From positions 1 through 46,949 of the forward strand of contig JBLIRK010000024.1 in NCBI GenBank assembly GCA_048569615.1: 46,949 nt of DNA, in the 5' to 3' direction. The notes under the pieces were generated by a model. It had not been told where the DNA came from and searched no databases. It saw only the letters and a program-made list of their open reading frames with translations. The first letter of the stretch is position 1. Every line of letters starts with the position of its first letter. The stretch comes from Thermoplasmatota archaeon (GTDB lineage Archaea; Thermoplasmatota; Penumbrarchaeia; Penumbrarchaeales; Penumbrarchaeaceae). The position numbers and the translations under genes were made by a program. This document shows, piece by piece, positions 1 to 46,949 of this stretch.

Positions 1-915
1 CCAGCAGGACCACACCGACACCGCACAGCACTGTGCCGATAAGCCTTCGACGCACGAGCACCGCTGCAACCGAAAAACCCGTGGCAACAGCCGCCGCAAG
101 GAGCAGCACGATCTCGACCATCATCACATCGTCGCCTTCGCTGTAATTGAGTCTGGTCTTCATCTTCATTAGATCCGCAGTGACCTTTTCGTCGTCATCC
201 AGATGGAAATCCCCCGAATAGGTATCATCCTCATCGAACTCGTACCTCCACTCCCCCTTGAAGTATATGGCATTGGTCAGCACCATTACAACGGACGGGT
301 CTATGGAGCCCTCCGGAAGAAGCTCGTCTATCCTTCCGTTGGTCTCATCGTCCGCCCAATCGTTGATCGTATCCCTGGAGCCCTCCGGGTCGTTCCAGTA
401 ATCAAGCTCCTCGACCTCTCCGTAATAATATCTTGTGATCATGTTGATGAACGCATCGTAGAACTGGTGGTCCTTGGAAGGCCAGATGGCGTTGGCGGTG
501 GAGAGATCGTAATCGGAGCTCTCGTTCCTTATCCCGTTCTGCACCGATGCGAAGGAGCCCCTTCTCTCGTCCTCGTCGTCCGGAAAATGGAGAACATCCT
601 TCATCTCGTCCGCTGTATCCCCGTCAGCTCCCTCATAGGTCATCGACAATGCGGTAAAGATAGAATACGGGGAAATGAACAGGTTGCCGTCCTCCTCGGC
701 CAACACCCTGAATATATCCAATCCGAACTCGTTGTTGGCTCCGATGATCTCATCGATCCCATCCTCGGAGGACCCGCTGGCGTCCAGATAGTCATAGGTC
801 CACTCTCCCAAGTGCGTCTCCTCCTCTTTATCCTCCTCTCCCTTTTCCGTACATCCTGCAAATAGGATAGCAACAAGTAGCAATACCATCAGAAATTCGG
901 ATGGGCCCTTCATCT
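1..915 (-). CDS. Serpin-family protein, partial (runs past the window start). N-terminal signal peptide with lipobox-like LFAGC, an acidic linker, then the serpin core.
   Basis: Reverse-strand translation from the ATG at 915-913 gives MKGPSEFLMVLLLVAILFAGC..., then ISPYSIFTALSMTYEGA and the hallmark serpin motif LTNAIYFKGEW followed by FHLDDDEKVTADLMKMKT. An AGGAGGG ribosome-binding site lies upstream. The ORF track misses it because no stop codon lies inside the window. Confidence 0.6.
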
Positions 916-982
916 TTTCTCCCTCCTGAGAATCAATGGACAGGTGTCCTATTTCAAAGGTTTGGTCCCATGCTAATAAACG

Positions 983-1030
983 AAGCCCGATCAAAAGCAT
1001 CGGGCTTCGACTTGTAGAAAAATTTTTTAC
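983..1030. terminator. Hairpin with a T-run between the methyltransferase gene and the serpin gene
   Basis: A perfect 10-bp inverted repeat gaagcccgat/atcgggcttc with a 7-nt loop is followed by aaaaatttttt. It lies downstream of the minus-strand gene that ends at 1108. Confidence 0.3.
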
Positions 1031-1107
1031 GGGTTCAGTATCAGGCAACCTATGTAATTTGTTGAAAGACTGGATGTTTTGAATTTCTTATGTGATAAAC
1101 AGACCAT

Positions 1108-1857
1108 TCAAGGCCTGCAGACGAGGATATGCTCGCCGGGGAACTCTATCCCGACCTCGTCTATCTCCTTCTCGTACCTACTGAGAACGTGGTTCGGAAT
1201 TCTCCAGTTCTTTATCATTGCCCTGGCCTTGTCCCCTGACATCCTGAGAGGGATCTTGACGTCGTGGACCTTGACCGAAGAGAAACCTGCTCCTTTGGAA
1301 GCGACGTACAGGAACTCGCTTCCGGGGGAGAACCAGTTGTCGTCCACGAGAGGGCTTGAGGAACAGCCGTCAAGCTTGATAAGCAGCCTCTCCGCCCTGG
1401 TCCTTGCATCGGGGGAGAGCCCGGAGTGTATGAACGTACCTTCATCGCTCATCGACCCTCTGGATGCTTTCAACGTTTTTCTTACCTGGGTCATGTTCAG
1501 GTCGCAGAACACGTCATGCCCGATTATCAGATCGATATCCTCGAACTCCCCCTTCATCTCCCAGACCGGGACCTCTTTCAAATTGACCTTGTCCCAGAAA
1601 CCGGCCTCCTTTATTCTTCTCAGAAGCATCTGCTTGTCCTTCACGTAGGGTCCGGGAAAATGGTCCATGATAATGTACTCGTCAACCCTGTCCATGATGT
1701 TGCTCATCAACGGGATGGTGAAGAAGCCCGATCCGGCCCCGAATTCTATCACCCTCTCAAGCGACGAGAGCGGAACATGCTCCATTATCTCCTTTACAAG
1801 CTTCGAATTGTAATCGAAAAGCTGTCTGTAGTACAAGTTGCTCAATCTACCCCTCAT
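1108..1857 (-). CDS. Class I SAM-dependent methyltransferase
   Basis: VIEFGAGSGFFTIPL is a glycine-rich SAM-binding motif I, followed by an acidic motif II. The ORF is 249 aa and starts at an ATG. Confidence 0.7.
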   Translation of the reverse strand: MRGRLSNLYYRQLFDYNSKLVKEIMEHVPLSSLERVIEFGAGSGFFTIPLMSNIMDRVDEYIIMDHFPGPYVKDKQMLLRRIKEAGFWDKVNLKEVPVWEMKGEFEDIDLIIGHDVFCDLNMTQVRKTLKASRGSMSDEGTFIHSGLSPDARTRAERLLIKLDGCSSSPLVDDNWFSPGSEFLYVASKGAGFSSVKVHDVKIPLRMSGDKARAMIKNWRIPNHVLSRYEKEIDEVGIEFPGEHILVCRP

Positions 1858-1944
1858 TTCCCATCGGCCCCTGCTGATGGGATGAACGGCTAATTGCCCG
1901 AAGGTTTATAAATTCAACCCATCCAGATCGCCAGGGGAGCTTTT

Positions 1945-3081
1945 TCACTTCCTGGGATAATCGAAGAAGATGCTCTCCAATTCGAAGGAATCCCTGAGGA
2001 TATCGCATATCTCCTGTATGTGCTCCCTGCTTTTGACGGGAAGGGCCATGTAGTAGAATGGCGGCCTGATCCAGACATCCTGCAGAGCGTTGTTAGCTGC
2101 CTGGGAGTAGTTCGATACCTTCTTCAGCAGAAAGAGCTCATCCATGTCCACCACGTCCCCCCGGAGGACCTCCCCGTAATCGATGTATTCCCCCTCATCC
2201 AGCTGCATGATGTAGTCCATGAGCTTCTGCTCGAAGTTCTCATGCTCCTCCTCCCATTTCCGGAAGAAGAGAACACCGAGATTGTCCTCTCCTTTCTTCT
2301 GCCGTGTCATTACGATGATCTCCTCCCCGCCTTCGATCACCTTTTCGCCCGTTTCGGAGAGCTCTAAAAGGATCGAGAGGTCCAAATTCTCGGATTCCCG
2401 GATATCGGCATCCGGCGGCGTCCTTTCCCTTATCATCTTGTCATGAAGCGCCCTCAGGGTGGGATTCAGGAGGACCTCCTTGGAGAAGTTTATGTCTCGT
2501 ATCTTATCCTTCAAGGCTTCATCGCTGAGCCCTTCTTTTGAAATGCCCCTGTCCGGATGATACCGGGAAGCAAGCTTTCGATATGCCTTGTGTATTTCCT
2601 TGGCGGAAGCGTTCCTGGGGAGCCCCAGGATCTCGTAGCAGTCGTCCCTCCTTCTCTCCAGTTCCTTCATGATATGCTTGAAATCCCTGGTTATGTCAAG
2701 CTCTATCCAGGAAGCGTCGATCTCCTCAACCTCGGGTTCCGGAAGCTCCTTTATCTCCACGTTATGTCCGAGGAGATGGTCCGATCCCTCCTGTTCGTAG
2801 GACGGAGCTTCCTCGACCTCTTCGGTCGTGGCTGGATGAAAGATCCTCTCCCTTGTCTCTACCTCGGGTATCTTTTCCGATTCGGGGGCAGGGTTGCTGA
2901 CCATGAATTCCGAGCCGATCTCCTGTTCCGGATTCCGGATGGGTTCGGTAGGCTCCTTGGCCTCCGATGGGGCCTCGTCCATCTCCTTCTTCCCGGAGCT
3001 GCCGAACAAGGACCTGATCCTGCCCAGAAACGGTTTCAATCCGAGGATCGTGGAAATGAGGATAGGACTGGATGATATCAA
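1945..3081 (-). CDS. J-domain (DnaJ-like) protein with an acidic N-terminal region and an unknown C-terminal domain
   Basis: The middle of the protein carries [32 protein letters not shown], the J-domain with its HPD motif. The annotated start at 3081 is a TTG; an in-frame ATG lies at 2982. Confidence 0.65.
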
Positions 3082-3187
3082 TCGTAATTTCCCCTATCTT
3101 GTCCGGCACCGATCCGCAAATGGACGGTTTGGAACTAAGAAACCATGGATTCCATTGGATAAAAAAGGTTTCTTCCCCGGACTGAGA

Positions 3188-4139
3188 TCACTTCCTGCGG
3201 CAGACATAGATATCCGCCTCAAGCATGGTGTCGTCCTTGTAGAAATGGTGGACGAAATAGAGGTTCCCCTCGGAATCGAGCGTCGGCTCCCCCGCGAACA
3301 TGGAAACGATGATCTCCGGCTCCTGCCAGGATCCGTTCACCTTCACGGACCTCCATATCGAAGGCGCCCCCGAATGCCTTCTGGTGAACCAGAGTTCGTC
3401 CCCTTCGGGGTTAAGATAAGGCCATCCCTCGTTCTCCTCCGAATTCACCACCTCGAGATTGACGGGCTCCGTCCAGTCATCGCCGTCCCTCGTCATCATC
3501 CATATGTCGAGCATTACCCTTCCCCCCCGCCCTCTCCGAATGGAAGTAGAGGTCGTCGCCCACGAAGTGGAGCTCTCCGACCTCCAGGTCAATAAGCCTG
3601 TCCCCCGCATACTTCCAGTTCTTCCACTGCCCGTCAACCTTCTCGGATGTGAACCATTTGAGACCGGTATATCCCTCCCTTGCGGAAGCGAAGTACATGG
3701 TATCGCCGACAATGGTATGCGCTCCGTCAAGCGACAATTTCCCGGGGTCCTGGAGCCACACCCTCTCCGGCTCCGTCCATATTCCACCCTCATTGCAGGA
3801 AACATAGATGCCTGTGACTTCGTCAAGCAGTTGTTTCTCGGGAGGTACCGAAACATCGGGTGTGAAGAAGAAATAGAATGTGTTGGCGTCGTCGAGAATG
3901 AAGGGAGAATCCTCGGCCCCGGCAGTGTTTATCGGGGAGCCCATGGGAACAGGCTCCTCGAACTCGTCGGAGTGAAGCACCGGAGGATGGACATCCGCCT
4001 CCGGGGTTATCTTTACAGCGTCGGCGGGGATCTTCTCCTCCCTCGTGACATCGGGATATTCCTTCTCCTCCTCCCGGAGGCAGCCGGGAGCCATCACCAT
4101 CAGGAACACCGTCAAAGAGAGGAAGAGCCTGCCCTTCAT
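3188..4139 (-). pseudogene. Frameshifted secreted lipoprotein with TolB/PD40-like beta-propeller repeats, split across ORFs 3477..4139 and 3188..3856
   Basis: ORF A has a signal peptide (MAPGC lipobox-like) and the repeats GGIWTEPERVWL and LYFHSER. The second half continues in the other frame as DIWMMTRDGDDWTEPVNL...NEGWPYL...ELWF. The two frames meet exactly at a C7/G7 homopolymer at 3522-3528. Confidence 0.55.
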
Positions 4140-6880
4140 TCCTCATCCTCCTGAAAATACTCCCTCTTCTTCCTGGCCGGAGACTTTTTCTCCTTTACGT
4201 CGGGCTCCTTCTCCCTGCTCAGCTCCTTTCCCTTCATCATACCGAACACGGTCAAAATGAAAAGCACCACAAGTCCCGAGATCCCGAAGAAGAGCATCAT
4301 CAATCCTCCGATCCAGGTAGGGACAGGGACGAACCAGTCTGAAAATATCGGAGGGACGATGATGAAGGAGAAGTTCCAGAACCAGAAGAGGACCGCCGCC
4401 AGGAACACGATGAAGATGGATAGCGGCCTGTTCATCTTCCAGACCTTGTTCCCGTCCATGGGCCTGAATGGCATGGACCCGGCAAGGAACATCATGGAGA
4501 GCACGGATAGACCGAGCCCTCCGAACCCCAGCAGCACATCCGTGATTATATTGCCCTGAACGGCGTAGGCTATGAGATATATCAGACTGAAGGGGACGAA
4601 GAGCCCCATCATGGTCATCAGAACAAAGGTCCCGATGAATCCTTCCATCTTCCTGGTGACCATCACATCGCCTTTTGCGGTCGCCTTTCCCGGATAACCG
4701 AAGGGCATCAGGAATACGGAGGATATGATCAAAGTGATCAAACCCGCGGGCCAGAGCCTGAACTCCGACCATAGGCCAAGCATCTTTGCAGATGCCTCCT
4801 CTGCGACCTCGACAGCCAGTATGATTATCACTATGGAGAAGAGCACCAGGGGGATCACCAGAAGAAATGTGGGAAGGTAGAAATCAGGGAGAGTGAAGAT
4901 GTCTATCCCGAGGACCCCGATGGAATGATTGGGGACAAGGCGCTCCATCATCTCGACGTAGCCGAAGGCTATCATCATGAAGACGACCGCAACTCCTATG
5001 GCTATTATCTCACGCAGATTGATGAAGCCCCTCTCGGACCTCTTTCCTTCCTTTACCTTCTTCCCTGTCTTGTCTTTCAACTGCTCCTCGCTGTACTCCG
5101 TTGCGAAGCCGAAGAGGAAGTTCTTCCAAGAGCTCGTTGAGCTGGATGCGGTGGAGGAGGCCTGACCGACGGAGAGCGATGCCGTGGTCGTTATGGTCGA
5201 GACGGCAATTCCGGCCCCGATGCTTGCGGCGACTCCCACACCCAGCCCCAGGACGGCTCCGGCGATGGGAACGGAATTGGGATTGTCCACGAATATATAC
5301 CTGTCGCTGTAGAACAGCGCATCACCATCAGCATTCCTTCCCTCCACCCTCAGAACGTACCTGGAGGATGAAAGCTCATCTCCGCGCAGGTCCATCTGGA
5401 CCGTGAAATAATCCCCCCGGACTTCCTTGACCACCCTTCCGGTGGTGGGATCTATGACCTGCATGACCATGTGGTCAATATCGACACCGCTCCCGGAGCC
5501 CATGGGGTTGTATGCGGATATCATAACCTCATCATTCCTGCCTATCACATCCCCTTCCTCGTACATCTTCTCGCTGAACTCCTCACCTTCCTCCGGTGCG
5601 TAATAGATGTAGATTATGTCCTCGACCTTCTCGGCCCTCGGCTTATCCACATCATCGTCATCTCCTCCCATCCAAGGGACCACCATATCGTCGGGATCGA
5701 AGAACCCGATGAGAGCATAGGTGGCTACCCAAACGGTGTCCGTGACCATGCTGTATTCCGCTTCCTGCCCGCCGTACTGGAAGAAGGGCAGGTAATAGGG
5801 ATCGTTCCCGATATCCCTGAGCTCCATCAATGGGATCTCGGATGTCCTTGACGGAGTATCTATCATTCCCGCACCGAAGTCCAGACTGGAGAATACCACC
5901 CTGTCATCCCCGTCGATCGGCACCATGTCCATCAGACCCCTGCCTTCGTAGTTGAAGTCCAAGAGATTGCCATATCCCATGTCTACCGTCTGGAAATAGG
6001 AGATGTTGACCGGGGTGGAAAGCGCCGGATCATCGATATCATAGACGAGGAGGTGAAGAGGCGTCGAGCCCGAACCGTCCATGATCTCGTCGAAACCGAT
6101 GTAGATCTCCCTTCTGCTCTCCAGAACGGCGATGGATGTTATCTCGGTCATGGTGATCCCCAGAGTTGTATCAAGGGAATCCGCGGTTCCCGTAAGCAAG
6201 ATCTCGTTTGGGGCCATTATTTGATCCGTCATGGTATCCAGGACCTGGATGACGTCGGTCGATCCCGTGGTCTGGGCAATATACAGAAGTCCGTTCACCG
6301 GTTCGTACTCAATATCTACGGGCTCCCCGACAATATCGCCTGCTGTCGCATCCAAAGTGGATAGCACGGCCTCACCGGTGGCGTCGAATATTATTATCTG
6401 GTCCTCCGTGGCAATGTAGATCTTGTCGGAATTCTCGGCATATTCAATTCTGTTGACAAGTGGCGTTGAACCCACCAGCAGAGGTACCGACCTGATGTCC
6501 TCCATGCTCCTATCATAAATATCGAGGACCAGTCCCGGGTTCATGGGATCGTAGTTCACGATGTACAGGGACTGATATATCGGAATGTAGAGGATGTCCA
6601 TGACGTAATCGTTGGAAAGGGGAGGAACACTGGCGGTGTTGAAATGTGTGATGGTCTCTAGCTCCAGGTCCAGCATGGAGAAGCCCTGGGTGTGGTACGA
6701 AACGAAGACCTTGTCCCCTTCATCGTTGATCTCCAATCCGCTGGGAAGGGCGCCGCCTACAAGAGGGTAGGTGGGATGATCGTAATCTATCAACTCCGGC
6801 TCCCCCTTGACCGAAAGCGCAAATAAAGGCATTACCAGCAGCGCCAGGAACCATGTGATCAGAACTGCATTCCGTCTCAT
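4136..6880 (-). CDS. Large membrane protein with a signal peptide, an extracellular beta-propeller-like domain and a C-terminal polytopic membrane domain
   Basis: The ORF is 914 aa. The N-terminus is hydrophobic (MRRNAVLITWFLALLVMPLFA). A repetitive D/G/Y-rich beta-rich region follows. The last roughly 330 aa contain at least 8 hydrophobic helices. The C-terminus is a lysine-rich tail. Confidence 0.75.
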   Translation of the reverse strand: MRRNAVLITWFLALLVMPLFALSVKGEPELIDYDHPTYPLVGGALPSGLEINDEGDKVFVSYHTQGFSMLDLELETITHFNTASVPPLSNDYVMDILYIPIYQSLYIVNYDPMNPGLVLDIYDRSMEDIRSVPLLVGSTPLVNRIEYAENSDKIYIATEDQIIIFDATGEAVLSTLDATAGDIVGEPVDIEYEPVNGLLYIAQTTGSTDVIQVLDTMTDQIMAPNEILLTGTADSLDTTLGITMTEITSIAVLESRREIYIGFDEIMDGSGSTPLHLLVYDIDDPALSTPVNISYFQTVDMGYGNLLDFNYEGRGLMDMVPIDGDDRVVFSSLDFGAGMIDTPSRTSEIPLMELRDIGNDPYYLPFFQYGGQEAEYSMVTDTVWVATYALIGFFDPDDMVVPWMGGDDDDVDKPRAEKVEDIIYIYYAPEEGEEFSEKMYEEGDVIGRNDEVMISAYNPMGSGSGVDIDHMVMQVIDPTTGRVVKEVRGDYFTVQMDLRGDELSSSRYVLRVEGRNADGDALFYSDRYIFVDNPNSVPIAGAVLGLGVGVAASIGAGIAVSTITTTASLSVGQASSTASSSTSSWKNFLFGFATEYSEEQLKDKTGKKVKEGKRSERGFINLREIIAIGVAVVFMMIAFGYVEMMERLVPNHSIGVLGIDIFTLPDFYLPTFLLVIPLVLFSIVIIILAVEVAEEASAKMLGLWSEFRLWPAGLITLIISSVFLMPFGYPGKATAKGDVMVTRKMEGFIGTFVLMTMMGLFVPFSLIYLIAYAVQGNIITDVLLGFGGLGLSVLSMMFLAGSMPFRPMDGNKVWKMNRPLSIFIVFLAAVLFWFWNFSFIIVPPIFSDWFVPVPTWIGGLMMLFFGISGLVVLFILTVFGMMKGKELSREKEPDVKEKKSPARKKREYFQEDEE

Positions 6881-6940
6881 AATTCAGATACCCCCGGAAA
6901 TCCCGAGATCCCCGGAATCATATTGCATGTCACTCTAAAA

Positions 6941-6996
6941 AAGGATTTTCTAAAAAACCAATTAAAAAGAAAAAAAGGGGCTGGCTACCAGCCCCC
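6941..6996 (-). terminator. Stem-loop plus poly-T downstream of the flotillin-like gene
   Basis: ggggctgg/ccagcccc forms a hairpin. On the minus strand it is followed by TTTTTTTCTTTTTAATTGGTTTTTTAG, immediately 3' of the stop at 7004. Confidence 0.5.
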
Positions 6997-7003
6997 GAGG
7001 AGC

Positions 7004-8992
7004 CTATGCCGCCTCGGCGGGACCGGGCTCCCCTTCCACGGCTTTCATGATCGCCTTCCTGATGGAAGCGGCCTGCTCCCCCATCTGCCTGGCTTCATTG
7101 ACATCCACTCCCATCTTCTCGGAGATCAGGAGGTAGATCAGGTTGTCAAAGGCTGATGAGAAAGTGCCGCCATTCCCGCCGGCGACGTACATCTTCGGGA
7201 CGACGTCCACGCCGGAGACCTCGACGGCCTGGGAGAACCTCTCAACAGCCTGCTGGAGGACCTGGTACCTCGGGCCGCCGTAGGCCCTTACCTGCTCCTC
7301 GACGGCTATGGCCCTGGCGATACCCACTTTGGCCTCTTTCTCCGCTTCGGCGTCGGCGAGGGCCCTTATCTTCTGGGCTTCCTGGAGAGCCTTCTCGAAA
7401 TCCGCTTTACCAGAGTTCTTCCAGATGTCGATGGAGATCTCAGATTCCGTAAGGGCCTCCTGCTGCTTCGCCTTGGCCTTGGCCTCGTTGAGCTCCCTCT
7501 CCTTGACGGCGGCCTCCTGCTGCCTTTGGTAGGTCTCGAGCTGCTCCCTCGCTATCTGCCTGTCCCTGAGCTGTACCAGGATGGTCTCGATCCTTCCGTC
7601 ATTCTCCGAGGAGGACGGAGTGCCTATCAGCACCTCCTCCAGCTCCAGATCGTAGTGAAGGAACTTGTCCCTCATGTCCCTGGAGGCTATGGACTGGATC
7701 TCATTCCTCTGCTGGATGAGCTCTATGAGGGTCTTGGTCTGGCCTATGTTCTTGAAATAGGCCGCAACCATGGGATCGAGGGTCTGATCGACGAGCTTCT
7801 TGACATCCCCGAACCTCTGGATGACCAGCGGCGCCTTTCTGTAGTCTATGTGGATGACCACCGAGAGCGGGAGCTCGGGCTCGAAGGCGTCCTTGGTTAT
7901 GAGGTCCACTGCGGACAGGTTCTCGTCGAGCTTGTGGTTCCCGGTCTGGTTCTTGATCCACTTCAGGACTATGTTGGTTGTCGGGACCATGATCACCTTC
8001 CCTGCATAGGTGTTGAAGGCGTACTTCCCGGGCATCAGGGCGTTCTTCCAGACACCCTTCTTCCCCTTCTCCACAAGCTCCCCGTGCTTGTAGTCATCCC
8101 CGGATTCATCCTTACCCTTGGAACCGTAGTATGAGACAACGACCCCAACGTAGCCTACCTGGACAACTGTCTTGGGAATGATCTCCACGGTGGCGAACAG
8201 CCTGTTTACGAAGTACGTTCCGTCAACGAGGACCTGATACTGCTTACCTCTCTGTCCCCCTACCGACAGGAACCTTTCAGGATCTTGGAAGTTGTTGTGG
8301 TTCAGCTTTGAACCCGGTTTGTTGTCGCCAACCTGGGGAGCGATGATCTCACCGGGATCCAGGGGAGGTCCGTCATGTGTCGTGACGATGCCGATTGTAT
8401 CGGACTTGCCCTTGATCACCACCGGTGTGAAGCCGTTCCTCTGATTGATCTGGTAGGCCATCTTCTGGAACATCACATCATCGTCCTTGTCGATGGGAAG
8501 ATGATAGATCTCGTCCTGGAGTATGACCACGAACTCGGCCAGGTTAATGGCGTATGTTCCTTCCCTCAGTATTCCCCTCTGGGGCCCCCTCTGTCCTCCG
8601 TTCTCGAGGAAGCCCCGGACGTCCTGGAAGTCCTTGGAGGACTCCACGCAGCGTCCGAGGGTCTGCTTGGGACGTAGAGGCTCCCCGTCCCTTGCGAAGA
8701 TATATCCGATCTGGCCCTGGGGCACCGTAACTAACGGCACCCTGTGGACCTTGTATTTGAGAGGCGACCTGAAGTGGATGCCTCCCCTCAATACCTCCGG
8801 CTGGAAGCCGGCCTCGCCATGGAGAGCTATGATCCTGTCGGTGAGGCTTCCCTTTCCCGACCACCTCATCTCGACCACGGCACAGTGGGTGTTCGGAATC
8901 AATCTGAAACCCATTATCCACACGAGCAGGGCCGAGAGTATCGGCACGATGATCAACAACAGCACCACAGCGAGCAGTATGCTACCCAACAT
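7004..8992 (-). CDS. SPFH/band-7 flotillin-like protein
   Basis: It has an N-terminal TM helix, an SPFH core and a long C-terminal E/A/K/Q-rich coiled coil (KAKAKQQEALTESE...AEAEKEAKVGIARAIAVEEQ) typical of flotillin and YqiK. A GGAGGTGAGG ribosome-binding site precedes the start. Confidence 0.8.
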   Translation of the reverse strand: MLGSILLAVVLLLIIVPILSALLVWIMGFRLIPNTHCAVVEMRWSGKGSLTDRIIALHGEAGFQPEVLRGGIHFRSPLKYKVHRVPLVTVPQGQIGYIFARDGEPLRPKQTLGRCVESSKDFQDVRGFLENGGQRGPQRGILREGTYAINLAEFVVILQDEIYHLPIDKDDDVMFQKMAYQINQRNGFTPVVIKGKSDTIGIVTTHDGPPLDPGEIIAPQVGDNKPGSKLNHNNFQDPERFLSVGGQRGKQYQVLVDGTYFVNRLFATVEIIPKTVVQVGYVGVVVSYYGSKGKDESGDDYKHGELVEKGKKGVWKNALMPGKYAFNTYAGKVIMVPTTNIVLKWIKNQTGNHKLDENLSAVDLITKDAFEPELPLSVVIHIDYRKAPLVIQRFGDVKKLVDQTLDPMVAAYFKNIGQTKTLIELIQQRNEIQSIASRDMRDKFLHYDLELEEVLIGTPSSSENDGRIETILVQLRDRQIAREQLETYQRQQEAAVKERELNEAKAKAKQQEALTESEISIDIWKNSGKADFEKALQEAQKIRALADAEAEKEAKVGIARAIAVEEQVRAYGGPRYQVLQQAVERFSQAVEVSGVDVVPKMYVAGGNGGTFSSAFDNLIYLLISEKMGVDVNEARQMGEQAASIRKAIMKAVEGEPGPAEAA

Positions 8993-9060
8993 CTATTTCC
9001 TCACCTCCGGAAGAAAATTCTTCCCGGAGATAATTGGGATGGAGATGTATTTAGTTAAAT

Positions 9061-9080
9061 TGAATGTTGGCCAACATTCA
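9061..9080. promoter_or_regulatory. Perfect 20-bp palindrome tgaatgttggccaacattca just upstream of a TATA-like element for the flotillin gene
   Basis: The palindrome is exact as read. It sits about 70-90 nt upstream of the flotillin ATG (8992, minus strand). It is adjacent to TTTAACTAAATA read on the minus strand. Confidence 0.35.
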
Positions 9081-9091
9081 TGGACATAAAT

Positions 9092-9985
9092 TCAGTTATA
9101 AAATGAATTGGTAGGATTATAGAGATCCAGCGGCCTGTTCTGTCTGGACTGCTCCTCCTTGATCCTTTTCGAACATTCCAACAGGGCGCCCAGAATTGCG
9201 GCCAGTGCCAGCAAATGGACACTCCCCAGGAGAAGCTGGGAGGCCCAGGCATTGAAGGTTCTCTTCTGCTGGACCTCGTCCATTTCCTCGGGATCATATT
9301 CCTCTTCGCGTTCGATATCCTCGATCAAGGAATCTATGTTCTGAACCTGGACGATTACCATGACGGCCAGCCCGACGATCACCATGAATCCGAACACTCC
9401 GGCGATCACCTTGCCCCAGGTCGGGGTTATTTTCAGGGCCGGAAGCACCAGACCCACAGCCATCATGAGATAGGGGACCACCAGTATGTAGATGTAAGGT
9501 TTCAGGCCCTCCATCATGTCCGCGAAATTCGCCCCGCTTGTTGTTTCGTCCAGAACCCCCGCAAAGGACATAAAGATCACCGAGATCATCATGATCACGA
9601 CGAATATTCTTATCAGGATGGCTATTCCGACCAAAACCAAGGATCCGATAGACAGCAACTTCTGGGATGAGCCGTAGGGCCTCGATCCCATAAGCAGGAA
9701 CACTATCGCCGTGATTCCGAGCCCCAGTGCGGCAAGGTTCATGAGCAGAGGGATGCAGCTAACTATGCTTCCCAGGATGCCCAGGGTGTAGGCACCGCCG
9801 GCAGATAGCAGGAAGATCAGCCCCAACCGGGTCTTTTTAAGGTCCCTGACATTCCGTGATCCGAGATCCCTTACGGCATTGTACAATCTGTTCTCCCCCC
9901 GCGGTGATGAGATCCCCCGCAGGGAGATAACACCCGAATGTCCTTTATAATTTTCCGGACAGGCAATTCGAAGTCCCCGGGGCAA
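9092..9985 (-). CDS. Polytopic membrane protein of unknown function, with about 7 TM helices and an acidic C-terminal tail
   Basis: There are several 20-25-aa hydrophobic segments, for example IFLLMGSRPYGSSQKLLSIGSLVLVGIAILIRIFVVIMMISVIF. The annotated start is a TTG and lies too close to the TATA element, so the true start is probably an internal TTG or GTG around 9826 (RLGLIFLL). Confidence 0.5.
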   Translation of the reverse strand: MPRGLRIACPENYKGHSGVISLRGISSPRGENRLYNAVRDLGSRNVRDLKKTRLGLIFLLSAGGAYTLGILGSIVSCIPLLMNLAALGLGITAIVFLLMGSRPYGSSQKLLSIGSLVLVGIAILIRIFVVIMMISVIFMSFAGVLDETTSGANFADMMEGLKPYIYILVVPYLMMAVGLVLPALKITPTWGKVIAGVFGFMVIVGLAVMVIVQVQNIDSLIEDIEREEEYDPEEMDEVQQKRTFNAWASQLLLGSVHLLALAAILGALLECSKRIKEEQSRQNRPLDLYNPTNSFYN

Positions 9986-10081
9986 AGGGAATTTTTATAC
10001 ATAAAATAGAATATGACCATATATTCCATTATGGGAATTCATTACTAGACCCGGACAAAAGAAAATTTGGGGGAGCGCCAT
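9986..10081. promoter_or_regulatory. Divergent promoter region with TATA-like elements
   Basis: The AT-rich sequence tttttatacataaaatagaatat lies between the divergently oriented genes at 9985 (minus) and 10082 (plus). Confidence 0.35.
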
Positions 10082-11302
10082 ATGAAGAAAAGAAGGGGAA
10101 AACAACCGGTGAAGCCGGACCTTGACGAAGCCATGAAGGAGCGCCTGATCTACCTGAAGGGGCTCCAGGGGTCCACAATGAACATACCGATAATCTACAG
10201 GAGGACCTTCGATTGGGAGAGCGATTCCGTGATCTTCAAGCCAATTAACCAGAGGTCCTTCGTGGTCTTCAGGTCGGACCTCGACGACGAGGAGATAGAT
10301 CCCGATGGATACCAGAGGATCACTCTGGATGTGAGGAAACTGCCCAGGTACTGCGCCGAGAGGGGAAAGGAGAACGCCGGCAAGAACTCCAAACTGGAGG
10401 AGCTCAGGGAAGCCCTCATTTCATCCTCACTGCGGGACCGCTACATCCACATAGACGTGCTCAAAATGGACGATCACCGGATCGACGAGCTTCTGAGGGA
10501 GGACCTGGAAATGCTCTCCTCGGAGCTGGGCTACTCGTATTCGATTACCAAGGACGCTTACCGGTGCACATTCATATTTCCGAAGCACTCCAATTCACAG
10601 ATGGTCACCAGGGCCAGAAACGTCCTGAAAGGATCTATAGACGCTGTCCTGGACCTCAACGAGGAGATAATGGAACTGGACATGAAAGGGATGGGAGAAA
10701 GGCTCGTGGACCTCAGTTATGCCATAGAAAGGGCGGAGGTCAACATCGACCAGATATACACGGATGCCCTCAACGTGCACTGGGACATGCCGCAGACGGA
10801 GCCTGTGGGATTCTTCCTTCTGACCCAGTCCTGCGAGAGGGTCCACGACGAGATAGAGTACATCGTGAACGCATCCAAAGAGGCTTTGAAACTGCTGGGA
10901 TCGTGCCAGAGCGATGCTTCTGCGGTCCTCTTCGAGGAGCTCGTTTCACTCTGGAGGTCCTCCGTGGGATGGGCCCTGCAGAAGCTCTCCTATGCATTGA
11001 ATTCGATAGACGTGGACAAGGACGAGGCCATCAATGAATGCCTTCTCATGATAAGGGAGCACAGGGAGCAGAAGGAGAGCAGGAGCTCCTATTCAGACAA
11101 GGTCATCGTTCAGCTCACCCAGAAGATCGAGGGGCTGGCCCAGAGAGGCGCCAAGAAGGGGGGATTGAAGTTCCTGGCGGACGTCGAATGCCTCGCCGCC
11201 ATAGAGATCCTCTTCGGGATCAACCAGTCCGCATCAAGGATCGGCGGCATAACAAATATCATAGCAACCAAGACCCTTTACCTCAAGCAAACAGCCGATT
11301 GA
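10082..11302 (+). CDS. Hypothetical cytoplasmic protein with no recognised domain
   Basis: The ORF is 406 aa from the ATG at 10082 (the track's TTG at 10067 is rejected), preceded by GGGGAG. Codon usage matches the neighbouring genes. Confidence 0.6.
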   Translation: MKKRRGKQPVKPDLDEAMKERLIYLKGLQGSTMNIPIIYRRTFDWESDSVIFKPINQRSFVVFRSDLDDEEIDPDGYQRITLDVRKLPRYCAERGKENAGKNSKLEELREALISSSLRDRYIHIDVLKMDDHRIDELLREDLEMLSSELGYSYSITKDAYRCTFIFPKHSNSQMVTRARNVLKGSIDAVLDLNEEIMELDMKGMGERLVDLSYAIERAEVNIDQIYTDALNVHWDMPQTEPVGFFLLTQSCERVHDEIEYIVNASKEALKLLGSCQSDASAVLFEELVSLWRSSVGWALQKLSYALNSIDVDKDEAINECLLMIREHREQKESRSSYSDKVIVQLTQKIEGLAQRGAKKGGLKFLADVECLAAIEILFGINQSASRIGGITNIIATKTLYLKQTAD

Positions 11303-11400
11303 TCGGTTTTTAATTTTTAAGTGAATTTATATTTATTTTATTTATATTAATTTTAAAAATATTCTTAAATATCCATTCCCTTTTGTTTGGTAGAAGAAAA
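11303..11400. promoter_or_regulatory. AT-rich block with multiple TATA-like elements
   Basis: tttttaatttttaagtgaatttatatttattttatttatattaattttaaaaatatt is about 15% GC within an otherwise roughly 58% GC window. Confidence 0.3.
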
Positions 11401-11664
11401 CGGGGGTGAAGGAGATGGTCCATACATCCATGAGAACGATCATGCCCGAATACCTTAGTCCACCCTTGCCGCCCGGGTCAAAGGGCGGTTTAGTCTGATC
11501 CTATGGCTTCTGCCAGTAGGAAAGGCGGGCCTTGGCCCCAATGCCCGCCAGGGGGATAGAGAGGAGAGAGAACAAAGGCGGGGGGTAATGAGCCCGCTCC
11601 CCGCCGAAACCTCCTTTTCCACAATTCTTTTGAACCAGGTAAGGGTTTGCCCTCCGGGGAGCAA

Positions 11665-12771
11665 ATGTCCAGCAAGGTTTACTTCGCAGATCTTCATGCC
11701 AGGAAGGAATCCGACAACAGGACCAACAAGATCAAGAGGCTCTTCGACGCAGCGGGATTCGGTGAATTCCTGTCGGAGAAGGACCTCACCGCCGTCAAGA
11801 TCCATTTCGGGGAGCGCGGTGGGGACGCCTTCATAAATCCGATCTACGTCAGGGCGGTCGTGGATAAGATTAAGGAGAACGGCGGCAAGCCCTTCGTCAC
11901 GGATACAAATACATTGTACCGGGGCAAGAGGCACAATTCCGTGGACCATATCGAGACCGCCATCCTCCATGGATTCGATTTCTCGGTGGTCGGCGCCCCC
12001 GTAATCATCGCCGACGGATTGAAGGGAAGGAATGTTAGATGGGTTGTCATCAACGCCAAGCATTTCGAGAAGGTCAGAATAGCTGCGGACATCCACACGG
12101 CGGATGCCATGATAGTGATGACCCATTTCAAGGGGCACGAGATGGCAGGATTCGGGGGAGCCATCAAGAACCTTGCCATGGGCGGGGGCTCCGCCTACGG
12201 GAAGATGGACCAGCATTCGGTCAGACCGAAGGTCGATAAGGAGAAATGCATAGGCTGTGGTACTTGCATAGAGATCTGCCCCGTAGACGCCCACGTTCTT
12301 GAAGGATGCAAGGTCTCCATACGGAAAGAGATCTGCATCGGATGCGGTGAATGCATCACGGTATGTCCGCAGGATGCGATCTACACCTCCTGGGAGGCCG
12401 AGATCTCCGAATTCCTGGAGAGGATGACAGAGTACGCCTACGGGACATCAAGCACGAAGAGGGGAAAGATCGGCTACATCAATTTCCTGACAAGGATATC
12501 GCCCGATTGCGACTGCTTCCCTTGGAGCGACCACCCCATCGTCCCGGACATAGGGATACTTTCCTCCACCGACCCGGTGGCCCTCGACAGGGCCTGCTAC
12601 GATCTTGTGAACCAGCAGCCCGGATACGAAGGGACGAAGCTGAAAGGCGGTTTCAAACCCGGCGAGGACAAGTTCAGGGGAATGAGGCCGGAGGTGGATG
12701 CTCAAATACAGTTCAGGTACGGAGAGAAGCTGGGGCTGGGCTCTCAGGATTACGAACTGATAAGGATCTGA
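11665..12771 (+). CDS. DUF362-domain protein with two 4Fe-4S ferredoxin-type cluster motifs
   Basis: KVYFADLHARK is the typical DUF362 N-terminus. CIGCGTCIEICP and CIGCGECITVCP are two CxxCxxCxxxCP motifs. The start is the ATG at 11665 after GGGGAG (the track's TTG at 11647 is rejected). Confidence 0.75.
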   Translation: MSSKVYFADLHARKESDNRTNKIKRLFDAAGFGEFLSEKDLTAVKIHFGERGGDAFINPIYVRAVVDKIKENGGKPFVTDTNTLYRGKRHNSVDHIETAILHGFDFSVVGAPVIIADGLKGRNVRWVVINAKHFEKVRIAADIHTADAMIVMTHFKGHEMAGFGGAIKNLAMGGGSAYGKMDQHSVRPKVDKEKCIGCGTCIEICPVDAHVLEGCKVSIRKEICIGCGECITVCPQDAIYTSWEAEISEFLERMTEYAYGTSSTKRGKIGYINFLTRISPDCDCFPWSDHPIVPDIGILSSTDPVALDRACYDLVNQQPGYEGTKLKGGFKPGEDKFRGMRPEVDAQIQFRYGEKLGLGSQDYELIRI

Positions 12772-12773
12772 TC

Positions 12774-13715
12774 TCAGATCGCCCCTATGAGCTCCAATAT
12801 CATCTGTATAATCCTCTCGAACCATGTCAATGGTGTCTTCTCCACCATTTCTATATTGTATTCAAGGAGCTCACCCTCTACTATCGTTATATCATCCTCA
12901 TAGGGATGGTGATCAGCTGCGGTAGCTCTCAATTCATACTCCCCTGGAGGAGCTTGTATATTGTAATAACCCTCCCAATCCGTCTCATCGAAGTAAGAGC
13001 TTTGATCAGTGGATATCTGAACATGACCATACAATCCCCAGCCGTCCTCTCCTGTCAATTGTCCAAAGACTCCTGTTTGCATGGGAACCAGGGTGATATT
13101 GTGCTCGACCGAATCACCCTTAATGAGTTTGAACCATTCACTGAAGTAATCCTCATACCCATTCGCTTCAGCTATGACTCTGAAGGTCCCCTCCGAGCAG
13201 GCTATTTTATAATAGATATACCCTCCCCCTCCCGTTCCCCATTGGGTATAATAGTGTTGACCTGGATCATCGGGATGGGTTTCTAGTCCAATGTAAAGCG
13301 AATCGTACTCCGGAACGGAACCATTTTCAGTGAAAACATATCCATAAATTTGGCAAGGGATCTCCTCCATTTCAAAATCATGTGTTACAATAGTACCCCT
13401 TGGTACGAAAAACTCATTATAATAGGTGAAATAATTTTCTTTATATGCCCATAACGATAATTGTCCATAGAATTCCAATTCAACCTCATAATATCCGGTC
13501 TCATTCGTTTCTGTCGAAATGTAATTGAGATACATATCATCCCAGATGTCGATCATCACTTCATCTAATGGTTCACCAGTGTCCATGTCATATACATGAC
13601 CCTTTAAGGTGGCTCCGATCGAATCCTGTCCGATGCTGCTAGGTGTGTATAACATATTCAGCCCGAAAACAAGCATTACCGCTAATGTCAGAACTATGGA
13701 TTTTCTCATTTCCAT
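12774..13715 (-). CDS. Secreted protein with carboxypeptidase-regulatory-like (CarbopepD_reg) beta-sandwich repeats
   Basis: It has a signal peptide (MEMRKSIVLTLAVMLVFGL). Motifs include GHVYDMDTGEPLDEVMIDI, IYGYVFTENGS and GEYELRATAADHHPYEDDITI. The 5' half of the gene is only about 33% GC. Confidence 0.6.
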   Translation of the reverse strand: MEMRKSIVLTLAVMLVFGLNMLYTPSSIGQDSIGATLKGHVYDMDTGEPLDEVMIDIWDDMYLNYISTETNETGYYEVELEFYGQLSLWAYKENYFTYYNEFFVPRGTIVTHDFEMEEIPCQIYGYVFTENGSVPEYDSLYIGLETHPDDPGQHYYTQWGTGGGGYIYYKIACSEGTFRVIAEANGYEDYFSEWFKLIKGDSVEHNITLVPMQTGVFGQLTGEDGWGLYGHVQISTDQSSYFDETDWEGYYNIQAPPGEYELRATAADHHPYEDDITIVEGELLEYNIEMVEKTPLTWFERIIQMILELIGAI

Positions 13716-13760
13716 ACCCCTTAATAAATAGCTTAAATTGAATTTAAGTTTATTGATGGT

Positions 13761-14735
13761 TCATGATTTTAACAGCAGCTCCGTGAGCAGCTCCAGGTCA
13801 TCCCTCTGCCGGTCTATCATGTCCTGTGCTTCTATCTTCAGATTGTGGAGGTTCCTCTCAGAGGGATCGTCCATGTCGTCATTTCCGGAATCCAGCCTCG
13901 TCTGGAACCTGAAGTACCTCCTCCCCCTCCCGGGGAGCTGCAGCAGCGATTTAAGCTGGTAATCGACCGTGTCGCTCTGCCCATCGAACATGACGTTCAA
14001 AAGGGGATGCGCCCATTGCGCCAGCCCCCAGTTCTTTGCATCCTTGTATTCTATCCTTCTCGTCAACTCCCCGGTTCCCAATGAGACCATGAGTATGTCC
14101 TTGTCCGGGAACAAGGTCCGGGCCTCGACATAGGCGCACATACCCGGATTGTTGGCATACACGCCTCCGTCGACCAGGGCCCAGTAATCAAGACCCTCCT
14201 GTTCCTGCAGAGGCTCGGGCTCGAAGTACGTGGGAGCCGCCGTCGCCGCCCTGGCAACATTCCTCATGGAATAATCGTAGTCCTTGCTGTACTTGGCCCT
14301 CTCGCTCCTGAAGAACCAGGCGCAGCGGGATTCTATTTCGTATGCGGGGATCAGGACCGGCTTTATCGCTTCCTTGAGCCTCGCCTCGCCGAAGTACCTA
14401 TCGAGAACATCATTTATCCCTTTGGTTCCGTACTTCTCGTCAAGGAGGGACCATGCGGATTCGAACCTCCTCCAGACCGAACGGTGAAAGATGTTCTTTC
14501 CCTCCTTCTCGTAGAGTTCCAGGATGTCCTCGGCCCTGTACTGGGGCCTTCCCTTTTCATCCGGCTTCGTGAGGCCCAGGGCTATCAGGCCTCCCGTGGA
14601 GGTGCCCGCTATGAGGTCGAAGAGGACGCTGACGGGCTCCCCTGTTATCTCCTCGATATCCTTGAGGACCTTGCAAGGGATCACTCCCCGGATGCCTCCC
14701 CCGTCTATGGATAAAACTTTCACTAGTTCTGACAT
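13761..14735 (-). CDS. Patatin-like phospholipase
   Basis: The oxyanion motif is SIDGGGIRG. The GxSxG nucleophile is AGTSTGG. The catalytic Asp lies in ALVDGGVYANNP. There is no signal peptide. The gene has its own TATA-like element (cattaaatatttt) upstream. Confidence 0.85.
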   Translation of the reverse strand: MSELVKVLSIDGGGIRGVIPCKVLKDIEEITGEPVSVLFDLIAGTSTGGLIALGLTKPDEKGRPQYRAEDILELYEKEGKNIFHRSVWRRFESAWSLLDEKYGTKGINDVLDRYFGEARLKEAIKPVLIPAYEIESRCAWFFRSERAKYSKDYDYSMRNVARAATAAPTYFEPEPLQEQEGLDYWALVDGGVYANNPGMCAYVEARTLFPDKDILMVSLGTGELTRRIEYKDAKNWGLAQWAHPLLNVMFDGQSDTVDYQLKSLLQLPGRGRRYFRFQTRLDSGNDDMDDPSERNLHNLKIEAQDMIDRQRDDLELLTELLLKS

Positions 14736-14794
14736 TTTGAACCCCGGCTCAAATTGGCGGGGAAAATATTTAATGATTTACGAAAAGGTGTGTT

Positions 14795-15103
14795 TCATCT
14801 GTATTTGGAGTACCTGTCCAACAGCCTCCTCAATCTGTCCGAAAGGTCCCGTGATATGTCTCCCCTCTCCTCCACTTCGCTGATATAGTCCTTGGCCTCC
14901 TTTATGGACCTCTGCCGGGCCCTGGCTGTCAGTGTCGCCATGAACGACGGTCTCTTGTTATCGTCCATGTCGGAGGAGTCCATGATCTCCTTGAGGTCGT
15001 AATTGAAATAGTCCAGCTTCCCGAGATTCAGCATGGCCTTGGGTTTGGTCCTGCTGTACATCTTGTTCCTGCTCTGCCCTTTGCTGTCGGTATTTCTGGC
15101 CAA
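14795..15103 (-). CDS. Small basic hypothetical protein (88-102 aa) immediately upstream of the patatin gene
   Basis: The ORF ends ...RLRRLLDRYSKYR. The annotated start is a TTG at 15103; an in-frame ATG lies at 15061. It lies 60 nt from the patatin start on the same strand. Confidence 0.45.
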   Translation of the reverse strand: MARNTDSKGQSRNKMYSRTKPKAMLNLGKLDYFNYDLKEIMDSSDMDDNKRPSFMATLTARARQRSIKEAKDYISEVEERGDISRDLSDRLRRLLDRYSKYR

Positions 15104-15211
15104 GGAAATAGCTCCATCGAATTATCCGGGGTATTTTACTTAAAACTTTTCTGGAATTACCCATGTTGGGCTCAGAAGAATAGAAATACGCCACAGATCA
15201 AATACCTACCC

Positions 15212-15496
15212 ATGGAGCTCAGGAAATGCGCGGACCCGGAAAAGGCCTGCTGGACCGTCTCGGGCAGCATGGACGACGATTCCTTCATGGCCCTGGAGTC
15301 GATCCTGATGAACTCCCAGGACAGCGATATGGACATAATGATCGATGTCTCGGGGCTGAAGGGGATGACTAATACCAGCGCCAGCGGCTTCAGGCAGATG
15401 GCCCAAAAGATGGAAATGAGCGGGAGACACCTGAGCATCGTCGGTGCAACCGGGCAGTTGGAGCAGTTTCTCAGGGCCATCGGCCTGCTGGAATGA
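15212..15496 (+). CDS. STAS-domain protein (SpoIIAA-like anti-sigma-factor antagonist fold)
   Basis: The 94-aa ORF has the pattern ...SFMALESILMNSQDSDMDIMIDVSGLKGMTNTSASGF...LSIVGATGQLEQFLRAIGL, typical of STAS. Confidence 0.6.
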   Translation: MELRKCADPEKACWTVSGSMDDDSFMALESILMNSQDSDMDIMIDVSGLKGMTNTSASGFRQMAQKMEMSGRHLSIVGATGQLEQFLRAIGLLE

Positions 15497-15585
15497 ACGA
15501 CCTTGCTTCAATACCAGCACCTTATATAGTCCGGACGATTTGGTTCAAGAACGCCCTTATATCGAATTTTTTAATATTCATTGAC

Positions 15586-16512
15586 ATGAGAAGAGGAGCA
15601 TATTTGTCATCGATCTTCTTACTAATGGTTGCTTGCTTCCCTCTGTTGATGTCGGATAGCTCCGATGCAGTTGGATACGTCCCTGACCCTCAATATACTA
15701 TTCAAATTGCGGAAGCAAAGCAAAGTGCTTCTATAGACAAGGAGAACGGGGCCAATCTAACCTATCGTGGAACTGTGTTCGTTTGCATGCCCTGGAGACC
15801 GGAGATGAATTATATTGTCGTCAACCTGACCGTCGATTCGGGAGGATTCAAGGCAACAGAAGTCGATCAGATGACCTTTACCCGGGCCCAGAGGCAGATG
15901 TCCTTCAATTTTACCGTGCATGTCCCCGCAGGGACCCAGGCCGAAAAACATATGCTAAGAGTTGGTGGAGAATGGTCAACCATTCCGCCCATGGAGAGCG
16001 GTAAAATGATCCCATCGGCGAGCTTGTTGGAGGTCCTACCATATTCCGATGTGAAAATAAAAGATGAAGAGACAAAAAACCACATAGTCAAAGCCGGCAG
16101 CTCTGTTGATATCGGAGTTTGCATCATGAACAACGGTAATTTCAAGGATGAGATATCATGGGAAATGGAACCGGGGAGCCAAAATGAACTGAGAGGAAGA
16201 GGGTGGGTGGTGATTTGGAACAGCACAAGCTCCTGGGTTGACGGATTCTCGGAGATCTCCCCGGTACTTAAACTTTCGATACCGGGCGATGAGGAGCCTG
16301 GCATCTATACGTTCGAGATAAAAGCTTTATACACCTCCAAATTGATTCCATCCAACGAAAGCAGGAATTCCACCTTGATTAGTCTGGAAGTGCTGCAGAA
16401 TCTGCAGGATGAGCTTGAAGGATTGGCAGTATTTTCATCCATTCTACTGGTAATCTGGGTCTGTGTGGTGACCGCTCTTATGGCGAGGCTGAAAAGAAAA
16501 AACCAGGGTTGA
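15586..16512 (+). CDS. Secreted protein with a C-terminal membrane anchor and no recognised domain
   Basis: MRRGAYLSSIFLLMVACFPLL is a classical signal peptide. The C-terminal TM (LAVFSSILLVIWVCVVTALMA) is followed by RLKRKNQG. The gene is about 42-45% GC. The track's start at 15493 would overlap the STAS stop and encode a non-signal-like 30 aa. Confidence 0.55.
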   Translation: MRRGAYLSSIFLLMVACFPLLMSDSSDAVGYVPDPQYTIQIAEAKQSASIDKENGANLTYRGTVFVCMPWRPEMNYIVVNLTVDSGGFKATEVDQMTFTRAQRQMSFNFTVHVPAGTQAEKHMLRVGGEWSTIPPMESGKMIPSASLLEVLPYSDVKIKDEETKNHIVKAGSSVDIGVCIMNNGNFKDEISWEMEPGSQNELRGRGWVVIWNSTSSWVDGFSEISPVLKLSIPGDEEPGIYTFEIKALYTSKLIPSNESRNSTLISLEVLQNLQDELEGLAVFSSILLVIWVCVVTALMARLKRKNQG

Positions 16513-16514
16513 GA

Positions 16515-17798
16515 TCAGAGACCAAGCTTTTCTCCCATCCCTTCGGAGAGCTCGATATACTTCTCCCTCCAATCCGTCCCGTCCTTCAGCTTCCCATCGT
16601 TGTACAATATCTCACCTGCTACGATGGTTTTACTGACAAGATGACCTACTGCCGAATAGACGAGGGCGGATGAGAGATTGTCCCTCCTCAGCGGCATCAT
16701 CGTCGGATCGATATCGACAACGGCAATGTCGGCGTTCATTCCCTCTTTGAGCATTCCGCCGTTGAGCCCCAGTATCCTGTTCCCATTGATGGTGGAGCAG
16801 ATGAGAGCGTCATCGGAGGTCGCCGCCATCGGGTCCCAGTACTGGCCCTTCTGAAGGAGGGCCATTGCCTTCATCTCCCTGAACATGTCCAGGGAGTTGT
16901 TGGAGGCCGCGCCGTCAGTACCCAATCCCACCGTCACTCCCATCTCTTTCAGGTCCTTGTAGGGAAAGAATCCTCCCGTCGCAAGCTTCTGATTGGAATT
17001 GGGATTGTGAACCACGGCCGCCCCCCTCTCCTTCACCCTCCGGAACTCCCAGGATGCCGCCCAACCCATGTGGGCGAGCACCGTTCTTTCCCAGACCACG
17101 CCGTGGGCGTCGAGCTCCTCCAGGGCGAGCCTCCCCTTGTCCCTCCTGTTGTCGAAGACCTCCTTTCTCGTCTCGGAGCAATGGACGTTCAGGATGACGT
17201 CCTTCTCCCTTGAGAGCTCCCCCGCCCTTCTCATGGCATCCTCGTCGTTGGTATAGATGGCATGGAGGTTCACAACGGGAATGATCCTATCATGTCCTTT
17301 GTAGCGGTCTATGAACTCCCTGCCCTTGGCAAGCCTCTCGTCGGTGCTGCCGAAGACCGAGATCAGGGGGGTGCCCCCTCCCAACCTTATCCCGATCTCC
17401 TCCGCGGCCTCTGCGGAATCGAAATCGCTGTACATGTCCAGGCATGCGGTGGTCCCGGTCCTGAGCATCTCGATGAATCCTAGCATCGCTCCTTTCCTCT
17501 GGAGCTCCGGGGTGAGCTTCGCTTCCACCGCCCACATGGATTCCAGCCATTCCTGTAAAGGTGCATCATCGTTCAAACCCCGGAGCATCACCATGGCGGC
17601 GTGGGTGTGGGAATTAATCAGACCGGGCATGACAACCGAATCGGAGCAGTCCATGACCTCGTCCCCCCTCTCCTTATCAATGTCCCCCACACCGACGATC
17701 CTTCCATCCTCCACCCTCACGCTTGCATTCTCCAGGACCTTCATATCATCCATGGTCAGAACGAACCTCGCATCCTTCAAGAGAATTGGCTCTGTCAT
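16515..17798 (-). CDS. Amidohydrolase of the MTA/SAH-deaminase (MtaD/DadD, TRZ/ATZ) family
   Basis: The real start is the internal ATG at 17798 (MTEPILLKDARFVLTMDD...), which overlaps the upstream stop as ATGA. The metal-binding motif is PGLINSHTHAAM and the C-terminus matches this family. The upstream R/G-rich extension in the track ORF is artefactual. Confidence 0.8.
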   Translation of the reverse strand: MTEPILLKDARFVLTMDDMKVLENASVRVEDGRIVGVGDIDKERGDEVMDCSDSVVMPGLINSHTHAAMVMLRGLNDDAPLQEWLESMWAVEAKLTPELQRKGAMLGFIEMLRTGTTACLDMYSDFDSAEAAEEIGIRLGGGTPLISVFGSTDERLAKGREFIDRYKGHDRIIPVVNLHAIYTNDEDAMRRAGELSREKDVILNVHCSETRKEVFDNRRDKGRLALEELDAHGVVWERTVLAHMGWAASWEFRRVKERGAAVVHNPNSNQKLATGGFFPYKDLKEMGVTVGLGTDGAASNNSLDMFREMKAMALLQKGQYWDPMAATSDDALICSTINGNRILGLNGGMLKEGMNADIAVVDIDPTMMPLRRDNLSSALVYSAVGHLVSKTIVAGEILYNDGKLKDGTDWREKYIELSEGMGEKLGL

Positions 17799-18469
17799 AT
17801 CACCCTCGCCTCCTGTATGATGTACCTTGCATTGAATGGGCCCTCCTCGAACACCGATCCCTTGACCTCCAATCTTTTCTTGTATAGGGGCGCCTCGATC
17901 ACCAGGGTCTCGGCCTCCCCGCCCTCGAAGGCAGGGTGGGCCCCCCACCTGTCTGAAAGCCCGAAGAACCTCTCCATTTCGGTCTCGCCTACAACCCTCC
18001 CCAGGTCCGATACGGAAAAACCCTCCGAAGCGTAGGAGAGCAGTATGAACTTGAAACCGGATCCAATGAGGTCCTTCATGAATCTTTTTCCGTCCTTTCT
18101 CCAAAGCGGTGCATACGAAACCAATCCTGCATCGGAAGCTGCATGGGTGAATGCCATCCTCTGATAATCGGAGAGGAGCGCTCCGGCGCAGATGCCGTCG
18201 AGATCGAACTCCTCTCTCAGTGCGATCAATGCGCCTGTGAGAGCTGGCAGCTCCTCTTCCTCAGTGCCTATGTCAAGGATCCTGGTCCTTATTCCGGTAA
18301 GCTCCTGGAAGTGGTGGGCTATCTCCATTCCCGGACCCTGATAGAGGAGGGGGTGCGGGTCCGACGGTCTGATGGTCAGAAGCACCGGGACGTCGAAACC
18401 GGAAAGGAGCATCCTGTGCAGCGAATAGCTGGAATCCTTTCCCCCGCTGAACAGGCAGCACACCCTCAT
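17795..18469 (-). CDS. dph6: Diphthine-ammonia ligase (Dph6, PP-loop ATPase of the MJ0570 family)
   Basis: The N-terminus MRVCCLFSGGKDSSYSL carries the SGGxDS PP-loop. The size, about 224 aa, is typical. Confidence 0.75.
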   Translation of the reverse strand: MRVCCLFSGGKDSSYSLHRMLLSGFDVPVLLTIRPSDPHPLLYQGPGMEIAHHFQELTGIRTRILDIGTEEEELPALTGALIALREEFDLDGICAGALLSDYQRMAFTHAASDAGLVSYAPLWRKDGKRFMKDLIGSGFKFILLSYASEGFSVSDLGRVVGETEMERFFGLSDRWGAHPAFEGGEAETLVIEAPLYKKRLEVKGSVFEEGPFNARYIIQEARVI

Positions 18470-18502
18470 GCGGCCCTTAATGTTCTCATCAGTATTTGAC
18501 CA

Positions 18503-19618
18503 TTACATGAGGTTCTCGGGGTTCAATCCCTTGAGCTCGTCGATGACGAACATGCCGTCCTTCCTGATGAGGACGTCGTCGAAGTAGAGCTCACCGCCCC
18601 CCCAATCCTTGGTCTGGATCAGCACTATGTCCCAGTGGACCTTGGAGCTGTTGCCGTTTGGGGCCATGTCGTAGGAATTCCCAGGTGTGAAATGGATGGA
18701 TCCCGCGATCTTCTCGTCGAAGAGGGTGTCCAGCATTGGCTTGGTCACGTATGGATTGACGCCAACAGCGAATTCGCCGACGTGCCTCGCACCCTCATCG
18801 GTGTCCAGGATCTTGTTCAGGGCCTCCGTGTTGTTCGCCGTTGCCTCTATGATCTTGCCGTCCTTGAACTTCAGCTTCACATCGGAGAAGACCTTCCCGT
18901 CGTAGAGCGTCTGGGTGTTGTAGTGGATGACTCCGTTTACGGAATCCTTCACCGGCGCGGTGAACACCTCGCCGTCCGGGATGTTGAGCTCCCCGTCGCA
19001 TTTTATGACGGGGATGTCCTTAATCGAGAACTCGAGGTCCGTCCCGGGAGCCACTATCCTCACCTTATCGGTCCTCTCCATGAGCTCCTTGAGGGGGTCC
19101 ATGGCCTTGGACATCTTCGTGTAGTCCATGGTGCAGGTCTCGAAGTAGAAGTCCTCGAAGGCTTCTGTGGACATCTTTGCCTGCTGGGCCATTGACGATG
19201 ACGGCCATCTGAGCACAACCCATCTCGTATGGGGGACCCTGTACTGGATATGGACGGGTCCGAACCAGTGCTTCTTGTACAACTCCATCTTGTCCGCCGG
19301 GACATCCGAGGTCTCGGTGATGTTGTGGGAGCCCCTGAGCCCGATGTATGCGTCGCACCTCTTCATGATGTCGAGCTCTATCTCGCCTATCATCTGCATC
19401 GTTTCATCATCCGCTCCCATGTAGAATTTCCTCAGCACCTTGGCGAACCTCTGGGAGACTATGGGGCGCCCGCCGACCTCATACACCTTGCCCACGAGAA
19501 TCTCGACCATCTCTTGGGGAATGTCGAATGTCTCGATGTAAATGGTCTCTCCCTTCTGGAGCCTGGTCGAGTGGTCGATTAGAACGTCTGCCAGCTTCTT
19601 GAACCTCGGATCGTACAT
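18503..19618 (-). CDS. M29-family aminopeptidase (AmpS/PepS-like thermophilic metalloaminopeptidase)
   Basis: The 370-aa ORF shows overall similarity to aminopeptidase T/S, including ...HVGEFAVGVNP...GSIHFTPGNSYD. The start is placed at the ATG at 19618 (MYDPRFKKLADVLIDH), with a TTAAATAA TATA-like element about 35 nt upstream on the minus strand. Confidence 0.75.
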   Translation of the reverse strand: MYDPRFKKLADVLIDHSTRLQKGETIYIETFDIPQEMVEILVGKVYEVGGRPIVSQRFAKVLRKFYMGADDETMQMIGEIELDIMKRCDAYIGLRGSHNITETSDVPADKMELYKKHWFGPVHIQYRVPHTRWVVLRWPSSSMAQQAKMSTEAFEDFYFETCTMDYTKMSKAMDPLKELMERTDKVRIVAPGTDLEFSIKDIPVIKCDGELNIPDGEVFTAPVKDSVNGVIHYNTQTLYDGKVFSDVKLKFKDGKIIEATANNTEALNKILDTDEGARHVGEFAVGVNPYVTKPMLDTLFDEKIAGSIHFTPGNSYDMAPNGNSSKVHWDIVLIQTKDWGGGELYFDDVLIRKDGMFVIDELKGLNPENLM

Positions 19619-19743
19619 TTGAGCACCTGAGGGGGGGAAAGAGAAAACCATTATTTAACCGAATTCCCACCTAGGGACCTTCATACGGTCGAGCGAAGCG
19701 GTTATCTATCATACTGCCATTCATCTCTGGGGTCATAAGGTCC

Positions 19744-21363
19744 ATGGAGAGAAGGAGACAGCACAGGGTCCCCGAAAGAGGCATCAACAGGAGAGCGACG
19801 AGGAGGCCTGCGGGAGATCTTTCCTCAACATCATCACGCAAGGATGTCTGGCGGAACGAGATGGAGGATGACGTCGATATTGGATCGGTAACTGATTTCC
19901 TGACGAGGAACTGGCTCGTGGTTTCCATAGTGCTAATAGGCATCTCGCTGCGGATCATGCTCCTGAACCATGAATCCTTCTGGATAGACGAGGCTATGAC
20001 AGGACTCAGGTCGAGGTGGGATTTCACATACATGATGGACGAGGTCACTATGCAGGACCAGATGCCACTGTATTTCACCTTTACCTGGCTTGTATCCTCT
20101 TTATTGGGGAACTCAGTCCTTGTCCTCAGAGGACTTTCGGTGATCTTCGGAGTTCTGGCATTCATTCCGATCTACAAGATAGGGATGAGGTTCAGCAGGG
20201 AGGCGGCGGTCATTGCCCTGGCCCTCTTCGCCTTCAGTCCGACCATGTTGTACTATTCCCAGGAGGCCAGAATGTACATGCCCATGGTCCTGCTCTCAGC
20301 ATGCTCCATTTATTTCTATTTGGAGTTCATCGATCCGCGGAAGATGAAGAGATCCATGTCCGGCTTCCTGATGATGGTCTTCAACGTGATGCTGATATAC
20401 GTCCATTATTTCGGAGCATTGTTCGTCGCTCTTCAGCTGACCGCATTGTTCGCGACATTGACCATTAGATCGATCAAGGCCAAGGAAGGGATCAGGCTGC
20501 TTCAAAATATCAAGGGTTCGTGGCCTCTTCTTGCTTCAATGGCCTCATTCATCCCATGGCTGATTTTCCAGCAGGTGAAATATTCGATATCTGACAAGTC
20601 AACCGGAGGCTCAATGGGACTGAGATTGGGGCTCGTCCCTGAAACCTTTACTTTCATCGGAGGTAATTATACCTCCGTTCTGAAATATGATTCGACCTTG
20701 GCGATCATCACTGGATACATATTCCTGACCGCTGCCGGAATCGCGGTCATCTATCTTCTTTTAAAAAAGGAAAAGGAGCATGATCTTGCATCCATACTGA
20801 TACTGGGTCTGACAATGATGATATTCTCACCCATCATCGTCATGGCCCTATCCCGGGTGCTAACACCGATGTACAACCACAGATACTTCGTGTTCCTGGC
20901 ACCATTGTTTCTTCTTTTCATCTCAATAGCTCTTTCGACTTTCCTCAAAAAGCTCGACCGAACATGGAGATCTGCGCTAATCGCAGCATTGATCATTGTA
21001 CTTATCGTACCTTCGGTCGTAACAGACTATGACCAGCTCTCGTGCCGAAACAAGGAGGATTGGGAAGGTGGGATAGAATTCATACTTGAGAACAGGGAAT
21101 CAGGTGATGTTGTCGTCCCATTTCCCGATTACCAGCATCTGCTTCTATCCTACTATACAAGTGATCTTGAGATAAGATTGATGGAAGGCAGGGCCAATTG
21201 GTCCCAATTCCTGGATGATCATGACCGGGTATGGGTGATTTTCAACGAAGTTGACCATATTGATGACCAGGATTTGATAATGGAATTGAATTTATGGCAC
21301 ATGGAGGAATACGCAAAGGAAGGGATCGCCATCCGGCTCTATGTGAAGTATACGAACATGTGA
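19744..21363 (+). CDS. GT-C glycosyltransferase of the GT39/GT83 (PMT/ArnT-like) family
   Basis: SFWIDEAMTG in the first extracytoplasmic loop is the DE motif of GT-C enzymes. There are at least 10 TM helices and a C-terminal soluble domain. An alternative start is the ATG at 19861 (MEDDVD...), since the R-rich first 39 aa may be spurious. GC is about 45%. Confidence 0.65.
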   Translation: MERRRQHRVPERGINRRATRRPAGDLSSTSSRKDVWRNEMEDDVDIGSVTDFLTRNWLVVSIVLIGISLRIMLLNHESFWIDEAMTGLRSRWDFTYMMDEVTMQDQMPLYFTFTWLVSSLLGNSVLVLRGLSVIFGVLAFIPIYKIGMRFSREAAVIALALFAFSPTMLYYSQEARMYMPMVLLSACSIYFYLEFIDPRKMKRSMSGFLMMVFNVMLIYVHYFGALFVALQLTALFATLTIRSIKAKEGIRLLQNIKGSWPLLASMASFIPWLIFQQVKYSISDKSTGGSMGLRLGLVPETFTFIGGNYTSVLKYDSTLAIITGYIFLTAAGIAVIYLLLKKEKEHDLASILILGLTMMIFSPIIVMALSRVLTPMYNHRYFVFLAPLFLLFISIALSTFLKKLDRTWRSALIAALIIVLIVPSVVTDYDQLSCRNKEDWEGGIEFILENRESGDVVVPFPDYQHLLLSYYTSDLEIRLMEGRANWSQFLDDHDRVWVIFNEVDHIDDQDLIMELNLWHMEEYAKEGIAIRLYVKYTNM

Positions 21364-21416
21364 TCTTGAAATAATATTCAATTAGAAGCAAGAAAAAAAG
21401 GGAGTTGATCCAGCCA

Positions 21417-23093
21417 ATGACAATTAATGGAAAGGGGTCGTTCGTTTTCATTGTATTATTTTTCTGCCTCCTTCTACAGGGTACCAGTGTACTTTCGCTC
21501 TTCTACCAGGATGACATCGGAAGATGTGATGACCCGATCGACTATTCGGAGTTGAGGGAATTCATAGACGGCAGGATGGTCGGTTACTCGTCGGGTGTGA
21601 CAGGAAGCAAGGATAATGGAGTTGTGACGCTGAAAGCATCGGTCACGGGGAAGAACCTTCTCATCAATAACTATGATGGATACAGCATCGAGATCCCCCC
21701 TGAATGGCAGATGGATGACAATGAGTACGAATATGTTGTTCACCTACGGGACGACTCCATGAAATTAACTATTTTCAAACACGGATACAATCTTACTTCC
21801 GTTGGGATCAACAATTACCTTTCATATTCATACGTCAATGTCAGGAAGGACTACGGACCGATCACCCACATCTCGGACGACATAATGGTCATCGGAGATA
21901 TTGAGTTCCGGACGGTAACATTCACAAGGGATGAGATATCGACCATTGACAATGATATGAACTTTTACAGGCATTACCATCATGTCAACGGGAACAGGTC
22001 GGTCTTCACGTTCTCTATGAAGACGAATGAAAAGAACTGGAATTCATCGGTGATACAGCTGGAATCCTCTTTGGAGAGCTTTGATTTCTGGGAAGTGGAG
22101 CCAGGGTCGGATACCTCACCAGTTCCGGAGAGGGAGGTCCATGGCATCGAGCTTGCAGGTTCGAAGACTGAGCTGATCATTCCCGATGAAAAAAAGGTCT
22201 TCGGTATTTTCCATAAGATGCATGATGAATACTGGTCCGAGATCTCCGATCTCCAAAGGGAACTGGATTTCGAATTCCATTTCGTAATGGACTACTTCAA
22301 TTTCAAAATGACATTCCACCGGGCGGAGGAATACATTCACAAGCACTACCGGGAGGGGAACTTGATGCTGATCACCCTCCAACCTTACACCTCATCCCAT
22401 GGAGAGGATTACGACGGGAACGTCGTGCTTATGGATGTCCTCAACGGAGCCTACGATCAGTTCCTATACGATTGGGCAAAGGGTCTCAGGGACCTTGACG
22501 AACCGGTCTTCCTAAGGTTCGGGAACGAGATGAACGGAGATTGGGCCCAGTGGTGCTCGTGGTTCTACGGCTTGGACCCGGACCTCTTCGTCATGGCGTG
22601 GATAAGGGTTCATTCGATCTTCGATTTTGCCGGAGCGGAGAATGTGATCTTCGTATGGAATCCCAACGACAGGACGTATCCCGACTACGATTGGCAAGCC
22701 CCTTGCCTGTACTATCCGGGCGATGACATGGTGGATTGGATCGGGATCACGGCTTACAATAACGGCGTCACCCGCCCCACCGAGTTCTGGAGGGAGTTCG
22801 AGGAATGCTATTCGGATCTGTATGACGATTACATGAGGCGCTTCTCTTCCAAGCCCTTCATGATAACCGAGTTCGCCTGCAACGAGATCGGAGGCGACAA
22901 GGCCGAATGGATCAGGACCGGGCTCAAGTCACTGTTCGAGGACTACCCGAACATATGGATGGCCGTATGGTGGAACGGTGTTGACGAAACATGGATCTAC
23001 GATATCGACTCCTCGGAGAGCTCCCTGAAGGCGTTCAAGGAAGCCTTAGAGCATCCCGCAGTCCTGAAGGATCCGGTAAAACGGGAAACATGA
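21417..23093 (+). CDS. Secreted glycoside hydrolase with a clan GH-A, GH26-like (beta-mannanase-type) C-terminal domain
   Basis: The signal peptide is MTINGKGSFVFIVLFFCLLLQG. VFLRFGNEMNGDWAQW matches the GH26 acid/base region R-F-x-H/N-E-x-N and PFMITEFACNE matches the ITE nucleophile region. The start is the ATG at 21417 with AGGGAG upstream. Confidence 0.6.
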   Translation: MTINGKGSFVFIVLFFCLLLQGTSVLSLFYQDDIGRCDDPIDYSELREFIDGRMVGYSSGVTGSKDNGVVTLKASVTGKNLLINNYDGYSIEIPPEWQMDDNEYEYVVHLRDDSMKLTIFKHGYNLTSVGINNYLSYSYVNVRKDYGPITHISDDIMVIGDIEFRTVTFTRDEISTIDNDMNFYRHYHHVNGNRSVFTFSMKTNEKNWNSSVIQLESSLESFDFWEVEPGSDTSPVPEREVHGIELAGSKTELIIPDEKKVFGIFHKMHDEYWSEISDLQRELDFEFHFVMDYFNFKMTFHRAEEYIHKHYREGNLMLITLQPYTSSHGEDYDGNVVLMDVLNGAYDQFLYDWAKGLRDLDEPVFLRFGNEMNGDWAQWCSWFYGLDPDLFVMAWIRVHSIFDFAGAENVIFVWNPNDRTYPDYDWQAPCLYYPGDDMVDWIGITAYNNGVTRPTEFWREFEECYSDLYDDYMRRFSSKPFMITEFACNEIGGDKAEWIRTGLKSLFEDYPNIWMAVWWNGVDETWIYDIDSSESSLKAFKEALEHPAVLKDPVKRET

Positions 23094-23257
23094 TCCTGTA
23101 ACAAATACCGGGCGATGCGGTTTCATGTGATAAAAAAGGTTAATAACTCTGTAAGCAGCTGAAATATCGGGAAGCGGCGGTCAATAGGTATCCTCGGTTT
23201 TATAGTTCCTCGCTAGACCAGTTGAATTGTCGAGCCGTTAGGGCTGCCGCTTCCATC

Positions 23258-23308
23258 CATTTTTAAGAAAAAAATCGAGGGCGGGGGGAGCACCCTCTCC
23301 CCGCCCCG
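23258..23308 (-). terminator. GC-rich hairpin plus T-run downstream of the thermosome gene
   Basis: On the minus strand, GGGGCGGGGAGAGGGTGCTCCCCCCGCCC is followed by TCGATTTTTTTCTTAAAAA, immediately 3' of the stop at 23330. Confidence 0.45.
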
Positions 23309-23329
23309 TGTTCACTTGGAAGCCGGAAC

Positions 23330-24978
23330 TCAGTAGTCCATGTCTCCCATTCCGCCGCCCATGCCGCCCGGCGGCATTCCGCCCGGAGGCATGCCGCCCT
23401 TGTCGCTGGACTTGGAGGCGATCACGTCATCGATCCTGAGGACCATGTTGGCGGTCTCGGTTGCCGCCTGGATGGCCTGGGTGCCGACCCTGAGGGGCTC
23501 GAGGACGCTGAGCGACCTCATGTCCTCGATCTGGCCGGTGTAGACGTTCACGCCGTGGAACGGCTTTCCGTCGGAGTGTGCCTTGTTGATGTCGATGATG
23601 GTGCTTATGGGATCAAGGCCGGCGTTCTCCGCCAGGGTCCTCGGGACCACCTCGAGGGCGGTTGCGAAGGCCTCGATGGCGAACTGCTCCCTGCCGCCGG
23701 TCTTGATCGCAAACGACCTGAGCTCCCTTGCGATCTCCACGGCTGCGGCTCCGCCGCCGGCGGTCATCTTTCCGTCCTCGATGGCGACTGCAACGGTGGA
23801 GAGGGCGTCGTGCAGGCCCCTCTCGATCTCGTCTATGACGTGCTCGGAGGCTCCCCTTATGAGAATGGAGACCGCCTTGGCATTTGAGCAGCCGGTGACG
23901 AAGGTCATCTCATCGCCGCCGATCTTCTTCTCCTCCACTGCACCGGAGGTTCCGAGGTCCTCCGCGGTGAGGTCCTCTATGTTGGAAACGATCTTGGCGC
24001 CGGTGGCCTTTGCCAGCTTCTCCATATCGGACTTCTTGACCCTCCTGACGGCGAAGATGCCCTTCTTTGCCATGAAGTGCTGGGCAAGGTCGTCGATTCC
24101 CTTCTGGCAGAAGACGACGTTGGCTCCGGAGGCCTCAACGTTGGAGACCATCTTCCTCAGTATGTTCTCTTCGTTCTCCAGGAAGGCCTGGAACTGCGTG
24201 GGGTCGGTGATCTGGATCTTTGCATCAACCTCGGTCTTCTTGACCTCGAAGGCAGCGTTGACCAGGGCTATCCTGGGATTCTTCATCAAGGTGGGCATTC
24301 CCTCGTGGACCCTTTCCTTGTCCACGATTATTCCCTCGATGAGCTCCGTATCCTTGATGGAGCCGCCCTGCTTCTTCTCGACCTTGATGTTGTCTATGTC
24401 GGCCTTCTTCTTTCCTTCCCTCTCCTCGACGATGGACTGGACAGCCCTGACTGCGATATCTGCCAGGAGCTCCTTCTTGTCCCCGGCGGACTTGCCGGTC
24501 ATTGAGGTCTTGGCTATCTTGAGCAGAGCCTCGTTATCATCCTCGATGTTCATGGCTATGCCGTTGAGCACATCCACAGCCTTCTCGGCCGCGAGCCTGT
24601 AGCCCTCGGTGATGAGGGTGGGGTGGATGTTCTTCTCGATGAGGGTCTCGGCGAGCTTGAGCAGCTCTCCGGCGAAGATGACCGCGGTGGTGGTCCCGTC
24701 GCCGCACTGCTCGTCCTGTGTCTTTGCCACCTCGATGACCATCTTGGCAGCCGGATGCTCCACGTCGACCTCCTTGAGGATGGTGACACCGTCGTTGGTG
24801 ATGACGACATCTCCCATGGAATCAACGAGCATCTTGTCCATACCCTTGGGGCCCAGGGTCGTCCTGACCGCATCGGCTATGGCCTTTGCGGCGGAGATGT
24901 TGTTGAACTGGGCTCCCTTTCCTGATTTCCTATCCGTTCCTTCTTTCAGAACCAGAATTGGTGTTCCTCCTGCATACA
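23330..24978 (-). CDS. ths: Thermosome subunit (group II chaperonin)
   Basis: The protein starts [24 protein letters not shown] at the ATG at 24978, with an AGGAGG ribosome-binding site. GDGTTT and other equatorial ATPase motifs are present. The C-terminal [22 protein letters not shown] tail is the classic GGM repeat. The track's 35-aa N-terminal extension runs into the promoter. Confidence 0.92.
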
Positions 24979-25026
24979 TATCTATCGTTACCTCCTCAAT
25001 TTTCGGGGTTGTGACTGTATAGGACA

Positions 25027-25075
25027 CTTCTATAAATAAGTTTCTCGGAGCTGTGGCTTCTATAAATATATTTCT
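25027..25075. promoter_or_regulatory. Tandem direct repeat of a TATA-like element upstream of the thermosome gene
   Basis: cttctataaataagtttct at 25027-25045 and cttctataaatatatttct at 25057-25075 are 17/19 identical with a 30-bp period. They lie 50-100 nt upstream of the ATG at 24978 on the minus strand. Confidence 0.4.
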
Positions 25076-25267
25076 GAACTTCAAGTTGTAAACTGAAAAT
25101 TAATAAAAATACCTCGTAATCATTCTGGAAAGCAATTCATTTATATATCATACTGTTTTGGAGGAGGGTTGGGAGATCACAACCTTTCACCCAACGAGGT
25201 AGATCCGTCATGAACGAGGAAGAACCGCACCAACGATGGACCGCAGGAGGAATGAGCCCTGGCACTC

Positions 25268-26557
25268 ATGGGAGCGACCGTTATAAGGTCAGATGCCTCG
25301 AACCCAGCCTCGGCTCTGCTCAAAAGGTCCGTCAATAGGCTCCCCGACCGGATCAAACCCGAAACCTCCCTTCTTCTCCAATCCTTCTGGATACTGCTTG
25401 TCTGCGGACTGATAGACCTATTCCCCGGGTATTTTCTCGGCCAGTACGAGAGGCTTCTCATCATGGTTCCGGGACTTTTGATGATCCTTCCGCCCACCGT
25501 GGGCCTGAGGGGCAACATATTCGGAGCTCTTGCGTCCAGGCTCAGCTCCAAGCTCCACCTCGGCACCATCGAGCCCCGTTTCCGCCAGAACAAGGAATTG
25601 AGGGTTCAGCTGATGACATCCGCTATCCAGCTTATGCTACTCTCAGTGGCGATACCTGCGGTCGGACTGGTTGTAGGACTGCTTTTCGGACTGGAGATGG
25701 CAGGGGCGCACGAGCTTCTGTTCATCTCCATCCTCGCAGGGGCCGTTTCAGGATTGCTGATGTTCGGAATTTCCTTCGGGATAACCTTCCTGACCTTCAG
25801 GAGGGGATGGGATCCCGATAATGTGTCCGCCCCCATTATCGCTTCCACCGGCGACATACTGACCATACCGATACTCTTCTTCTGCGCATGGCTTGTCATC
25901 CATCTGCCTTCGGCCCTCGTTTGGGTCCTGGGGATCGGTCTCATGCTCCTCATCATCTCCATCTCGCTTGCTGTCTCTATGAGGGGAGCCCTGACGCCAA
26001 AGGTGATACTGAGGCAGGCTTTCCCCATCGCGCTCATAGCTGTTGTGATATCGACATTTTCGGGACTTGTCCTGGGGGCTTCCTTCGATTCATTGCTCAA
26101 GGGGACCATCTTCCTGATAATGATACCCGCATTCAACGGCCAGGGGGGGTCCATGGGCTCGATCCTGGGCTCCAGGGTAACATCAGCGGCATATCTCGGA
26201 CTCCACAAGCTCACCCTCAAACCAAACCAGCTTGCCGTATCTTCCATGATCTCTCTATGGCTGATCTCGCTTGTCGTTTTCTCGGTCCTCGGAGCTGGGG
26301 GAGCCATTATCGGAGTGATGGCGGGAATGGGCCTCCCTCCGATCCTCCAGCTGGCGATGATAGTGATCATCGGATCAACATTGATCACGGTCCTGACGTC
26401 TGCAGCGGCATATTACACCGCCTATGCATCCTTTAAGACCGGACTTGATCCCGACAATGTCGTGATCCCGATGCTCACGGCGGGCATGGACGTCGTGGGT
26501 TCGGGGTCCCTCGTCATCGGTATCGCCCTGACGGGGATGCTGTTCGTTACGATATAG
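25268..26557 (+). CDS. MgtE/SLC41-like divalent-cation transporter with two tandem MgtE membrane domains
   Basis: There are two repeats, each with ...GDILTIPILF... or ...GLDPDNV...P..TA..D.... The DPDNV motif appears at both GWDPDNVSAPIIASTGD and GLDPDNVVIPMLTAGMD. There are about 10 TM helices and no cytosolic MgtE_N/CBS domains. Confidence 0.7.
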   Translation: MGATVIRSDASNPASALLKRSVNRLPDRIKPETSLLLQSFWILLVCGLIDLFPGYFLGQYERLLIMVPGLLMILPPTVGLRGNIFGALASRLSSKLHLGTIEPRFRQNKELRVQLMTSAIQLMLLSVAIPAVGLVVGLLFGLEMAGAHELLFISILAGAVSGLLMFGISFGITFLTFRRGWDPDNVSAPIIASTGDILTIPILFFCAWLVIHLPSALVWVLGIGLMLLIISISLAVSMRGALTPKVILRQAFPIALIAVVISTFSGLVLGASFDSLLKGTIFLIMIPAFNGQGGSMGSILGSRVTSAAYLGLHKLTLKPNQLAVSSMISLWLISLVVFSVLGAGGAIIGVMAGMGLPPILQLAMIVIIGSTLITVLTSAAAYYTAYASFKTGLDPDNVVIPMLTAGMDVVGSGSLVIGIALTGMLFVTI

Positions 26558-26614
26558 GAAACCGTTATCTAATGGAGCTTCTTTCTCCCGCGTGGTGTTG
26601 TATTGACCGACGAC

Positions 26615-27982
26615 ATGTACCAGGGTTACAGGGGCCCCGCTCTCGAGGTTCTGAAAAGGGAGAAGGTTGCCGTATGGGACAGGTTGGAGGTAGAAACCCC
26701 CGAGGGCAAGGTGGAAGGAATTCTGCTCCCGAGATCGGCGGGCGACGACCAGCATCTGGTACTCAAGATGATCACCGGCTACAACATCGGAATACGACAC
26801 GACCATGTCATCTCAATAGTCCAGAAGGGTCAGAAGAAGGCTCATTACAAGATACCGGAGAAGGATTTCCCCTTCGACGAGAACAAGCCCAATGTCGTCA
26901 TCCTCGGCACGGGGGGAACCATTGCCTCCAGGCTGGATTACAGAACGGGGGCGGTGATCCCGGCGTTCACCCCCGGGGAGCTCTTCGGAGCCGTTCCTGA
27001 GCTTGCCGACCTGGCGAACATAACAACAAGGAAACTTTTCGGCGTATTCTCCGAGAACATGGGGCCCCATCAATGGAAGGTCCTGGCAGAGAACATAAAG
27101 AAGGATATCGAAGGAGGGGCCAGAGGGATTGTGATCGGCCACGGGACCGACACGATGCACTATACGGCCGCCACCCTTTCGTTCATGGTGCAGAACACTC
27201 CCGTTCCTATTGCCTGTGTGGGAAGCCAGAGGTCCTCCGACAGGCCTTCCTCCGATGCTGCAAGGACCCTTATCGGATCGGTCACAACCGCAGCCTATTC
27301 GGATGTCGCCGAGGTGGTTGTCACCATGTTCGGAACGACCTCTGACAAGTTCATATACCTTCATCCGGGCACAAGGGTCAGGAAGATGCACTCCTCCTAC
27401 CGCAACACCTTCAAGACACTTGGCGATTACCCCATAGGGATGGTCCAGGACGGCAAGTTCACCTACTTCAAGGACGATTACAAGAGGAGACGGGATGATA
27501 CCGACGTTCAGATCTACCCCAAATTCGAGGACCGGATCGCGATCCTATACTACTACCCCAACATGCACCCGGACATCCTCGAGAACATGATAGACAGGGG
27601 TTACAAGGGCATAATCATCGCAGGCACGGGGCTGGGGCACGTCAACAAGCCGCTCTACGATCCGCTCCAGAGAGCACACGAGGAGGGAATACACCTCTTC
27701 ATGGCGGTGCAGACCCTCTACGGCTATACCCAGATGTTCGTATATGATACGGGCAGGGACATGATGGCCAGGGGGGTTGTACCTCTTGATAATATGCTCC
27801 CCGAAGTGGCATACTGCAAGCTGGGATGGGTTCTGGGGCAGGTACAGGACAGGGAGGCTGTTAGGAAGATGATGCTCACCCCCATCGCAAGGGAGATCAC
27901 CCCCCGGGAGCCGTACAACGGCTTTATCCAGGGGCAGGCGGGACTGGACCCTGTCGAAAGGTTCCTCAAGGAGTACTCCTGA
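26615..27982 (+). CDS. gatD: Glutamyl-tRNA(Gln) amidotransferase subunit D
   Basis: An N-terminal GatD-specific domain (GDDQHLVLKMITGYNIGI) is followed by an L-asparaginase-like domain (VVILGTGGTIAS, GIVIGHGTDTM). The ATG at 26615 (MYQGY...) is preferred over the track's TTG at 26603. Confidence 0.85.
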   Translation: MYQGYRGPALEVLKREKVAVWDRLEVETPEGKVEGILLPRSAGDDQHLVLKMITGYNIGIRHDHVISIVQKGQKKAHYKIPEKDFPFDENKPNVVILGTGGTIASRLDYRTGAVIPAFTPGELFGAVPELADLANITTRKLFGVFSENMGPHQWKVLAENIKKDIEGGARGIVIGHGTDTMHYTAATLSFMVQNTPVPIACVGSQRSSDRPSSDAARTLIGSVTTAAYSDVAEVVVTMFGTTSDKFIYLHPGTRVRKMHSSYRNTFKTLGDYPIGMVQDGKFTYFKDDYKRRRDDTDVQIYPKFEDRIAILYYYPNMHPDILENMIDRGYKGIIIAGTGLGHVNKPLYDPLQRAHEEGIHLFMAVQTLYGYTQMFVYDTGRDMMARGVVPLDNMLPEVAYCKLGWVLGQVQDREAVRKMMLTPIAREITPREPYNGFIQGQAGLDPVERFLKEYS

Positions 27983-28090
27983 AATCAAAGTGTGATGCCC
28001 GCCACAAATACCTATATAAGTTAACAGTACAATGATGTGGCCGTCGGTCCTGCGTGTAGATGATCGTATAGCGTTCCAGGGGTAAAGTGA

Positions 28091-31000
28091 ATGAACCTCG
28101 CATCATGTAAATGTACGATACGGGTCCTTGCAGTTGTTTTCCTCCTTTTGATCTCCGGCTCATTCGTTTTCACGGACAGGGGAACCACGGGCCTGAAATA
28201 CCTCAAGGAGCAGTCGGCCCCGGGTTCAAGATACCCCTTGGTCAAGGATGTTGTTCCTATCGGAGACTTCAACAGGGACGGTTTCCAGGACATGGTCGTG
28301 ACCATGCCCACGGATACTTCCGGCGGAAGGGATGCGGGCAGGCTCTTGTATTTTAAGGGAAGCGACGAAGGATTCCCCGCCTTCTCCCCCGGCAATGCAG
28401 ACCTGATCATAAGGGGAGAGCCGGATTATCTCTTCGGACAGAGCGTCGCCGCCTGGGATTATTCAGGGGACGGCTGGCTTGACCTGGCAGTTGGGTGCCC
28501 CGGGGCCGACAACGGCTCGGGAAGGGTGCTTATCTTCGAATCCACCGACATCAACGCGGCCTCCTCGGGGGCGACGCTCTCCTGCGACAGGTCGGCCCTG
28601 AACGTCACAAGTCCCGACACATACTTCTTCGGCTCGCACCTTACGGTGGGCAGGATAACGGAGGACGAATTGTCGGACCTGATGGTCCTCTCCATGAGCA
28701 ACGGTATCTTATCACCAAAGGCCAAACTCTTCTCCGGCGGGGTTATCCCGGAATACGGCTACGAGATAGCCCTCGAGGATGACTCCGTCGCCAACAGGAC
28801 CGCAACCGCCTGTGTCGACCTTTTCGGCGAGGGCAGGGAAGCCTTCGTTTACTCATCTCCGGACAACGGCGAGATCAAGGTCATCCAGATCAACGTCACC
28901 TTCGACACGATCATGCTGCCGGGGGCCAACGAGACCGGCGTGGTCGATTTCCAGGGAAGCATACAGAGCACCGCTAACACATTCGGGTGGGGAGCGGGGG
29001 ACGACGGCTGGGACACATCCCTTACCCACATTTACGACGGCAGCACGGGATATGATTCCGTAAGGTACAACCAAGCCACCGGGAACGCCAGGGGGGACGA
29101 CAGGTCAGTAGGGACCGAGAACCAGCTCTTCATCGAGGTGGGCGGCGTACTGGGCACAAGCAACGGAAGGGACATGTCGGGTGCCTACGGGGTAAGCTTC
29201 ACTCTGACGTCCAACAACGTATCGGGGATCAATTCCGCCGTGCTCTCCTTCGATTTCGAGTGGGAGAACTGGGGTTTCGAAGCCAACGAGAGGTACTGGA
29301 TAAAGGCCAGGCTGACCGACTCCACCGGGGACGTCCACTGGCTGGGTCAGGAGTTCGACAGGGGGGCCCCGACGGACCCCGAGCCGGAGATATACTCCTC
29401 GCTGGGGCGGGGCAATCCGGGGCAGAACCTGGCGGGGATCGGAAAGTACAGCTCCGACGTGCTGGCTCTCATAGACGGGCCGGGCGAATATTATTTTGAC
29501 GTGGGGGGGAAGATCTCGGAATGGACCAACAACCAGGAGTTCGAGGGAGTGGGGATCGACAATGTGAAGTTCGTGCTAAGAACGCTTACCCATGATGTCA
29601 GGGAGATCAGGGGCGGGTCTCAGATCGGACTTGCACTTTCCAAAGCGGATGCCGATGATGACGGCAGCATGGACCTGGTTGTCTCCTCGCCCAACGACGG
29701 GAAGATAAGCATATTCAGGGGAGGGGAGCCTTACTGGTGGAACCTTGCAAGCATAAACCAGGGTATGGCAAACTATACGATCGAGGGATCGGCGGGGAAC
29801 GGATTCGGAGCGGCCCTGCTCAACGCTCCTCCAAATCCCTTCGTCCCCGGCAGCTCTCTGTTGATCTCAGAAACGCTGGTGACCAGGACCGGAAGCGGGA
29901 TCGGTGCAGTTCATCTTTTCGAGCTCCCCTTGAACGGCTCCCTGATGCCTCTTGCTTGGGCCAAGGAGACGAACTGGGCCCCGATAGATGTCCACGATTT
30001 CGGATGGGACATGGTGAATTCCGGCGACAACGACGAGAACGGCTATCCGGAGCTAATTATCTTCGGATGGAACCAGACAAATAACCTATTCGCCCTGCTT
30101 GCCGACAGATCACCGTCGCCCCCTCAGCTATGGATAGACAATCCCAGGAGGCACGATACGGTCTCGGGTCATGTCGAGATAAGGGCCAGGGTTTTCGATC
30201 CCGACGGAGACGCAGGTCCGGAGGACATCAGGTTCTTCCGCTCCATAGACAACCGTTCCTGGAACACGATAGGTAATGGTAGGCCGGACAGGATAGAGGG
30301 AGACACTGCGATCAAGGACTGGTACACCAACCTTGACGAGAACAGCGGATATTTCTTCAAGGTCGAGGTGGAGGACGACTTCGGACTGAGCGTCGTGAAG
30401 TACACCGACAGGGTGGATGTGCTCAACCATGAACCCCCCATCGTTGATCTGATCTACCCGGCAGACGGAACCGAGCTGAGGGCCGGCGAGGACATAACCG
30501 CAAGGATCATAATTTCATCGGACGAGGAACTGGAGCCCCCCGTGAGGTTCCTCTATTCAAGGAACAATCTCACTTGGTACGAGTACGCCAACAGGACCAA
30601 GGCCGTTGAAGGGAGCGACATCGATTACATAGCGAGGTTGAACACCGAGACAATGAAGGACGGACCCATCTGGTTCAAGATCAATGCCACGACGGTTTAC
30701 GGCCTGGGCTCCGAGGACAGGAACATCGGACCCTGCCATATAAACAACTACTACCCGCCCGATGCCGCCATTACGTTCCCCGCGCCAAATGCCACGCTGA
30801 CGGGCATGGTCAATATAACGGCGAACGTCAGCGACCCGGACGATGATATCAGGGAGCCCGTGGAGTTCAACGTAAAAACCCCCGATGTGGAGCTATTCGA
30901 TTTCGTGGGCAACATGACCAGGGGAGCAAACGGCACATACTATTATCTGTGGGACACCACAACACTTGAAAACGGCAGATACGACATAATGGTGAGGGTC

Positions 31001-32575
31001 ACCGATAAGACCTTCTTCAAGATGGAGGCAACCCTGAACAACACCATCAGGATTAAGAACTACTATACCCCGGAGGTCACCCTTTCGGGAGCGAGCGAAG
31101 GGGATACCATAAGCGGCGAGCTGACCCTGAAGGCTGTGATCTGGGACAGGGACCGCAATTACATCGAAAAAGGTATTATTTTCGAATACTCTCTCTCCGG
31201 AGAGGAGAACTGGACATCGCTCGGCAGGGGCTTGCTCATCGGCACCCAGGCAGAGTTCAGCTGGATCACTACCACAGTCCTCAACGGTGTCTATGATGTC
31301 AGGGTCCGGGTCACGGACGAGGACAATCTCACCGCAGTATCCAGGATCAACGGGATAACAGTGAGGAACCCGTACCATCCGAAGATATATCCCCGGCTCC
31401 CCTCCGGCGGACAGACCGTATCGGCGACCCTGAGATTGAGGTTCAACGTTTCCGATGACGGCCCGATACCACCTGGGAACGTCAAGATAGAGGTCTTCGC
31501 CTATGACCAATGGCGGGAGCTGACGGGACTTACAAGGGAGACTGCGGGAGGGTCCTTCGTACCTTGGTCCAACATATCCTTCTACGTTGACTGGGACACC
31601 ACCCAGAAAGGAGAGGACGGAAAACCATTATTCCCGGATTCCATCGGCTACGAGGTAAGGATAACCGTAACGGACGAGGAGGGTCTCAAGACCGTTTACG
31701 AATCTCCGTTCTCCTACACGGTCAAGAACAAGGATGACAGCCCGGATGACGACGATGGCGGGGGTGAGGCGCTGTTCCTTCCGGGGTGGGCCATAGCGGC
31801 GATACTGCTGGGAGCGATAATCCTGGTCGTGTGCATATTCCTTTTCTTCATATTCTGGAGCGGGAGGAAGAAGGAGAAGGATGCTGTCCATGTCAAGGTC
31901 AAGGACATAACCGCAAGGCCCAAGCCCAGGATCCATGAGGAGACGAAGATCGTCACCCCCATGGACGAGAAGGTGGAAGATGTTTACAAACCCCCGGGCT
32001 GGAAGGCGCCGCCCGCCGAAACGAGGCCTTCCGAGGCGCCGATGTTCGCGGTTGGTGCGGAGACGCCAGATCTCGGACTCGACCTTGGTCTCGGCATGGC
32101 GGAGGAGGAGGAAGAGGAGCTTGTTGACGTAAGGGATTCTCTCTTCGGCGAGAAACCGAAGAGGAAGCCTCCGGCGAAGAAGAAGGAGCCCTCTGCTGTC
32201 CCGTACGTCGAAGAGTCCATCGATGTGGAGCTTCCGGAAGGAGTGATGCCCACGGGGCCACCTGTATCAAGGGAGAAAGCGGAGAGCTGGGACGAGGTGG
32301 AGATCGAGGAGGAGGAGGAGGAAGAATGGGGTGGTGCTGAAGCCTGGGAAGAGGAAGAGGAGGAAGAATTCGAGGAGCTTGAGGAGGAGGATTGGGGAGA
32401 GATGGAAGATGAAGAGGAGGAGGGTTGGGAAGACCTCGAAGAAGAGGAGGAAGAGGAGGATTACTTCGTAGTGACCTGCAAGTGCGGGGAGGAGATCGAG
32501 ATCCCAGGCGATTTCAAGGGAAGCAAGTTCCTGTGTCCCACATGCGGCAGAAAGAGCCGTATCCCGGGCAGATAA
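28091..32575 (+). CDS. Giant surface adhesin-like protein: FG-GAP/VCBS repeats, multiple Ig-like or fibronectin-like domains, one TM helix, then a cytoplasmic poly-E tail ending in a zinc ribbon
   Basis: The ORF is 1494 aa with a signal peptide. The FG-GAP motifs are GDFNRDGFQDMVV, WDYSGDGWLDLAVGCPGADNGSGRVLIF and DADDDGSMDLVVSSPNDGKISIF. Repeated roughly 100-aa beta-domains follow. The TM helix is WAIAAILLGAIILVVCIFLFFIFW. An EEEEEEEWGG...EEEEDYF tail follows. The C-terminus is CKCGEEIEIPGDFKGSKFLCPTCGRK. Confidence 0.85.
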   Translation: MNLASCKCTIRVLAVVFLLLISGSFVFTDRGTTGLKYLKEQSAPGSRYPLVKDVVPIGDFNRDGFQDMVVTMPTDTSGGRDAGRLLYFKGSDEGFPAFSPGNADLIIRGEPDYLFGQSVAAWDYSGDGWLDLAVGCPGADNGSGRVLIFESTDINAASSGATLSCDRSALNVTSPDTYFFGSHLTVGRITEDELSDLMVLSMSNGILSPKAKLFSGGVIPEYGYEIALEDDSVANRTATACVDLFGEGREAFVYSSPDNGEIKVIQINVTFDTIMLPGANETGVVDFQGSIQSTANTFGWGAGDDGWDTSLTHIYDGSTGYDSVRYNQATGNARGDDRSVGTENQLFIEVGGVLGTSNGRDMSGAYGVSFTLTSNNVSGINSAVLSFDFEWENWGFEANERYWIKARLTDSTGDVHWLGQEFDRGAPTDPEPEIYSSLGRGNPGQNLAGIGKYSSDVLALIDGPGEYYFDVGGKISEWTNNQEFEGVGIDNVKFVLRTLTHDVREIRGGSQIGLALSKADADDDGSMDLVVSSPNDGKISIFRGGEPYWWNLASINQGMANYTIEGSAGNGFGAALLNAPPNPFVPGSSLLISETLVTRTGSGIGAVHLFELPLNGSLMPLAWAKETNWAPIDVHDFGWDMVNSGDNDENGYPELIIFGWNQTNNLFALLADRSPSPPQLWIDNPRRHDTVSGHVEIRARVFDPDGDAGPEDIRFFRSIDNRSWNTIGNGRPDRIEGDTAIKDWYTNLDENSGYFFKVEVEDDFGLSVVKYTDRVDVLNHEPPIVDLIYPADGTELRAGEDITARIIISSDEELEPPVRFLYSRNNLTWYEYANRTKAVEGSDIDYIARLNTETMKDGPIWFKINATTVYGLGSEDRNIGPCHINNYYPPDAAITFPAPNATLTGMVNITANVSDPDDDIREPVEFNVKTPDVELFDFVGNMTRGANGTYYYLWDTTTLENGRYDIMVRVTDKTFFKMEATLNNTIRIKNYYTPEVTLSGASEGDTISGELTLKAVIWDRDRNYIEKGIIFEYSLSGEENWTSLGRGLLIGTQAEFSWITTTVLNGVYDVRVRVTDEDNLTAVSRINGITVRNPYHPKIYPRLPSGGQTVSATLRLRFNVSDDGPIPPGNVKIEVFAYDQWRELTGLTRETAGGSFVPWSNISFYVDWDTTQKGEDGKPLFPDSIGYEVRITVTDEEGLKTVYESPFSYTVKNKDDSPDDDDGGGEALFLPGWAIAAILLGAIILVVCIFLFFIFWSGRKKEKDAVHVKVKDITARPKPRIHEETKIVTPMDEKVEDVYKPPGWKAPPAETRPSEAPMFAVGAETPDLGLDLGLGMAEEEEEELVDVRDSLFGEKPKRKPPAKKKEPSAVPYVEESIDVELPEGVMPTGPPVSREKAESWDEVEIEEEEEEEWGGAEAWEEEEEEEFEELEEEDWGEMEDEEEEGWEDLEEEEEEEDYFVVTCKCGEEIEIPGDFKGSKFLCPTCGRKSRIPGR
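32281..32470 (+). repeat. GAG/GAA-rich low-complexity tract encoding a poly-Glu tail punctuated by Trp
   Basis: It is made of gaggaggaggaagaa-type repeats. The protein reads EIEEEEEEEWGGAEAWEEEEEEEFEELEEEDWGEMEDEEEEGWEDLEEEEEEEDYF. Confidence 0.5.
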
Positions 32576-32717
32576 GAAAAACAGACGCCGCATTCTGGCA
32601 GTTGCGGGCCCTACATGCATGATATTATTGTCAAACGGCTGTTCCAATGTTTGTTTTAATACTCCTTTCCATGGAAACCTCATGGAAGCGGCAGGGACCG
32701 CTAAGAGGTGTGTAACC

Positions 32718-33641
32718 ATGAAGAAAGGAAAAAGGAAAGGGCCCATGGTCGAGGTGCCGGCGGGAGCTGTCTATGCTCTCCTCGCCGCCATAAGCATCAT
32801 ATGCGTTACCATTCTGGCAGTTGCACTGGCCGATGACGACGGCACTACGAGGAAGATAAGGGAAGAACCCGAGGTGATCAAGACACCGCACCTCTTCATC
32901 GAGGAGGTGTTCTTCCGCTCGGACAACACGGACAGGATAACGGTGGAAGTGTACATCTACATCACAAACGACGGAACCAAGGAAGCGAACGGTGTGAATG
33001 TCCACGTATGGCCCGTTGTGGGAGAATCGAACATCGCCACCGACATGCAGGAGATGGACTTCGGCGTCATCGGGATCAATGAAACGGGGATGAAAATGGT
33101 CTCCATCGAGCTGAAGGCCGGCGAGACGCTATCGGTGGAGCTTCTGGTCTTCGAATCCAATATGATGATACTCAAGGGAAGGGCGGAGGTGTCGACATCC
33201 GGTCAGGGAGGAGCCGATTACAGGAATACGGACGTGAGAGGGACCGACGGAGACGGCGATTACGACGGAATGCCCGACGATTGGGAGCGCTACTACGGGC
33301 TGGACCCCAACGATCCCAACGATGCCGATTACGACAGGGACGGCGACGGGATCACCAATATCATGGAATACAGGCTCAACAGGGACCCGACCGTCTCCCC
33401 AACCTCGGATGACAACATTGCGGATGATGATGATGACGAGACGGTAGGATGGGGAGCGGCATCTGACAAAGATGGCACAACCGTCATTTTCGGGGCTGGT
33501 ATGTTCCTCCTCCTGATCATCGGTGTTATCATCGTCCTGATAATAGCCGCCGCAAGGGCCAGCAGGAAGAAGTACAGCAAAGATCCTCAGACGGAAGAGG
33601 GCAAATGGCCGCCAAAGGAAGGACGGGACCATCGGGATTAA
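32718..33641 (+). CDS. Membrane-anchored protein with an N-terminal signal anchor, an unknown beta-rich domain, bacterial-type TSP3 calcium-binding repeats, an acidic stretch and a C-terminal TM anchor
   Basis: The N-terminus is MKKGKRKGPMVEVPAGAVYALLAAISIICVTILAVALA. The TSP3-like repeats are DGDGDYDGMPDDWERYYGLDPNDPNDADYDRDGDGITNIMEYRLNRDP. These are followed by DDDDDE, the TM helix IFGAGMFLLLIIGVIIVLIIAAA and a basic tail. A GAGGTG ribosome-binding site precedes the start. Confidence 0.6.
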   Translation: MKKGKRKGPMVEVPAGAVYALLAAISIICVTILAVALADDDGTTRKIREEPEVIKTPHLFIEEVFFRSDNTDRITVEVYIYITNDGTKEANGVNVHVWPVVGESNIATDMQEMDFGVIGINETGMKMVSIELKAGETLSVELLVFESNMMILKGRAEVSTSGQGGADYRNTDVRGTDGDGDYDGMPDDWERYYGLDPNDPNDADYDRDGDGITNIMEYRLNRDPTVSPTSDDNIADDDDDETVGWGAASDKDGTTVIFGAGMFLLLIIGVIIVLIIAAARASRKKYSKDPQTEEGKWPPKEGRDHRD

Positions 33642-33672
33642 ATGTCAAAGAGGCCATGAAAGGAGAGAGGAG

Positions 33673-34752
33673 ATGGACATGAAGGACGAGGGGACAGGGA
33701 GCAGAAAAGCGCTGGCAGCAGCCTCTTCAGCGCTTGCTCTCTGCCTCCTCGTTAGCATCTTGTTTTCTATGTATGTCGAGGGACAGGAGGAGGCGGACAC
33801 CGACGGGGACGGGCTCCCGGACGACTGGGAGGTCCAGTACGGCTTCAACGAGACCGATCCCTCGGATGCCTCGGGGGACCCGGACTCGGACGCTCTGACA
33901 AATCTGGAAGAGTACAACATCGGGACGAACCCGAAGCTCAACGATACCGACTCCGACGGCATGGACGACGGGTGGGAGGTCCGTTTCGGGCTCGACCCCA
34001 AGGACCCTTCGGATGCAACAGGGGACATGGACCGCGACGGTCTCCCGAACCGGAGGGAATACGACATAGGAACGGACCCGACGGACTACTACGACCCCGG
34101 GAGCGAGCCGAGCGATGATGACGATGATATCTCACCGGATGATGATGCGGATGATGGGGCGGGAATGGGAAAAGATGCTGGCAATTTGGCTTGCGGCATC
34201 CTCTTCTTCATCATCGGCGTCGTCATAGTCATAGGAATAATTATCGGAATATATTCCAAGATACGCCGCGACAGGATCCTGGACCATGAGACAAGGCAGA
34301 GGATCGTGGACTATCTCCGCGAGAATCCGGGAGCCTACTACTCCCAGATAAGGAAGGACCTGGACCTCGCCCACGGCGTGCTCACTCATCACATCAACAT
34401 ACTGGAGCAGCAGGAGCTCCTGTTCTCCAGGCAGGACCGCTCATACAGGAGGTTCTTCCTCGACGGGATGTACAGGAAGGGTCCGATAGTCACGGGAAAC
34501 CAGAAGAAGGTGCTTGATGCTATAAGGAGGCATCCCGGCCTGTCCCAGTCGGAGATAGGGAGGAAGCTCGGCATGGGCAGGATGATAGTCAGTTACCACA
34601 TCAACGCCCTGGAGGACCTCGGTCTTGTGGAGAAATCGAAGAGAGGAAGGGAGAACCTCGTCTATCCTTTGAACGGTGAAGGTGAGGACAGAGGGATGAA
34701 GGAGGACATTTTTACGGAAAGCGCCCGTCCCCCGGCGGAGGTCGAGGCATGA
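33673..34752 (+). CDS. Single-pass transmembrane transcription-factor-like protein with extracellular TSP3 calcium-binding repeats, one TM helix and two cytoplasmic winged-helix (ArsR/MarR-like) domains
   Basis: After the signal peptide come three repeats: DTDGDGLPDDWEVQYGFNETDPSDASGDPDSDALTNLEEYNIGTNP, DTDSDGMDDGWEVRFGLDPKDPSDATGDMDRDGLPNRREYDIGTDP. The TM helix is ILFFIIGVVIVIGIIIGIY. The wHTH-like segments are RQRIVDYLRENPGAYYSQIRKDLDLAHGVLTHHINILEQQELLFS and QKKVLDAIRRHPGLSQSEIGRKLGMGRMIVSYHINALEDLGLVEK. An AAAGGAGAGAGGAG ribosome-binding site precedes the start. Confidence 0.7.
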   Translation: MDMKDEGTGSRKALAAASSALALCLLVSILFSMYVEGQEEADTDGDGLPDDWEVQYGFNETDPSDASGDPDSDALTNLEEYNIGTNPKLNDTDSDGMDDGWEVRFGLDPKDPSDATGDMDRDGLPNRREYDIGTDPTDYYDPGSEPSDDDDDISPDDDADDGAGMGKDAGNLACGILFFIIGVVIVIGIIIGIYSKIRRDRILDHETRQRIVDYLRENPGAYYSQIRKDLDLAHGVLTHHINILEQQELLFSRQDRSYRRFFLDGMYRKGPIVTGNQKKVLDAIRRHPGLSQSEIGRKLGMGRMIVSYHINALEDLGLVEKSKRGRENLVYPLNGEGEDRGMKEDIFTESARPPAEVEA

Positions 34753-34805
34753 TGGCGGGTACTGATGTATTATTTTACATATCTTGAGAACTTTAACCAT
34801 TGAAC

Positions 34806-36038
34806 ATGGAGGCTGTCCTCTACCTTCTCCTCCTGCTGATCTCTGCCATCTTCTTCGGCAAGGTCGCGGAGAAATTCGGGCATCCGACCATCGTCGGCAA
34901 TATCATCGGCGGCCTTCTCGCCGGTCCTGTTCTCATTCTGATAATGGAGCTGTTCAATTACGGTTTCGAGCTGAGGCAGATCTCGGAGATGATAGATTTC
35001 CTTGAACCCGAAACGGTGGAGAGGGAGGTCTTCTTCATAGTGGACCTTGCGGTGATCATGCTTATGTTCGCCTCCGGATTCGAGACAAGGATAAGGGACT
35101 TCATCGCCTCCTTCAGGACCGGCATACTGACCGCTGCCCTGGGGATCATCCTCCCGTTCTCCCTCGGATTCGTCGGGACCTATCTGTACCTCGGAGACAT
35201 GCTGGTGGCTTTCTATGTCGGGGCTGCATTGTCCATCACGGCCGTTGCCCTTTCCATTGCTACCCTGATACAGATCGAGGCCATCCGGACCAGGTTCGGC
35301 ATGACGATAATAAACGCTGCCATTGTCGATGATATAATCGGGATCATAATCCTCTCAGTACTCCTTTCCTTCTCCACTACCGGGAGGCTCCCCAGTGCCG
35401 CATCGGTGATCTGGGTGGTGGTACTGTCTGTCATCTTCGTGGCCGTATCGCTCTTCATAGTGCCAAGGCTCCTGAAGAAGGTCTACCACAACCTGAGGGA
35501 CCTGAGGACCACCGAGAAGGTTGGCCTTGGAATACTCATGGCTGGACTTTTTGCGGTCGTCGCCCATGTAATGGGGCTGCATCTGATGATTGGTGCCTTC
35601 ATGGGCGGAATGGCAATAAGGGACTCCCTTTCCAGGTCCACGATGCAGTCCCTCTCCAGATGGTCCTTCGGCTTCTTTGCTCCAGTTTTCTTTGCATGGG
35701 TCGGATTCTCCGTTACGCTCTCCGGTCTGGTGTTCTCCCCCTTCCTGCTGCTGCTCATCGTACTTGGGTTCACGGGCAAGGTGCTGGGAGCGGGTGCTGG
35801 AGCGAAGCTCTCGGGATTGACATGGGCCGAATCCCTGCTTGTCGGGGTGGGCATGAACGGCAAGGCGGCCGTCGAGCTGGTCCTGGCATCTGTTGCCCTG
35901 CAGGCAGGTATCATAGAGAGGGACCTCTTCTCTGCGGTGGTCATCTTCGCAGCTCTCATGGCAATAACGACACCGATGATGCTGAAATCGCTCACGAATA
36001 ATTTCCAAAAGAAGGGATGGATAGAGGATATGTACTGA
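34806..36038 (+). CDS. CPA2-family monovalent cation/proton antiporter (Kef/NapA-like, no KTN domain), copy 1
   Basis: The N-terminus MEAVLYLLLLLISAIFFGKVAEKFGHPTIVGNIIGGLLAGPV is the CPA2 signature. There are 12-13 TM helices. The ATG at 34806 is preferred over the TTG at 34800. Confidence 0.8.
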   Translation: MEAVLYLLLLLISAIFFGKVAEKFGHPTIVGNIIGGLLAGPVLILIMELFNYGFELRQISEMIDFLEPETVEREVFFIVDLAVIMLMFASGFETRIRDFIASFRTGILTAALGIILPFSLGFVGTYLYLGDMLVAFYVGAALSITAVALSIATLIQIEAIRTRFGMTIINAAIVDDIIGIIILSVLLSFSTTGRLPSAASVIWVVVLSVIFVAVSLFIVPRLLKKVYHNLRDLRTTEKVGLGILMAGLFAVVAHVMGLHLMIGAFMGGMAIRDSLSRSTMQSLSRWSFGFFAPVFFAWVGFSVTLSGLVFSPFLLLLIVLGFTGKVLGAGAGAKLSGLTWAESLLVGVGMNGKAAVELVLASVALQAGIIERDLFSAVVIFAALMAITTPMMLKSLTNNFQKKGWIEDMY

Positions 36039-36093
36039 AAATATATCCAAACAGCGTAACTTTTATACGGGAGTTGTTTTTTTGGGGCCTCTT

Positions 36094-37329
36094 ATGTTCG
36101 ACTTTCTCTACCTTCTGCTGCTTCTCATTGCGGCGCTCTTCTTCGGGAAGGTAGCGGAGAGGTTCGGGCTCCCCACCATTGTCGGCAACATCTTCGGCGG
36201 ACTTGTCTTCGGTCCGGTCCTGATACAATCGATGATCGGTCTGGACCTCATCTTCGATGTAACCCTCCTTCAACCGACCATCGATGAATTGAACCCCGAC
36301 AAGGTGGAGGATGCGACCGCGTTTCTGATGGAGTTCGCCATCGTCATGCTCATGTTCGCATCCGGTCTGGAGACCAGGATCAAGGACTTCCTTGCATCCT
36401 TCAAGACTGGCATACTAACGGCATCCCTTGGCGTCGTCTTCCCCTTCGGCCTTGGCTTTCTCGGGGCATACCTCTATCTCGGCGACGTGATAATAGCATT
36501 GTATGTGGGCGGTGCGCTCTCTATCACCGCAGTGGCGCTTTCCATCTCCACCTTGATCCAGATAGAGGCCATCCGGACCAGGTTCGGTATGACGATCGTC
36601 AACGCCGCCATAGTGGATGATATCATAGGCATTGTGATACTTTCCATACTTCTGTCGATATCGGCTTCCGGACACCTTCCCGACGCCATTACGCTGGGGG
36701 GCACCCTGGTGATGGCCGTTCTGTTCGTGATTTTCTGCATCTTCATCCTGCCGTGGATCATGAAGAAGGTGTACAGACAGCTCCGCGACATCAGGACAAC
36801 GGAAGGAATAGGTTTCACCATACTGATGATCGGGCTCATCGCAGTCATGGCCCATTTCATGGGGCTCCACCTGATGATCGGGGCGTTCCTGGGAGGAATG
36901 GCTATAAGGGAGGGATTGAACAAGAGGACCCAGCAGGCTCTCGGTAGATGGTCCTTCGGCTTCTTCGCCCCAATATTCTTCGCATGGGTGGGCTTCTCGG
37001 TGACCTTCTCCGGTGTCGCTTTTTCATGGCTTCTGCCATTACTGGTGGTCCTGGGGCTGACCGGAAAGGTCCTTGGCGCCGGCCTCGGAGCGAAGATCTC
37101 CGGTCTCAACTGGGCGGAATCTCTGCTTGTGGGAGTTGGAATGAACGGCAGGGCGGCCGTGGACCTCATACTTGCATCGGTTGCACTCCAGTCCGGGATA
37201 ATAGAGAGGGACCTATACTCAGCCGTTGTCTTCAATGCGGTGATCATGGCGCTGATAACCCCGATACTGCTCAATAAGCTGTCCAACAGATTCAGGGACA
37301 AAGGCTGGATCGACCAGGATTATTTCTGA
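36094..37329 (+). CDS. CPA2-family monovalent cation/proton antiporter, copy 2 (tandem paralog)
   Basis: MFDFLYLLLLLIAALFFGKVAERFGLPTIVGNIFGG... is about 70% identical to copy 1 over the full length. The DNA blocks gaggccatccggaccaggttcgg are near-identical. The ATG is at 36094. Confidence 0.8.
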   Translation: MFDFLYLLLLLIAALFFGKVAERFGLPTIVGNIFGGLVFGPVLIQSMIGLDLIFDVTLLQPTIDELNPDKVEDATAFLMEFAIVMLMFASGLETRIKDFLASFKTGILTASLGVVFPFGLGFLGAYLYLGDVIIALYVGGALSITAVALSISTLIQIEAIRTRFGMTIVNAAIVDDIIGIVILSILLSISASGHLPDAITLGGTLVMAVLFVIFCIFILPWIMKKVYRQLRDIRTTEGIGFTILMIGLIAVMAHFMGLHLMIGAFLGGMAIREGLNKRTQQALGRWSFGFFAPIFFAWVGFSVTFSGVAFSWLLPLLVVLGLTGKVLGAGLGAKISGLNWAESLLVGVGMNGRAAVDLILASVALQSGIIERDLYSAVVFNAVIMALITPILLNKLSNRFRDKGWIDQDYF

Positions 37330-37330
37330 A

Positions 37331-37378
37331 AAAAAATAAAAAAAAGGTGAGAAAGAACGATTATTTTTCTTCCTCACC
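37331..37378. terminator. Convergent, possibly bidirectional terminator hairpin flanked by A/T runs
   Basis: aaaaaaaataaaaaaaa is followed by ggtgagaaagaa, a 9-nt loop and ttcttcctcacc, a 12-bp stem with one mismatch. It lies between the plus-strand gene ending at 37329 and the minus-strand gene ending at 37361. The right arm lies within the last codons of the minus-strand gene. Confidence 0.5.
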
Positions 37379-37855
37379 CGCGTATGACTTTTCGGACTTC
37401 TTCAGTCTGACCTCTTTCATGACCTCGGCTATCTCGTTGGGCGATAAGCGCAGCCTTCTCTCCTTGATGCCGGTCTTGATGAGGACCTTCCAGACCTTGA
37501 AGGTCTTCAGTTTCTGGTACGGGACCTCGAGATTGTAGATCTTCCCAACTTTCTCGCCGTCCTTGTCGAAGACGGGGAGCTTCTTGAGCTCGTCCATCGG
37601 ATATCTGTTCCTCATCGGAGTCTTCGGGACCTCGGGCGTCTCATGATCGTCGGTGACCACCATGAGCTTGTCTTCCTCGTCCATCTTGATGATCTGGGAG
37701 ACGTCGAGAAGGTAATGCTTCTTCATCATACCGGGAGATATCTCGAAGGCGGCAACCGTCCAGGTGTCGAGATCTATGTAGGCCTCCTTCACCTTTCCGA
37801 GCTCCTCTCCCACGGAGTTCACTATCTTGTATTCCTCAAGTATCTTCGCTAGCAT
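37361..37855 (-). CDS. PRC-barrel domain protein, with two tandem PRC-barrel-like halves
   Basis: KIVNSVGEELGKVKEAYIDLDTWTVAAFEI and VFDKDGEKVGKIYNLEVPY are typical PRC-barrel patterns. The ORF is 164 aa with a GTGAGGTG ribosome-binding site. Confidence 0.65.
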   Translation of the reverse strand: MLAKILEEYKIVNSVGEELGKVKEAYIDLDTWTVAAFEISPGMMKKHYLLDVSQIIKMDEEDKLMVVTDDHETPEVPKTPMRNRYPMDELKKLPVFDKDGEKVGKIYNLEVPYQKLKTFKVWKVLIKTGIKERRLRLSPNEIAEVMKEVRLKKSEKSYAGEEEK

Positions 37856-37864
37856 CCTTTCACC

Positions 37865-38215
37865 TCACTTCTTCGGCTTGGCAGCCTTCTTGACCTCTTC
37901 AAGGTCCCTCTCCAAAGCCGAGATCCTTGCCTCGGCAGAGAGCTGGTATTCCTTCATCCCGGCAATCCTTCCCGTCAGCTTGCCGTACCTGATCTCGTAG
38001 GATTCCAGGTCAAGTCCCGTGACTATGCCGTACTCCTGGATGTAGGAGTCCATGTTCTGGTCAAGATACTTCTCGATCCTGCCGTCCAGGAGTTTTCTCT
38101 TGTATTTCGGCGCTTCGGGTTCCGCATCGGGGTCCTTCTTTCTGAAGACACCCTTGAGCCATGACATGAAACCCTTCTTCTGTTCCTGTTCTTCTTCTAT
38201 CATCGGGTCTTCCAT
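37865..38215 (-). CDS. Small acidic coiled-coil protein (116 aa), paralog of the 38559..38842 product
   Basis: MDSYIQEYGIVTGLDLESYEIRYGKLTGRIAGMKEYQLSAEARISALERDLEEV shares a spacing pattern with LMDEYKIADRNDIADIDGQFEGFEKRMDELESWRKNFDLKLDESDRRMARL. A GAGGAGGTGAT ribosome-binding site precedes the start. Confidence 0.5.
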   Translation of the reverse strand: MEDPMIEEEQEQKKGFMSWLKGVFRKKDPDAEPEAPKYKRKLLDGRIEKYLDQNMDSYIQEYGIVTGLDLESYEIRYGKLTGRIAGMKEYQLSAEARISALERDLEEVKKAAKPKK

Positions 38216-38228
38216 TCATATCACCTCC

Positions 38229-38555
38229 TCAAAGGCCCTCCATCCGGGTCATCTCGCGGTCCAGCGCTCCAAGCCTTCTGTCAAGCTTCGTGCGGTTCTT
38301 CTCGAGCAGATCGATGTCGCTCCCGACCAGGGACAGCCTTTTGTTGAGGTCCTTCTTGAAGTCCTTCACACGGTCCCTGGTTACCATGTCCCATTCGTCC
38401 ATGATCTTGCGGAAGTTCTCGTCGAAGTACAGCTGAACATGGGACGGTCTTCCCTTCCTTCTCCTGACAAGGAATACGATCAGGGAAATGACAAGGAGAA
38501 CTGCGATGACGAGTGCAGCTATGGCGACGATTATCCATATCGTTGTGGCATCCAT
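38229..38555 (-). CDS. Small protein with an N-terminal TM helix and a coiled coil (108 aa)
   Basis: The TM helix MDATTIWIIVAIAALVIAVLLVISLIVFLV is followed by RRRKGRP. The coiled-coil heptads are ...LSLVGSDIDLLEKNRTKLDRRLGALDREMTRMEGL. Confidence 0.55.
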   Translation of the reverse strand: MDATTIWIIVAIAALVIAVLLVISLIVFLVRRRKGRPSHVQLYFDENFRKIMDEWDMVTRDRVKDFKKDLNKRLSLVGSDIDLLEKNRTKLDRRLGALDREMTRMEGL

Positions 38556-38558
38556 CTA

Positions 38559-38842
38559 CTATTCACCTCCTTTCACGCCGTACTTCGTCCTCAGCCTCGC
38601 CATTCTCCTGTCGGATTCATCCAGCTTCAGATCGAAGTTCTTCCTCCAGCTCTCCAGCTCGTCCATCCTCTTCTCGAAACCTTCGAACTGCCCGTCTATG
38701 TCCGCTATGTCGTTCCTGTCGGCTATCTTGTATTCGTCCATCAGATCGGGGAGATTCTCGCTCAGGAACTGATCGAGCTTCTTGTTCATCGAAAAGGGAT
38801 GGGTTATGCCCATCGCTTGGACCCTGTTCATGAAGCTCATTT
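38559..38842 (-). CDS. Small coiled-coil protein (94 aa)
   Basis: The start is the ATG at 38842-38840 (MSFMNRVQAMG...) with an AAGGAGG ribosome-binding site. It overlaps the stop of the upstream gene as ATGA. The track's longer ORF (start 38909) begins inside the upstream gene. Confidence 0.5.
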
Positions 38843-39220
38843 CTTTTCCTCCTTTTCTTCTTCCTCTTCTGCATGCTTTCCGCCGAGTCTCTCCTTGAAC
38901 CTCTTCCATGAGGCTTTCATGTCATCCTTCAAGGAATGGTACGGATGGATCTCGACCTCATCTCCTTCCTTGACCTTGAGGTCCTCCATATCGCCCTCTC
39001 TCAGGACCACTACATTCTTCTTGGCCAGCCTGTCGGCGACCAGCTTCACGACCTTCTTCTTCTTTCCTGCCCGCAGCTCAACGAGGTCGATCTCTCCTTC
39101 CTCGATGTCTTTCAGGTAGCTCTCGTGGATCCTGGCTATACCGGAATCCATCGATCTTATGGCACTTTCCGCGACCTTCAAGGTCACAATGTGCTCTTCT
39201 TCTTTTTGTTCTTCTTTCAA
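38837..39220 (-). CDS. CDC48/VAT N-domain-like (double-psi beta-barrel) small protein with acidic termini
   Basis: IVTLKVAESAIRSMDSGIARIHESYLKDIEEGEIDLVEL...VVVLREGDMEDLKVKEGDEVEIHPY resembles the VAT-N pattern VAEA..RD.GRGIVRID...M..LG...GD.VEI. Confidence 0.5.
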   Translation of the reverse strand: MKEEQKEEEHIVTLKVAESAIRSMDSGIARIHESYLKDIEEGEIDLVELRAGKKKKVVKLVADRLAKKNVVVLREGDMEDLKVKEGDEVEIHPYHSLKDDMKASWKRFKERLGGKHAEEEEEKEEKK

Positions 39221-39404
39221 TTCAATATCACCTCGGGGGACTGAACCCTTGTATGGAGAACAGTGCGAGCATATAAGGGTATTTTTATATTAAAATGTTG
39301 AATTTTGGATAAAAATTCATTACAAGAATTTTTAAAACGCACGATCGAACTGGCATCATTTATTATCAGGATGGGCTTTATGCCTTAGGGGAGCATCGAG
39401 CAGG
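39221..39404. promoter_or_regulatory. AT-rich divergent promoter region
   Basis: The TATA-like run is catataagggtatttttatattaaaatgttgaattttggataaaaattcatt. It lies between the minus-strand operon (start 39220) and the plus-strand operon (start 39405). Confidence 0.3.
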
Positions 39405-39944
39405 ATGGACTGGTTCCTTATAGTATTCCTACTGATGGCCGTTGCGGCAGGGATTCTGATATACTATTCCTGGAGGAACGCCAGGAAGCTGACCAAGCTC
39501 TCCACGGAGATCGACAGCAAGTCCAAAGAATTAAGGGAAAGGTCGAATGAGCCGCCGGTGGACCTCGGGGAGCTCTATCCGAAGAGCTCGACCAAGACTG
39601 CCTTCTACACGGCCCAGGCGCTGAGGTACAGGCAGTCCCCCGAGGTCTCCCTGGAGTTCATCGAGAACATGGAGAGGAGGCTTGATTTCTCCGAGGATCC
39701 CAAGGGCGACCTGAAGCTTCAGGTGGAGAAGGTGGAGGCTATCATGATGAAGGCAAAGGGCTCCCAGGAGCCTCTGAAGGAGCTGCAGAGGGCGGACTCT
39801 GTCTGCAGGTCCCTGATGAAGCATCCCGAGGTGACCTCCGAGCCCTTGAACCGGATATATCTCGACGGGATAAGAACGAGGCTTGATATCGAGACGCTGA
39901 AATTGAGGGAGAAGAGGAGGCAGGAGAAATATGTCAATTCTTGA
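39405..39944 (+). CDS. Hypothetical protein with an N-terminal TM helix
   Basis: MDWFLIVFLLMAVAAGILIYY is followed by a charged soluble region. It is the first gene of a three-gene overlapping operon. Confidence 0.5.
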   Translation: MDWFLIVFLLMAVAAGILIYYSWRNARKLTKLSTEIDSKSKELRERSNEPPVDLGELYPKSSTKTAFYTAQALRYRQSPEVSLEFIENMERRLDFSEDPKGDLKLQVEKVEAIMMKAKGSQEPLKELQRADSVCRSLMKHPEVTSEPLNRIYLDGIRTRLDIETLKLREKRRQEKYVNS

Positions 39945-40386
39945 CAGCTTCCTGTTCGTATTCTCCCTCGTCCATCCCTCCGGCAAGCTGGAACCGGACG
40001 AGAAGCACCGGTTCAGGTACATGAGCAGTGACAAGGAAACTTTTCTGGACATCGCGGTCCTGGACGCAAGGTTCTCCCCTCCAAGGGAGGGGTGGGAGAT
40101 GAAGGAGAAGCTTGTGAAGGAGATCCTTGAGGTGTACCACGTTCCCGAGCTCTCGGAGAACTACTTCCACCTCATGGTAGTCCTGGCGGAATCCCATTAT
40201 TACAGGGTAGAAAAGCATTCCGATCCCCGGGGGCAGCGCCTGAAGGCCCTGGAGATATTCCGGTCCGTCCACAAGCATCCCCGGACCTATCTGGATTACA
40301 GGAGCAGGCTGCTCATCGAGGATTATATCGAGAGGATCATGTACCTTCTCGAGCACCCGGGATCGGAGGAGGGGGAGGAAAATTGA
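39931..40386 (+). CDS. Hypothetical protein
   Basis: The 151-aa ORF overlaps the previous gene by 14 nt and is overlapped 4 nt by the next (operon). Confidence 0.45.
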   Translation: MSILDSFLFVFSLVHPSGKLEPDEKHRFRYMSSDKETFLDIAVLDARFSPPREGWEMKEKLVKEILEVYHVPELSENYFHLMVVLAESHYYRVEKHSDPRGQRLKALEIFRSVHKHPRTYLDYRSRLLIEDYIERIMYLLEHPGSEEGEEN

Positions 40387-41123
40387 CGTTCAAACCTCCA
40401 TGGGAGCTCAGGGACGGGAAGGCTGGAGGAATACTCTTCATGTCCAATCCCACCCAGGAGGTGCTGAAGAAGGTCTTCATCGGCGAGAAGGTCCAGTCGC
40501 TGATGTGGATCCTGGTTCCGATTGTATTCTTCATACTCGGCTTCGACCTTTTTATTGCAGCGGCTGGAGGGAGCTTCATCGGTCTGCTGGCGTTCAACAT
40601 CTCTTTCCTCTTCACAGGTGGGTTCGTGATCGGTCTATTCCTTTACTTCGTGCTCCCCCAGGTAAGGAAATGGGAGAAGAAGGAGCCTGAATCATATGTC
40701 AAGATCTTCCGGGACGTATTGGCTGTCTACCAGCACAGGTCGTTCTGGGACACCATCAATATCATCCATTTCGGGGACATCGGTGAGGTGAGGATCGATG
40801 GCGTCAGGTATTTCAAGAGAAAAGGATACCGGTTCCCGATCGGATACAGACCTCTTGTCCAGATGTCACCCGTCTTCACCAAGCACAAGGGAGCGCTTTA
40901 CAACTACCATGTTCCATTGGATCATATCGTTGTCCTTGTGATGAAGAAGAAGGTACCGATAATGAACCATGCCTCCATGGCATTCAAATCGATGTTCAAG
41001 ATGGCCACCTACAACGACCAGTTCGAGGTTGAGGAGGTGTTCATCTCCATCAGACCGGAGGAGAAGAAGAGATTCCTCAAGCTGGCAAGATCGAGGATGA
41101 AGGCTGTTTCCAGCGGGTCCTGA
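40383..41123 (+). CDS. Hypothetical membrane protein with two TM helices and a C-terminal soluble domain
   Basis: The TTG start at 40383 overlaps the preceding stop; an alternative ATG lies at 40440 (MSNPTQEV...). The TM helices are LMWILVPIVFFILGFDLFIAAAGGSFIGLLAFNISFLFTGGFVIGLFLYFVL. Confidence 0.5.
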   Translation: MTFKPPWELRDGKAGGILFMSNPTQEVLKKVFIGEKVQSLMWILVPIVFFILGFDLFIAAAGGSFIGLLAFNISFLFTGGFVIGLFLYFVLPQVRKWEKKEPESYVKIFRDVLAVYQHRSFWDTINIIHFGDIGEVRIDGVRYFKRKGYRFPIGYRPLVQMSPVFTKHKGALYNYHVPLDHIVVLVMKKKVPIMNHASMAFKSMFKMATYNDQFEVEEVFISIRPEEKKRFLKLARSRMKAVSSGS

Positions 41124-41203
41124 AAAGGAAAAAAACCTAATCAATATTCCCACATAGTTATTAATATCAATCAATCCGATTACAATTCGATAGATGAGGC
41201 TAA

Positions 41204-41704
41204 TTGAATGTCTTGGCCTCGATTTGCATCCCATCTGCAAGACGGTGGTATAATTTGAAAAGTGAAGAGGAAGTGCAGGCCGTATATCCGCCTCCTTCTA
41301 CAGGCAACAGGACCTATACACAGCTGGCATACCTGGAATCCCACGACGACATCAGCGGAAGGGATTATGCCTTCGTCGTCTTCAAGGAGGAGAAGGTGGA
41401 CACCGGAAAATGGAACATACAGATAAGCGGAAAGAACACGGCCGGCGGCTCCATCGATCCGGAGCATCCGTCCCTCGCCAGGGACCTGGAGAAAGCCGAA
41501 AGGGACGGCAGAGACCATATACTCTTCGGTTTTTCCCTTACTCCCAGGGAAGGGGACCCCAGGGTCGTCGAGAATCGGCTCTATTTCAATCGGAAGAGAG
41601 AGCCCACGAGGATCGAGGTCCATCTGGTTACGAGGAACGCCGATGGCTCAGCCAAGGAGGAGAAGATGGCGAGGATCCAATGGCCTGACGATCCATCTTC
41701 ATAA
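41204..41704 (+). CDS. Hypothetical protein; start uncertain
   Basis: The 166-aa ORF has only TTG/GTG candidate starts. A GAGG lies 8 nt upstream of the TTG at 41204. There are no recognisable motifs. Confidence 0.3.
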   Translation: MNVLASICIPSARRWYNLKSEEEVQAVYPPPSTGNRTYTQLAYLESHDDISGRDYAFVVFKEEKVDTGKWNIQISGKNTAGGSIDPEHPSLARDLEKAERDGRDHILFGFSLTPREGDPRVVENRLYFNRKREPTRIEVHLVTRNADGSAKEEKMARIQWPDDPSS

Positions 41705-41718
41705 TTACAAAAAGGGGA

Positions 41719-42285
41719 TCATTTCGCATCCAGCATCGCCTGCTCCTGCTCCTCTAGTATCTGGGACCATCTCAGCACCTTCTTGAACTGCAGGATTATG
41801 GATTTCATGGTGAGCTCCCCCACAAGCCTTCCCTTGGATACCACGGGGAGCCTTTTCAGATGATGGCGCTTCATCTTGAGGAGAGCCTTGCCCATTGTCT
41901 GATTCGGCTGGATCGTTACCAGGTCGGTGGTCATCATGTCTTCCGCCTTCTCTATTCCTCCGAAGAGCATTGACTTGAAATGATGTCCGCTGATGGTAAG
42001 CTGGTAGGGATCTATCTTTCTGGGGGCGATGACATCAACGAGGTCCCTTTCCGTTATCAGGCCCAACAACTTCATGCTCTTCAGCGAGTTCACGACCCAG
42101 ATGTGCTTCCTTGAGGATAGGATGCCGATGACCTCCTCAATAGGGGTGTCCGGGGTGACGAAGGACATGTCCCACATCTTGGATTTCATCACGGTCCCTA
42201 CGTCGATCTGATGGAACTGCTTGAGGATCCTGGAGATGTCGGGGCCCTTCTTCGTCGATGTGGGTTTGATGTACTTTACCATGTT
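41719..42285 (-). CDS. CBS-domain pair protein
   Basis: Two CBS motifs are present: FVTPDTPIEEVIGILSSRKHIWVVN...LLGLITERDLV and MTTDLVTIQPNQTMGKALLKMKRHHLKRLPVVSKGRLVGELT. The start is the ATG at 42285 with a GAGGTGG ribosome-binding site; the track's extension is rejected. Confidence 0.7.
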   Translation of the reverse strand, partial: NMVKYIKPTSTKKGPDISRILKQFHQIDVGTVMKSKMWDMSFVTPDTPIEEVIGILSSRKHIWVVNSLKSMKLLGLITERDLVDVIAPRKIDPYQLTISGHHFKSMLFGGIEKAEDMMTTDLVTIQPNQTMGKALLKMKRHHLKRLPVVSKGRLVGELTMKSIILQFKKVLRWSQILEEQEQAMLDAK

Positions 42286-42423
42286 CCACCTCTTACCCTG
42301 CAGGTCTTGATTACCTTGAAGGAGAAATATGTTTGCATGCGAGATATTATTTACCCTCACAAACCTAATAAATCTTTATCCTATATACGGCCTGCAATTA
42401 TCTGTTCAAAAGGAGGAATCTTC

Positions 42424-43608
42424 ATGGCAAGGGATCCAACAGGTTTTCTGAAGCAGGAATACGATGAACTCGTCGAGAAGGGCTTCAACTGGCAGCTGAG
42501 AGAGCTCCAGGGGCCCTCCACACCAAAGTGCAAGGTCGATGGAAAAGAGCTCATAATGCTGTGCTCAAACAATTACCTCAGCCTCTCCAACCATCCTAGG
42601 CTAATAGCCGCGGCAAAGGAATGGGCCGACCGCAACGGTGCGGGCTCCGGGTCCGTCAGGGCTATAGCTGGCACAATGGACATCCATTTCAAGGTGGAGG
42701 AGGCCCTGGCAAAGTTCAAGAAAAGGCAGGCATCCCTTGTCTATCAGACCGGATTTGCGGCAAACGCCGGTCTCGTCTCCCAGCTGGCCCCCGCAAAGGA
42801 GGACATGATCATATCCGACGAGCTAAATCACGGCTCCATCATAGACGGGGTTAGGCTCTCCAAGGCTGAAAGAGGTGTGTATCCGCACAACGACATGGGC
42901 GGATTGGAGGATGCACTGAGGAAATCCCAGGACAAGAGAAGGGTGCTCGTAGTGACCGACGGCGTCTTCTCCATGGACGGAGATACTTCCCCTCTGGACC
43001 AGATCGTGAAGCTCTGCGTGGAATACGGAGCGATGTCCTACGTGGACGACGCACACGGCGAGGGCGTCCTCGGGGAGAAGGGAGCCGGAATAGGTGTCCA
43101 CTACAATGTCCATGACAAGCTGGACGTCGAGATGGGCACTTTTTCCAAAGCATTCGGCGTGGTGGGGGGCCTGATCGCAGGCTCCAGGGACCTCATCAAT
43201 TTCGCTTACAACAAGTCAAGGACATGGCTGCTCTCCGGCTCCCATCCGCCGGCAGTGGCGGGAGCCCAGCTCGCGGCGATACAGGTCCTTGACGAGGAGC
43301 CCCAGCACTGGGAGCGTCTCTGGGAGAACACCAAGTACTTCAAGAAGAGGATACAATCCATGGGATTCGACACCGGGAACACGGAAACGCCCATAATACC
43401 GGTGATGTGCGGTGAATCCCACAAGGCCAAGCAGCTCTCCCAGGAGCTCTACAACACCGGCGTCTTCGCTCTTCCCATCGTGTTCCCCATGGTGGCGAGG
43501 GACAAGGCAAGGGTCAGGGTCCAGGTCAACGCCGGACTCACCAGGGAGATGCTGGACGAGGCTCTAGGGGCATTCGAGATCGGTGGGAAGAAGGCCGGCA
43601 TCATATGA
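42424..43608 (+). CDS. kbl: 2-amino-3-ketobutyrate CoA ligase / glycine C-acetyltransferase (alpha-oxoamine synthase family, PLP-dependent)
   Basis: The protein starts MARDPTGFLKQEYDELVEKG. Motifs NNYLSLSNHPRLIAAAKEW, SVRAIAGTMDIH, IISDELNHGSIIDGVRLSKA and the PLP-lysine region GTFSKAFG match Kbl. The ATG at 42424 follows AAAGGAGGAATCTTC. A TATA-like cctatata lies about 35 nt upstream. Confidence 0.85.
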   Translation: MARDPTGFLKQEYDELVEKGFNWQLRELQGPSTPKCKVDGKELIMLCSNNYLSLSNHPRLIAAAKEWADRNGAGSGSVRAIAGTMDIHFKVEEALAKFKKRQASLVYQTGFAANAGLVSQLAPAKEDMIISDELNHGSIIDGVRLSKAERGVYPHNDMGGLEDALRKSQDKRRVLVVTDGVFSMDGDTSPLDQIVKLCVEYGAMSYVDDAHGEGVLGEKGAGIGVHYNVHDKLDVEMGTFSKAFGVVGGLIAGSRDLINFAYNKSRTWLLSGSHPPAVAGAQLAAIQVLDEEPQHWERLWENTKYFKKRIQSMGFDTGNTETPIIPVMCGESHKAKQLSQELYNTGVFALPIVFPMVARDKARVRVQVNAGLTREMLDEALGAFEIGGKKAGII

Positions 43609-43623
43609 GACCCTCCAATCCGG

Positions 43624-43664
43624 AATGAAGCGCTCTGAAAGGGGCGCTTCCCTTCATTTTTTCC
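43624..43664 (+). terminator. Hairpin plus T-run 3' of kbl
   Basis: atgaagcgc...gcgcttc(cct)tcat forms a stem and is followed by tttttt. It overlaps the C-terminal codons of the convergent methyltransferase gene. Confidence 0.5.
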
Positions 43665-44304
43665 TGTACTCCCCCAGGAAGAACGGATAACCGAGCACAG
43701 GTCCCTTTATCATGGAAAGCTCCTCAAAGAGCTCCTTTCTCGATCTTACGAGCTCCCCTGTCTCTCTGTTGAGGCGGCAACCGGAGGGTTTTTCCCAGAT
43801 GGGGGTGAAAGCATTGAATAATAGAGCCTGGGGCTTCCATCTCGGAAGCTGGTGCTCAATGAAGATGAACTTTCCCCCTCTTTTCAGAACCCTTATGCCC
43901 TCGGATACGACCTTTCCGGGATCATCGACGGTGCAGAGGATAAGGGTTGAGACCACCGCATCGAAGCTCTTTGAAGGGAAAGGAAGCTTCTCACCGACCC
44001 CGACCTCCGCCTTCAGGCATCTTCCGCCGCGCTCCCCCCATCCGCCGCCTCCCGCCTTTCTCTTCAGGTAGGAGATGTTGTGGGTGCTGGGATCGAGGAC
44101 GGTCACGCAGTCCACGGAGTGCGGATAATGGCGAAGGTTTGCACCCGTCCCTGAGCCTATGTCAAGAACCTCGCCCTTCAATCCAAAAAGCATCCTTCTT
44201 CTCCACCGGGAGAACCAGACAAGCTCCATGGGAGCCAGTACAAGATCGTATATGAGGGGTGAACTGTCGATAGCCTTGCCTTTTCCCATGGGATCAATCC
44301 GCAA
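43654..44304 (-). CDS. Class I SAM-dependent methyltransferase (UbiE/type-11-like)
   Basis: EVLDIGSGTGANL is motif I. The ORF is 216 aa and overlaps the upstream gene by 11 nt. Confidence 0.7.
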   Translation of the reverse strand: MRIDPMGKGKAIDSSPLIYDLVLAPMELVWFSRWRRRMLFGLKGEVLDIGSGTGANLRHYPHSVDCVTVLDPSTHNISYLKRKAGGGGWGERGGRCLKAEVGVGEKLPFPSKSFDAVVSTLILCTVDDPGKVVSEGIRVLKRGGKFIFIEHQLPRWKPQALLFNAFTPIWEKPSGCRLNRETGELVRSRKELFEELSMIKGPVLGYPFFLGEYRKK

Positions 44305-44866
44305 AGTGCGCCCCGCATCTGGGGCAGTGCTTCCATTCCTTTTCGGAGGGGAACTTGCACTTCGGGCAGAAGGGTTTCGCCTTCTTCTGCTCCATCTGGA
44401 TGTCTTTCTTGAGCTGGTTGATCATGTACTTCCTGTCGACGGAGCCCGGAAACATGTAGAGCATGAGTGCGAAGGCCGGTATGAAGGCGATGCCGACGGA
44501 GGACATCATCACGAAGTATCGCCAGCCGGGCTCGGTGTACTCGCCGCTCAGGAGATAGGGGAAGAAGGCATAGAAGATGCTGACGATGACCAGCGCCCAG
44601 AACCAGATCATGAGGAACGAGAAGAGGAAGCCCTTCTTCCGCGCCCTTGAAAGGAGCGAGGCAAGCGTCAGCCCGAGTGCGAACGAATAGTAGATACCCA
44701 GCATGATGAAGATGGCTGTCTTCATGGTCACGCTGTAATCCAGGGTGGCTGATGGTTCGTCGATATTGTAGTTCTTCATCAGAAGGAAAATTATCCCCAG
44801 CGTCAGGAGTAGTCCGAGATTGTAAAGGAACACCCCTGCCTTGTTCATTATGGCCATCTTTTCCAC
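44294..44866 (-). CDS. Membrane protein (5-6 TM helices) with a C-terminal cytoplasmic zinc ribbon
   Basis: Hydrophobic helices run throughout. The C-terminus CPKCKFPSEKEWKHCPRCGAHF is a CPxC...CPxC motif. Confidence 0.55.
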   Translation of the reverse strand: MEKMAIMNKAGVFLYNLGLLLTLGIIFLLMKNYNIDEPSATLDYSVTMKTAIFIMLGIYYSFALGLTLASLLSRARKKGFLFSFLMIWFWALVIVSIFYAFFPYLLSGEYTEPGWRYFVMMSSVGIAFIPAFALMLYMFPGSVDRKYMINQLKKDIQMEQKKAKPFCPKCKFPSEKEWKHCPRCGAHFAD

Positions 44867-44902
44867 CCTTTCATGGGGATAAACATTGATGGTTTTAATC
44901 TT

Positions 44903-45535
44903 TTACCTATCCGGGATTGAAACGATGCCCCAGCTGCCGTTCTGGATGCTTTCGGAAAGAGCTTCCGATAGTCCGGTCATATGCTGCTTGGTGCGGTCCA
45001 GAAGCACGTTCCCCCTGTCGACCCAGAAACGGATGCATTCTTCCATGACAACGTTCCTCAGCCCGTCCATCGGGACCTCCATTCTCTCAGTGCCCAGGAT
45101 CTCCACGACGGCTCCCCATTCGGCGGGCTCCCCGTCGGGACCGAGTTTCAGGGACCTGATGGTGGAGAACTTGAGGCCGCAGGCCTGGGAGATGTTCCTC
45201 AGATCCACTGCGGTCCCGATGTCCCTGCACCGGGCATGAATTAGCAGTGGTTGAACGAGAAGGTGAAGCTCCCCGCTGCCGCTCCATTTCTCGACCGCTT
45301 CCATCACTTCCTCCGTACTGACCTTTCTGTGCCATTTCCCGAGCACCCTCGATCCCTGCTTGTCTCCAGCCTCCGGGACCTCGATGACCTGGAACCTTCC
45401 GGAGCATGAAGATGTGGTAACGATGCTTTCAATTGAATTCAAAATAAAAAGGAGCGGCACCGCGTCCCCGTCCACGAGGTTCTGCGATACCGCTTCATCG
45501 AGCTTTGCCAGCACCCCTTGCTTGTAAGGGTCCAT
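44903..45535 (-). CDS. taw3: tRNA wybutosine-synthesizing protein 3 homolog (TYW3/Taw3-like methyltransferase)
   Basis: The TYW3-family signature is ...SIVTTSSCSGRFQVIE. The size, about 210 aa, fits. The start is placed at the ATG at 45535 (MDPYKQGV...). Confidence 0.7.
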   Translation of the reverse strand: MDPYKQGVLAKLDEAVSQNLVDGDAVPLLFILNSIESIVTTSSCSGRFQVIEVPEAGDKQGSRVLGKWHRKVSTEEVMEAVEKWSGSGELHLLVQPLLIHARCRDIGTAVDLRNISQACGLKFSTIRSLKLGPDGEPAEWGAVVEILGTERMEVPMDGLRNVVMEECIRFWVDRGNVLLDRTKQHMTGLSEALSESIQNGSWGIVSIPDR

Positions 45536-45557
45536 GACCCGTAAGCGCGGTGCTGTT

Positions 45558-46949
45558 TCAAATCTGCTTTGGTTCCTTGGTGTCGAAGGTCTCATCCTCC
45601 TTCTCCTCGGCCTCCCCTCCGCTCTTCTTCTGGTAGAGGAAGATCAGGATGCCGAGTATCGCGACCACTGCCAGGACGGCGATGATGATGATGATGAAGA
45701 GCATTCCGTTGTCATCATCTCCCTCGTCACCGCCTTCCACTTCCAGTGTCAGGGTGAAGGTCTCTATCTCGTTCCCGGCCGCATCCTTGAGGCCCGAGAG
45801 CTCGATTGTAATATCACCCGCGGCGGCCTGCTCGTCAAGGTCGATCATCACTGACTTCCCGTCCTCGGAGAGTGTAAAAACGACATCCCTCTCGCTTCCT
45901 CCCCAGATGACCTTCAGCATTCCTCCGTCCTTGGCGGCAAAGAAAGAGCTCTCTGAGATAACCTCGTTGAAGGAGATCTCGAGGGTCTCGTTCCATAGGA
46001 CCTTGTCCCCTTCCTGAAGCACATCGCCCTCCATGGTCCGGACCTCCCTGGGCTCGGGGGCTTTATCGTCCTTCTCAAGGGTGAGCTCTATGGGATACGA
46101 CAGGGTTCCTCCGTCGTGCTTGATCTTAAGCACAACGTTGTCCGTGGCATCCTCTGTTATCACTCCCGCCTGCACCTCGACCGTGATGCGTCCGCTGTAG
46201 AGCATGGAGGATGGTTTCAACGTTATATCGAGGCCCTCGATATCGTCCATTGAAAAGTACATCTTGGAACTGTACTGGACGTCCAGGTCAAGCGTCTTCT
46301 TCTCCTCCGAGCCTATGGTCATCGCGTCATCTCCGGTCACCACCGGTGCCGAAAGTGCGGCAGGCTCGAGCTGTGAAACTATGGTAACGTTCTTGGAATA
46401 CCCGACTATCGCGATCTCGACGCCGGCGTTGGGATGAACGTCGCCTATCCTTATCTCGTGGGACCTTGCAACATCCCGGAAGATATCCTTAACGGTCCAG
46501 GAGGAGCCGAAGCCGCCGGTTATCTGGACCAGACGGGTGGAGTATCCAAAGGCATAGAGCTCGCTTCCGTCGATGTTAGGGTCAACATCACCGACCCACA
46601 CGCCGCGGTTCTTGTCGGTGTCCTTGAAGATCTCCTCCGAGACCCAGTTGTTACCGCTCCTCTTGACGCCTATGATCCAGAAGGAGTCGGCTCCGGCATA
46701 GATCTCGAGTCCGGGAGCATTGGGATCAACATCCCCCACGCACAACCTCGCAAGAGGATGGGCGGGATTCGAATAGATGACCTCAGTGGTCCAACCGTCC
46801 TTCGTGCCATAGGCAAGGGTTATGTTGCCGGACCTGGAGCAGGCCACAAGCTCGTTCCCGGGGTGGTCCGGAAGTATATCCGCCACCACGGCCTTCCTGA
46901 CATCGCCCGAGTCCTTGAAGATAAGAGAGGACTTCCACTCGCCGCCCTC
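45558..46949 (-). CDS. Surface protein with FG-GAP/VCBS-like repeats, an Ig-like domain, a C-terminal TM anchor and a charged tail; the N-terminus lies beyond the window end
   Basis: The repeated motif DVDPN..G.E.Y..G appears in VGDVDPNAPGLEIYAGAD, VGDVDPNIDGSELYAFG and IGDVHPNAGVEIAIVGY. The C-terminal TM LFIIIIIAVLAVVAILGILIFLY is followed by QKKSGGEAEEKEDE. The reading frame stays open to the window edge (…DSGDVRKAVVADILPD). Confidence 0.65.
   Translation of the reverse strand, partial: EGGEWKSSLIFKDSGDVRKAVVADILPDHPGNELVACSRSGNITLAYGTKDGWTTEVIYSNPAHPLARLCVGDVDPNAPGLEIYAGADSFWIIGVKRSGNNWVSEEIFKDTDKNRGVWVGDVDPNIDGSELYAFGYSTRLVQITGGFGSSWTVKDIFRDVARSHEIRIGDVHPNAGVEIAIVGYSKNVTIVSQLEPAALSAPVVTGDDAMTIGSEEKKTLDLDVQYSSKMYFSMDDIEGLDITLKPSSMLYSGRITVEVQAGVITEDATDNVVLKIKHDGGTLSYPIELTLEKDDKAPEPREVRTMEGDVLQEGDKVLWNETLEISFNEVISESSFFAAKDGGMLKVIWGGSERDVVFTLSEDGKSVMIDLDEQAAAGDITIELSGLKDAAGNEIETFTLTLEVEGGDEGDDDNGMLFIIIIIAVLAVVAILGILIFLYQKKSGGEAEEKEDETFDTKEPKQI

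Follow-up and report, generated by a model that had tools for sequence, protein, structure and literature searches.

We identified two adjacent genes, A and B, which from their sequences likely form a conserved operon, in a window of 46,949 nt (the whole stretch of DNA analysed) from a Thermoplasmatota archaeon related to the EX4484-6 lineage (Table 1). On balance, we favor the reading that B is an autoregulated, membrane-tethered one-component regulator that binds the promoter of its own operon, with A as its co-receptor. On the outside of the cell, an acidic stalk of B would hold up four TSP3 repeats that bind Ca2+. In the cytoplasm, B would have two basic, ArsR/MarR-like winged helices, the first directly continuous with its single TM helix. 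The four open reading frames A, B, C and D were found at the coordinates given by an earlier note on this DNA, with the correction that the probable starts of C and D are ATG 34806 and ATG 36094, respectively.

Table 1. Features of the A-B locus and its neighbors (positions in the window)
Feature	Residues	Position	Strand	Remark
FG-GAP/Big_7 surface protein	1494 aa	28091-32575	+	conserved neighbor 5' of A-B
Bipartite box ATTGTCAAA-CGGCT-GTTCCAAT		32627-32649	+	candidate operator for the tandem winged helix of this family
Box 1 TGTCAAA		32629-32635	+	
Box 2 GTTCCAAT		32641-32648	+	
A-B TATA box TTTTAATA		32654-32661	+	5 nt 3' of box 2; putative, from consensus only
Leader of A		32662-32720	+	nested inverted repeat
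Gene A	307 aa	32718-33641	+	two-pass membrane protein
A TM1	aa 15-39	32760-32834	+	
A DUF7490/CARDB-like beta-sandwich	aa 57-173	32886-33236	+	
A two TSP3 repeats	aa 176-226	33243-33395	+	followed by acidic linker
A TM2	aa 256-287	33483-33578	+	
A-B junction		33642-33672	+	31 bp; Shine-Dalgarno-like GGAGAGAGGAG
Gene B	359 aa	33673-34752	+	type-I membrane-tethered regulator (predicted)
B signal/anchor	aa 13-31	33709-33765	+	hydrophobic segment
B four TSP3 repeats	aa 40-137	33790-34083	+	
B acidic stalk	aa 138-172	34084-34188	+	
B TM helix	aa 173-193	34189-34251	+	hydrophobic segment
B juxtamembrane motif YSKIRRDRILDH and winged helix 1	aa 194-264	34252-34464	+	
B winged helix 2	aa 273-333	34489-34671	+	
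TATA-like TTTACATA of C		34774-34781	+	~25 nt 5' of ATG 34806
CPA2 (NapA-like) cation/proton antiporter C		34800-36038	+	syntenic neighbor
TATA box TTTTATA of D		36061-36067	+	~27 nt 5' of ATG 36094
CPA2 (NapA-like) antiporter D		36082-37329	+	syntenic neighbor, 67% identical to C

The previously proposed layout of B, a TSP3 ectodomain, a single TM helix and two cytoplasmic winged helices, is confirmed by Pfam profiles, by the hydrophobic segments (aa 13-31 and 173-191) and the distribution of charges, and by an AF2 model. The ectodomain matches TSP3_bac (E 2.4e-11, 43.7 bits; cut-off 25), and its four repeats make up two double units whose Ca-ligand residues are invariant in the alignment of homologues. 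The out/in topology proposed before is also what the positive-inside rule and the charge asymmetry predict: the ectodomain contains 46 D/E versus 7 K/R, YSKIRRDR lies directly C-terminal to the TM helix, and the pI of the tandem winged-helix region is 10.0 versus 4.1 for the ectodomain, while the C-terminal tail is acidic. Residues 203-264 match HTH_HVO_0163_N (E 1.2e-16), a Pfam family named after the ArsR-type Haloferax protein HVO_0163, and HTH_20 (E 5e-16), and residues 273-330 match HTH_24, HTH_5, MarR and DUF7343 (E 1e-13 to 4e-8). Both domains match these ArsR/MarR profiles above the Pfam cut-offs; the NCBIfam HTH_metalloreg score of B is under its cut-off (50.8 vs 55 bits). Winged helix 1 also matches 5duk_A (PDB 5DUK; E 1e-7), and the single-domain fold matches include SmtB, CzrA, MexR and SlyA. 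The AF2 model of residues 188-359 (pLDDT 84.2) contains two canonical winged helices, although the relative orientation of the two is uncertain, since its pTM is only 0.52. In the model the TM helix runs unbroken into helix 1 of winged helix 1, which starts about 10 residues past the membrane, so that DNA would need to approach the lipid surface very closely, a point against the favored reading. Winged helix 1 is the most conserved region of B (66% mean pairwise identity), and the invariant residues G235, T238, H239, H240, N242, R259, R260, F261, Y308 and G325 lie on the recognition helices and wings.

There are about 40 full-length orthologues of B, and all the named ones belong to Thermoplasmatota. 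The same architecture in 39 full-length homologues excludes an assembly-fusion artefact, which had been considered. The motif YSKI[RK][RK]D[RK]LL[DE]H follows the TM helix in all 39 B homologues, and is also found in variants with another or an unassigned ectodomain, such as the vWA variant P0075. In line with the earlier note, we found no characterised regulator of the TSP3-TM-two-winged-helix architecture in the literature searched. The architecture is not rare: clustering at 50% identity gives more than 2,000 clusters for the superfamily that the cytoplasmic tandem winged helix defines. Its sampled named members are all Thermoplasmatota, and the tandem winged helix is nearly always placed directly C-terminal to a TM helix beneath an adhesin-like ectodomain. 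Databases also include short proteins that comprise a TM helix and the tandem winged helix, or the tandem winged helix alone. Many of these entries come from contigs some 1 kb long and may be truncated.

Adjoining the TATA box of the A-B promoter, we found a bipartite box with the family consensus ATTGTMAAA-N5-GTTCCAAT. TTTAATA, TTAAATA or TTTTATA is kept at a fixed distance from box 2 in all aligned promoters, transcription start sites at the locus being predicted ones only. All loci examined have the box 5' of A-B or, where A is absent (L001, L007, L011 and L023), 5' of B. In relatives it is also located 5' of genes for paralogous regulators whose ectodomains are unrelated (L008, L009, L026, L032, L034 and L036; weaker in L040 and L042) and of neighboring surface-protein genes. 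The aligned 23-nt motif amounts to 23.7 bits, and the only site of at least 14 bits that a PWM scan returned in the window is the A-B promoter box itself (25.9 bits, next best 11.0). Furthermore, 30 of the 110 GTTCCAA heptamers in 477 kb fall within 160 nt of family gene starts, a PWM built from orthologue promoters only beat the 95th percentile of random windows at 8/14 paralogue promoters, and both hits of a DNA-first scan of a metagenome collection were A-B promoters at FG-GAP/A-B junctions. The box co-varies with the recognition helices, GVLTHH[LI]N pairing with GTTCCAAT, and PGV[AT]SYHIN plus SKVVINYH with CTTTCCA[AC]AC, in a few clade-level events only.

The occurrence of the box at the operon's own, paralogue and surface-gene promoters suggests that B, as a one-component regulator located at the membrane, would control its own expression by feedback, and the position directly 5' of the putative BRE/TATA of the operon's own promoter suggests activation. 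The two winged helices of one B chain would bind the box halves TGTMAAA and GTTCCAAT, which start 12 bp from each other. Alternatively, the box could serve another factor, or it could be a core-promoter element specific to the lineage. The leader of A can pair CATGG with CCATG (start codon) and ACCTC with GAGGT (Shine-Dalgarno) around an inner hairpin, GCGG/CCGC. This fold is strong in relatives (z -3.1 to -5.6 in 9 of 13 leaders, with compensatory changes) and weak in the window (z -0.9), where the homologous fold is iso-energetic with the MFE (-18.0 kcal/mol).

Judging from the loci compared, the deepest conserved partner of B is A, which adjoins it in 17/21 loci, also in clades of about 40% identity where the FG-GAP and CPA2 genes are both missing; A and B homologues are found on the same contigs. 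The 31-bp junction leaves no space for a promoter, thus A and B are likely one operon. The same purine-rich motif and a short or overlapping junction recur in most loci with an adjacent A, with longer gaps only in L026 and L027. A had been described as a TSP3 module with a beta-rich domain and a short basic tail, which holds (the tail has 29 aa, 9 of them K/R), but it is not anchored by its C-terminus alone, as it has two TM helices, the first strikingly conserved among homologues. The AF2 model of A (pLDDT 78) starts with a TM helix, which is followed by a beta-sandwich (aa 59-173), the short helices of the TSP3 unit and another TM helix. DUF7490 is matched under its Pfam cut-off (E 5e-5, 23.3 bits; cut-off 27), and PF24318 is present in most A homologues. 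The TSP3 repeats of A were not detected by Pfam; they were picked up by the NCBIfam MtsD model (E 2.4e-7) and by a profile made from the B ectodomain (E 5e-12), and their Ca-site residues D179, D181, D183, G184, D187, W189, D206, D208, D210 and G211 are invariant. With its conserved TM1, CARDB-like beta-sandwich and B-type TSP3 unit, A is likely a co-receptor or modulator; its location directly 5' of B makes the co-receptor role proposed earlier plausible.

The 1494-aa protein encoded upstream, reported before as an FG-GAP adhesin, is indeed FG-GAP/Big_7 by Pfam, with a signal peptide, a TM helix (aa 1237-1255), a cytoplasmic poly-E tail and a terminal CxC...CPxC zinc ribbon. Its gene lies within 4 kb 5' of B in 16/21 loci, and it is a possible surface partner of A-B. 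The input to B is probably the state of the cell surface, either divalent cations on the TSP3 repeats or contact with the FG-GAP protein or the envelope.

It is unlikely, in our estimate, that B is no transcription factor at all and that its tandem winged helix serves as a cytoplasmic adaptor under an A/FG-GAP surface adhesion complex, tethering nucleoid DNA non-specifically to the membrane or binding protein. In favor of such a role, the FG-GAP protein, A and B are three membrane proteins in a row, each with a cytoplasmic tail, the ectodomains of the superfamily are adhesin-like or S-layer-like beta-sandwiches rather than sensor domains, and the best whole-model Foldseek matches of B are RPC34/RPC6, TFIIIC, ScpB and ESCRT-II subunits (TMq 0.57 for 9fso_F). 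RPC34/RPC6, ScpB and ESCRT-II also have two consecutive winged helices in one chain, but at 12-16% identity, in polymerase, condensin and membrane-remodelling complexes and without a membrane anchor. RPC34, TFIIIC, ESCRT-II and ScpB are not sequence-specific repressors or activators, which counts against our preferred reading of B. However, the adaptor role is at odds with the profile matches of B to DNA-binding ArsR/MarR families (E 1e-13 to 1e-16), with invariant residues that are those of the recognition helices and wings, and with a specific conserved box at family promoters that co-varies with the recognition helix.

We give only a small chance to the proposal of the earlier note that B uses its TSP3 repeats to sense Ca2+ or ionic conditions outside the cell and regulates transcription of the two adjacent CPA2 genes. 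C and D are tandem Na_H_Exchanger proteins as described (E 9e-45 and 2e-51, respectively; Pfam), although 67% and not 70% identical. The best solved relative of C is Thermus thermophilus NapA (E 5.5e-34, nearly full length); C and D have no KTN/RCK domain, and their TIGR00932 scores (118 and 127 bits) are under the cut-off of 238. A CPA2 gene lies within 3.5 kb 3' of B in 14/22 loci, often 20-70 bp off and on the same strand, an adjacency more than casual, so that a functional link could still exist. The invariant TSP3 Ca-ligand residues, and an MgtE gene close by in several relatives, lend the loci a flavor of ion homeostasis. The CPA2 neighborhood is lost in divergent clades, there being no CPA2 gene beside B in L007, L009, L016, L018, L023, L026, L027 and L028, most of which keep A-B, and in L005 the two copies are split by five unrelated genes. 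Moreover, both CPA2 genes have their own conserved TATA-like promoter, with TTTACATAT/CTTACATAT kept at the same place before C (L001, L005, L013 and L014) and AACTTTTATACGGGAGTTGTT at D (window, L001, L003, L011, L014, L015, L020 and L021), and the PWM scan of the window found no family box in either CPA2 intergenic region. These antiporters are frequent neighbors with independent promoters, and nothing found marks them as targets. As for calcium, TSP3 repeats are usually structural Ca sites. B's cytoplasmic module is fused in sister proteins to many non-Ca ectodomains, such as CarboxypepD_reg, CARDB, PKD, SdrD-B or vWA, rather than to ligand-sensor domains, which weakens the Ca2+-sensor idea. 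A and B share the DxDxDG...W-E...D-P repeat with Myxococcus MtsD and CglD, which are both partially matched in NCBIfam (MtsD: B E 2e-11, A 2e-7), but only the repeat, as the scores are far under the equivalog cut-offs (800 and 400 bits) and these proteins have no DNA-binding domain.

Least probable is that B is an inactive membrane-held precursor from which an ectodomain signal frees the soluble tandem winged helix by regulated proteolysis, as in anti-sigma/RIP systems or as proposed for ArnR. In its favor, winged helix 1 lies so close to the TM helix in the model that it is sterically awkward to bind DNA at the membrane, cleavage of ArnR and ArnR1 has been reported (PMC12107092), and short forms exist in databases. 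Against it, no Pfam protease family was found among the called genes of nine A-B loci examined, the juxtamembrane motif is kept as a piece of helix 1 in winged helix 1 and not as a linker, and many short entries may be the truncated ones noted above.

As a one-component regulator, B would resemble ArnR and ArnR1, which activate the archaellum promoter in Sulfolobus acidocaldarius: these too are archaeal one-component transcription factors anchored in the membrane, with a winged-helix output, and they bind boxes 5' of the promoter (PMC12107092, and PMC6396743 as cited there). The likeness is one of architecture, and the order is reversed: in ArnR the HTH is N-terminal, next to a HAMP-like region, and two TM helices form the C-terminal part without a sizeable ectodomain, whereas B has an N-terminal ectodomain, one TM helix and a C-terminal tandem winged helix. 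ToxR, TcpP and CadC are single-pass proteins in which an extracytoplasmic domain is coupled directly to a cytoplasmic winged helix, and ToxR and TcpP often have a co-transcribed membrane partner (ToxS, TcpH), to which A may be analogous. ToxR-like proteins have their N-terminus, with a single OmpR-type winged helix, inside the cell, while B is predicted to be N-out, requiring a signal sequence, and carries its two winged helices, of the ArsR/MarR type, C-terminally; it is analogous to them, not homologous. Soluble ArsR/SmtB and MarR proteins, whose profiles both cytoplasmic domains match, are homodimers that have dimerisation helices and, in many cases, metal or ligand sites, whereas one chain of B has two different winged helices, a membrane anchor and, in the model, no dimerisation helices. 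Taken as a whole, this regulator family seems to act on the promoters of its own genes and not on the neighboring ion-transporter genes.

The open reading frames described for this region in the earlier note have exactly the positions given there, and its reading of B as a protein with TSP3 repeats, one transmembrane (TM) helix and two winged helices is near certain, as is the conservation of this build. B matches TSP3_bac (PF18884) with 43.7 bits (cut-off 25, E 2.4e-11), and its first winged helix (wH1, aa 203-264) matches HTH_HVO_0163_N (PF24266) with 60.9 bits (cut-off 31, E 1.2e-16) and HTH_20 with 58.8 bits (cut-off 27, E 5e-16). The second winged helix (wH2, aa 273-330) is matched by HTH_24, HTH_5, MarR, MarR_2 and DUF7343 with E-values from 1e-13 to 4e-8; B exceeds the Pfam cut-offs of both TSP3_bac and the winged-helix families, and NCBIfam gave domain-level matches only, all under the family cut-offs. 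A Kyte-Doolittle scan located hydrophobic segments at aa 13-31 and at aa 173-191. Of the 141 residues that separate them, 46 are D/E and 7 are K/R. YSKIRRDR comes after the second segment, and the pI is 10.0 for the tandem winged-helix region (aa 194-333) versus 4.1 for the ectodomain. By the positive-inside rule, this charge layout would place the TSP3 repeats outside the cell and the winged helices inside, in agreement with the topology proposed earlier. The AF2 model of aa 188-359, computed from a 40-sequence alignment (mean pLDDT 84.2), shows a pair of canonical H-H-H-strand-strand winged helices, with the TM helix continuous with helix 1 of wH1.

We identified 39 full-length homologues of B (38-67% identity) with the same layout, namely, a signal/anchor, 3-4 DxDxDG motifs, a TM helix, the motif Y[ST]K[IL][RK][RK].[RK]LL[DE]H and, last, a tandem winged helix; B itself equals P0001 (100% identity). 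The architecture is therefore present in relatives, and as these homologues come from independent assemblies, an assembly-fusion artefact is rejected. AxA-type signal-peptidase sites follow the N-terminal segment in many of them. Mean pairwise identity is 66% in the juxtamembrane region and wH1, 54% in the TSP3 region, 51% in wH2 and 19-30% in the signal, stalk, TM and tail. Invariant positions fall on the Ca ligands in the repeats and on recognition-helix/wing residues, including G235, T238, H239, H240, N242, R259, R260, F261, Y308 and G325. In the TSP3 repeats, D42, D44, D46, G47, D50, E53, D69, D71, D73, N77 and E80 are invariant, and D91 with its neighbours is so fully or nearly.

An exhaustive HMMER search with the cytoplasmic 149 aa of B against 1.84 billion cluster representatives returned 6,730 matches at E <= 1e-3 and 2,242 at E <= 1e-10, so that the rarity ascribed to this architecture in the earlier note was overstated. 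The last hydrophobic segment lies 130-200 aa from the C-terminus in 130 of the 143 top new representatives, and hence a TM segment directly precedes the tandem winged helix in these proteins of ~170 to 1,640 aa. HTH_HVO_0163_N and HTH_24 were found in all 89 superfamily representatives scanned with Pfam, and their N-terminal parts contain CarboxypepD_reg (20), CARDB (9), SpaA (9), SdrD_B (9) and NPCBM_assoc (4) domains; versions with PKD and vWA ectodomains were also found. The named members sampled and all 37 loci from species-representative genomes belong to Thermoplasmata or Thermoplasmatota, with several copies within individual MAGs, and the members bear only the database label 'winged helix-turn-helix transcriptional regulator'.

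We compared the gene neighbourhood in nine loci obtained by exact-protein look-ups and 37 loci from a genome scan, annotated with purpose-built profiles for A, the B cytoplasmic part, the B ectodomain, CPA2, FG-GAP and GatD. Neighbours were counted over the 24 non-redundant loci with a TSP3-type B. Gene A lies immediately upstream of B in 17 of the 21 loci where this position is visible, which makes the partner role that the earlier note had proposed for it likely; an FG-GAP gene lies within 4 kb upstream of B in 16 of 21, a CPA2 antiporter gene within 3.5 kb downstream in 14 of 22, and two CPA2 copies are found near B in 10 loci. Closer relatives have the gene order GatD, FG-GAP, A, B, CPA2, CPA2. 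Three loci (L016, L018, L028) keep FG-GAP, A and B without CPA2, two (L007, L023) have a second FG-GAP/Big_7-like protein in place of A and are likewise without CPA2, and the most divergent group (L008, L009, L026, L027; B ~40% identical) keeps the A-B pair alone. The conserved unit is A-B, and CPA2 is a frequent yet dispensable neighbour. In most loci A and B overlap or lie 0-45 bp apart, with a purine-rich Shine-Dalgarno sequence at the junction, so they very probably form one operon. In two MAGs (L028 6389-8459, L029 7392-8448) the A and/or B frames are split into overlapping pieces, either by frameshifts (pseudogenes) or by assembly errors. A five-gene cluster encodes a PRC-barrel protein and four small proteins, most of them unassigned. 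In the window it is found downstream of both CPA2 genes, whereas in L005 (10427-12276) it separates the two CPA2 copies, indicating local rearrangement within a conserved neighbourhood.

In L008, L009 and L026 the A-B pair adjoins large paralogous genes for ectodomain-TM-tandem winged-helix proteins. The pair directly follows one or two such paralogues of ~700-1,300 aa (L008 43-6422, L009 548-2689, L026 1279-5187), which have the same TM and tandem winged-helix C-terminal end as B; Pfam records PKD domains in the ~700-aa ones. Each has its own copy of the promoter box described below wherever upstream DNA is visible, forming tandem arrays of membrane-tethered regulators.

Features of the A-B locus and its surroundings, on the forward-strand coordinates of the window
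Feature	Position	Strand	Sequence	Remark
FG-GAP gene	28091-32575			1494 aa
Promoter box, window copy	32627-32649	+		candidate operator
TATA box of A-B promoter	32654-32661	+		downstream of box
Nested inverted repeat	32662-32720			between A-B TATA box and A start codon
Gene A	32718-33641			307 aa, two-pass membrane protein
Gene B	33673-34752			359 aa
TATA-like element of C	34774-34781		TTTACATA	before ATG 34806
Gene C	34800-36038			CPA2 antiporter
TATA box of D	36061-36067		TTTTATA	before ATG 36094
Gene D	36082-37329			CPA2 antiporter
PRC-barrel five-gene cluster	37361-39220	-

The match of the window A protein to DUF7490 (PF24318) is below the cut-off (23.3 bits versus 27, E 5e-5), and PF24318 stands in the precomputed annotation of most full-length A homologues. 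Pfam detected no TSP3 in A; the TSP3 unit, whose D/G pattern is invariant in A, was found with the MtsD model of NCBIfam and with the B-ectodomain profile (E 5e-12). Hydrophobic segments span aa 20-38 and 260-278, and in the AF2 model (pLDDT 78) an N-terminal TM helix is followed by a beta-sandwich (aa 59-173), the TSP3 region and another TM helix. Among known structures the sandwich is similar to the PF1109 CARDB domain, to FlaF and to Ig-like glycosidase domains; the modelled fold is a generic CARDB/Ig-like one. The top Foldseek match is an archaeal pilin (8fk7_A); we rejected a type IV pilin-like assignment, as the rmsd is 11 A and the N-terminus (…GxRxEVPAGAVY…) is without the [KR][GA] class III signal-peptide cleavage motif. 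The basic tail of the window A (33552-33641) has 29 aa versus ~60 aa in most homologues, and the conserved F[ED]HxVxEG motif and acidic end of their tails are missing from it, through either natural variation or truncation.

Pfam confirmed FG-GAP domains, along with Big_7, in the 1494-aa upstream protein, which has a C-terminal TM helix and then a long cytoplasmic tail. This tail (aa 1256-1494, ~240 aa) has long poly-Glu runs and a CKCG...CPTCG zinc ribbon at its end, and the most divergent A homologues (P0159-P0162) have a cytoplasmic C.RCGGWV...C..CG zinc ribbon at the C-terminus. Since both end in cytoplasmic zinc ribbons, the FG-GAP protein and these A homologues may share a cytoplasmic partner.

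Alignment of the loci revealed a bipartite box upstream of A, ATTGTMAAA-N5-GTTCCAAT, followed 5 nt later by TTTAATA, TTAAATA or TTTTATA in every aligned locus. The box also stands before B where A is missing (L001, L007, L011, L023), before paralogues with unrelated ectodomains (L008 4180, L009 449, L026 1232, L032 4184, L034 43, L036 6392), in weaker form before paralogues in L040 and L042, and before adjacent membrane/surface-protein genes (L036 7580; L036 9070, DUF7490-like; L030 5184; L023 7896); it is duplicated in the divergent clade. Within the 477 kb scanned, 30 of the 110 GTTCCAA heptamers lie within 160 nt of family gene starts. A 23-nt PWM of the box (23.7 bits) gave 38 matches of at least 14 bits, almost all at promoters of this kind, and at 8 of the 14 testable paralogue promoters a PWM built from orthologues only scored higher than 95% of random 500-nt windows. 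Searched by DNA pattern alone, a metagenome collection yielded two matches, each in the interval that separates an FG-GAP gene from an A-B pair. The window contains the box once, with 25.9 bits (next best anywhere in it, 11.0), and the PWM scan found none in its B-C, C-D and FG-GAP upstream regions. In L030 (5118-5945), a box-like element precedes the gene for a 253-aa membrane protein with an NPTTGYEW motif, presumably a chagasin-type peptidase-inhibitor signature. As this gene stands directly upstream of one for a paralogous regulator, its product may be a partner protein of another kind.

The box varies together with the recognition helices of the regulators. Recognition helix 1 of the form GVLTHH[LI]N is paired with GTTCCAAT boxes, the PGV[AT]SYHIN and SKVVINYH subfamily with AGTAA[AG]-N6-CTTTCCA[AC]AC boxes, and the L037 and L039 paralogues, with altered helices, with GTGAAACAAT and GTGTACCAAC, respectively. 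This covariation, comprising few independent events, is what self-recognition would predict. The starts of the half-boxes are 12 bp apart, a spacing that would let the two winged helices of one B chain fill successive major grooves. The conserved box at family promoters, the covariation and the basic pI are indirect evidence that B may be a sequence-specific transcription factor, and we put the chance that it binds box DNA at about even or slightly better. In archaea, a position directly ahead of BRE/TATA is characteristic of activator sites, so positive autoregulation is tentatively favoured; neither the sign of regulation nor the signal is more than a guess.

The rival that stays alive is that the tandem winged helix of B serves as a non-transcriptional adaptor, because the closest structures to its tandem arrangement are RPC34, TFIIIC, ESCRT-II and ScpB. 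In the same structure comparison each single winged helix resembles SmtB, CzrA, MexR or SlyA. A further match of wH1 is a 77-aa 'putative DNA binding protein' (5DUK, E 1e-7); the box and its covariation with the recognition helices point to DNA binding.

We compared B with known classes of regulator. The closest functional analogues we take to be bacterial ToxR, TcpP and CadC with their membrane partners. ToxR-like regulators have an N-terminal cytoplasmic OmpR-type winged helix, one TM helix and a C-terminal periplasmic domain, whereas the domain order of B is reversed and its winged helices are of the ArsR/MarR type; B would work like this class without being a member of it. A MarR assignment was rejected since MarR and MarR_2 cover the HTH core only (profile positions 2-51 of 59) and the AF2 model has no flanking dimerisation helices around wH2, in contrast to the N- and C-terminal ones of the ~140-aa MarR domain. 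Nor does B fit the ArsR/SmtB metalloregulators by score or build: its NF033788 score (NCBIfam) of 50.8 bits is under the cut-off of 55, and it is membrane-anchored with two non-identical winged helices per chain, as opposed to a soluble homodimer. The literature searched contains no characterised membrane-bound archaeal transcription factors other than ArnR and ArnR1 of Sulfolobus. These carry their HTH at the N-terminus, a HAMP-like region, and two TM helices at the C-terminus (PMC12107092), the opposite layout to that of B, which is therefore not an ArnR-type regulator. We found no description of the architecture of B, nor of DUF7490, DUF7343 or PF24266, in that literature, which mentions HVO_0163 once, as an ArsR-type protein; the earlier statement that no archaeal regulator of this build has been characterised holds to that extent. 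Membrane-bound one-component regulators as a kind are already known, and the large family that B represents is unstudied.

The earlier note further proposed that B responds to extracellular Ca2+ or ionic conditions by regulating the adjacent antiporter genes. Both C and D are indeed Na_H_Exchanger (PF00999) proteins (153.5 and 175.7 bits), 67% rather than ~70% identical to each other; their TIGR00932 scores are 118 and 127 bits (cut-off 238), and among solved structures C is closest to Thermus NapA, a CPA2 member. C and D are each preceded by a separate conserved TATA-like element, ~25-35 nt ahead of a plausible ATG, and the sequence around both elements is conserved in relatives. The TTG starts called mechanically for C (34800-34808) and D (36082-36096) are probably wrong; the TATA boxes stand 25-27 nt before the ATGs in the table, which suggests leaderless or near-leaderless mRNAs. 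The DNA between B and C and that between C and D, aligned across 8 to 12 loci, contain no family box and no shared palindrome, conservation being limited to the TATA-like promoter elements. Because no box-like element stands at the CPA2 promoters, adjacency is all that links these genes to B, itself seen in only 14 of 22 loci; the attractive inference that the antiporters are its targets is hence corrected here as mistaken or, at the least, unsupported.

A nested inverted repeat lies between the TATA box and the start codon of A in the window, and likewise upstream of A in L003, L005, L006, L011, L013, L014, L015, L016, L018, L021 and L028. Its T-rich 5' arm (CATGTTTTTCTCAC) pairs with the Shine-Dalgarno sequence and start codon of A, and leaders with an AGGAGG-type Shine-Dalgarno sequence (L015, L021) have a matching TTCC(T) arm. 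The stem of the small enclosed hairpin varies between lineages with compensatory changes, and G.U pairs occur within stems. RNAfold z-scores range from -3.1 to -5.6 in 9 of 13 leaders; that of the window is weak (-0.9), its homologous fold being iso-energetic with the MFE. These comparisons used per-sequence folds and a manual block alignment, as MAFFT with RNAalifold did not register the inner hairpin. Rfam had no match to the leader and gave sub-threshold chance matches only over 32500-37400. A canonical transcription start, ~23 nt downstream of the TATA box, would coincide with the end of the 5' arm; pairing would then be possible only in read-through transcripts from the FG-GAP gene, and an RNA-level function is uncertain. 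The leader may gate translation of such transcripts; alternatively, its T-run may be the oligo-T terminator of the FG-GAP gene.

Taken together, the best model, which we favour by a modest margin over even chances, is that B is an autoregulated, membrane-tethered one-component regulator with A as its co-receptor. A broader reading, possible but rather less probable, is that outside-in regulators form a very large family in Thermoplasmatota, numbering thousands of clusters with several copies in each genome, whose members have an adhesin-like surface domain joined directly through one TM helix to a tandem winged helix that would read a co-evolving two-part box at its own and neighbouring surface-protein promoters. 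Through such a family, archaea would link the state of the cell surface, or contact, to transcription in a manner not described before, and the TSP3 subfamily would have a dedicated two-pass co-receptor and maybe an RNA leader that keeps read-through transcripts from being translated. Transmembrane signal transduction in archaea is poorly understood, and the A-B locus represents, in compact and well-conserved form, a much larger family that is uncharacterised, offering a candidate operator, a putative soluble DNA-binding fragment (B 194-340) and a partner protein. If binding is confirmed, the family would serve as a simple model of the link from surface proteins and adhesion to gene expression in uncultured Thermoplasmatota, and would supply a natural set of co-varying protein/DNA specificity pairs.
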